Shown here piece after piece: positions 1 to 64,000 of a stretch of 64,000 bases of DNA. This stretch comes from Eledone cirrhosa (lineage: Eukaryota). The translations under genes and the position numbers were made by a program. Under the pieces are notes generated by a model. The model had not been told where the DNA came from. It was given only the letters and a program-made list of their open reading frames with translations, and made no database searches. How positions within the stretch are numbered: position 1 is the first letter of the stretch; the number at the start of each line of letters is the position of its first letter. The DNA is taken from assembly GCA_964016885.1 (NCBI GenBank), contig OZ024741.1:390290001-390354000 (forward strand), written 5' to 3'.

Positions 1-114
1 GTCGTCTTACAATTAATCATATGCGTGTACTCCAAAGGAATTTGTTGAGTAAATTGTAAACAACGAGATCGAAATCACTGGATATCGATCTATATAGATA
101 TTACCCAAATAATT

Positions 115-380
115 TTGGTATCACCATTCAAATTCATCCAAGGCTTGGTCCTCGTGCTTATTCCCCCACTACAAAAATCAAATTCGCATCTCTTAACCAC
201 CCTACGACACAACCATATCAACTCAACTGGCCCTGCCCTCCCTAATATCATATCGAAATACATTGAGACAGAAACAGATCTCATAATATTCAAAAGTTTC
301 CTGGATAAAGCCACCCCCACGAGATCCCGGATAAACCCCCTACACCCGGATACTTGAGTGGGCTACAGTTGGTAATCGTT
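115..380 (+). mobile_element. 3' end relic of a CR1/L2-like LINE
   Basis: Translation GPALPN.I...DLIIFKSFLDK resembles the C-terminus of CR1-group ORF2. Confidence 0.45.
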
Positions 381-572
381 GGTAAATAATTATGTTATTT
401 ATTCTAAGGAAATCGGTAGAGAGGAAAATATGGAACTTCTTACTGCATCGTAAATCAATTAACTAATTTAATGCAATCTAATCCTTGTTATGTATATATA
501 TATATATATATATAAATGTAAGTATGTATGTATACGTACATACATATATGTATACAGACGTACAGTAGCATG

Positions 573-654
<82 letters not shown>

Positions 655-820
655 CAGGTACACATACATATATGTACGTATCAGTTTAGCGGACGCTTAT
701 TATAGCGCCCGCTTTGTTCGTTTGTTAACTCACTCGATATGCAAATTAGGCTGCTCAGCCGTTAATTTTCATAAGGAAAGTATATACTTTCGAACGTTCA
801 ACTATCTGGCAGATGGGTAT

Positions 821-863
821 ACGGTGCTGATGATAGCTAACAAGCTTGAAACTAGTACATCGT
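821..863 (+). ncRNA. Minimal type I hammerhead ribozyme (family B, copy 1)
   Basis: ACGGTG-CTGATGA-t-AGCT aaca AGCT-t-GAAA-CTAG-TA-CATCGT: 6-bp stem I, 4-bp stem II, palindromic stem III ACTAGT, GUA site. Confidence 0.88.
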
Positions 864-1290
864 TCCTGTGTCAGTGTTGAACAAAAAGGTGACGTGGTTG
901 CCTTAACACCGTGCGGCATAAATTCAGGCTGTTCAGTTTGTTTACAAACGAACAAAGCGGGCGCTATAATAAGCGTCCGCTAAACTGATACGTACATATA
1001 TGTATGTGTACCTGTATGTATATATATGTATATATATATATATATATATGTGCATGCTACTGTACGTCTGTATACATATATGTATGTACGTATACATATA
1101 TACTTACATTTAAGTAAGTGCCGTACTAAGAGTGAGAAATGAAATTTCGTTTTCATTTTATTACAACTCATCGTTTTCGGTGCGCCTGACCGATTTAACT
1201 CACTCGATATGCAAATTAGGCTGTTCAGCCGTTAATTTTCATAAGGAAAGTATATACTTTCGAACGTTCAACTATCTGGCAGATGGGTAT

Positions 1291-1333
1291 ACGGTGCTGA
1301 TGATAGCTAACAAGCTTGAAACTAGTACATCGT
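1291..1333 (+). ncRNA. Minimal type I hammerhead ribozyme (family B, copy 2)
   Basis: Identical to 821-863, 470 bp downstream. Confidence 0.88.
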
Positions 1334-1676
1334 TCCTGTGTCAGTGTTGAACAAAAAGGTGACGTGGTTGCCTTAACACCGTGCGGCAAAAATTCAGGCT
1401 GTTCAGTTTGTTTACAAACGAACAAAGCGGGCGCTATAATAAGCGTCCGCTAAACTGATACGTACATATATGTATGTGTACCTGTATGTATATATATGTG
1501 TATATATATATATATATATATTGTTATACTTTGGGAGGGTCATGTTGCCAATAAGAAACACACGCACCAGTTGCTTTCACTTCAATTTAATTTATTATAT
1601 ATTTATAAATTTACAAATTTATAAATTTCTGGTTGGTTGGTTGGTTCCACAACCAGATAGTTGTTTATATATATAT

Positions 1677-1721
1677 AGTCATAGTTCTTTCGTCACACAC
1701 TCTGTGACCTCTTCAGTGACT
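1677..1721 (-). ncRNA. Type I hammerhead ribozyme (family A)
   Basis: Reverse complement of 1831-1875. Confidence 0.8.
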
Positions 1722-1830
1722 GGGGATTTCTTTCTTCGTTTCTGTGCCTTTCCTTTCTTCTATCCTACGCCAAACAAAATGGCGTAGGATAGAAGAAAGG
1801 AAAGGCACAGAAACGAAGAAAGAAATCCCC

Positions 1831-1875
1831 AGTCACTGAAGAGGTCACAGAGTGTGTGACGAAAGAACTATGACT
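1831..1875 (+). ncRNA. Type I hammerhead ribozyme (family A)
   Basis: AGTCA-CTGAAGA-g-GTCACA gagtg TGTGAC-GAAA-GAAC-TA-TGACT: perfect stems I and II, minimal stem III, CUA site. Confidence 0.8.
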
Positions 1876-2087
1876 ATATATATATAAACAACTATCTGGT
1901 TGTGGAACCAACCAACCAACCAGAAATTTATAAATTTGTAAATTTATAAATATATAATAAATTAAATTGAAGTGAAAGCAACTGGTGCGTGTGTTTCTTA
2001 TTGGCAACATGACCCTCCCAAAGTATAACAATATCGGTTTCAACACACGATTTCAGATAAAGAATCTTGCTAAACAAATTCAGAAAC

Positions 2088-2371
<284 letters not shown>

Positions 2372-2407
2372 TGCATCAAACATCACGGGCGCTCTATCTC
2401 AAAATTA

Positions 2408-2443
2408 TTTTTGAAAAGCATTAGAAATGCGCAACCGGTAAAA
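2408..2443 (+). ncRNA. Degenerate U3-A8 variant hammerhead (GAAA mutated to GCAA)
   Basis: TTT-TTGAAAA-GCATT aga AATGC-GCAA-CCGG-TA-AAA. Confidence 0.55.
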
Positions 2444-2597
2444 ACTTAAAACCAAAACTGAATACTAACCAATACCTATTATTAATTTTTACTTATTCCT
2501 AATTAAACTATTTTTCACTGGGAACAATTTGTCAGCATTTTCTTTTCCTTTTACAATATATCACAACTCGTGTGTTACACCTCTATTCTTTTAAATA

Positions 2598-2658
2598 TAG
2601 ACTGTTTTTCTATATTGTTTATGTTTTTACTTAATAAAGGTTTATAATCAGGGAAACA

Positions 2659-2709
<51 letters not shown>

Positions 2710-2765
2710 TCCCTGATTATAAACCTTTATTAAGTAAAAACATAAACAATATAGAAAAACAGTCT
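2598..2765. repeat. Inverted repeat of about 60 bp around a (TA)n tract
   Basis: AGACTGTTTTTC...CAGGGAAAC and GTTTCCCTG...GAAAAACAGTCT. Confidence 0.9.
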
Positions 2766-2766
2766 T

Positions 2767-3648
2767 GCCGGCGCTAGGCTATCTGGCACCCTAGGCAAGG
2801 TTAGATTCTGGCGCCGTCCCTGCCACCTGTTACCGCCCCTGGAAAATATCAATTTCGAAATTTATAAACAATAAATTAAAAAAAATAATTTCTTCAACAT
2901 TTGAGCACAGACCAAAGGTAATTTTTTTAAAAATGACCCTTCTGTGCTCAAATGTCCGGACAGCCCACAAAAAGCACTGCTTGATACTATTTTATTTACA
3001 AAATTAAGACAAGAATAAAGAAAAGATAGACATTAGTGGTGAACTAACAGCATAATGGACAGTTGAACAGACACTCAATACTAATACACCTGAAACCAAA
3101 TATGGCTGAGGGATAAATGAAAACAAAGACAATTCAAAATCTCATTTTGTGTGCCTTTTTCTTGGCAAAGTATTTAACCAATTCAGCTAAATTAAATGAT
3201 GAAGCCTGAGCATGTTCAATTGATATAGTTGCCAAGCCAACTAGTTGCTCTTGTAGAGCGATTTTAAGATTTTATAAGATTGAGCTTTGAGAAATTACAC
3301 TCACCACTTTCCACTGATACTGGAAGTGTGAGAAGGAGCCTCAATGCAATAGCAACATTAGGGAAATTATCCAAAAGTTTTTGTTGAAAAAACTCGTGGC
3401 CTATAAAAACACGCGAAAGATTCGTATACACGCGATTTTCACTCGCGCATTTGCTTGTCCTGGTCAGACTGACTCTACCAGATTATTTGTTCCTGTATGA
3501 AATAAACCAGGATAAAAAAATGACCCTCAATAAAACTGAAATTTATTTATTTATCTTTCTAAATTGTTGTTGATTTGGAGAAATGCGCCCCGTGAAATCA
3601 GCGCCCTACTTGGCTGTCTAGTTTGCCTATATGGTAGCAGCGGCCCTG
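2767..3648 (-). mobile_element. Internally deleted hAT transposon with C-terminal dimerisation domain relic
   Basis: Minus strand about 3140-3370 reads FPNVAIALRLLLTLPVSVESGECNFSKL; right end CGGCCCTG (CAGGGCCG TIR); GC-rich subterminal motifs. Confidence 0.8.
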
Positions 3649-3739
3649 CTTATAGCATATGTCTAGAACTTGTTTTTCTTCTCAGATGAACTTCAGTGAA
3701 CTTCAACATGGGCCCTACTCATCACTCAGAGCATATCTA

Positions 3740-4810
3740 AGCAATATTTAATGTGTTCTGAAGCATATCAACTGCTACAGATGCTATTGCTTCAGTTATC
3801 TTTGCCTTTAGAATTTCAAGATCGCGAACCAGTGTACGGTACACGTTGTCCTTCATGTACCCCCATAAAAGAAGTCAAGCGGAGTAACGTATGGTGAACG
3901 GGGAAACCACCTCTCCTAATCACTCTGTTTGGAAAGGTTGTGTTCAAAAACTGACAGATACATAAGCCCTAACGTGGAAGACTTTTTGTGGCATAAACTC
4001 TGCCAAATGTGTACAGCATAATGCTCCAGTTTGCTGAAATGGTAGATTCGGCAAAAAAGAAAAGTACAATGACCCTGTTATGCATCAGACAACACCAAAC
4101 GTTTACCTTACCGCTGTCTCTCTTGTGCTCGAACACAATGTGTGGGTTCTCTATCCCCAAATCCGTACATTGTGTCTATTAATTTTTCCTGATATGTGGA
4201 AAGTAGCCTCGTCAGAAAATGTAACATGCTTAAGATAATTATAGTCCTTATCAATTCGATCAAGAAATTCCGTAGCAAAGCTACAGCATTAGAGGCGATC
4301 GTTTGATTGTAAAGCTTGAACGACTTGCACTTTGCATGCATACAAACGCAGATGTTTGTGCAAAATCATGACAACTGTAATCTGTGGTATTCTCAGTTCT
4401 CCTGAAGCTCTGCGAGTTGATTTTCTAGGGCTCCGTTAAAAAGCAGTACACACATCATCAACATTCTCTTCACTTAATCTTGGCCTGCCAGATTTTTTGA
4501 GGCCACCAACGCTGCCAATCTATTTAAACTTGTCATACCAGTTCTTGATGCTTTTAACATCTGATTGACTTTGTCCGTATTCTCTCCTAAAGTTTCATTG
4601 AACCTTAATCACCGATTTGTTTCGTGAAACCTCAAAACACACTGAGCTTTGTGTTTCATATGTGATTTTGTTACAGAAAATTACAATTACTTTCTGTAGA
4701 AGAGAAAACGTAAAACGTGTTCAGAGAAACTTTAAAGTTGACATTTATAAATTAAAACAATGGAAAAGTAAAACCTCAAAAATTCCGAGATATGATACTT
4801 TATAATAAAG
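3740..4810 (-). mobile_element. Decayed Tc1/mariner transposase
   Basis: N-terminal KAQCVLRFHETKSVIKVQ...IKNWYDKFK HTH-like segment; ENPH...KVNVWCCLMHNRVI.LFFF catalytic-region segment; many frameshifts. Confidence 0.75.
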
Positions 4811-4825
4811 GGAAGACTTTCGCAC

Positions 4826-5530
4826 ACACAAACACCGGCGTATTGTTATTATCGTTGGTGGGCAATAAATATAAACCATATACAAATCAGAAATCTGTAT
4901 AAGCAAGTTGGATTATATTGTGTTATTTTATGTATTTTCATTTCTTAAAAATATGTCGGCTTTTGACTCAAACTTTCAATTGACCCCTCACAGGATAGTG
5001 TAATCTGTTCCCTATAGGTCGATATCGACCACTTTGTGGGTATCTGTCATTAATCATAGGCGGACTCAATTATGGTTGACCTGCGAAAAACAACACCAGT
5101 AATACTGATATCGAAGGACCTATATGATCAATTATGTCACTACCTAATAAATGCCGTCACACCGTCAGCTTCCCCTGTCTGTGAACGTATGTGAGTGTAT
5201 GTACGTGTACGTGTACGTTCGTGTACGTGTTCGTGTGTGCGTCTGTGTGTGTGTGTGTACGTACGTACGTGTACGTGTGTGGATAGAGTAGAAGCCACTT
5301 TCGATTACTTTGAGGCGGAACCTCAAAGTAATCTTGGGCAGATCGAACTATCCTGGGGGAGGGGGACTATTGAATGTTTGAGTCAAAAGCCGACATATTT
5401 ATAAAAAATGAAAGCACATAAAATAACACAATATAGTCCAACTTGCTTATATGGGTTTCTGATTTGTATTGTATATGAATAATATTTATTGCCTATCAAC
5501 GATGATAACAATACGCCGGTGTTTGTGTGT
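4826..5530. mobile_element. MITE/foldback element with diverged inverted repeats of about 190 bp
   Basis: ACACAAACACCGGCGTATTGTTAT... versus ...ATAACAATACGCCGGTGTTTGTGT. Confidence 0.75.
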
Positions 5531-5534
5531 GTGT

Positions 5535-5571
<37 letters not shown>

Positions 5572-5700
5572 AGGTGTGGTAAGAAACCAGGTGGACCATA
5601 ACGCACCAGAGTACTCGATACTATTGGTAGTAGAGTGGGTAATAGGAAAAGAGCCAGGACTCCGACAGCTGAGCTCAGTCGTCCTGACTCTTTTCCTATA
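5572..5700 (-). repeat. Family D terminal repeat with foldback; related copy at 24530-24695
   Basis: Shared GTGGTAAG.AACCAG.TGGACCATAACGCACCAGAGTACTC; hairpin at 5642-5699. Confidence 0.7.
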
Positions 5701-5702
5701 TA

Positions 5703-6009
5703 CTATATATATATATATATATATATAAAACAGAGAATGTCTGTCTGCCTGTCTGACTCCCTAAAGCTCGAGAACCACCCAACCGATTGTTTCAAACTTT
5801 ACATATGTAATCCTTATGGTCCTGTGAGTGTTTTGAGCAAAGACAATTTCAAATTTTCACATGCCCTAGGGACCGCATTAGGCGATTTAGCGATCTCTCT
5901 CTATAATTCTTAGTCTTTCTTTTTAGATAGATACATAGCTACAACGTCGCGCCCTTATAATATCTGTCTGTATGTCTGGCTGTCTGCATTACGACATTAT
6001 GATGCTACC

Positions 6010-6053
<44 letters not shown>

Positions 6054-6222
6054 GGTGTGTGTGTGTGTGTGTATATGTATATATAGTGTGTGTGTATATA
6101 TATATAGTGTGTAACGTTTTTCGAAATATTTACTTCTGCGTTCACAGATTGATTTTTTTTAGTTTCAGAAGATCCCGTTAAGGGTGAAAGCAGCGATTCT
6201 TTGCTTAAACTTTAATCTGTTA

Positions 6223-6230
<8 letters not shown>
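5703..6230 (+). mobile_element. Non-autonomous Helitron-like fragment (5' part)
   Basis: CTATATATAAAA...ATGTCTGTCTG head; body shared with 14470-14700, 44820-44950 and 47165-47270. Confidence 0.6.
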
Positions 6231-6274
<44 letters not shown>

Positions 6275-6458
6275 AATCAGAAATCTATATATATCGTTAT
6301 ACTTTGGGAGGGTCATGTTGCCAATAAGAAACACACGCACCAGTTGCTTTCACTCCAATTTATTATAAATTAAATTTATAAATTTAAGAATTTATATATT
6401 TATAAATTTCCCGTTGGTTGGTTGGTTGGTTCCACAACCGGACGGTTGTTCATATATT

Positions 6459-6501
6459 GTCAAAGTTCTTTCGTTACACATTCTGTGACCTCTTCAGTGA
6501 T
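6459..6501 (-). ncRNA. Type I hammerhead ribozyme (family A, diverged copy)
   Basis: Minus strand ATCA-CTGAAGA-g-GTCACA gaatg TGTAAC-GAAA-GAAC-TT-TGAC. Confidence 0.65.
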
Positions 6502-6806
6502 TGGGGAGTCTTTTCTTTGTTTTGTGCCTCTCCTTTGTTGTGTCCTACGCCATCAAAAACAAGTTTGTCGAATGCCTTTTTACTTAACCCTATCGTCTTG
6601 GCTTTCGTAGGTTGAACATTTTACTTTCAGGCACCCAATTAAGTTAAACCCCTGTTAATCTACGACGAATTTTTTTTATAAGCACAAAATGTAGACACCA
6701 TTCCCAGGCCAAGGTATTCCGTACTTCTCTGTACTGTTTCATAAAGGAGGGATAAACATGCCAATCTATGTTTAGAATCCCGAGCAACGCCAAGCCATTC
6801 TGCTAG

Positions 6807-7332
6807 TATATATATAAAGTTGTAGTTCCTGTCTGTTTGTTTGTTCACGAACTCCTCCTATGGTTTTGGAGATAGATCCCCATAACCATATATATTCTGA
6901 AACTACATTGCCCAGGGTATTTGAATAAGTATATTTCATTTTAATGGGTTCGGGGGGGGGGGGGGGGGCACAAATCCCTGCTGAAAACCCCGCTGAAAAT
7001 CTTTTCCCTTCGATTTACATGAAATTTAAACCATAGGTAAATGACAAGATAATCATATCTTGTCATTTACCTATTCACAAAAGTTCTGAATTGATATTTA
7101 AAAAAAAATTATTTACAAGAAACATAATAAGAATAAGATTTAATAATGTACTTTTGATTTGATATATTACAAAAAATAATGTTTTCCAATTTTTCATGAA
7201 TTACATTTTACATTGAGTAATATTGAAATGTAGAGTTTTTCTCTATAAATTATATCACTGACTTAAAATCAATCATCATTTTCTTACCAAAAAAAATGTG
7301 TGAAACGCAGCAAGGCGCGGGTAATTCGGCTA

Positions 7333-7333
<1 letters not shown>
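6807..7333 (+). mobile_element. Non-autonomous Helitron, directly after another Helitron 3' end (6778-6806)
   Basis: 3' ends CCCGAGCAACGCCAAGCCATTCTGCTAG|T and CGCAGCAAGGCGCGGGTAATTCGGCTAG|T (subterminal GC motif plus CTAG). Confidence 0.7.
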
Positions 7334-7382
<49 letters not shown>

Positions 7383-7716
7383 GGTGTTGGATGCTTAAAG
7401 CGTCTGTATGCGGTAGGCACGATCGATGTGATCGAACCTGACTCTGAAAATTGCAAGGTCCTCAGATACGTCTTGATTCTACGAAACAGATTTTCCTATC
7501 GTGCCTCGAGCTGGTCGACAGAGCAACGATTGTAATATGTCCAATAAATTCCATTCGTCGCAACACTGATTCTCTTTTTTCTGTGATATATACATATATA
7601 TATATGTACGTATGTATGTATGTATATGCAGGATATCCGTTGATGAAAGGTGAAGGAAAACAATACTCAATCTATTGCAAAAGAGCCTATTTAGTATAAA
7701 GTTTCATACACTTAAC

Positions 7717-7838
7717 GTATATGTGCTACCATTGGTTTCGGGGTCCACTTATGGCCAAAACTGTACAGTGGAAGTGCCGCCTTCAATTTACAGTGGTGGC
7801 CATAACTGGACCCGGAAACCAATGGTCGCACATACACG
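7717..7838. mobile_element. Small hairpin MITE with inverted repeats of about 40 bp
   Basis: GTATATGTGCTACCATTGGTTTC.GGGTCCA.TTATGGCCA versus TGGCCATAA.TGGACCC.GAAACCAATGGT.GCACATACAC. Confidence 0.7.
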
Positions 7839-7865
7839 CTAAGTGTATGAAACTTTATCTGTGTG

Positions 7866-7957
<92 letters not shown>

Positions 7958-8599
7958 CGTGCGCGCGCGTGTGTGTGTGTGTGTGTTTATAGAGTATATA
8001 GAGAAGAGGAGAATTTGATACATACATAGATGTTGATAAGACATGGATAGTTGGTTGATAGATGCCTGTCTTTTAGATGAAGATTTGCATTTATTTGAAT
8101 TGTAGTCAAATTTCCTGTTTTACTTTGGGAAACGTGCCTAAGAATGCGTCAGATGAGTTTGATAGGTAAAAACTTAAGGAAAAGGTAGACATAAATATAA
8201 TAAAAAGCTTCAATGGTTTCAAAGATGATTAAGCTGATACCTTAGTCAGTACGGCATTTTCTTTGTTCGTGCGAGAAAGCCAGATGATGTTATCATTTCT
8301 TTCAACTAAAGCCGATTGACCTATCGAATATCGCTAGTTATTGAGTACAGTTTAACACCACCACCACCACCATCACTATCACCATCACCACCTCCATCAC
8401 CACTTGATCACTTGACCTTTAGGTGCTTTTAGCGGCATCCACTTGGTTACAAACATATAGGTTAAGTCTCCAGTGAGGGAAGTGCTACTTATCTATAACT
8501 AAATAAGCTATAGCTTAAGCCACACACTCTCGGGGGCTTCATTAAAAAAATATATATTTACACTTTATCATTAGTTTTTATTCTTTAACACTAAAGTCA

Positions 8600-8662
8600 T
8601 AAAAAATTAGGGCCTCAAATTTCATATAGCTCAGGGCCTCAGCAGGTGAAAGTCCGGCCCTG
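8600..8662. mobile_element. hAT-type terminus; related copy at 48058-48111
   Basis: GGGCCTCAAATTTCATATA.CT.AGGGCCTCAGCAG.TGAAA...GCCCTG. Confidence 0.55.
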
Positions 8663-10895
8663 AGTGAGAGGAAAACTTTCTCCTTTCCTCACACTTGTTA
8701 CGTAGGTCCAAAATAGAGTCACGGGCACTACTCCTCCTCTTCTGACTTAACCACTAAAAAAATGCTACTCTAGACCACTGTTTCCCCCCAAATGGGCTCC
8801 GCGTGTTATGGTATCTTGTAATAAAATTTTATAAAAGTTAAGAATGCGCATTTTTAAATGAATATATTTTCTTTCTAAAACATATTTTTGTTACATTTAA
8901 CGTAACATTTGTTACATTTAACGTAATTCTCAGAGAGATTCAGCATGAAACAGTGTGTGGCGAAGCTTGTCCTTTTAATAACTGGTATAACTTGTTTTTG
9001 ATAGCAGAGGGAAGTGGAGTAATATCAAATAAAGTGTCTTTCTCAAGGATATAAGGTATCACTGGGAAAGTTGCGCGCTTTCACACACACACACACACAC
9101 ACATACATACATACATACATACATACATCAGTCAACGCGATCAGTCTCATATTTTGGCGTGGGAGACTATTTATTAAATTTAAGATGAATACTATCTCCG
9201 ACAGTAATGCCACAACTACAGTCATGTTGAATAACTGGTTATTCTTCTAACTATGCCTTCTGAAGACACCTTTTATTCGAATTCGTAGAGATATCCGACT
9301 AAATACATAATTAATTTTACAAGGATTTGCTACAAACAGCATGGCTGAACACAACATCAACAAAAAAATTAAGGAAGTATCGAAGACAAATAACAAAGAA
9401 GGTAATCAAACTTTATTCAGTTGTAGCTACAGAAGAAACCGAAATTATAAATCGCATTTCTCTTGGAGTTGCGAACTTAATAATGATTTATTTAATTGTT
9501 ATAAAATGGCAAAAAACAATCCCTCCATTGGCTATATGAATAGAATGAAGCTACACTGGGACGAAATGCACCCAGAACTAAATTATTTCACAGCGAAACA
9601 ATTACGCCAACAAACGACGTTTGTTGAACGTAAAAATAAGATAAATATTATTAATTGTAAGTCCCCCCACAACAAACATGGAATCAACAACACGTGCTAC
9701 AGATCGCCATGCTACTAGACTTCCTAGCAGCCAGGTCGAACAGTGCCTTGAAACAACTATGCCTGTAAGAAACTTGACACCACCTGTACCATCTAAGTAT
9801 ACCTCGAATGCTGGGGAAAACACTATCGATAATAATAATAATCGAAGAAATAATAATAATAATCGAATAAATGTGACACCACGTATACCATCCGAGTCTA
9901 CCTCGACTGTTGTGGAAAATACTATCGATAATGATAATCAAAAGTATAAACAATTGAAAATTTCCCTCAAGGAAATCTTCCAGAGAGAAATTAACTCATG
10001 TATAAATATCTCTCTGGCTGAACGTGTTAAAATGAGAATGGTGAATAAAAAACCAAATAATGAAATACTACGAAATAGGGGATGAATATTTACGACGGAT
10101 AAAACCCCCAACATTTTGGCAAATCAACGCCTGTTTATATGCCTTAGCAATGACAGTGAAGCATTATCTTGGTGATAGCAGAGATATTAACAAGAACAAA
10201 ACACCACCCAAAATACCATCATATATAACTAAAATAGAAAAAAAGAGTGCTGACCTACGAAAAAACATAGGACATGTGACAATGCTCCTTACATGCAAAC
10301 AAACACAAAAAAACCTCACTCCTCACCAACAAAGAGTGAAAAATAAAATAGAGACGATGTTTGGTAACAGTAGAACCAGAACTCTCCAATATAAGCTGAT
10401 CACCCTCAAACAAGAATTGAGAGCTGTTAGCGAAAAACGCCGATACCTGAAGAAGGTAGATGAGAGAAAAATGCTTAATAAAAGATTCAGACGAAACCAA
10501 ACATCAGTCTATAGAGATATGAAGGGCAAAATAATAAGTGTCACTGAGGCCCCATCCAAGAAAACACCATGAAGAGACATGATTGTCGGCTACTGGTACA
10601 AAAAACTAATATTCTATCGGAGGTATCTTACTGACCTCTACCAACAAGTTCTTAAGGGAGATACGCTTATACCAGAATGGTTGACATTAGCACAAACATT
10701 ACTGGTCTCCAAGAACAAAGACACCCACTTGGCAAAAAACTACCGACCCATTGCATGCCAGAACCTGATGTATAAGATGTATACAGCCTGCCTGAACCTA
10801 TTCCTCCAAGATCACTGTGAAAATAATAACATCATCACAACAATTAAATCTCTCCCAAGGTAACCCTATCTCGTGTTATTATTATTGTTACGTGA

Positions 10896-11082
10896 GGGCG
10901 GTGGATTGGCAGTATCGGTAGAGGGTCGGACGCCATGCTTTCCAGCATAGTTACGTCCCTTTACGATCTGAGTTCAAATCCCGCCGAGGTTTACTTTGCC
11001 TTTCATCCTTACGGGGTCGATAAAATAAAGTACCAGTAATAAACTGGGTAATTGCTGGCCTTGTGCCTAAAGTAGAAACAAT
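10896..11082 (+). mobile_element. tRNA-derived SINE with Nin/Deu-like central domain
   Basis: A-box-like TGGCAGTATCGG, B-box GAGTTCAAATCC, GCCTTTCATCCT..GGGGTCGATAAA.TAAAGTACCAG. Confidence 0.85.
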
Positions 11083-11095
11083 TATTGTCATATAA

Positions 11096-11285
11096 TGCGG
11101 TGAATTGGCAGTATCGGTAGAGCGTCAAACACGATTCTTTGCAACATAGAGTTATGACCCTTTACCTTCTGAGTTCAAATCCTGCCGAGGTTAGCTTTGT
11201 CTTTCATCCTCATGGGGTCGATAAAATAAAGCACCAGTAATGCACTGGAGTAATTGCTGGCCTTGTGCCAAAAATTGAAACAATT
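11096..11285 (+). mobile_element. Second tandem SINE of the same family
   Basis: Same A/B boxes and central domain. Confidence 0.85.
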
Positions 11286-11599
11286 ATAAAAGATAAGATG
11301 TTGTTTACTTATCGATATAGGAATACCGTTGGAAAGAAACATCCCCGAGAAAGTCACACAGAAACTGACCAAGTGCAAAGACCTGGAGATCGAACACAAT
11401 AAGTATGAAAAAGGAAATAATACAAGAGGTCATAGGAGCTCTTAAATTCGTGAAGAATTGTTAACGATATTCTCTTTTGTCATTTTTAGATGATGGTGAT
11501 AGCATGTAGATGTTATTTTTGTTTCTGTGTTTTTAGTTTTTATTTGTTTTTCTTGCGAAATTCACATTTATGGCAAATAGAAAATGACAAATTGTGAGG

Positions 11600-11970
11600 C
11601 ACTTTAGAAGAAAGTATTATTTGAAATCAATGGTGCGCGACAACCGCCCAGTTTCTTGACACGTTGACGCCTAACAAGGAGAATATACTCATGCTTTTAT
11701 TGTCTTCGTTTTGTTATTATTCATTTTAGATTTGATTCTTACAAAGAATTCTTTCGGTAAATGACTAAAGTAAATTTAATATGTATGAAATAGTATAGTT
11801 ACCAAGCTGATAAAAGGTATGTTGAACGTGGGAGCGATACATTAGTCACAAGTTATGTAATTTTATAATTCAAAACCACTCGACAAAAGAAAAAACTTAT
11901 AGAATAACAACGTTCACCAAAGGATTTTCGAAAAAGTAATGGCCTGCCGCATCACGATATTCTTTTGAAT
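11600..11970 (+). pseudogene. Helitron Rep relic
   Basis: GLPHHDILL at about 11941-11967 resembles the HUH motif GLPHxHIL. Confidence 0.4.
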
Positions 11971-12013
11971 TACTTAAACGTGACACAGGGTATTCATTGT
12001 CTTTTTAATATAT

Positions 12014-12180
12014 ACAGGGCATATTAAAACGAATCATCCGATTTTATTTATAATTTTTACAAATGTTCAATATATAAATAACTTTATAAAATCTGTAAAA
12101 GTTATAAACAGCGAATAAAAGTATTTTGATTTAAAAAAACATAGCCTTTTTGAAATATAGCCTTTTTGATACATCCTGTA
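12014..12180. mobile_element. Short Tc1/mariner-type MITE
   Basis: TA|CAGG... and ...CCTG|TA ends. Confidence 0.5.
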
Positions 12181-12254
12181 TATATATACAGACGCGCCAT
12201 CCTGTATATATATATACATACGTGCGTGTATATATATATATATATACGCGCGCG

Positions 12255-12347
<93 letters not shown>

Positions 12348-12860
12348 CACTCACACACGTATATTACACATACGGATCAAGGCGCACATGATCATAAGAG
12401 TTTCCTCTCAAAAAATATCTTGTTAAATGCCGCAACCGAGACATTGAGGTCACTATAGAGGCGACGGAGAGGAATGTGGGGGAATTTAAGAATTAAGGAA
12501 GCAGTAATTATAAACACACAGAAACCACTAATGTACAAATGAACGGGGCCATATGGATCAGAGTGGCTTTTATATTTGCTCCAAACATGCGCAATCCATT
12601 CACACACACAATATAGGAAAGATCCATTAGAGCAGGGCGCATCGTTTTCCGTTTTTCATTTGAAAAGAAGATTAACTTGAAATATTATGATGAAATATAC
12701 TGACTAAAAACAACAACAACATTATTTGGTTTCGTTTTATTTGTTATCCTTTACCCCTATAAAACCTTTATATATATATATATATTTCGATCCGCATTGT
12801 ACAAGGTTTTTGAAATTCTTAACACTTATTACACACACACGCGCGCGCGCGCACACACAG

Positions 12861-12917
<57 letters not shown>

Positions 12918-12934
12918 AAACAGAAATACCAAAG

Positions 12935-13450
12935 CAAATGACACAGTACAATGAAGAACTATATTAGACATCCAACAATTTTAAGACCCGGTGGTATGCC
13001 CACACCCACTCGTTCAGAAGATCGGACAAATCCAACCAAACAACACTCACCGCCTATGTCTGGGACCTCAAGAGGAACTCCACCCCGTTCACGCTCAAAT
13101 GTAAATTACTCCAGAGAGTGCGCTCATACATAGGTGGACACAAGTGTTGTGACCTTTGTATTTCGCAGAGCTATGAAATACTATTTCCAAGGGCCAGACA
13201 CTGAACAAACTCTCTGAACACTGTCCGAACTGCATGCACAAAAACTATGCAACACATAAATCCTACAAACCAGTTCTGCCTCCAGAACGATAGTTTCAAA
13301 AAACACCTCACTGGACATAATATCCCCTTCCTCTCCATTCTACCCCATCCCCTACCTCAACCAACGCCTTCTTTCGGTACGCATCACAGTATTGAGGTTA
13401 TGTAACTACTCTTTACCTACTTGTCTTCTCTACTTGTATAAGGGTACTGG
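12935..13450 (+). mobile_element. Penelope-like element fragment (region downstream of GIY-YIG plus 3'UTR)
   Basis: TTLTAYVWDLKRNSTPFTLKCKLL...CCDLCISQSYEIL matches the C-terminal region seen at 54780-54930 and 59210-59400. Confidence 0.7.
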
Positions 13451-13497
13451 TATGTGTGTTTATGCCTGTATATACGTATGTGTATGTATGCATTTGC

Positions 13498-13528
<31 letters not shown>

Positions 13529-14908
13529 CTAGCTGGCCCGTCCGGCTGGCGCCGGCTAGGTATACCGGCATTTTATCTTTTCAGGAATCCCCCCTACACT
13601 CCAGTGCAAAGATACCGCACGCCATCTCAAGTCAGGGAGGGGGGGGGGTGTTAATGTGCTCTGATGTTGGTGAGTTTGAATAGTTTTTAGGATTCCAAGT
13701 AACAGAAAATATTTAAATTATATTGTTAGAACCTCAGAGTATACAATATTTTTTGTTCGGCCCTCCGAAGCAAAGATGAGATTGTTTGGCGAGCTCACGC
13801 TAGAGCATCCTACATACATTTGACCATGGGAGAATCACTGATTTCGTAGCTCGTCTCGCGGAGAAGCTCTGTAGACGTTGAACTCTAGACACTCCTGTCA
13901 GGAGCAGGTGAGCAGTAGTGACTTAGAGGCCTACCACCAATCTCCAGAACACTGTTTTCAAGACAAATGAGCACCTCATTGAAAACGACATCGTATGTTA
14001 CGTTTGGATTGTGTCTGCGTGTGCGGTGGATGATGTCCTCGGCTAGTCTTTCACGGTGGTTGTTCCACAGTGCGAGAGGGTCGGTGACATCGCAGGTGTG
14101 CAGCATAATAGCAAAACCTTTTCGCAGCTGAGGTTCTAACAATATAATTTAAATATTTTCTGTTACTTGGAATCCTAAAAACTATTCAAACTCCCCAACT
14201 TCAGAGCACATTAACACCCCCCCTCTCTGACTTGAAGCAGTTGCTGCTTCTTGCATGGTGAGGTGCCAATGGCTGTCATCGTGTAACATACCACGCATCT
14301 GGCAAGCCAAACGGTAAGTGGAACATTGATGACCATTGATGGTTCTCAGATCTTGGAAAGACTGTGGTTCTCTAACCTCGAACAGTAACAATGATGATAA
14401 GCCGTCTGTGCTTTCGTGAAATAAATAGCTTTTTGTTTTGTGTATGCAGAAATATCTGTACACGAATATATATATTAAAATAACAGATTAAAGTTTAAGC
14501 AAAGAATCGCTGCTTTCACCCTTAACGGGATCTTCTGAAACTAAAAAAATCCGTCTGTGAACGGAGATGTAAATATTTCGAAAAACGTTATGCAGACAGT
14601 TAGACATACAGAGACATATTATAACGTGCTACGTTATAGCTAAGTATCTATCTAAAAAGACAGACTAAGAAAAAGAGGGGCATGTTGTGCGACGTCATAA
14701 GAAAAAGTGAGGAATGACGTATAACTGAAAGTGTTGACATTTGAAATTTTAAAGAAGTGAATATTTAAATAATGTCTTTAATCTTTTAACAAAATTACCC
14801 TCACTGTTTTACTTGGAAAAAGTTAAATCTATGGTGCAAATTTGGTGCTGTTTGGTCCAGCCGTTTCGCGGAAAGTTTGTTACCTACATACGGCCGTCAG
14901 CTTTATAG
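13529..14908 (-). mobile_element. Internally deleted Helitron with Rep/helicase fragments
   Basis: SFQDLRTINGHQCSTYRLACQMRGMLHDD, LRKGFAIMLHTCDVTDPLALW, FSHGQMYVGCS; 3' GC hairpin plus CTAG at 13529. Confidence 0.85.
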
Positions 14909-14920
14909 TATATATATATA

Positions 14921-14995
<75 letters not shown>

Positions 14996-15070
14996 TATAA
15001 GTAGTTCCATAAAAGTTAGTTCACCATTACCGAGAACAATTTTTTCACCTTATTCGGATCATCAACTCGG

Positions 15071-15146
<76 letters not shown>

Positions 15147-15167
15147 ATATACATATGTACGTATGGG

Positions 15168-15363
15168 TTGTTCGATTCGTTTGTAAACAAGCGGCCCGAT
15201 TAGGAGTTGTGCCGTGCCGGTGACCGATCGTCAACCGTTCAACAGACTGGCAGAGATATACAGTACTGATGAAGGGTAATGGTCCAGAAACATGTTGATT
15301 GTTCCTCAAAGCCAGTGTTGAACAGCTTCAAATCGGGCCGTTTGTTTACAAACGAATCGAACA
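15168..15363 (+). repeat. About 200-bp element with about 32-bp terminal inverted repeats enclosing a hammerhead
   Basis: GTTCGATTCGTTTGTAAACAAGCGGCCCGATT and AATCGGGCCGTTTGTTTACAAACGAATCGAAC; shares GTTTGTTTACAAACGAA with family B. Confidence 0.8.
15261..15301 (+). ncRNA. Minimal type I hammerhead ribozyme
   Basis: CAGTA-CTGATGA-a-GGGT aatg GTCC-a-GAAA-CATG-TT-GATTG; palindromic ACATGT; one stem I mismatch. Confidence 0.7.
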
Positions 15364-15509
15364 TTATTATTAATGTTCGATATAACCCATGCGTACATAT
15401 GTATATGTATATATGTGTGTGTATGTATATACGTATATATATAAATGTGTACGTGTGCATACTTACATATATATATATATATAAATATAAACAAACTTAA
15501 GACCTTTCA

Positions 15510-16888
15510 TATAACAAACAACAGGCAGCCGCATGGGCTTTAATCAACGAAATAACTGGCAGAAAAGAGAAGCCTTCACCCATCATCAAAAGAGGCTCTC
15601 AAGAAGCTAGGAAAAAGAGCTGGACTGACGATTTCAACGGTCTACTGGGCGAACCCTCTGTAGAAGGCAATCCCCCAAAGTATGTGATATCACCTGAACT
15701 CGACAGCTCTACTGGACCTTTCACCTTGAGTGAGATCAACCAGGTGATCAAAACACTTGAAAACAAAAAAACACCTGGTCTCGACAACATACCCAGTATA
15801 ATTTGGGAAGACCCAAACCTTACTTCAGTCCTATTATCGATCTGCAACGACACCTTAAGCAACAAAACTCCTCCAACAAGTTGGTTAAAAGCAGGCATAG
15901 TTCCTGTCCCACCAAAAAAGCCCCCCCCCCCCGAAGACTACTGGGAAATATCACTAATACCCATTGCTGCCAAGATCTACAAGCTAATCCTCAACCGTAT
16001 AATTCCGTATGTTAATCCAATCCTTCGCATCAACCAAAACGGTTTTAGGCATGGTAGATCTACACTTGCACAGTTTTTGGCCTTGAGAAGAGTAGTGGAA
16101 GAGATGAGAAACCCCAACAAACAAATGGCTCTAGTTTTGGTTGACTTTAGAAAAACTTTTGACAACATAAACAGAGACATTCTGTTAAAATTCTACCCTT
16201 GAATGGCATCCCAGCGAGACTTGTGGAAGCAATTAAGGCTCTGTATCTCAACAGAAGTGCCACTGTCATCACCATTGATGGCCCAACAGAGTTCTTTGAC
16301 ATTTCAGCAGGAGTACTGCAGGGTGACACTCTTGTCCCATTCCTCTTTATCATTGCACTAGACTACACCCTGAGACTCTAAATTGATAAAATCAATAACA
16401 AAGGTATAACCAACAAACCCTGCATGAGCTCTAGGCACCCCTCTAAATATCTCACTGACCTTGACTTAACGGATGACATTGCACTTCTTGCAGATTGCCT
16501 AGAAAATGCGCAACAACTTTTGACATCTCTCCAGGAAGCGCCGCCCTCGTTGGCCTTCATCTTAATGAGGGTAAAACAGAGTACATCTCAAACTGTACAG
16601 GCAACAGCATCAAAGCAATCAATGGCGATGATATCAAGCAAGTCGAGGATTTTAAGTATCTTGGGTCCTGGATCATGAACTCTGAGAAGGATTTCGCCAC
16701 CAGAAAGGCCCACACCAAAATCAGACTTTTCCAAGTAACAATTCAACCAATCTTGCTATATGGAAGTGAAACATGGGCGCTTTCATCCAAACAACAAAAG
16801 TGCCTTGATGACACTTACACTCGTCAGCTTCAATGCATTCAGAACATAAGCTGGCGACATCTGACTTTAAGAGAGATATATGCTGGCC
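15510..16888 (+). mobile_element. Decayed RTE-clade LINE (RT region)
   Basis: KTPGLDNIP, NQNGFR.GRST, GVLQGDTLVPFLF, DLDLTDDIALL, FKYLGSWI over frameshifted ORFs. Confidence 0.85.
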
Positions 16889-18230
16889 TCCTGATAATTA
16901 GGCGTGTAGTGTTCGTTCACTATTTCACTTATCCCTTGGGGATCCTCGGTTAATGAACCATCTTTATGGAAGAGTGGCCCAATCTTGCAGTGTACCGTGT
17001 ACTCTTTTGCAAATTTAAAGAAGGCCTTAGGGTTTGTTTTAATATTTTCTATGGCTCTGATTTTTCTCTCTGCCCTCTCCTTTTCATGGGAAAGTTTGAG
17101 TGCAGTTTCACTTTCAAGTAGGATTCTTTCTTGTTTTTTTTTGTTTCTTTTTTGTTGTGCATTCAACTGGTTTGAGAGCTTAGTTCTTCGTCTTATAAGG
17201 ATTTTCCTGTCTCCGGGAATAAGATTTTTGTGTCTGTTGGCCTTTTTCTCCGGGACAAACTTATGGTATATAATTTGTATTGTTATGAAATGTTGAAAAT
17301 GTGTGTTAGTGTCTTATGTAGTGATGTTGTCGCTCCATTTTTGCTTCCGGATCTCTTTCTTGCTCTTTTTCCAGTTAGCCTTGTAAAAGTTTGGGCTGGA
17401 TAAGTTCCCGGTGCTTCTTAATGGTTCCGTCTCTGTTGACTCTCTCGGACCACATATCATTAGTTCTACTAAGTTATGATCCGAGAAAATCGTTGGTGTC
17501 ACCTTTACATTGTGGATGAGCACTGCATTGTTTGTAAAGCAGAGATCCAGGACATTCTCGCCTCTTGTTAGGAGGAGTACTGCTTGTTTCATGAACAGCC
17601 TGTGTGTGAGGGCCAGCAGGGACTCCGTCTGTCTCTGTTCGAGAGATGTCATTCCAAGGAGGCGGTGGCCTTCAGGCCACTTGACCTTTGGCAGGTTAAA
17701 GTCTCCCAGCAGCAGAATGTTGAGACCCTGGTCCAGTTTGTCAAGGACCTCTTCTATCCTTCTGAGGCTATCCTCAAATTTACCCTCATGTCTGGGGGCA
17801 TCGGGTGGCCGATATATGACACATATTACCGTTTTTAGTTGCCTCATATCAGTGTGTCACAGACTGAGTTTGAATGTGTCAACAGTACAATTGGTGTGAC
17901 ATATTCACGGATATACAGAGCAACCTTACCGTGAGTTCTCTCCTTCCTGTCTGAACGAAATACAGTATATTTTGGTATATGTATTTTCGCATCTGCTATA
18001 CTGCTTGTCAAGTTCATTTCGGTTAGTGCCATGCATATTGCTTGATTGCCTACGGCTAAGTCTGCCAAGTAGGAGATTTTGCTCATGTTAGTGAGTTTCA
18101 CGAGACCTCTGACATTCAACAGCAGCACTGGTGTGACGTTTGGGGTGTCAGCAATGGCTGTTGGTGTGACACCTGGCCTGGTGTCAGCGGCGGCCAGCCT
18201 GGGTCACTTGATTGTGGTGGTCTCGAGTGC
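16889..18230 (-). mobile_element. Decayed CR1-group LINE (AP endonuclease and linker)
   Basis: LLLNVRGL, ALTE, VIYRPP, LLGDFN, LDLCFTN, SDHNL, IKTNPKAFFKF. Confidence 0.85.
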
Positions 18231-18238
18231 TGGTGTGA

Positions 18239-18282
<44 letters not shown>

Positions 18283-19664
18283 GAATAAAGTTAGTCCTTC
18301 ATCAGTGATCTTCCAACCATCATTGGTATTTCATCGCTTTAAAGACCATATACCTCCGGTTGGTGCGAGCAACGGCTAAAAAAAGTCGTTGGGACACGTA
18401 AATAAAGGGGACACGAGGGTGTAAACAAACAAAGATGGTGAAGCAACGAAAAGTGAGGAAGAAAGAATCAAGTCCCAAATTTCCATGAATATAAGTTCGG
18501 TGAAATCGTGAACGAGAGAGAATAAAGACCACCAAACCTGGTTGGAATGTGAGCAAGGAAGGAATTCCGTACAGGTCTAACGGGAGGAAGAAGGGATCTA
18601 GTCTGTGAATTCGGTGAACGTACGTTCTGTGAAATCATAGACTTGCGTATAATTTGTACTCATTTATTCATACGGCTGGTTTTTATATTGTATGTATGCG
18701 TGTAAGTGTGCATATGTGTGTATACGTGTTTGTATATGTATACGAATGCATTCGTATGTGCGCGTGTATGTGTATATGTGTGTGTGTATGTGTGTTTTTA
18801 TATCTATGTTTTTTTACATACTTATATATATATGTGTGTGTGTGTATATGTATATATATATATATATATGTGTATATATATATGTATATATATATATGGT
18901 CGCGTGCGTGCGTGTGATTAGATGTAGATGTATGTATATATATGTGCTTGGTGTGTATGTATGCGCGCTTTTGTATGTATGTACGCATGGATGTGCTTTT
19001 GTCTGTACGTATTTATATATATATTTTATATATATAGGTGTGCATACGAACCTCTGTATGTTTTCTATTTTTTCTAGTGTTACTTTATAATTGATGACCC
19101 CTCCCTCTTACTTTCTCTTTGATTTAACTTTTTTATTCTCATATATTTTTTCATTTTTTCATTTTCATATTTTATATTTTTTTTATATGTATCTACCTTC
19201 AGCCTGACACTGCTTTGACTGATACACTCCCTTCCCTGTATATATCGCATGCATGTATGTGGTTGCGTGTGTGTGTGTGTTTATACGCGTGCTTTCATAC
19301 TTGTGTGTGTATATATTTCAATCTTTAATCCCTGAGTCTGTATGTACGCTAACTCTATTATCTTACAATTTCTTTTTTCAACATATATATATATACGTAT
19401 TTGTGGTCACACATACACTGATATGCTTGCCCTCATGTATGTACTTACGCACATATTTGTTCACTATACACATGCATTTCTACATACACACATATGTACA
19501 TTTGTAGGTATATATACATACATTTCTACACATACCCTTACTATATTTCCTTATTTTATTTTTATATATCTCTTACATTACTTTTATTTATATTTTTTTT
19601 TTTGCCAGTTAAACTTTTGCCTTTCTTGAGGAGATTTTTCAAATATTTCACTATGTTTTAAATT

Positions 19665-19740
19665 GCCTTGTCTGACGAACGAATGAGGACGTTTCTCGTA
19701 TTCGTCTTATTCGGGAAACCTCTGGTAATGAGGTAATTAT
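19665..19740 (+). ncRNA. Hammerhead ribozyme with long stem II and stable stem III, at the end of a TG/TA-rich UTR-like tract
   Basis: CTGACGA-a-CGAATGAGGACG...CGTCTTATTCG-g-GAAA-CCTC tggtaat GAGG-TA; stem I weak. Confidence 0.7.
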
Positions 19741-19775
19741 ATTGTATTGTTTATTATACATTATATATATATATA

Positions 19776-20246
19776 TTGTTATACTTTGGGAGGGTCATGT
19801 TGCCACGCACCAGTTGCTTTCACTTCAATTTATTATAATAAATTTATAAATTTAGGAATTTATAAATTTCCGGTTGGTTGGTTGGTTCCACAACCAGATG
19901 GTTGTTTATATATTGTCAAAGTACATACAAAAACAAGATGGCGTAGGACAGAACAAAGGAGAGGCACAAAAAACAAAGAAAAGAATCCCCAGTCACTGAA
20001 GAGGTCACAGAATGTGTGACGAAAGAACTTTGACAATATATAAACAACCATCTGGTTGTGGAACCAACCAACCAACCAACCGGAAATTTATAAATTCCTA
20101 AATTTATAAATTTATTATAATAAATTGAAGTGAAAGCAACTGGTGCGTGTGTTTCTTATTGGCAACATGACCCTCCCAAAGTATAACAATATCGGTTTCA
20201 ACACACGTTTTCAGATAAAGAATCTTGCTAAACAAATTCAGAAACG

Positions 20247-20248
<2 letters not shown>
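19776..20248. repeat. Family A foldback copy
   Basis: 19776-19920 inverted against 20028-20190. Confidence 0.9.
19992..20034 (+). ncRNA. Type I hammerhead ribozyme (family A)
   Basis: GTCA-CTGAAGA-g-GTCACA gaatg TGTGAC-GAAA-GAAC-TT-TGAC. Confidence 0.75.
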
Positions 20249-20343
<95 letters not shown>

Positions 20344-20599
20344 CATCTGTTCAGTCTTCAACCAAAATTAGATTGTCGTCTGCTTTGTTTGAAATTTCTA
20401 ATAAGTTGTTGCCTCGTTTTGGAGGAATGGGTTGTGGGAGGAGGAAGTGGAGTAGTGGGAAGGAGGATTTAACATACAGTAGTAGTATTTCCTCTTCCCA
20501 CTCTCTCACTGAAACAGCTTCTCTTTCCTCCTCCATTGTAAAGATGTCTCCAGGGGTTCCATTATTGATTTTTATTGAAATCCAATTAGCCAGTCCTGT

Positions 20600-20856
<257 letters not shown>

Positions 20857-21055
20857 TTTTTTCCTCTCTTTACGTGGCCTCACCATTCATGTCTGTTTAC
20901 ATGTCTTTCTCTTTCTCCACCCAACTCTTTTTATCCCAATAAGTTATTTTAGTTATTTTATATATGATGCCTAGTAGACAACTGATGATGGGTATTCCTA
21001 ACTTCTATTTCTAATTCTTCATTTTTTATACTTAAATGCAACAACACAGCTCGCC

Positions 21056-21120
<65 letters not shown>

Positions 21121-21125
21121 GTATG

Positions 21126-21179
<54 letters not shown>

Positions 21180-21301
21180 AATATAGACATAGAATATTCG
21201 AAAATATTCTGTATGTTTATAATAAACATTTTGAAGACCTAATCGCTATAGAATAGAATACGTCACGTATTACAATTAGATTCTCGATAAAAGCAAGGGA
21301 A

Positions 21302-21344
21302 GTAATCTACGCGTTTCATTCTTATTAGAAATCTTCAGGACTAC
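21302..21344 (-). ncRNA. Minimal type I hammerhead ribozyme (310-bp unit, inverted copy)
   Basis: Reverse complement of 21774-21816. Confidence 0.88.
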
Positions 21345-21773
21345 ATATCCAGTGCTTTTATCGAGAATGACACAGCTAGAGACTTATAGAATACTTAGCT
21401 GTGTACATGAACTGGTTTGAAAGAGCGGTTGCCGGTCCGGCAGAAATTAGAAATTGGAATAAATGCTCTGAAATAGCGATATATATGTGAATATAGACAT
21501 AGAATATTCGAAAATATAATTCGAGAATCTAATTGTAATACGTGACGTATTCTATTCTATAGCGATTAGGTCTTCAAAATGTTTATTATAAACATACAGA
21601 ATATTTTCGAATATTCTATGTCTATATTCACATATATATCGCTATTTCAGAGCATTTATTCCAATTTCTAATTTCTGCCGGACCGGCAACCGCTCTTTCA
21701 AACCAGTTCATGTACACAGCTAAGTATTCTATAAGTCTCTAGCTGTGTCATTCTCGATAAAAGCACTGGATAT

Positions 21774-21816
21774 GTAGTCCTGAAGATTTCTAATAAGAAT
21801 GAAACGCGTAGATTAC
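21774..21816 (+). ncRNA. Minimal type I hammerhead ribozyme (310-bp unit)
   Basis: GTAGTC-CTGAAGA-t-TTCT aata AGAA-t-GAAA-CGCG-TA-GATTAC; palindromic ACGCGT; GUA site. Confidence 0.9.
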
Positions 21817-22083
21817 TTCCCTTGCTTTTATCGAGAATCTAATTGTAATACGTGACGTATTCTATTCTATAGCGATTAGGTCTTCAAAATGTTTATTATA
21901 AACATACAGAATATTTTCGAATATTCTATGTCTATATTCACATATATATCGCTATTTCAGAGCATTTATTCCAATTTCTAATTTCTGCCGGACCGGCAAC
22001 CGCTCTTTCAAACCAGTTCATGTACACAGCTAAGTATTCTATAAGTCTCTAGCTGTGTCATTCTCGATAAAAGCACTGGATAT

Positions 22084-22126
22084 GTAGTCCTGAAGATTTC
22101 TAATAAGAATGAAACGCGTAGATTAC
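22084..22126 (+). ncRNA. Minimal type I hammerhead ribozyme (310-bp unit)
   Basis: Identical to 21774-21816. Confidence 0.9.
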
Positions 22127-22279
22127 TTCCCTTGCTTTTATCGAGAATCTAATTGTAATACGTGACGTATTCTATTCTATAGCGATTAGGTCTTCAAAAT
22201 GTTTATTATAAACATACAGAATATTTTCGAATATTCTATGTCTATATTCACATATATATCGCTATTTCAGAGCATTTAT

Positions 22280-22325
<46 letters not shown>

Positions 22326-22465
22326 GAAATGTAGAGAAGTGACACACGAGTTGATATATATTTAAAAAATAGTAAAAAAGAAAAAAAAACAGTAGAAAAT
22401 CCTAGAGGCATTTTTTCAGAATAACATCAAAACATTTATTTACAAAATAGGGATTTCCACATTTA

Positions 22466-22502
22466 ATTGTACCGGTTTCAGCTTTATATGCTTTTTCGAC
22501 GG
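22466..22502 (-). ncRNA. Degenerate U3-A8-type hammerhead in pseudo-LTR
   Basis: TCGAAAA-AGC atataaa GCT-GAAA-CCGG-TA-CAAT. Confidence 0.5.
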
Positions 22503-23985
22503 AAGTGTAGAGTGCAGTTAAATTGCATATTAAGAATAAGGAAATGGAGAAAAAAAAATGTTAGTTTTTACATACATATTTAGGGAGGAAAGTTCATATT
22601 TTTGTCAGTAATTTTTTTTCGTTCTCTGTTAGTGTTGACCAATAGTGGTAGTAGTGGGGGGAGAAGGGGGAGCAGACGAAGGAGAAGAACACGATGAAGA
22701 AGAAGAGGGAGGGACAGGGGATAGGTGTGGTAGTAAACCCAGGGCTATGGTAAGGAAGGAGAATACGGAGAAGTGGTGGGTGAAGCAGAAGTGGACGACA
22801 GGCCGTTGTAGTGGTGATAGTGTCACTGTTAATAATGATAAAGGGAGCTGTTCGTGGGATTGGCTTAAATGATTGAGTGACCTTAGAGTTGACTGAGGAA
22901 ATAATTGTTTCTAAAAATATCTATCTTGGTATTCCTGTTTGTAATGCTGGCATTCCTAAATTGACCTGCAGTGTGGGTGTTTCTAAGAGGTCTTCCTTAA
23001 CCCTCCAGCAATTACACCACTCCACATATACCACCATATTTTCTCAGTAAAGGTTCCATCCCACATAATTATCTCACACAATATTGAATCCATGAGACCC
23101 TAATATTACCCACCTCGAGAACACCACCCCAACATCAGCATGAGCAGCCGGCCACAGAACAGAAAGAGGTGAGAGAACTCCGACCGGACACGGCCGGTTC
23201 AAATGCCAAGAGGTTAATTTGTCCAGGGTGCTCATTTTAAAGTGTGCCAGCTGCAGTTTCCGAAGTAGATGCATTTAGAAGGGGTTCGTATTTAGCGATA
23301 AAATATGATTCCTTGCTAATGCGCTGGATGTCGGAGGCGTTGTCTTTAAATTTGTAGAATGGAAAAATTCTGAAATTGGGTTGTTCATTAGAGGCGCAGG
23401 TTGCAATGTGTTCACTCAGTGCTACTTGTCTATATACCTGTATTTTAATTTGGGGTCTATGAACGGTCATACGTTGACGAGGACTGCTTTTAGTCTCTCC
23501 TATGTAGTGCTCTCGACAGCCTGAGCAAGTCAACACATATATCAGGTTTTCTGATGTGCATGTGAAATTGCATTTCACTGTAAAGCGTTGCCCTTGTTTG
23601 AAGTGGAACTTCGATCCCTCTATTATGTTGATACATATACCACATATATAACAGTTGAGTCTTCCGCATTTTTTTTACTGTAGGATTCATTGTTAAGGTC
23701 AGCTGGACTTTGGCCTGTGTAAGGATGTTTTTCATTGATTTGGGTTGTCTTTTGCTCTATATAATGTTGTGCGTTTGAAGGATTTGATTCATTCTTAGGT
23801 CTCTTTTTAGTAAAGGTATGTTATGGCGATGGTGTCGAAAGCCTCATTGTTAAGGGGGTTGTGTGTGGAGATGTATGGTAAAGCTTTCAGTTTCGATTCA
23901 TATATATATATATTCGATTGATATATATATATATATCAGAATAACATCAAAACATTTATTTACAAAATAGGGATTTCCGCATTTA

Positions 23986-24023
23986 TTTGTACCGTTTTCA
24001 GCTTTATATGATTTTTCAACGAC
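23986..24023 (-). ncRNA. Degenerate U3-A8-type hammerhead in pseudo-LTR
   Basis: GTCG-TTGAAAA-ATC atataaa GCT-GAAA-ACGG-TA-CAAA. Confidence 0.5.
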
Positions 24024-24597
24024 GGAAGTGTATAGTGCAGCTAAATTGTATGATAATAAGAAAATGGAGAAAATTTTTTTTTAGTTTTTACATACATATT
24101 TAGGGAGGAAAGTTCATATTTTTTCCGTAGTTTTCTTTCGTTCTCTGTTAGTGTTCAGAACGAAAGAAAACTACGGACAAAAATATGAACTTTCCTCCCT
24201 AAATATGTATGAAAAAGCATAGAGAATGTTAATACAGCCACTTAATGAAAACCCTTTACTTAGAATAAATGAACCTTGAAAATTAGGAGTGCCTACATTT
24301 GTATCATTCTGTATCACTCTGTATTTTTCACTAAGTATAGTTTTTTTCAAAGAAACCCCATTCTTTAAATCCATCAGCCAATGACTCCCACCCATCCTAA
24401 TCATCACCTTCTCCTACCACCATATCACATTGACAGTCGGCTTTCCTGATGCTTTGCTTCGAATGAAACAGTTTTAGTCTTGTACATGCCATTTCTATAT
24501 TAAATATATATATATGTATATATAATGAAGGAATTGTGGTAAGGAACCAGATGGACCATAACGCACCAGAGTACTCAATACTTAGGGTAGTAGAGTG

Positions 24598-24637
<40 letters not shown>

Positions 24638-25149
24638 AAAATGTTTAACCCCGACGGCAGAGCTCAATCCGTTTCGACGGCTATTTCTGGACTCTATATA
24701 TATAGGTGTATAGGTGCAAGAAAATTGCGCCCGTAGGCGTGTGTAATAGTATAAGAATAAAGGAACAAAGTGTCAGTGTTGCAACACTGACTTTTTGTAT
24801 ATATATATATATAAACGGAAAAAATGAAACGAAATTTAATTTCTCACTCTTAGTACGGCTGTTACTTAAATATAAGTATTATACGTACATACATATATGT
24901 ATACAGACGTACAGTAGTATACATGCACACATATATATATATGTACGTATGGATTTACCTCAAAGGATAGAAATCAGCGGCTAGAAGTTTGTTGGCCTGC
25001 AAAAGTGATAGGGATAAAGGAGAAAAGGAAGAAAATGGACGATAGAAGGTCACACAATATTTAAATACTTTCATCAATAAAGCTATTCGAGCCGTTGAAT
25101 TTGAGAAAAAAGTTGAAATTCCTTGTTTGGAAGAAAATTGGACATTCAC

Positions 25150-27534
<2,385 letters not shown>

Positions 27535-27540
<6 letters not shown>

Positions 27541-27906
27541 CCAGGCCAGGGATTTCTGGAAGTTGTCCATAGGCCCCGGCCCGAAAGTTCTTCCGAAGAG
27601 ATTGGCTAGTTGATTTTCGTCGACGCCTAGAGTTTCCCCAGGTACGTCGTCGCCCTTCCCCTCCACTAATCCTCTATAGAAAACGCCAACGTGGAGTTTC
27701 CACCGATCACATTGCCCGATTGGTCGAGGGCTGTGAGCGCCTGAAGACATTCCAGTCTCCAAGCGCTCCCTCTCGGTCTTCGCTTGACCCAGAACTGCAG
27801 CTCCGTCGAGACGAGCTGGGGAAAGACGCGTCTAGCAAACGGCGACCACACCTGATCACCGTCGAGGAAAAGGTGGAGATGTCGTAGCCTGAGCGCGTGT
27901 CTGCGC

Positions 27907-27908
<2 letters not shown>
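27535..27908 (-). mobile_element. Tx1/L1-like fragment truncated at both ends
   Basis: Matches the ORF2 segment MRRHALRLRH...KSLAWQC of the full copies. Confidence 0.9.

Positions 27909-27956
<48 letters not shown>
27908..27956. repeat. (TAA)n spacer between elements; others at 29051-29117, 35137-35178, 41081-41125, 41239-41275 and 41924-41944
   Basis: Direct reading; these tracts form the junctions between elements of the array. Confidence 0.99.
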
Positions 27957-27957
<1 letters not shown>

Positions 27958-29049
27958 TTTTCTTTATTAACCACAAGGTTTACATAAAGTAGACATTAAG
28001 GACAGTACAGGACAATACAGGACGGTACAAATGGGCATTTCTGCGTGTAAAAAAAACAGAGGATGAAATAAAATAACAAAGAAAAATTCCCCAATAGGGG
28101 GGAGACTTCCGAGGGACATTTGTGGAGAAAGTCCATTAAAAGACCACAGTGGCCCTGACCACCAGGGCAAGCCCTCTCCCAGTTTTCCACCTTTAATTTA
28201 CAGACAGATACTCAGAGAAGGCCCATTCATTCGGGCCATACTTGCTTCTCTCACCCATCTTTCAACAAAATGCTGGGAAGAGAGCACTTCCCTCTCTACC
28301 CTGATTTTCCTTTTCAAATGAAATTTGAAAAAGTTAATCAGGGCATCACCGAAGAGGTAAGTGCTAGTCTTCAGCCCTTTCAAACGTGTCCACCATACTA
28401 TCTCTTTCGCCATGGCCACCAGACAGATAAAAACTACCTGCCCTTCCCGGCTAAAGGAAGGGGGCGGGGCAATCCTCACGATGGACTCAGCTGATAGCTG
28501 GATCCGTCCTACACGTGACAGCAGGTGTTCGACATAAACCCACAAGTCAGCATGCTCGGACACTGGACGAGTGCGTGCAGGACGGTTTCGTCGCCCTGTG
28601 CGCATCTCGGACATGCCCGGGTGACGGCACCTCCATGCCTGTAAAGTTTATCCCGAACTGGCAAAGCACCCCGGTAGCACTGCCAGGCCAGGGATTTCTG
28701 GAAGTTGTCCATAGGCCCCGGCCCGAAAGTCCTTCCGAAGAGATTGGCTAGTTGATTTTCGTCGACGCCTAGAGTTTCTCCAAGTACGTCGACGCTCTTC
28801 CCCTCCACTAATCCCCTATAGAACGCCAACGTGGAGTTTCCACCGATCACATTGCCCGATTGGTCGAGGGCTGTGAGCGCCTGAAGACATTCCAGTCTCC
28901 AAGCGCTCCCTCTCGGTCTTCGCTTGACCCAGAACTGCAGCTCCGTCAAGGAAACGAGCTGGGGAAATACGTGTCTAGCAAACGGCGACCACACCTGATC
29001 ACCGTCGAGGAAAAGGTGGAGATGTCGTAGCCTGAGCGCGTGTCTGCGC

Positions 29050-29050
<1 letters not shown>
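27957..29050 (-). mobile_element. 5'-truncated Tx1/L1-like copy (ORF2 C-terminus plus 3'UTR)
   Basis: Near-identical to 29118-30222 and 35179-36276; frameshifted. Confidence 0.95.
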
Positions 29051-29118
<68 letters not shown>

Positions 29119-29367
29119 TTTTCTTTATTAACCACAAGGGTTCACATAAAGTAGACATTAAGGACAGTGCAGGACAATGCAGGACGGTACAAATGGGCAT
29201 TTCTGCGTGTAAAAAACAAAAACAGAGGATGTAACAAAAAATAACAATGAAAAATTCCCCAATAGGGGGGAGACTTCGGAGGGACATTTGTGGAGAAAGC
29301 CCAGTAAAAAGCCACAATGACCCTGACCACCAAGGCAAGTGCCCTCTCCCAGTTTTCCACCTTTAAT

Positions 29368-32300
29368 TTACAGATATATACTCAGAGTAGGCCCATTCAC
29401 TCGGGCCATTCTTGCTTCTCTCACCCATCTTTCAACAAAATGCTGGGAAGAGAGCACTTCCCTCTCTACTCTGATTTTCCTTTTCAAATGAAATTTGTAA
29501 AAGTCAATCAGAGCATCACCGAAGAGGTAAGTGCTCGTCTTCAGCCCTTTCAAACGTGTCCACCATACTATCTCTTTCGCCATGGCCACCAGACAGATAA
29601 AAACTGCCTGCCCTTCCCGGCTAAAGGAGGAGGGCGGGGCAATCCTCACGATGGACTCAGATGATAGCCGGATCCGTCCTAAACGCGACAGCAGGTGTTC
29701 GACATAAACCCACAAGTCAGCAATTTTCGGACACTGGACGAGTGCGTGCAGGACGGTTTCGTCGCCCTTCGCGCATCTCGGACATGCCCGGCTGACGGCA
29801 CCTCCATGCCTGTAGAGTTTATCCCGAACTGGCAAGGCTCCTCGGTAGCACTGCCAGGCCAGAGATTTCTGGAAGTTGTCCATAGGCCCTGGCCCGAAAG
29901 TTCTTCCGAAGAGATTGGCTAGTTGATTTTCGTCGACGCCTAGAGTTTCCCCAAGTACGTTGTCGCTCTTCCCCTCCACTAATCCTCTATAGAACGCCGA
30001 GGTGGAGTTTCCACCGATCACATTGCCCGATTGGTCGAGGGCTGTGAGCGCCTGAAGACATTCCAGTCTCCAGGTGCTCCCTCTCGGTCTTCGCTTGACC
30101 CAGGACTGCAGCTCCGTCAAGGAAACGAGCTGGGGAAATACGTGTCTAGCAAACGGCGACCACACCTTATCACCGTAGAGGAAGAGGTGGAGATGTCGTA
30201 GCCTGAGCGCGTGCCTGCGCATCATCAGCCACGGCATGCCCAGCCCTCCACGTAGCGGGTGTTGACAACAAATGGACCGCCTGACCATCGGAGCACGTCC
30301 CTTCCACAAAAAGCGAAAGAGCAAACGCTCCAGCGCAGTCAGGCGAGGCTTAGGACAAGGTACGACGGTCAGGCGGTAGCAGATTACAGACGCGATGTAC
30401 GCGTTAGCCACTTCCGCTCGACCTTTCAGGGATAGCTTCCTCTCCGCCCATTTCTGGGTGAGAGAAGCCACCCTGCTCGTCTCCTCGTCCCAGTTTTTGT
30501 CCGTCTGGAGGTCCGGACCGAACCAGACCCCTAGCAATTTAACCGGTCCGTCCGTCCAGCGTCCGACGACGCTGTTGGACGGCATGGACCTGCCTCTCCA
30601 GGTGCCGAGCTGCAGGCCCACTGACTTTTCCTGGTTGATCATTGCTCCTGTCACCGCTTCGTATTCTCTTAGTGTAATGCCGATCGCCTCGATGTGTTTG
30701 GCGTTCGACACCACTACGGTGACATCGTCCGCATATGCTGACACGGATCTTCCGCATCCTAGTTCGCGCGGGACTCCCCTCAACGTCTCCAGTTTGTGCA
30801 GTAATGGCTCGAGAGTCAATACGTACAATAGGGACGAGAGGGGACATCCTTGGCGGACCGAGCGCATGATGTTGAACGGTTCCGAAAGGTGACCGTTCAC
30901 TCTCACTACAGAGCAGATGTCGCTGTGCATGGCAGCGATCCAGCCTCTGAAGACGGGCCCAAAGCCAGCCGCCCTCAGGACTGCCGCTAGGTAACGATGG
31001 TCGACCCTATCGAAAGCTTTCGACTGATCTAAATTGATCAAGGACCCACCCGTGCCAGGTTCCTTAGCTACCCTCTCTATGATGTATCGCATGAGGTGGA
31101 GGTTGTCGTGGATGGATCTGTCGGGAATGGCGCATGTCTGCGCCTCTCCCACCAGACCACCAACGACAAGCGCCAACCTCTTTGCTAGCACCTTGGCCAA
31201 AATCTTGAACTCTGTGTTTAGCAGAGTTATGGGCCGGAAATTATCTATGTTATCCCCCTTGTTTGGATCCTTTCTCAGCAGTGCCACCGCTCCTCGGCTC
31301 ACAGAACTGGGAATTCTCCCGTTCTGTTGCCAGTTGCAGTAGACGTCCGCCAAGAGGCCTCCGAACAAGTCTGGCATCTGTACGTAAAGTTCATAGGGCA
31401 GACCATCCAAACCAGGCGATTTACCCATTGTGCAACTAGTCATTGCATCCCGTACTTCAGCTGATGTTATCGGCTTTTCGCAACACTCCGCCTCAGTGGC
31501 CGAAAGCCGCGGCAGTCCTTCGAGGTAGACACTAAAGTCCATCCCTCGATCCGGCCCGCCACTGCCCCCGAACAGTTGAGCGAAGTGTCGCTGAAAAGCT
31601 TCACACATTTGCCCGGGATCGAGTAGCATGCGCCCGTCGTGGTCCACCAAAGACCGGATCGTGGCTTTGTTGCCACGACGCGCCTCCGCCACTCGGGCCC
31701 ATTGAACGGTTTTCGTCCCCTCGTGTCTGAGAGCACGCACTCTTGCTCTGACAACGCAGCCTTCGTGCTTTGCATTGAAGAATTGGTCAAGGGCCAATTT
31801 CGCCGCAAGCACGTCGGTCGCAATGCCTTTGCTAAGCGCCTCGTCTAATTTTCTAACTAGTTCTCCCTCTGCTCTATTTTTCTCTATTGCTAAAGCCTTA
31901 CTAAACCTAATCGATTCTATTCTAATCGCTCTTTTCAGAGCAAACCACCACTTGTTGTTGACGATGGCCCCCGTCAACGCCCGCTTAACTAGTTCGCTAA
32001 TCCGGTCTCTGTAGGCCTTGCGCGCTGGTAAGGACGCGTTTAGCTTCCAGTAGCCGGGTCCTCGTCCATGAAGCCTATCTAAGTCAAGCACACAGATCAC
32101 GAATTTGTGGTCCGTGTAGCTGACTATCTTGAATTGTGGACAGCCTATGCTAGACCTATCTATTTCCCTACAAAATACTCTATCTAGATATGATCTAGAT
32201 GACCCTATGCGATTTGTCCAAGTCCACATTGGCACATTCGGGAAATCCAATCGGTACCTGTCAGACAGTTCAAAACGCCTGAGCAGGTTGGTGAGGCTCT

Positions 32301-32787
32301 TGCACCCTCCACCACTATCCGCTAATCCCACTCAGTCCCAGCGTGCATCTAAGATCCCGTTCCAGTCGCCCACTAACACTAAAGAGCGGGACGTTCCAAG
32401 AAAAGTCTCCAGACGCCGGAAGAAATCAGGCCGCCCTGCTCCTGTCGGGGCATAGACGGCCACTAGCCTGAAAGCTTGCCCGTCTCCGCTGGTCACGTCC
32501 AGCACCACCAGCTTACCCTCTGGGTCCAGGAAGATGGCCCGTATGGCGAGATCCAAACCTCTCCGAAAAAGCACAGCAACTCCTCCCCCCGACCCAGGAC
32601 GGCTGGGAGATGCGCACACATCGTAGCCGCCGAAGATCGGTGCGAAGGCCCGTGCTTCGGAGATTCTGGTCTCGCTGATGGCCACTACATCTATGTTTAG
32701 TGACCTGAGGTCGTTGAGCAGGTGACCCTGCTTCCATGACGACCCCAAGCCACGCGCATTTATGCTGCCTATTCTGAGTGAGGTCAT
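29368..32787 (-). pseudogene. ORF2 (APE-RT-CCHC) split by a TGT>TGA stop at 32332-32334
   Basis: 151-aa and 987-aa ORFs are in frame and collinear with the 1139-aa ORF of copy 2; QGCPLS, AYADD, CPRC...HALVQC. Confidence 0.93.
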
Positions 32788-32822
32788 GTTTAAAATAGAG
32801 TGGAAAAGATGGGAAAGACCAC

Positions 32823-34921
32823 TTACCGTACTTTTGGTAGAGGAGGAATGGTTTTTACATCCCTTTTCACTTGATCGTCTGGTGAAGGGACCGTTGAATC
32901 GTCCCTTCGGCTGGTCGTCGGCTCTTCTAAGAGAATGTCTGAATATACTCTTCGATTGATGGTTCCTCCTAGGTCCCTGAAATCACCAACTGCGTTGGGG
33001 AATTTCGTTTTAATGTTTGTGTATTGTTTCTGTGCTATTTTTAGCAGTCTTATGTTAGTTGGCGTTTTGATTGGTGCTGGTATTATGTAGTCCTGTTGTG
33101 AAATGTCTGTGTGTTCAATTATGTAAGTCATTAGTTTCTTGTTGTGTGTATTTATTGCCGTGCATTTGTTTTTCTGGGGGTGGGGTGTGGTTCTGCTATT
33201 TTCTTGTCGTTGTTGCTGGGTGTGTGTTTTGTTGTTGTGTTTGCGATGTTGGTGCTTGTGGTGGTGGTGTTGAAGGTGTTGTTGGCGGTGGGGTTGTCGC
33301 CGGTGGTGATGGTGGTGCTAGTGTGGGTGGTGATGGTGTTGGTGGTGTTGCTGCTGTGGGTCTCTTTGCAGTAGACTTTACCCTTTTCTCATTTCTTTCC
33401 TCCCTTTTCAAAGGCGACGATGCGCTGCTTCTGCGTTTGTGCCTTCTTACGACCTTTTGCCATCCCTCTCCCACCTCACACTCCATGTCTGATTCTGTGA
33501 GGTCGGGGAGGGGTACCAGCTCCACTCTTTCACTTGTTGTTGTTGGTGATGTTTGCACTGGAGTCTCTGTTGCAGCTGCATTTGGTATTGCTGTTGTTGT
33601 TGTTAATATTTCCACTGCTGCTGCTGTTTTTGATTTCCGTGGCGTGGGTATGGGTGCCACGGACCTATCGTTCCTGGTTGCCGCTTGTCCTGTTGCTGGT
33701 AGCCGTGGAGCCGGATTCGGAAGGAGGGGGGTTTTCTCCTTTCTCAGGGTCTTCTCGTTGCAGAAGGCCCTGAGGTGAGTCTTCGATCCACAGCGAAAGC
33801 CTTTCGGGCGTTTGCCCTCAACACTTATGGGCAGTTGAGTGCCGTTATCGAAGTCTATCACATCCGGGATAGCTTCGATGCACTCCTGGTTGGTTTGGAT
33901 TAGCATCTCAATGGAGGTGCCGACCCAATATTCTCTTACTTTTTTCTGTACTTGCAGTACAGTTGTTTTGTCCTCGATTCCGACGAGGACAGACGCGGCC
34001 AGCCAAGAAGGGGCCATTCCGGGGGAGACGTGGGTCAGTTTGACCCTCACAATTTTTTGCCCGCAGTAGGAGGGCACCAACACCATTTCCTCGCCTTAGG
34101 GTCACTACGGATTGGGCCTCTGCCTCCTGGGGTGTGGCAAAAAGTACGTCTACGGTGGCATATTTTTTGCCTCGGGTGATGTGCGTTTTCCGCTGCCACA
34201 CAGACCCCAAGGCTTTTTGTATTTGGGCCTCTGTGGCTCTTTCCACCCTACGGGATTTTGTACTTACTGTACGGTACGTGACCGTACAGTGCTGTTGGGT
34301 TTCGAAAAAATTTTCCGCTGCCTTGCAGATTGCTCGGTGTCCATTCTTTGTCACCATCTTCTTCGCTTCCTCTAATTCCTCATTTGTTATGAGGATTGTT
34401 TCCAAGTTTTTCGCAATACCTGCAAATGAGATTGGTTTTTCTTTGCTGCTGTTATTGTTGTTGTCGTCAGAGCTGCTGTTACTTTTGTTGTTGCTGCAGG
34501 TACTACGACTACTGCCTTCGCCGCTGTTGCTGTGGTTGTTGTTGGTGTTGCTGCTGCTAATGCTGTTGTTGTTTATGCTGCTGGTGATGCTGTTGCGGCT
34601 GCTACTGTTGTTTTCATTGTCACTGTTGCTGTTGTTATTACGGCTGCTACTGCTATTATTCCTGACGTCAGACGAATGAACTGGGTTTTCGTATTTCCCG
34701 CACACCTGTTTCGTCGCTGTCGTCGTCGTCGTGGAGAAACCTTGCATGCTTTGCACGAGACTTTTCTTTTCTTTCGTCACTTGCGAAAGAGAAGGGAGGG
34801 AGAGAGACACATTTAAAGAAGGGAGGGAGAGAGACAATCTTCTCTCTGCTGTAGTGACGATTGAGGAAGAAGAAGACGGAATGAGTGGGAGTGACCTATG
34901 CAAATTCTTTTTCGTAGCCAT
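32823..34921 (-). pseudogene. ORF1 of copy 1, frameshifted, with degenerate zinc knuckle and Pro/Thr/Ser/Asn-rich regions
   Basis: Three consecutive ORF pieces homologous to copy 2 ORF1; VEGKRPKGFRCGSKTHLRAFC. Confidence 0.8.
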
Positions 34922-35136
34922 GTTGTTTTTTTGTTTAAAATAAATATTGGGTACAAACCCCCAATAAGCAGTTATTTAACCCCGAAGGGCCAAATAACGG
35001 ACAGAAAGACCCCTCTCACGAGGAGGAGGGTGTTTTTGTCTACAAGTTGGTCTAAGTTTTAAACAATTTACAATTGTTAAAGCGTTCAAAATTTACAGTA
35101 CCTTACAGAGCCGAGCCTCCGTCAACCATAGCATTC

Positions 35137-35179
<43 letters not shown>

Positions 35180-35421
35180 TTTTCTTTATTAACCACAAGG
35201 GTTCACATAAAGTAGACATTAAGGACAGTACAGGACAATACAGGACGGTACAAATGGGCATTTCTGCGTGTAAAAAAACAGAGGTTGAAATAAAATAACA
35301 AAGAAAAATTCCCCAATAGGGGGGAGACTTCCAAGGGACATTTGTGGAGAAAGCCCATTAAAAGACCACAGTGGCCCTGACCACCAGGGCAAGTGCCCTC
35401 TCCCAGTTTTCCACCTTTAAT

Positions 35422-38400
35422 TTACAGACACATACTCAGAGAAGGCCCATTCATTCGGGCCATACTTGCTTCTCTCACCCATCTTTCAACAAAATGCTGG
35501 GAAGAGAGCACTTCCCTCTCTACCCTGATTTTCCTTTTCAAATAAAATTTGAAAAAGTTAATCAGGGCATCACCGAAGAGGTAAGTGCTCGTCTTCAGCC
35601 CTTTCAAACGTGTCCACCACACTATCTCTTTCGCCATGGCCACCAGACAGATAAAAACTGCCTGCCCTTCCAGGCTAAAGGAAGGGGGCGGGGCAATCCT
35701 CACGATGGACTCAGCTGATAGCTGGATCCGTCCTACACGTGACAGCAGGTGTTCGACATAAACCCACAAGTCAGCAATGCTCGGACACTGGACGAGTGCG
35801 TGCAGGACGGTTTCGTCGCCCTGCGCGCATCTCGGACATGCCCGGCTGACGGCACCTCCATGCCTGTAGAGTTTATCCCGAACTGGCAAAGCTCCTCGGT
35901 AGCACTGCCAGGCCAGGGATTTCTGGAAGTTGTCCATAGGCCCCGGCCCCAAAGTCCTTCCGAAGAGATTGGCTAATTGATTTTCGTCGACGCTTAGAGT
36001 TTCTCCAAGTACGTCGTCGCTCTTCCCCTCCACTAATCCCCTATAGAACGCCAAGGTGGAGTTTCCACCGATCACATTGCCCGATTGGTCGAGTGCTGTG
36101 AGCGCCTGAAGACATTCCAGTCTCCAAGCGCTCCCTCTCGGTCTTCGCTCGACCCAGGACTGCAGCTCCGTCAAGGAGACGAACTGGGGAAAAACGTGTC
36201 TTGCAAACGGCGACCACACCTGATCACCGTCGAGGAAGAGGTGGAGATGTCGTAGCCTGAGCGCGTGCCTGCGCATCATCAGCCACGGCATGCCCAGCCC
36301 TCCACGTAGCGGGTGTTGACAGCAGATGGACCGCCTGACCATCGGAGCGCGTCCCTTCCACAAGAAGCGAAAGAGCAAACGCTCCAGCGCAGTCAGGCGG
36401 GGCTTAGGACAAGGTACGACGGTCAGGCGGTAGTAGATGACGGATGCGATGTACGCATTCGCCACCTCCGCTCGACCTTTCAGGGATAGCTTCCTCTCGG
36501 CCCATTTCTGGGTGAGAGAAGCCACCCTGCTCGTCGCCTCGTCCCAGTTTTTGTCCGTCTGGAGGTCTGGACCGAACCAGACCCCTAGCAATTTAACCGG
36601 TCCGTCCGTCCAGCGCCCGACGACGCTGTTGGACGGCATGGACCTGCCTCTCCAGGTGCCGAGCTGCAGGCCCACTGACTTTTCCTGGTTGATCATTGCT
36701 CCTGTCACCGCTTCGTATTCTCTTAGTGTGGTGCCGATCGCCTCGATGTGTTTGGCGTTCGACACCACTACGGTGACATCGTCGGCATATGCTGACACGG
36801 ATCTTCCGCATCCTAGTTCGCGCGGGACCCCCCTCAACGTCTCCAGTTTGTGCAGTAATGGCTCGAGAGTCAATACGTACAATAGGGACGAGAGGTGACA
36901 TCCTTGGCGGACCGAGCGCATGATGTTGAACGGTTCCGAAAGGTGACCGTTCACTCTCACTACAGAGCAGATGTCGCTGTGCATGGCAGCGATCCAGCCT
37001 CTGAAGACGGGCCCAAAGCCAGCCGCCCTCAGGACTGCCGTTAGGTAACGATGGTCGACCCTATCGAAGGCTTTCGACTGATCTAAATTGATCAAAGACC
37101 CACCCGTGCCAGGTTCCCTAGCTACCCTCTCTACGATGTATCGCATGAGGTGGAGGTTGTCGTGGATGGATCTGTCGGGAATGGCGCATGTCTCTGCCTC
37201 TCCCACCAGACCACCAACGACAAGCGCCAACCTCTTTGCTAGCACCTTGGCCAAAATCTTGAACTCTGTGTTTAGCAGAGTTATGGGCCTAAAATTATCT
37301 ATGTTATCCCCCTTGTTCGGATCCTTTCTCAGCAGCGCCACCGCTCCTCGGCTCACAGAGCTGGGAATTCTCCCATTCTGTTGCCAGTTGCAGTAGACGT
37401 CCGCCAAGAGGCCTCCGAACAAGTTTGGCATTTGTACGTAAAGTTCATAGGGCAGACCATCCAAACCAGGCGATTTACCCATTGTGCAACTAGTCATTGC
37501 ATCCCGTACTTCAGCTGATGTTATCGGCTTTTCGCAACACTCCGCCTCAGTGGCCGAAAGCCGCGGCAGTCCGTCGAGGTAGACACTAAAGTCCATCCCT
37601 CGATCCGGCCCGCCACTGCCCCCGAACAGTTGAGCGAAGTGTCGCTGAAAAGCTTCACACATTTGCCCGGGATCGAGTAGCATGCGCCCGTCGTGGTCCA
37701 CCAAAGACCGGATCGTGGCTTTGTTGCCACGACGCGCCTCCGCCACTCGGGCCCATTGAACGGCTTTCGTCCCCTCGTGTCTGAGAGCACGCACCCTACC
37801 TCTGACAACGCAGCCTTCGTGCTTTGCATTGAAGAATTGGTCAAGGGCCAATTTCGCCGCAATTACGTGGGTCGCGATGCCTTTGCTAAGCGCCTCATCT
37901 AATTTTCTAACTAATTCTCCCTCTGCTCTATTTTTCTCTATTGCTAAAGTCTTACTAAACCTAATGGACTCTATTCTAATTGCTCTTTTCAGAGCAAACC
38001 ACCACTTGTTGTTGACGATGGTCCCCGTCAACGCCCGCTTAACTAGTTCGCTAATCCGGTCTCTGTAGGCCTTGCGCGCTGGTAAGGACGCGTTTAGCTT
38101 CCAGTAGCCGGGTCCTCGTCTATGAAGCCTATCTAAGTCAAGCACACAGATCACGAATTTGTGGTCCGTGTAGCTGACTATCTTGAATTGTGGACAGCCT
38201 ATGCTAGACCTATCTATTTCCCTACAAAATACTCTATCTAGATGTGATCTGGATGACCCTATGCGATTTGTCCAAGTCCACATTGGTACATTCGGGAAAT
38301 CCATTCGGTACCTGTCAGACAGTTCAAAACGTCTGAGCAGGTTGGTGAGACTCTTGCACCCTCCTTCCCTATCCACTAATCCCACACAATCCCAGCGTGC

Positions 38401-38841
38401 ATCTAAGATCCCGTTCCAGTCGCTCACTAACACTAAAGAGCGGGACGTTCCAAGAAAGGTCTCCAGACGCCGGAAGAAATCAGGCCGCCCTGCTCCTGTC
38501 GGGGCATAGACGGCCACTAACCTGAAAGCTTGCCCGTCTCCGCTGGTCACGTCCAGCACCACCAACTTACCTTCTGGGTCCAGGAAGATGGCCCGTATGG
38601 CAAGATCCAAACCACTCCGAAAAAGCACAGCAACTCCTCCCCCCGATCCCGGACGGCTGGGAGATGCGTACACATCGTAGCCGCCGAAGATCGGTGCGAA
38701 AGCCTGTGCTTCGGAGATTCTGGTCTCGCTGATGGCCACTACATCTATGTTTAGTGACCTGAGGTCGTTGAGCAGGTGGCCCTGCTTCCATGACGACCCC
38801 AAGCCACGCGCATTTATGCTGCCTATTCTGAGTGAGGTCAT
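35422..38841 (-). CDS. ORF2p: AP endonuclease, reverse transcriptase and C-terminal CCHC (1139 aa)
   Basis: SINARGL, ISET, VYAP, SHLDR, TDH, GYWKLN, KSPGLDGLP, FRPITLLN, DQSKAFDRV, AYADD, KLLGV, CPRC-x7-H-x4-C; GDWN>SDWN and QGCP>QGCH substitutions relative to copy 1. Confidence 0.95.
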   Translation of the reverse strand: MTSLRIGSINARGLGSSWKQGHLLNDLRSLNIDVVAISETRISEAQAFAPIFGGYDVYASPSRPGSGGGVAVLFRSGLDLAIRAIFLDPEGKLVVLDVTSGDGQAFRLVAVYAPTGAGRPDFFRRLETFLGTSRSLVLVSDWNGILDARWDCVGLVDREGGCKSLTNLLRRFELSDRYRMDFPNVPMWTWTNRIGSSRSHLDRVFCREIDRSSIGCPQFKIVSYTDHKFVICVLDLDRLHRRGPGYWKLNASLPARKAYRDRISELVKRALTGTIVNNKWWFALKRAIRIESIRFSKTLAIEKNRAEGELVRKLDEALSKGIATHVIAAKLALDQFFNAKHEGCVVRGRVRALRHEGTKAVQWARVAEARRGNKATIRSLVDHDGRMLLDPGQMCEAFQRHFAQLFGGSGGPDRGMDFSVYLDGLPRLSATEAECCEKPITSAEVRDAMTSCTMGKSPGLDGLPYELYVQMPNLFGGLLADVYCNWQQNGRIPSSVSRGAVALLRKDPNKGDNIDNFRPITLLNTEFKILAKVLAKRLALVVGGLVGEAETCAIPDRSIHDNLHLMRYIVERVAREPGTGGSLINLDQSKAFDRVDHRYLTAVLRAAGFGPVFRGWIAAMHSDICSVVRVNGHLSEPFNIMRSVRQGCHLSSLLYVLTLEPLLHKLETLRGVPRELGCGRSVSAYADDVTVVVSNAKHIEAIGTTLREYEAVTGAMINQEKSVGLQLGTWRGRSMPSNSVVGRWTDGPVKLLGVWFGPDLQTDKNWDEATSRVASLTQKWAERKLSLKGRAEVANAYIASVIYYRLTVVPCPKPRLTALERLLFRFLWKGRAPMVRRSICCQHPLRGGLGMPWLMMRRHALRLRHLHLFLDGDQVWSPFARHVFPQFVSLTELQSWVERRPRGSAWRLECLQALTALDQSGNVIGGNSTLAFYRGLVEGKSDDVLGETLSVDENQLANLFGRTLGPGPMDNFQKSLAWQCYRGALPVRDKLYRHGGAVSRACPRCAQGDETVLHALVQCPSIADLWVYVEHLLSRVGRIQLSAESIVRIAPPPSFSLEGQAVFICLVAMAKEIVWWTRLKGLKTSTYLFGDALINFFKFYLKRKIRVEREVLSSQHFVERWVREASMARMNGPSLSMCL

Positions 38842-38875
38842 GTTGAAAAGGAGTGGAAAAGATGGGAAAGACCAC

Positions 38876-40872
38876 TTACCTTACTTCTCGTAGGGGAAGG
38901 ACGGCTTTTCCATCCTTTTCACTGCTTGTGGCCTCCTCAGGAAGGATGTCCTTATAAATCCTCCTGGAGAGTGCTTGTCGGAAGTCTCCGATGTCTTTGG
39001 GGAATTTTTGTTTTAGTGTCATGTACGTTTTCTGTGTGATGCGAGTGATTTGTATGTGTGGAGGTGTTGTGAATTTTGGGGTTGTTGTGTAGTCTTTTTC
39101 TGTGATGCTGGTGTTGTGTTGGATGTAGTGTAATAATTGCTTGTTGTTCAAATTTAATGCTGTGTAGTGTGTATCGTTTTGGTTGTTTTGTTTTGTTTGC
39201 GTTTGTTGTGGGTTTGTTTCTGTTTCGCATTTTGGTGACTTTTGTGGTGTAGGTGATGGTGGTGCTGGGGATAATGATGGTGATGGTGTTGGTGTTTGGG
39301 TTGATGGGGTTGGTGATGCTGGTGTGGATGGTGGCATATCTGTCCTAACTTTTTTGTTTCTTAGTTTATTTGTTTCTCTCTGTATTTTGTTTTTGGAGGG
39401 GGAAGGAAGAGAATTTTTTCTTTTTTGGTTTCTTTTTTTTTTTCCGGATATCGTTTCCCACTCCTCGTCGTCACAATCTGTCTCCAGTTGTGATAGGCCG
39501 GGGAGTGGAAAATCCTCCACAGCCGTTAGTTTTGGTTGTGGTGTGGTGGATGGTGTAGGCGCTGGTGCTAGTTCTGAAGCGTTGGGTGGTGGTGGTGTTG
39601 GTTTTGCTGGTGGTGGTAGTGGTGTTGGTTTTGCTACTGTTGCTGGGGTTGTTGCTGTTATAGTTGCTTCTGTTGTTGCTGCTACAGTTGTTGCTGCCAT
39701 CGCTGCTACTGGTGGTGTTGATGGTTGTGTCACTGGGGTGGGTAGGAGAGGTGGCCTCAACCTTTTAGCCTGAGGGCAGAAAGCCCTTAGGTGGGTTCCT
39801 TCACCACAAACGACACACCTAGGTCTTCTGCCCTCGACAATTACCGTGAGGTGGCTGCCGTCAGTGAGGTCTATTACCTCTGGGATCTCCTCAATGCTTT
39901 TTTGGTCCGCTTGGATCAGGAGCTCCATCCCAGATCCGGACCAGTTTTCCTGCTTTTCTTTTGCTACTGCTATTATTTTCGTGTTGGCTTCGATGCCGGC
40001 GAGGACAGCCGCTATTAGCCAGGGAATTTCGATGGCCGGTGGAACGTGGGTCACCCTGATCTTTACGAGTCTCTGGCCACAATAGCTTGGGACGAGTGTG
40101 AGGTCGTCACTTTTTAATGGGGCCATGGAGTGTTCTCTAGCCTCCTCTGGTGTTTCAAAGAACACATCCACGGTTCCATACTTTTGCCCACGTCTGATGT
40201 GGGTTTTTCTTGCCCACACATGTCCCAAAGCTTTTTGGATTTGGGACTCGGATGCCCGTTCCACTCGGCGCGATTTTACATTTATTGTTCTATACGACAC
40301 GGTGCACAGGCGCCGATGCTCCATTTTATTAGGTGGGGGGGGGGGGGGCTGACCCTGTACCCATCTTTCTTTACCATTTGTTTGGCATTTTCTAAATCTT
40401 CTTGAGTTACCGTGAACGCTTCGAATTGTTTTGCTACGATGGCGAAACTGAGGGTCGGTTTTATAATGTCATTGTTGTTGTTGTTGCTATCGTTATTTGT
40501 GTTAATCTTAATTTTTGTTTCAGTTGTGGTGGTGGTGACGTAATTCGTCTTTGGTGCGGAAGAGTCCATTTTGCTTGATTTCATTTCGACATCACGAGTT
40601 AATTTATTTTTTTCTTCTTTTGTTTCTGTTGTCGCGGTGGTGGTGGGGGTGGTGTTGTCGCGGTGGTGGTGGTGGTGGAGGCTTTAACACCTGCAGTCAT
40701 TGGTAATGGCGGGAAATGAATGTCTGCCTGAGACAAATTTAAAATATTGCTACTGCTTATATTTTTTTTTTGTGTTGGCAAACGTAGTAACATTTACAAT
40801 GGTGGTGTCGGTGTGAGGTGTTATTTTGTGAGGAAGGCTTTCAGCTGCTTCGTGCAGAGGGGAATTAGCCAT
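38876..40872 (-). pseudogene. ORF1 of copy 2: 482-aa open C-terminal part with CCHC knuckle; N-terminus frameshifted at homopolymers
   Basis: CVVCGEGTHLRAFC; upstream pieces 40282-40584 and 40599-40793; probable ATG near 40872. Confidence 0.8.
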
Positions 40873-41080
40873 TTTTTTTCAAAGAAATTTTTGGATAATA
40901 ATAAAAGTTAAAATTTTGGGCACAAGGCCCCAATCTTTTTGGGTGTCCTTTTCGGAAAACAATGTATGTGCGCTTATAAACAGTTAACAATAAAATTTTC
41001 CATAAATGGCAATTTTTAACAAACGGAAATAACAAACCTTTGCGGAGCTCACGATGATACGATTTACTACGTAGGTCGCC

Positions 41081-41125
<45 letters not shown>

Positions 41126-41126
<1 letters not shown>

Positions 41127-41238
41127 GAACAGCAAGAACCCTCCGATACGTCCTGAATATCTGAGGCTGCAGGTAGTGGCTTGATATTCAATCCAACGGA
41201 CTTTCCAGTTAACCAACATCAATGACTGAGATTCAAGG
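41126..41238 (+). mobile_element. Extremely 5'-truncated R4/Dong-like element
   Basis: GTARTLRYVLNI-stop, homologous to GTAHILRKILSI of the next copy; short 3'UTR; (TAA)n on both sides. Confidence 0.75.
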
Positions 41239-41275
41239 AATAACAACAATAATAATAATAATAATAATAATAATA

Positions 41276-41923
41276 GCTCCAACCGAATACCTAAACAGGC
41301 ATGACAGAGCTGCACAATACATACATTGGATAATGTGTAAGCATTTTGACCTGCCCCATCAAAAGAATTGGTGGGAGCATCAACCACCTCCCATACTTGA
41401 AAAAGATCACATCTCAATCTTGTGGAACTTTAGCATCCAAACAGACCGAAAAATAGATGCAAACAGACCTGATATAATATTGAAAGACTTTCAAAAGAGG
41501 GTATGCCTGCTAATTGATATGTCTGTTCCAATAGATAAGAATGTATCTATAAAAACATTTGAAAAATTGAGCAAGTATAAGGACCTGGAGATAGAAATTG
41601 GAAAAATGTGGAAATTGAGAACTAAAACAATACCAGTGGTTGTAGGCGCTCTGGGAATGATACCTAAGGGGTCTAATGATTACATATCGCAAATCCCAGG
41701 AAACCCGCGTATAGGAGAAATACAAAAGATAGTATTAATGGGAACTGCCCATATACTAAGGAAGATTCTGTCAATATAAGTACATCACAAGTCTAAACAC
41801 TAAAGATGCATGTGTGAATATGTATGTTCTTTCTTGAACATGGCGGACCTTGTTGTCTCTTGAGGTCACTGGTTGTGACTTGGTGATAACTCGTATGAAC
41901 ATAAAGCAAGATAAATGCAACTG
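41276..41923 (+). mobile_element. 5'-truncated R4/Dong-like element (restriction-like endonuclease domain)
   Basis: RHD, RPDII..D...CLLIDMSVP...KLSKYKDL, PVVVGALG; flanked by (TAA)n. Confidence 0.9.
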
Positions 41924-42539
41924 TAATAATAATAATAATAATAAATCAAAGTTGTAGCCGCAATAGAGCAGATACCAATCGAATTGTTTGAAGCGGTCAC
42001 AAAGCACTCGATTGTACGAAAAATTAATATATTTTTTCCCAGAATGTATCAAAGTTCACCAAGAATAAAACGACCAAATGTATGTGGCCATAGTTTTTAC
42101 TTCAACAACGTTAAATACAAACAGGTAAGAGACTAACCTGGACCATCTCAAATAGATAAGAATCGATAGAAATCGATAAAAGTCTTCAATGGGTTTCTGG
42201 GAACATGGAAAGGTGTACCACGAGTTGTACAATGCATATGCAAGTCTTAAATGTACCTAGCGATGGAACTGGAAATCCCTCCCTCGGCAGGTGTTCGTTG
42301 AATATTATGCGACGTAGTTCAGTCAGGACCAGACATTGAGGCATTCCATCGTAGTAGTAGTACATTCGCCTGACTTTTCTTAAAAGAGGAATGTCATTTG
42401 GCCGAACTTTAGGCAGGTAAATTCAAGGTGTGAACAAAGAGATTTTCACAAAGAAAGCTCTCAACTAGCGTTTATAAACAAAAAAAGTAACTAATATGTT
42501 ATTAATTAATTATGTGAAACTAGTATTATTAACAATAGA

Positions 42540-42820
42540 GGCGGCGAATTTGGCAGTGTCGTTGGAACGTGGGATAGAATAATTTGCAGCATTCGTTCCG
42601 CTTCTTTGCTCTCTGTGTTCAAATCACCCCGGTTCTCCTTCCTCATCCTATAGACATCGTGGATGTAGTTTTGACCCTCGATATCGGTGGCGAATCGAAC
42701 GTCGCAGAGAATGCTTTGCGGTATTCGTTCCGGCTTTCTCCAGCCGCGGTCAACTTTATCTTTCATCCTTTCGATGTCGATAATAAAAAGTACCAGTCAA
42801 GTACTGGGGTTGATTCTTCC
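42540..42820 (+). mobile_element. SINE with duplicated tRNA-like head
   Basis: GGCGGCGAATTTGGCAG...GTTCAAATC, second head near 42686, TTTCATCCTTTCGATGTCGATAA..AAGTACCAG. Confidence 0.7.
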
Positions 42821-42994
42821 CCAGTCTCTGTCTCACTTTTATTCTTCCCCTCTCTCTCCTCTGGAAATAATTTGAGATTTGAGAGGGATGGGCTCCGCCA
42901 GGGTTAAATGGCCAAAAAATGCCACCTCTGGGACTCTACCAGGAGTTACGTGACCATATATATAGTATTAAAAACAAACTGCAACGTCTGTGAA

Positions 42995-43092
42995 CCTTCT
43001 TCTTTTTCTTCTTCTTCTTCTTCTTCTTCTTCTTTTTCTTCTTCTTCTTCTTCTTCTTCTTCTTCTTCTTCTTGAGAGAGAGAGAGAGAGAG
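42995..43092. repeat. (CTT)n followed by (GA)n microsatellite at the 3' end of an RTE
   Basis: Direct reading. Confidence 0.95.
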
Positions 43093-44390
43093 ATTCGTGA
43101 GGGCAGAGTCCTCAATCACCCCTTCCAGCAGGTCCTGTTAGAAGCAACCGTTTCCAAATGATCCGGCTGGATCCGCAAGCGACACCAAATGAACTCTTGG
43201 ATGTTATCTAATCATCTTGCCCAGGGTCTACCCCTGGGGTTCCTGTCGGTTGGTTTTGCTTGTAAAATCTGTCCAGTGATTCTTTCCTGAGACATTCTAA
43301 CCACATGCCCGTAGTATCAGAGCTGTGATCTCTCAATTCCGAGAAGTAGCGGTTCGACCTGGAATGATTCTCTCATCTCTGAGCTACGCACTCTACTAAG
43401 TAACGTTATTCCAAAGACCCTTAGGAAGAAGCCCATTTCGGCCGCTTGTATTTGCGATCATATTCTTTCGGTCATTACCCAAGATTCGTGACCATAAGTA
43501 AAGGTTAGCACTAATACAGAATTGAAGGAAGCGAGTTTGGCCTTTACACCTAATTACTGAATGCTGAAGCTGGTCCATTACTGCACCAGCTCCTGCAATT
43601 CTTGCACTTAATTCAGCCACCCACCTTCCATCACTCGTGAACACGACCCTGAGATACTTGAACTTCTCCACCTGCTTCAGTGGAACTCCCTTCGCATTTA
43701 GAGTGCACCGCGCAGACTACCTTAAATAATTGTTTCTACGTTAGGCACAAGGCCAGCAATTACCCAGTGTATTACTGGTACTTTATTTTATTGACCCCGT
43801 AAGGATGAAAGGCAAAGTTAACCTCGGCGGGATTCGAACTCAGAATGGCAAGGGCCGTAACTCTATGCGCCAAAGAATGGCATCCGACACTCTACCAATA
43901 CTGCCAATCCACCGCCTACTTAAATAATGAACATGAGAAGTGATAGTACGCACCTTTGGCGGAGTCCGACTTACACATTGAATGGTTTTTATTTAGCGCC
44001 ATTTATCCGAATACAAATACTCAGGCATCCGTATAGATACATCAGGACAGCAAGAAGCTGACCATTGATCCCATATTCCTGCACAACATTTCACAGTAGG
44101 TCCCGAGGAAAGTGGTCATATGTCTTCTCAAGGTCGACAAAACAAGAATATACTTCTTGGCAATACTCCCACGATTACTCGAATACCTGCCGCAGTATGA
44201 ATATTTGAAATCCGGCCCAAGATGTTAAAAGCCTTAAATAGAGAAGGTATTCTCTGGCTGACTCGCGTGGCCTGGATCTCTGGAAAGGCACCCAAGCATT
44301 GGCAATCAGGAGTGATAATACTAATTTTCAAAAAGGGAGATAAGAAATTGTTCCAATTACAGAGGGATCGCCTTGTTAAGTCTCCCCGAT
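43093..44390 (-). mobile_element. Decayed RTE-clade LINE with inverted 5' segment (44205-44390 on plus) and internal SINE
   Basis: Minus: VDLEKTYD, VEKFKYLRVVFTSDG; plus: EIRPKMLKAL...WQSGVIILIFKKGD. Confidence 0.75.
43728..43917 (-). mobile_element. SINE of the 10896 family
   Basis: Reverse complement of A/B boxes and central domain. Confidence 0.88.
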
Positions 44391-44604
44391 AAGAAAGAGA
44401 TTTGACAATATATAAGCAACCATTCGGTTATCGAACCAACCAGACAACCAACCGGAAATTTATAAATCGAAGTGAAAACCAACAGGTGCGTGTGATTTTA
44501 TTGGCAGCATGAACCCCAAAAGTATAACAATATCTGTCTCAACACACTTTTTCAGATAAGAAATATTGAAAAATATATTAAAAAATGAAGTGTATATATA
44601 TATA

Positions 44605-44950
44605 TATATTATAAAGCTGACGGCCGTATGTATGTAACAAACTTTTCGCCAAACGGCTGGACGAAACAGCACCAAATTTGCACCATAGATGTAACTTTTT
44701 CCAAGTAAGAAAGTGAGGGTATTTTGTCTACTAAATTTAGTTAAAAGATTAAAGATATTTTATTGTTTATTTAAATATTCACTTCTTTAAAAATTTTAAA
44801 TGTCAACACTTCCGGTTAGCGATCTCTCTCTCTTTCTTAGTCTGTCTTTTTAGATAGATACATAGATTTTAACGTCGCGCCTTTATAATATCTGTCTGTA
44901 TGTCTGGCTGTCTGCATTACGAAAACCATTCTGTACATTGACTTCGCTGT
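44605..44950 (+). mobile_element. Helitron 5' part (same family as 13529-14908)
   Basis: ATAAAGCTGACGGCCGTATGTA...AAACGGCTGGAC..AACAGCACCAAATTTGCACC shared. Confidence 0.75.
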
Positions 44951-45012
44951 GTGTATATATAGTTGTGTGTGTATATATATATATACTGTATATATATATA
45001 TATATATATATA

Positions 45013-46950
45013 CTGGATGATCTAACCTTCATCAACATTACCGTTGAGGGTAGACGGCCCTCGTGTTACCTCTGCGGAACCAGAGGTCACCTGAGGGCTG
45101 TCTGTCCCCAACTTAATAAGAAAACCCCAATCCTGCCTACACCACCAACAACTGCACAACCAACACAATCACCACAACTACCACTACAAAAACAACCACC
45201 ACAGCTCAAACCAAAACAAAACAATGTCCAACCCATCCCCTCCACTCAAAAAACAAAAACAATTTCCAAAACACCCGTACCGCAAACACAACCCGAAAAT
45301 ATACCCCTCCCCTCCAACGCGGAAGATGACCCTAGTTCGTCGTCAGACGAGGAGGAGCACTTCCACACAATCAAAAGAAAAAAAAGAAAACACACCTCAG
45401 ACACACAAATGAAAACAACCCCTCCCCAAAACATAACACTGACACCAACACAAAAGAGCTCACAACAACAGCAAACAAAAAACACCACACAAAAACAAAA
45501 ACATGCATACACATACATAAACACAAGAAACAAAAAACTGTTAAACATTGTGTACAACAACAATCTAATAAAAACACAAGGGCCTAACTTCACCCAGGCA
45601 GGGGATTTCCCCCACCTCAAAATGATTAAGGCCCCACAGGACACCTATAAAACTTTAAAAAACAATTTTAAAGAGGACGTGGGTCCCCCCTGCGTCGGGC
45701 CCATTAACCGCGTCCTCCTAAAAAACTATCCCACCCCCTCCCCAAACACCCACACAACTCCAAGCTCCCCAACCACACAACACACTGATGCCCCCACACT
45801 TCCACAAACCACCACCCCACCCAACAACCCATCCCCCACCCTAATGGAAATTGTGCAGCCCGATACCCGGGACGCAGAGAGGTAAGTGCCTTTTCTCTTC
45901 ACCACCAACATGGCTATGCTAAGAGTAGGCTGTTTAAATGCACGTGGCCTGGGCTCAACTTGGAAGCAAGCAATGCTTCTAAATGACCTCAGGTCACAAC
46001 GTATAGATGTGATGGTTATTTGCGAGGCCTGGATCAGCAACGTGCGACAGCTGGCCCCCACCTTTGATGACTTTGAGATGCACGCATCTCTCTGTCAGCC
46101 CGGAGGTGGGGGTGGAGTTGTTGTTCTGCTGCAAAAACATCTGGGTCTCGCAACACAGATGGTACATTTGGACCCGGAGGGTCGACTAGTGGTTCTGGAC
46201 CTTGGCAGTGGTAAAGGCGGAGCGTTTAGGTTGGTAGCCGCCTACGGCCCTTTCGGGTCAATGCGGCCGGACTTCTTCCATCGTCTGGAGACTTTTCTAG
46301 GGACGTCCCGCTCCTTGCTATTAGTGGGGGACTGGAATGGTATCCTAGATGCACGCTGGGACTACGTAGGGGCCTGCCCCGATAGAGAGGGGTGTAATAG
46401 CCTCAAAGGGTTAATCGGTCGATTTGACCTGGCCGATAGATATCGACTAGATTTTCCGACTGCGCCAACCTGGACTTGGGCAAATCGTAGCGGATCATCT
46501 AGGTCGTACCTAGATAGGTTCTTAGTTAGAATTAAGGATAAGGACTTTTTAAGTTGTCCAAAAATGCGCATGGTTGGCTATTCAGACCACAAATTAGTGA
46601 CCTGCATGGTCAACCTTGACAGAACTCATAGACAGGGCCCCGGTTACTGGAAGCTCAACTTGTCCTTGCCGGCAAGTAGAGCCTACAGGAATCGGATTAG
46701 TACGTTAGTTAAGGAACGGTTGACTGGAGCGATCGTCAACAGCAGGTGGTGGGTATCTCTAAAGAGAGAGATTAGAGTAGTCTCGATAGAATTTAGTAAG
46801 GTTCTAGCTGTGGATAGGAATAGGAAGGAAAGGGAGCTAATAGATAGAGTAGAAGAGGCAATTAGAAGCGGCGACGTGGCCAGAGTGCTAGCGTCGAGAA
46901 CGGCTTTGAGTCAGTTTTTCGACGCGAAGCACGAAGGCTGCGTTGTCCGA
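45013..46950 (+). mobile_element. Divergent Tx1/L1-like sibling fragment (ORF1 C-terminus plus ORF2 endonuclease)
   Basis: VEGRRPSCYLCGTRGHLRAVC; LNARGLGSTWKQ...GDWNGILDARWD...GPGYWKLN; starts at a (TA)n tract, ends at HEGCVVRS. Confidence 0.9.
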
Positions 46951-47164
46951 AGTAAAATAAGTGTTAGTATCATAAATAAGAGACAGTTTAATTTGTACAT
47001 TTTATTAAGGCATTCCTTTATACATATATATATATATACATAAACATGTTATTTACAGTTGTATAAAAAAGAAGTATAATTGTTTCTACTTTTGGCAGAA
47101 GGCCAGCAATTATTCCAGTACATTACTGGTACATTACTTTATTATATATAATAAATATAATACG

Positions 47165-47858
47165 ACATTCCTCTCTCTTTCTTACTCTGTCTTTTTAGAT
47201 AGATACATAGCTATAACGTCAAGCCCTTATAATATCTGTCTGTATGTCTACCTGTCTGCATTGACTTCGCTTCTCACCACCTTTTAATTAATTATATATA
47301 TATATATAATTATATATTCGTGTACATATTTTCAACAGTAATACTATACTATATATTTTCAACAGTAATACTATACTATATAATTTCAACAGTAATACTA
47401 TACTATACTACATGAGTAGTACTGTACTATATATTTTCAACATTAATACTATACTATACTATATATTTTCAACAGTAATACTATACTATATATTTTCAAC
47501 AGTAATACTATACTATACTATATATTTTCAACAGTAATACTATACTATGTTTTCAACAGTAATATTATACTATATATTTTCAACAGTAATACTGTACTAT
47601 ATATTTTCAATAGTAATACTATACTATATATTTTAAACAGTAATACTGTACTATATATTTTCAACAGTAATACTATACTATACTATATATTTTCAACAGT
47701 CATACTATACTATATATTTTCAACAGTAATACTATACTACACAGAGGGCTTATCGTCTGTTTATCCAAGCGAAGCTAGGTACGTCAGCTATACATATATA
47801 TCTGGATGCCGTAGAACACGCCAATGGTAGCCGAGTGCCAGCCGCACGGGACAGCTAG
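47165..47858 (+). mobile_element. Helitron 3' part with internal minisatellite and two 3'-end motifs
   Basis: Body repeats 44825-44950; CCAAGCGAAGCTAGGTACGTCAGCTA and GCCGCACGGGACAGCTAG|T. Confidence 0.6.
47325..47740. repeat. Minisatellite, unit of 27-32 bp (TATATTTTCAACAGTAATACTATACTA)
   Basis: About 14 tandem units with variable TACTA copy number. Confidence 0.95.
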
Positions 47859-48114
47859 TATATATATATATATATTTATTTAGGTTTGTTGGTTCACCAC
47901 TGGATAGAACTGGTCATTCCGTGTGGTCAACCTCGATGTAATACTATGGAGAGCACTCAACGTAATATATTATTTATTCTTTATCATTAACATTAATATT
48001 AAAAAATGATAATAATTTATAATTATTTGACATTTTTTAACCAAATCTTTTTAGAGAAGGGCCTCAAATTTCATATAACTTAGGGCCTCAGCAGTTGAAA
48101 TTCTAGCCCTGACT

Positions 48115-49424
48115 GCAGCTCTTTAACATATTTTATTTTACTGAGAAGCTCGACTAAATCTTCCAGATCTTCTACATTTTCATTTTGCATTCTCCATTCA
48201 CTGAGTGGCTCAACAATTTTATTGGCGACTGCTGCTAATATTTGTTCGTGAATTATCGAAAGTCTTTATATGCTTCTGACCATTGATTCATCCAGACTTT
48301 CCTCCCGAATTGTTCAGTTACTTTATCCCAGGCTCCTTTCATAGTATCTATGTGATATGATAGATTTCCCAAAGGTATCTGACACATTGTTTATCTTGGC
48401 AATTCGTTTCTTCGGTGAGATGTGTAAAAGAGTGACAAAGGTAACACGCATTTGCATTAGAAATCATACGCTTATCATAGGTAAGTAAAAAAGAAATGTC
48501 TGGTGCTAGATAAATTACTTTGACAGAAATGCATGTCAGAAGTATATCGATATTCTAGTTGGTGGCCAATCACTAACAATGCCTTCATATTATCTTTTCA
48601 CTGCTGGACAAGATTTGAAAAGAAACCACTGTATGAAAATTTCTATTGTCACCCAAGCCTTCTTGTTTGATTTTCAAATCACAGTTAGATGCTTTTATGT
48701 TGTTTCTCTTATTAGTCGTAGTGTTTCTAAACCAAAACTGAGCATTGGTGACAGATTGAAAGCACCTGAAGCATTATCGTCTTGTAGAAGTGTAAACAGG
48801 CCGTATCTACCATAGTACAAGAATCATTTTGCTTTTGTTTTCTCTGGCGATGAAAATTATTTTCCTGAAAAAAGCTGTTTCATCTACTTTGAATACAAAT
48901 TAGAGAAAGCAGTTGTCATGCTCAATTAAGCGAATTTCTTGGCTGGTTACGTATCTATACTTGCAGCTTCATTAGACGTAGTGTTGTGTTCGTTATAACA
49001 TTGTTTGCCTTTTACTGCAACACCTAATTGCTTTGAATGTTGCTGAATTCTCCTTGTGAGTGTAGATGCTCTTTAATTTTTCATTATCAGTTTGCATTCA
49101 TTCATATAGCAAGTATAACTACCATTTACTCAAAAAATTTACTTAGTGAATGAGCCACCTTCTTCTTCATTGAAAACTGTGAGGTCCTTATAGCAGCCGA
49201 AGCTTATATTTTGTCCGCATTTTTAATCGTTGGTGTGGCTAAGTTTAAAGCCTTATTCACATATGTTTGACGCTTTCCAGCTTCCAATTGCCTCAACACG
49301 AAGATTTGCATCTAGTGGCGATTGCTTTATTAACCCTTGAGATGAACTTTAAGCTTTTAGATAGATAAACAACTGTACAAACATTCCGGGTATAGGCAGG
49401 AGTAATTCACTGAATCACCCACAC

Positions 49425-49426
<2 letters not shown>
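48115..49426 (-). mobile_element. Highly decayed hAT-like transposon with BED-finger-like relic
   Basis: Minus strand YTCYMNECKLIMKN*RASTLTRRIQQH; end TAGTGTGGGTGATTCAGTGAATTACT resembles the 27540 terminus. Confidence 0.45.
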
Positions 49427-49477
<51 letters not shown>

Positions 49478-49546
49478 AAAAAGAGATGAAATCGAAAATG
49501 CAACTGGAGTCTTATTTTTTTTAAAAATATATATATTTATTTGGTT

Positions 49547-49584
49547 CCTTTACCGGTTTCGCAGTTCTTCTGCTTTTCAAAAGG
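49547..49584 (-). ncRNA. U3-A8 variant minimal hammerhead ribozyme
   Basis: Reverse complement of 49658-49695. Confidence 0.8.
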
Positions 49585-49657
49585 TGAGTTGAGATGGAGG
49601 GTCTGTGGTTTTTCTCACATCATGTGAGAAAAACCACAGACCCTCCATCTCAACTCA

Positions 49658-49695
49658 CCTTTTGAAAAGCAGAAGAACTGCGAAACCGGTAAAGG
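49658..49695 (+). ncRNA. U3-A8 variant minimal hammerhead ribozyme
   Basis: CCTT-TTGAAAA-GCAG aagaa CTGC-GAAA-CCGG-TA-AAGG; all three stems form. Confidence 0.8.
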
Positions 49696-49827
49696 AGCCA
49701 AATAAATATATATATTTAAAAAAAAAATAAGACTCCAGTTGCATTTTCGATTTCATCTCTTTTTCTTTATACTTTCACTCGTGTAGGATACCTCGGTTAT
49801 TTTTCATTTTGTAAAAAAAAACCTCAC

Positions 49828-49952
<125 letters not shown>

Positions 49953-49954
49953 CA

Positions 49955-51850
49955 ATGAGACAACAAACAGATACAAAAAGTCATATTAGTTTCACGCTTT
50001 ATATGGGAAAAGGGGAAGAAAGTTCGACGTGTCAGGCTTAAGCCCTTCTTCAGGAGTACAAAACAGAGTCAGGGTCACAAATGGGAAACAGAAATAAAAG
50101 GGGTACAAGTAAAAAAATAAAAAATCTAAATGAAGAGTGTAAGGAAGACAATCCGTTAGTAGTCTTGGTAGCGAGTAGGGACGCAAGGTGGAGTGTGTGT
50201 GTGTATTAGTGTCGATATTATGTATAAGTGTATGTTTAAATGTGTAGGCGGCGGAAAAGACAGAGGATCCGGAGGGGCAAGGTAGAAGGGTGGTAGGTGA
50301 GGAGGAAGGGCAGTCGGTTGGTAGGGGGCGGTGGCGTGGTGTAAGAGCAGTGGTGTGATCGACGCCACGAGCATGAGTGAGGGCGGATTGGATCAGGGTA
50401 AGGGAGTATCGACATCTAGTGAAAAGACTGACTGAACCTCAAAAGCATGGGTTCGACTACACAGGCGGGGTAGACGGAGGAATTGGGAATAGAGGATGGA
50501 GTATTTTGTGTGGGTGGGGTGTGAGGAGGAGAAGTCGAAGTAGGCGTGAGAGTCCAAGGGCTTGAAATAGGTGGAGGTGATGAGGGTGCGATTGGAGGGG
50601 TCAATGGTTACAGAGATGTCCAGGAAGTTAACAGAAGTAGAGATAAAGGTGGTGAACTCAAGTGTGGGTTAGAAGAAAGCAGAGAAAGGAGTCAAGCTGG
50701 GCTCGTGTGAGAGATGTGGCACCAAAACAGTTGTTAATGTACCAACTGTACAGCTCGGGGGTTGGGCCAAAGTATTGTGAAAAGATTTGAGCCTCAACGT
50801 AGCCGACAAATAAGTTGGCGTAGCTGGGGCCCATTCTTGTACCCTCTTCGTCTGCTGGTAAATTTCACCCGAGAAGGAGAAGCAGTTGAGAGAGAGGACC
50901 AACTTGGTTAAGTGAATAAGGGTAGAGGTGTAAGGTAGAGGGAAGGGGTGAAGGTAAAGGAAGTATTGCAAGGCATAACTTCGGTATGGGGATGGCAGTG
51001 TATAGGGATTTGCTGTTGAGGATGAAGAGTAGGGTGGGGAGCCAGGTGGGAAGATGAAGGAGTCGAAGAGGTGGAGGGCATGGTTGGTGTCAGAAATATG
51101 GGGCGGTGGGCTGAAACAAGTTTAGTGGGGGGCAACTACACGCCGAGATAATGGAACGGCCGGGGTTGTCGGAATAGTGTAATTTGGGGAGGAAGTAGAT
51201 GGTAGAGGTCCATGGAGTGCAGCCGATAAGGTTGGTAGCCGAGGTGGATAGAAGAGAGGAAGCGACTAGCTGGCGTATAGTAGATTTGACCTGTTGCTGG
51301 TATTGAGGAGTGAGATCGGTGGCAAGGAGGCGGTAGAAGAGAGGGTTCCGGAGTTGCCGATAAACCTCCGTTGTGTAGAGGTTCATGCACCACACGGCCA
51401 CAGCGCCTCCCTTGTCGGCTGGCTTAAGGACAATGTGATGACGGTCACGGAGGGAGCGGAGGGCGGCGAGTTAGGCCCGGGAGATGTTGCATCGTTTGTA
51501 CCGTTTACAGAAATTGAAACGGTCCACAGCGTGATGGCAGACATCAACGAACCTATCCGGGGCACTGAATTATCCAGGTGACGGCGTCCAGTGTGGTGGT
51601 CAACAAGGTGTCTAAAGCGGTTCGGAGCCGGAGGATTGCCCTGAAAATGCGCGTGCAATTTGGTGTGGCACTGGAACAGTTCAATGTCCGTGAGGGTCCG
51701 AAATTCATCGCCACAAAGCGAGAGTGGTATGAAACGCAGAGCTCTGCAGAGGAACAAGACAGCAGAATGTGAGAGGGTAGAGTGACAACAAGTTGTGGGT
51801 GGGTGATCACCTTGGTCACTTTCACCGGCCTGTCTGTCGGATGTCGCTAG
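49955..51850 (-). mobile_element. Decayed Penelope-like element (RT region) with 3' hammerhead relic
   Basis: YFLPKLH.SDNPGRSIISACSC, LTKLVLSLNCFSFSGEIYQQTK. Confidence 0.8.
50024..50055 (-). ncRNA. Mutated minimal hammerhead (GAAA>GACA)
   Basis: TC-CTGAAGA-a-GGGC ttaa GCCT-GACA-CG-TC-GA. Confidence 0.55.
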
Positions 51851-52206
51851 CAGGTGAAATGTATGCTAAAGTGATATCGGTATAAATACAGAGTGTGTAA
51901 CTGGGACAGGAAGTCGATATCACCCCGGATGAAACTGGATATGTATTCACATACCCAGTTTCATCCGGGATGATATCGACTTCCTGTCCCATCTTCCCAA
52001 AACCACGGAAACGAATTCACTTCTACTTAGTTTTGATGTGGTAAGCCTTTACACCAACATTACACATGATTTAGGAATAAAGGCGGTTAAATACTGGGTA
52101 GAAAAACATAGAGAAGTGATTCCCATTAGACGCAGTTAAACTTATTCTGGAAAACAACACTTTCTTCTTCAATGGAAAGAATTACATCCAAATTAGAGGC
52201 ACAGCG

Positions 52207-53382
52207 ATGGGAACGAAGTTTGCTCCCGTTTACGCGAACTCTGTAATGGGATACTTAGAACAACAACTCTACCAAGAAATAGAGGAAAAATATAGTACTG
52301 ACTTTAGAAAGTACATTGAAAAATCTTGGAAGAGATACCTTGACGACTGTTTCATCATCTGGACAGAATCTCTAGATACTCTGGATGAGTTCAATATCCT
52401 CCTGAATAACCTACACCCATCTCTCCAATTCACAAAAGAGATGAGTAGGACCAAATTACCATTCCTAGATATAATGATAATCAAAAACGACACCACCATT
52501 ACCACGGATATATATTATAAACACACAGACACCCATCAATATCTGAATTTTAAGTCGTGCCATCCACCTCATACAAAACGCAACATCCCATACTGCTTAG
52601 CCAGAAGAATTTGTACCATTGTAGAAGATACGAATACCAGGTACAAACGCCTAACAGAACTAAGAGAATTTTTGCTCAAACAAAAATACCCATCTCTACT
52701 TATAGAAAATGGCATACAGCGGGCTATAAAAATACCTATACAACAACTTAGGACAACCCAAGGAAGAAGAAACCAAGAACTGGTCATATCATTTATAATG
52801 ACACACAACCCATGTCACCAGAATATCTTCAACACTGCCAAAGCAAACCTACCGATCATTGCTCAAAGTAATGAATTAAAAGGCTTAATCACAGATCGAT
52901 CTTTGACTCTTAGTAAAAGACAGCCGAAAAATTTGAAGCAATTACTAACAAAAGCAAAGTTTGACCTTAACAACAAAGACCAATCATTCACTGTATCTAA
53001 ATGCAATGATAGTCGATGTGGCACATGTCAATCCATATACGCCGGTCAATATATGAAAACAAAAACTGGAAAAATATTCCCAAATGCAAATGTGAACTGC
53101 AAAAGCAGAAATCTAATTTACTGCATTAAATGCCCTAATTGTGAAGAACTATATGTCGGTCAAACTGGAAATGCACTATCGGAAGGTGCGCGGGTACACC
53201 GACAGCAAATCAGAGACCCAAATGTCCGTCAGATACCCCTAAGTAATCATCTAGCAACATGTGGTCAGGAAATATTTATAATATTCCCATTCTACAAATT
53301 ACACAGCCCAAGTGAAATCAAGAGAAAAATCAAAGAAAAGAATTTTATTGATAAATTCAAACCCAAGCTAAATGAACATTAA
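52207..53382 (+). pseudogene. Penelope RT (C-terminal half) plus GIY-YIG endonuclease, 391 aa open
   Basis: MGTKFAP.YAN, RYLDD, LPFLD, YYKHTD, C..RC.TC, NLIYCIKCPNCEELYVGQT. Confidence 0.92.
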
Positions 53383-53747
53383 TAATGGGGTATCCTACTA
53401 TGACTATGACTACTACCACTAACAACAACAACAACAACAACAACAATAATAATAAAAGTGATGTTGATAGTGATGATTACTAGAAAATGCTATTTTCATC
53501 ATTTCTAAAAATAGCAAAACAATTGATGCTTTGGATAGGGTCAATTAAGTAGTCGTTAGACATCCTCAACCAACCGTGACGCCTAAACCAATCAGCTTTA
53601 GTAATCCAATGAAACTACACACCGATTGGTCGAAATACAGTTTGCAAGATTTAGCATTCTGGAGCCACTTTTCACTGTATATAAGGCACAAAATTTACCC
53701 ATCTCATTACAGTTGAAAATTGCAAACTTGACTGTCACCACACATTA

Positions 53748-53786
53748 TGAACCGGAAGATTGCGAAAGCATGAAAGTACTTGTTCA
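53748..53786 (+). ncRNA. Minimal hammerhead with U4G core change
   Basis: TGAAC-CGGAAGA-t-TGC gaaa GCA-t-GAAA-GTAC-TT-GTTCA; palindromic AGTACT. Confidence 0.75.
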
Positions 53787-54065
53787 ATTAACACTTAACA
53801 TTTAATATTCCACCATACTATTTCATTCTAATACCATTATAAATGTTAAAGGATTGTAAATAAAACAAGTAAATCAGACAAAGTTGGAATTCCTTTTATT
53901 AATATAATCTTCTATACACACTCATACACACTCGTGTATATTTATCTACCTCTCTCTCTCTATATATATATATAAGTTTGTCCTGGGTTCAATCGGGGGT
54001 ATGTCCCAAGGCTCTGATACCATCAACACTATAAACACAGAGCTGGTATATCTAAGAACTGACTA

Positions 54066-54121
54066 ATTGCCTGATGAGGTCATAGCCATTCAATGGCTAT
54101 CATCGAAATATATATAGCAGT
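54066..54121 (+). ncRNA. Type I hammerhead ribozyme with (AT)4 stem III
   Basis: ATTGC-CTGATGA-GGTcATAGCCATT c AATGGCTATcATC-GAAA-TATATA-TA-GCAGT. Confidence 0.82.
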
Positions 54122-54339
54122 AAATAAAGGATTATAAGTTCATGCAATTGACTTATGTTTCGTCACTATATATATATATATATATATATAAGAATTAAAA
54201 TACTAGAGTGTGTTGGAGTTAAACACCCTCTTCGTATTATAGAAATGACAGTAAAGGTATAGCTCAATGTAATTAAACAGAGCCGAAGAATTATGAAAAT
54301 AAACCAAAGAAGCCTTCAATACATCAAAAGTCTTTATTA

Positions 54340-54377
54340 GCCAACAATCTTTCGTCCTATTAAGGACTCATCAGGGC
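54340..54377 (-). ncRNA. Minimal hammerhead with imperfect stem III
   Basis: GCC-CTGATGA-GTCCT taat AGGAC-GAAA-GATTG-TT-GGC. Confidence 0.75.
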
Positions 54378-54690
54378 AATTAAAGCTATAAGAAGCACTA
54401 TCGGCCAATACAAGCCAAAAACTCATAAGAATATGGAGTGTACATACATTAAAGCATAGGAAAATTATCGAATAAAAATTATCAAGTAAAAATTGCTAAG
54501 GAAGTGAATAACATTTTGAACCATATTACAAATATAGTACAATGCAAAAACTAAAGCTAAACAAAGGTGGTGATATAGAGCGGGAATTATTGTACTATAT
54601 ATAATATAATATAATATAATATAATATAATATAATATAATATAATATAATATAATTGATAATGATAATAATAATAATATTAAAAGGCCCA

Positions 54691-54735
<45 letters not shown>

Positions 54736-57044
54736 TATACATATATATCAATACACATTTCTCAAGGATACAGAGATTACAGTGGGTCTCAAGGATACAG
54801 AGATTACGAAATTTAGTATGTGTTGATAGGTTATTAGAGCGTGCTACTATTCGCCAATTAAGGCTATATGGTATATTAGCCCCCTTAAGATCCCAGATAT
54901 GGTGTGCTAAAGAAGTAGAATTCTTAAACTTAACATGTTTAAAATTAGAGATATGAGAATTAAACCTAGTCTTAAAAGTGTTAGATGTTGAGCCTATATA
55001 TGTGCTATTAGAGGAATTAGTTTTAACTACACAAGCATAAACGATGTTCTTAGAGAGGCAGTTACCGTTTAAAGTGCAGTTAACACTCACTCTACAGTTA
55101 CACTTCCGGGTGCTATTGATCGGCTGAAGTAGTGATGCATCACACGTAGGGTTACTATGAGATAAGGTCTGCTCAGGTGGTAAGGCATTTATGGATCTAT
55201 TCAGACTAGTAGTACGTAGAGAGGAGTATCCATCCCTAATTTTCCCATTGTTAGTGCTAGCTAAATGAGAACTAATATTAGGGGTGGTAGAGAATGAAAG
55301 TTTAATTACATTTTTATTAAAAATACCATGGTATTTATTAGTAGGAGGGAAATTTTTCTCTAAGATAGAAAAGAAAGACCTAGGGATGTTAGTTAATACT
55401 TTCTGATTATATGGCGGGTTAAAATAAGTATTTAGTCTCCTTCTATTTTTATCCTTACCAACTCTACCGTTATCTAATATCCCATTATTATCTATAATTT
55501 TCTCTAGGGAAACCTTACTTAATAGAAAGTCTGAGATATTCTCTTTGTGCCCCCACGCCATTTCAAATTCTTACTTTTATTATAAACCTAAAGGTTCTGG
55601 TAGTGTAAATTGTATCCATTAGCTGCTATATTCCCTTATCTTTTTAGTTTAGGTTCATTTTGTTTACCACCATCATTATTATTATTGGTTTTTAACAGCT
55701 TTTCAATCTAGCTTTCATAGTCTTTTGGCTACCATACCATATCTATCTTCTTAAATATTATATTTTCACTTATGAGTTTATATCTGATTATATATTTTAT
55801 TTTATTTTATTTTATTTTATTTTATTTGGATTCTTCTTTAGATAATTAACCCCCTCTCCCTCGCCCACACACCCACACACACACTTGTCATTCGCCCCTT
55901 CAATTATACTATAATTATATTCATTTCCCTTTTATGCTCCTTTCTATTGTATAATACAGTATATTGATTATGATTTTATGCTCCTTCGTATCCTCATACA
56001 TTTCTTTTTTCTGTCCCCATTGGCCTACCATAATTCTATTTAAAGTCCGTTTATTAGATAACGTTATTCAACTGATAGTAGAATATTTCATTCTTTTCTG
56101 GATATTTTTATTGAGATATCTTAAACTTTGGAGATTTTGATTACTTAAACCATAGCTAATTTTGTATTGACTTATTATGTATTTTAAATACTTTCAATTT
56201 TAATTAATTTAATAGGGTTTTCTAGTCATTTATCTACGTTTGTTTCCTAAATTTTTACTTAACCGCATGTGACACCTAAGTAAATACTTTTGTTTTTGTT
56301 TTTCGATTTCCGGTTGATTTTATTTATATATTTATACTACCGTGCGTAGTTTTCTTTAAACGGTAACTGCCTCTCTAAGAACATCGTTTATGCTTGTGTA
56401 GTTAAAACTAATTCCTCTAATAGCACATATATAGGCTCAACATCTAACACTTTTAAGACTAGGTTTAATTCTCATATCTCTAATTTTAAACATGTTAAGT
56501 TTAAGAATTCTACTTCTTTAGCACACCATATCTGGGATCTTAAGGGGGCTAATATACCATATAGCCTTAATTGGCGAATAGTAGCACGCTCTAATAACCT
56601 ATCAACACATACTAAATTTCGTAATCTCTGTATCCTTGAGACCCACTGTAATCTCTGTATCCTTGAGAAATGTGTATTGATATATATGTATATATGTGTA
56701 CATATATATATATATGTATATTGGGCCTTTTAATATTATTATTATTATCATTATCAATTATATTATATTATATTATATTATATTATATTATATTATATTA
56801 TATTATATTATATTATATTATATATAGTACAATAATTCCCGCTCTATATCACCACCTTTGTTTATCTTTAGTTTTTGCATTGTACTATATTTGTAATATG
56901 GTTCAAAATGTTATTCACTTCCTTAGCAATTTTTACTTGATAATTTTTACTCGATAATTTTCCTATGCTTTAATGTATCTACACTCCATATTCTTCTGAG
57001 TTTTTGGCTTGTATTGGCCGATAGTGCTTCTTATAGCTTTAATT

Positions 57045-57082
57045 GCCCTGATGAGTCCTTAATAGGACGAAAGATTGTTGGC
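57045..57082 (+). ncRNA. Minimal hammerhead with imperfect stem III
   Basis: Same motif as 54340-54377, in the other arm. Confidence 0.75.
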
Positions 57083-57457
57083 TAATAAAGACTTTTGATG
57101 TATTGAAGGCTTCTTTGGTTTATTTTCATAATATATATATATATATATATATGTAGAAGTTCTATTTAAATTGTTGGGATACAACAAGCAAATATTTTTA
57201 TAACTGATATAAAGCACTCAACAAATTATTGGAGTAAAAATACGATATATTAACAAATGGAAACTATATTTATAAAACCATATTTATTTCATTATACGAC
57301 GGCTTAAATCTACTGTGATTTAAACATATCCGACACTAATTTGCATAATAGACTAAATAAATTTAATAACCCCACTATCCGGGAGCTTCCAACAGAAATG
57401 GTCGCATTCTTTAAGGCTATGTCAATATTTATTTATAAAACTGATCTATATTATATT

Positions 57458-57511
57458 TTATCTGATGAAAGCACACCATAATTTAACTTGGTGTCCTTGA
57501 AATATGTATAA
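57458..57511 (+). ncRNA. Degenerate hammerhead inside a foldback (57240-57292 versus 57511-57562)
   Basis: TTAT-CTGATGA-AAGcACACCA...TGGTGTcCTT-GAAA-TATG-TA-TAA. Confidence 0.6.
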
Positions 57512-57559
57512 TGAAATAAATATGGTTTTATAAATATAGTTTCCATTTGTTAATATATC

Positions 57560-57608
<49 letters not shown>

Positions 57609-57761
57609 CAAGATGTATGGTAGGTCGTATGTGAATCGCAATGATCACGTCTGACCTACCAAATATGCGACGGTAGCTAGTTAAGCTCTATGCGTATAAG
57701 CAGAGCAGAAATATTAATGAAAAAGAACAAAGGAACTATTATGACATTATAACAAGTTTAT

Positions 57762-57808
57762 TGCCGACAGCCGTTTCGTCCGACCATATGGTGGGACTTT
57801 TCAAGGCA
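57762..57808 (-). ncRNA. U3-A8 variant hammerhead ribozyme
   Basis: Reverse complement of 58159-58205. Confidence 0.8.
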
Positions 57809-58158
57809 TATAACATGTGATTATAAGTTCATTATTTACATCAACATATCACTTAAGACTAGCAGTTTGAAATTGTGGTATATATCAGCAGCTCCGCTTG
57901 TATATTTGGGGTCTATATTCTAAGGGGGCTCTTTTATATTATTTGTCGGAATTGTAAAAGGGATGGATTATGGGGAGTTAAGAGAATTTGAAAATGGTCA
58001 GTGAAGGTTAAGCTCTTCCGACAACTAATATAAAAGAGCCCCCTTAGAATATAGACCCCAAATATACAAGCGGAGCTGCTGATGTATACCAAAATTTCAA
58101 ACTGCTAGTCTTAAGTGATACGTTGATGTAAATAATGAACTTACAATCACATGTTATA

Positions 58159-58205
58159 TGCCTTGAAAAGTCCCACCATATGGTCGGACGAAACGGCTGT
58201 CGGCA
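58159..58205 (+). ncRNA. U3-A8 variant hammerhead ribozyme
   Basis: TGCC-TTGAAAA-GTCCcACCA ta TGGTcGGAC-GAAA-CGGCTG-TC-GGCA; GUC site. Confidence 0.82.
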
Positions 58206-58249
58206 ATAAACTTGTTATAATGTCATAATAGTTCCTTTGTTCTTTTTCA

Positions 58250-60932
<2,683 letters not shown>

Positions 60933-60956
60933 TATATATATATATATATATATATA

Positions 60957-61817
60957 AGTTTCTTTTATTTGCCACTAGGGCATCAAAAGTGGGACAAGTA
61001 CAAAGGGGGGAGTTTACACAAAAAGGCGTCCTCAATAAGGAGGAGGCAATAACAAAATATAAAAATAAAATAAGATATAACAAAAAATAAAATTTTTAAC
61101 AAAATCCTCAATAGAGAGGAGGCGCCTTGGGGGGTCGCACACACCCCCGAAAAAAGTGTGCAACCCTTTTCCTCAGGAGCACAGAGAGGGGGTGCTCCCT
61201 CGTTCCTTCCTCTTTTCCACCTACAGGCTTATGTAAAGAGAAGGCCCATTCACACGGGCCATTCTCGCCACTTTCACCCACCTTTCATAAAAACGACTGG
61301 GGTGCAGCACCTCTCTCTCCATCCTGATCCTTCTTCCGAAATGATATCGGAAGAAACGGACCAGTTGTTGGCCAGAGAGAAAGGTGCCTGACCTCAGTCC
61401 TTTCAGACGCGTCCACCATACAACCTCTTTCGCCATGGCTATTACGCACAGAAACACCGCCTCTGCTTCATCTTTGAAGGGGGGAGGCGGCTTGATCATT
61501 ACAATAGACTCGGTGGTCAACCGGATCGGTCCCACCCTTGACAGCAGTTGTTCGACATAGCCCCACAGATCGGCTACGCCCGAGCAGTGTACCAATGCGT
61601 GTGCAACGGTTTCCTCGTCGCACACGCATCTGGGACAGATCTTTTTGGCGGGGTCCCTACCCGGGCGCCCGTGTCTGTAGAGCCTTTCTCGAACGGGTAA
61701 AGCCCCTCGGTAGCACTGCCAGGCCAGGGACTTCTGGAAGTTGTCCATAGGTCCCGGGCTGAATGTCCTACCGAACAGGCTGGCCAGTTCGTCCTCCTCC
61801 ATGTCTAGGGCTTCTCC
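60957..61817 (-). mobile_element. 5'-truncated divergent Tx1/L1-like sibling inserted in (TA)n
   Basis: PGPMDNFQKSLAWQCYRGALPVR...CPRC...HALVHC; 3' end AAATAAAAGAAACT then (TA)n; (TA)n on both sides. Confidence 0.9.
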
Positions 61818-61865
61818 TATATATATATATAATTAGGATTTAGTGTTATGCATAGCTGTATACAG

Positions 61866-62237
61866 ATATGTATTGAAATTTCGCATTTCTAAAGAAATAC
61901 GGTATGTTTATGGATATACATTTAAGAAGCCGTAGCTATGCAAAACACCGGGGCTATCGCCCTCTGGTGGTGTTCAGCAGAAACAAGGGGGACAATCGTC
62001 AATGCATTTCGAACTTAACTGGTACTCATCAGGACGATCCCTCCTACACTTGCGATTGCTGGACCTTAAAAACTGGCGAGAATATATGGTCTTCTCGTCT
62101 GAGTAAATGAGGTGATTAATCTCATTTGCAAATGAAGCTGAGGGTGATAGCCCCGGTGTTTTGCATAGCTACAGCTTTCTAAATGTTTATCCATAAACAT
62201 ACCGTATTTCTGAAGAAATACGAAATTTCAATGTATA
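61866..62237. repeat. Element with terminal inverted repeats of about 100 bp enclosing a hammerhead
   Basis: 61866-61964 versus 62140-62237. Confidence 0.85.
61995..62038 (-). ncRNA. Minimal type I hammerhead ribozyme
   Basis: ATCGTC-CTGATGA-GTAC cagttaa GTTC-GAAA-TGCA-TT-GACGAT; perfect 6-bp stem I, palindromic ATGCAT. Confidence 0.82.
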
Positions 62238-62386
62238 TACATACATACATGCATACATACATACATACATACATACATACATACATGATGGCTGCCCCCT
62301 CGTTATCGAGTATGGCCATTGCACGAGAAAAAAAAAATAATAATAATATTAATAATAATAATAAATAAATAAAAAAAAAAGAAAAG

Positions 62387-62417
<31 letters not shown>

Positions 62418-62591
62418 CATATATACACACACATACTCACACACATATACACACACACACATAGATTAATAACAATAATAATAACAACAATAATAATAAC
62501 GACAACAACAATAATAATATACATATACATATATATATACACACACACGCACACACATAAGCATATCTACACACACACACACACACACACG

Positions 62592-64000
62592 ATAGCAACT
62601 AACAGCGCTGCGATCGAATGTGGCTTTTTAGCCCAGCCAATGATCTAAAATGTTTTGCACAGAGTCGGCAACCAAAACATTTACTGGGAATAGTCGGCTG
62701 TGGTTGGAGTTCGTGTACTTTTGCATGTCGCTTGAGCCCTCCTGCTGATTTACATTCTCTACCACATGTTTGGCAAGCATGATGAGTAGCATCTCCAACA
62801 GCAGCCTGGTAGTCAACCACTGGTCTTACTTTATGACTGCGAAGATGACTTTCGAGTCCAGCTTTGCTTAGGCAGAGTCTCGCACATACGCTGCATGTCA
62901 GCACCATAGGAGGACCCTCGCCGTCTGGAAGTGCAACAGCAATGCCCTTACTCACATTCCGCTTTACTTTCTCGTATGCGATTCGAGATGCTTCAAAGCA
63001 ACTTTTCCCTCATATACAGTCTTTCTCCATTTATTACGATCAGCAGCAATATTCTCCCATGTATCAGCAGAGATGTTAGCGTCTTTCAGAGAGGCTTTCA
63101 AAGAATCCTTATACCTCTTTTTTGGTTTATGTGGCGGTCGTTTTCCTTTAACCAACTCTCCATAAAAGAGTTGTTTTGGTATTCTAGAATCCTTCATCCT
63201 GGCAAGGTGACAACTCCAACGGAGTCGTTGCTTAAGCACAAGAGCTTCTATACTGTCACACATAGAGCTTTCCAAAATCTCGACATCACTGATGTGGTCC
63301 CTCCAGTGAACGCCATGGATCCGTCTGAGACACATCTGATGGAAACGCTCCAATTGCTTAAGGTGGTGTCGATATGTGACCCAGGTCTCGCAGGCATAAT
63401 GAAGACAAGAGAGCACACATGCCCTGTACACCTTTACCTTTGTCCTCCTGCATATGCCTCGCCGACCCCAGAGTCGCCTTTCTAGCTTTCCGAAATCATC
63501 ACTTGCTTTCCTAATCCTAAGTGAGATTTCACTGTCAATGTTGCTGTATCGATTGACAGTGCTTCCCAGGTAGACAAACTGATCAACCACTCCAAGTCGT
63601 TTGCCATACACATAGATGTTTGGTTCAGTGTACTGCTTACCAGAAGCAGGTTGGTACATGACGACGGTTTTCTTGAGACTGACAGTCAGACCTAGGGCAG
63701 TGCAAGCGTCAGAAAATGCATTCAAAATGTGCTGCATATCACTCTCTGTGTGCGCTACAAGATCGCACTCATCTGCATACAAGAGGTCTCTTATGATTGA
63801 TGTAAATACTTTTGTCTTCACAGCAAAGCGCCTGATGTTAAATATGCTGCCTGAGGTTCGATATCGGATGTAAACACCATGCTCGCAATTCCTGAATGCA
63901 ATACAGAAAACCATTGCAAAGTATATGGCAAACAGGGTCGGTGCTGGAATATCCCCCTGTTTCACTCCATTTTTTACTGAGATAGGCTCCGACATGTTAC
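62592..64000 (-). mobile_element. RTE/BovB-like LINE 3' part: RT plus three C-terminal C2H2-like zinc fingers (frameshift near 62960); runs off the window
   Basis: GVKQGDIPAPTLF, LLYADE, FVYLGS, RIPKQLFYGEL..GKR; CSVC..H...H, CQTC..H...H, CRLC..H. Confidence 0.9.

Follow-up and report, generated by a model that had tools for sequence, protein, structure and literature searches.

How a short non-coding repeat is copied and inserted into a genome depends on which enzyme moves it and on which RNA serves as the template. Both questions are raised by a locus in a 64,000-nucleotide stretch of the Eledone cirrhosa genome (contig OZ024741.1, positions 390,290,001 to 390,354,000; hereafter, the window), where a 310-bp unit with a predicted hammerhead ribozyme is repeated in tandem. 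A previous reading made from the sequence alone had proposed a retrozyme generated by rolling-circle reverse transcription of a circular RNA. Our analysis of the locus and of its relatives in the genome points to a young insertion of a non-LTR retrozyme, the template of which was probably an RNA circle of a single unit, copied by a Penelope-like reverse transcriptase (RT)/GIY-YIG endonuclease working from both ends of a (TA)n cut.

Anatomy of the locus

The insertion and its flanks occupy positions 21058-22325 of the window. Unit numbering (1-310) starts at 21811, the base following the predicted cut.

21058..21176, no strand: left (TA)n target microsatellite, of which the final 8 bases match unit 132-139 too
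21169..21517, minus strand: inverted arm, 1.13 units, 349 bp, 100% unit identity; it runs from unit 139 on the outside (short end) to unit 101 on the inside
21280..21368, minus strand: type I hammerhead and 16-bp closing stem of the inverted arm; predicted minus-strand cut after 21308
21518..21520, no strand: inner junction between the arms, 3 extra bases
21521..22285, plus strand: direct arm, 2.47 identical 310-bp units, running from unit 21 to unit 165 (tail end)
21750..21838, plus strand: type I hammerhead 1 and 16-bp closing stem; predicted cut after 21810
21811..22120, plus strand: predicted 310-nt monomer, cut site to cut site (unit 1-310)
22060..22148, plus strand: type I hammerhead 2; predicted cut after 22120
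22251..22285, plus strand: 35-bp tail, unit 131-165, beyond the usual short end and terminating one arm only
22284..22325, no strand: right (TA)n target microsatellite

The exact 310-bp tandem described by the sequence-only reading was borne out for the direct arm, which has 2.47 copies at period 310 with 0 mismatches. The span then given to it, 21175..22285, holds for 21521-22285 only; the stretch 21169-21517 runs the other way, as an inverted arm whose minus strand carries a third hammerhead. As had also been stated, the unit is ORF-free (the longest stop-free stretch of the circularised unit is 59 aa on the plus and 46 aa on the minus strand), the 16-bp inverted repeat and both small hairpins (GAATATT ttcg AATATTC; TGCCGG a CCGGCA) are present in the sequence, and the predicted cleavage positions fall after 21810 and 22120. 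The inverted arm had been overlooked, and so had the two fixed ends; both features are clues to the machinery that mobilises the element. Both outer ends of the insertion sit within (TA)n, and because both flanks are (TA)n a target-site duplication is not readable at this locus.

A dispersed and very young family

The unit proved to be dispersed through the genome in some 15,000 copies. An exact internal 28-mer occurs 15,050 times and the exact junction of the unit 165 tail with TA 1,041 times genome-wide, with 0 occurrences of the controls in either case; in a DNA search of the 3.0-Gb genome, 40 scored candidates yielded 349 matches. Since 12 of 18 tail ends lie at unit 165 in the set of insertions not chosen by end, the 1,041 junctions correspond to an estimated family size of about 1,500 insertions. 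The family is very young.

We read 82 insertions. Twenty-one had been picked by identity to the window unit, and the other 61 were taken from contig C1, from regions surrounding 60 of the first tail junctions (165 end); both sets therefore carry a bias towards the feature used for their selection. Five insertions truncated by an N gap or by the edge of the fetched region (L063, L092, L031, L061 and L087) were excluded from the end counts. The window haplotype is missing from 52 C1 insertions, and it therefore represents a minor subfamily.

Two arms with fixed ends form a Penelope footprint

Two back-to-back arms were found in 74/82 insertions, the remainder being 5 complete single-armed and 3 cut insertions. 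In every complete two-armed insertion (72/72) one arm ends at unit ~130-139 and its counterpart at 165-172, with 130/139 as the commonest positions of the short end and 165 as that of the tail end. Apparent short ends below unit 127 were an effect of variants beside the end. The combination of one short and one tail end was seen in 18/18 insertions of the set not chosen by end, and (TA)n was present on both flanks in 73/77 complete insertions. Arm length has a median of 3.2 units and a maximum of at least 27, the lengths of paired arms correlate (rho 0.33, p 0.004), and the gap between arms ranges from -16 to 75 bp. No ORF, of RT plus GIY-YIG or otherwise, was enclosed in any of the 82 insertions.

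It has been reported that Penelope insertions carry an inverted 5'-truncated copy, a tail of 30-40 bp at one end and a (TA)n target (PMC8557442, PMC3846280). We found the inverted copy of this type in 74/82 insertions and the tail at one end only in 72/72 complete two-armed insertions; the two-armed layout with fixed ends is thus the Penelope footprint of inverted copy plus tail. The anole Penelope protein has been described to cut and extend both strands in vitro, with two internal RT start sites bounding the tail (PMC11167929). Taken together, these observations identify the element, almost certainly, as a non-autonomous Penelope-type retrozyme.

Among more than 10,000 GIY-YIG candidates, 120 Penelope-like loci were compared with the unit, and none of these showed a homologous autonomous Penelope end. 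The loci comprised 30 of a family with a 775-aa frame, 30 relatives of a GIY-YIG fragment at 23237-23674 (including a family with a 784-aa frame), the 30 top PF01541 loci, and 10 + 20 longer regions. Profile matches within these loci turned out to be separate retrozyme insertions, none of them a pseudo-LTR, and two sequence patterns designed to catch a partner (31 matches each) returned older retrozyme families only. The GIY-YIG fragment at 23237-23674, which lies 950 bp right of the insertion, was rejected as a partner; it belongs to an old, unrelated element.

Two autonomous Penelope-like families in this genome also have two arms, two ends and a TA target. The first, a young family with a 775-aa open frame (window 52120-53382, plus strand; L217-L225), has 704 exact ends and occurs as full-length 4.2-kb tandems of up to four copies in addition to two-armed insertions. 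Its ends lie 123 and 177 nt past the hammerhead, compared to 130 and 165 in the 310-bp unit, and it may also be copied from a circle. The second young family (784-aa frame; L219, L222 and L223) likewise has two arms in (TA)n, and its tail is 39 nt long.

The predicted hammerhead and the fold of the unit

The sequence-only reading had described one intact hammerhead per unit. All conserved core positions are indeed present, and the prediction combines a full core with a helix I of 6 bp, closed by a bulge plus the 16-bp stem; "intact" does not extend to helix II, predicted as 4 bp over a U-U mismatch, or to helix III, predicted as 2 bp with a palindromic loop, and on paper this hammerhead is weak. 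The minimum-energy fold is without helices II and III as drawn (-24.6 vs -31.3 kcal/mol). On the window sequence no Rfam family reached its gathering score, the best being HH9 (17 bits, E 0.57) in 2/3 copies; Rfam miRNA matches were rejected, as they arise from the inverted arms and TA runs. Folding of the 310-nt monomer gave a z of -4.9, linear and circular (0/100 shuffles as low), and the minus strand of the unit folds at least as well as the plus strand. The same helix II U-U and 2-bp helix III have been described in axolotl HHR_Amex2, an active retrozyme whose dimer cleaves better (PMC7229834). For Xenopus retrozymes 8/9 are reported without in vitro cleavage (10.64898/2026.07.22.740005), and Penelope insertion in vitro did not require cleavage (PMC11167929).

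Sequence variation among insertions also bears on the fold. Inherited substitutions in the stem or core keep or create pairing in 7/7 cases, compared to 4/25 for singletons (p 1e-4). Across sister families 16/30 base pairs have changed on both sides (0/500 shuffles; slid controls 3-6), in an alignment of 18 rows that holds 17 units of two older sister families (60-67% identity over the whole unit) and amounts to about three related clades with few events, tested with a shuffle that ignores relatedness and a structure read from the window sequence. The core pair C3-G8 is replaced by U3-A8 in 10/18 rows of the hammerhead-region alignment, and in 13/52 C1 insertions an A-U pair replaces the U-U at the base of helix II. 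The U3-A8 core is known from Penelope hammerheads (PMC4209133). That inherited variants appear to respect the predicted ribozyme fold provides indirect evidence suggestive of selection on the RNA fold.

Unit-level variants point to a one-unit template

Arrays are uniform inside and different among loci; the 72 insertions that span at least 2.2 units fall into 24 haplotypes. The 750 units contain 105 singleton variants (0.14 per unit), and 15 rows hold variants that are intermediate, being neither singletons nor present in every unit. Unmirrored single-unit variants number 54 and mirrored cases 2 (L083 and L101), when ~29 mirrored variants would be expected from linear multimers (Poisson p 9e-11) on the assumption that the singleton load of parent arrays equals that of the arrays read. 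Singletons are possibly later mutations or assembly errors, and the variant test rests on the accuracy of the assembly. In 10 insertions, all from the C1 set, a variant private to the sample was found in every covered unit, in both arms in 9 of them and in up to 24 units (L106, 24/24; L064, 22/22); private here refers to 82 of ~1,500 insertions, and unsampled loci may share these variants. If the template were one unit drawn from a parent array with this singleton load, the expected number of insertions with a new variant in every unit would be ~7 for the 52 unselected insertions and ~10 for all 72.

Inner arm ends are distributed uniformly around the unit (p 0.37), with 4/140 near the cut site versus 5 expected, and 743 passes through the predicted cut site show almost no change. 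The uniform inner ends and clean passes argue against run-off or jumping on cleaved linear RNA. In both arms of L101 the haplotype switches at the identical unit, a mirrored singleton occurs in L083, and a mosaic structure was seen in three further insertions (L074, L041 and L087); these five cases indicate that some insertions use multimers or template switches. Nevertheless, the usual template is probably a one-unit RNA circle. Rolling-circle reverse transcription is thus supported by the pattern of variants across loci; the non-integer copy number from which it had originally been proposed is uninformative, as any Penelope-type insertion gives such numbers.

The same element and enzyme could instead have used an uncleaved linear multimer transcribed from the parent array, the ribozyme being incidental. 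Unprocessed RNA is reported as the dominant substrate of the anole Penelope protein (PMC11167929), the mirrored heterogeneity of L101 and L083 fits such a template, and uniform inner ends and clean junctions are also compatible with it. We consider it unlikely given the deficit of mirrored variants (2 vs ~29; Poisson p 9e-11), the one-unit bottleneck and re-expansion that each of the 24 internally uniform haplotypes would need, and the apparent respect of inherited variants for the ribozyme fold. A one-unit bottleneck would also arise if the RT jumped repeatedly from the 5' end to the 3' end of a cleaved linear monomer, or if a population of circles were replicated or edited at the RNA level, and mosaics such as L074 and L041 do suggest template switches. 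Jumping, however, sits poorly with arm starts that are not enriched at the cut site (4/140 vs 5) and with 743 passes that are almost scar-free, and we give this pair of explanations slightly less credence still.

Amplification of short insertions at the DNA level, with satellite-like homogenisation by unequal crossing-over or gene conversion (cf. 10.64898/2026.07.22.740005), might explain the few long arrays with variants at spaced units (L064 with period 7, L063, L087). It is very improbable as a general account: apart from 15 intermediate rows, variants are either singletons (105) or present in every unit, private ones extend across both inverted arms, and the lengths of the arms correlate (rho 0.33, p 0.004). 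Finally, we attach next to no weight to a plain pseudo-LTR of an autonomous Penelope element or an artefact of assembly. The reading covers 82 of ~1,500 insertions, and no read or contig was found to span the window locus; yet the absence of an enclosed ORF in 82/82 insertions, the dispersed copies (15,050 units and 1,041 junctions, with 0 control matches), the resolved unit-level variants and a very high unit depth in an independent read assembly (run X1) largely refute both a plain pseudo-LTR and an assembly duplication. The dispersed ORF-free copies and the depth in run X1 support the retrozyme reading originally put forward.

Related repeats and other sequencing runs

Two older sister retrozyme families (L039 8179-9270, L109 4752-5554, L141-L185) have units of 289-322 bp with 60-67% unit identity; one has the U3-A8 core, and conservation is best around the two ends. 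At L046 (4651-4740) the TA run immediately beside an older sister-family end was itself the landing site of a young insertion. In the window, a second hammerhead repeat with a 470-bp period (660-1500; cores at 827 and 1297, 278/280 bases identical) lies between TA runs and likewise has a U-U in helix II. A small head-to-head palindromic element with a minimal hammerhead-like motif occurs at 1530-2040, 6497 and 19780-20190, and 54374-57048 contains a divergent GIY-YIG element that is two-armed and bears a hammerhead at each outer end. Two adjacent LINE-type RT frames of 987 and 1152 aa, the second with RVT_1, zf-RVT and endonuclease, are found at 29368-38880.

At least half of the unit's words (query 21521-22222) were present in 20 runs from 17 studies with 18 organism labels. 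A single 340-nt contig was obtained from each of runs X4 and X5; its length of 310+30 corresponds to a closed cycle, and its 4 differences are all found as variants in this genome too. The depth is 365 in X4 and 26 in X5, vs ~2e5 in X1. In raw DNA run X24, whose organism label is that of X4, not a single read fell on the unit. Either contamination or transfer could account for near-identical circles of a single haplotype under the labels of other organisms.

Discussion

By its sequence features the element is a non-LTR retrozyme, a known kind of element, non-coding and with a predicted hammerhead in each unit; its testable features were found. Like the metazoan non-LTR retrozymes described (PMC7229834, PMC7761336, 10.64898/2026.07.22.740005), it has a non-coding tandem unit in the range of 150-450 bp with low GC, one type I hammerhead per unit and a self-paired monomer, it lacks LTR, PBS and PPT, and Penelope elements are present in the same genome. 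Metazoan non-LTR retrozymes are described in these accounts as head-to-tail only, whereas here we see two inverted arms, two fixed ends and a TA target; the same accounts state that conserved motifs indicating the partner are lacking. Circles and cleavage have been demonstrated for them, whereas the 310-bp family is known from genomic sequence. A Penelope origin of retrozymes has been argued by Li, Clavereau and Pollet in 2026 (10.64898/2026.07.22.740005), a preprint that leans to local satellite-like amplification, and conversion of a circle into tandem cDNA by Penelope-like machinery has been put forward as a hypothesis (Discussion of PMC7229834, Cervera and de la Pena 2020; review PMC7761336). 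Inverted arms with fixed ends were not found described for retrozymes in this literature, the words "inverted" and "opposite" being absent from the main text of PMC7229834. Judged from literature listings, there appears to be no earlier variant-pattern test of retrozyme templates; a supplementary model figure of PMC7229834 may bear on the question.

The family shares with EN+ Penelope-like elements (Penelope/Poseidon, Neptune and Naiad) the inverted 5'-truncated copy, the 30-40 bp tail, partial tandems and the (TA)n target, as well as a hammerhead upstream of the RT start sites and the U3-A8 core variant (PMC8557442, PMC3846280, PMC11167929, PMC4209133). Unlike the elements described there, it has no ORF, its unit measures 310 bp, its arms reach 27 or more units, and no homologous autonomous end was found. 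Chlamys elements such as MRC1 are likewise non-autonomous, Penelope-type and inserted as head-to-tail multicopies, but canonical hammerheads are mostly missing from them and their 3' end resembles that of the partner (PMC8557442).

We propose that the tandem array would be transcribed and that its hammerheads would cut once per unit, probably as dimers, after which the monomer would be ligated into a circle. Monomer circles have been demonstrated for other retrozymes (PMC7229834; PMC7761336). The flanks suggest that a Penelope-like protein would then cut both strands within (TA)n, and each DNA end would prime at one of the two observed end positions, unit ~130-139, whose AU run can base-pair with the target, or unit 165. 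Both cDNAs would make up to 27 or more turns of the circle before ending at random, and would then be joined via short microhomology or filler, giving the observed <<< >>> layout. Such double rolling-circle synthesis by a telomerase-related Penelope RT, with two cDNAs primed 35 nt apart on one 310-nt circle, up to tens of turns, a single selected RNA per cycle and a circle that could also move between species, is in our view somewhat favoured as a whole.

These observations suggest that the Penelope tail and inverted copy are two priming events on opposite target strands. In L1 twin priming, both target strands prime on one RNA, and the inverted and direct parts are joined by microhomology. 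In the 310-bp family, by comparison, both starts are fixed, internal and ~35 nt apart, and both arms can exceed the length of one template. Because the family has ~1,500 insertions that are very young, start at fixed priming sites and differ at the level of single units, circle-templated copying and satellite-like amplification can be distinguished on the basis of one assembly, and the sample of 82 insertions favours a circle. The 310-nt unit is in addition a minimal substrate for in vitro work. The circles in runs labelled as other organisms could mean that the retrozyme circle also moves between species.
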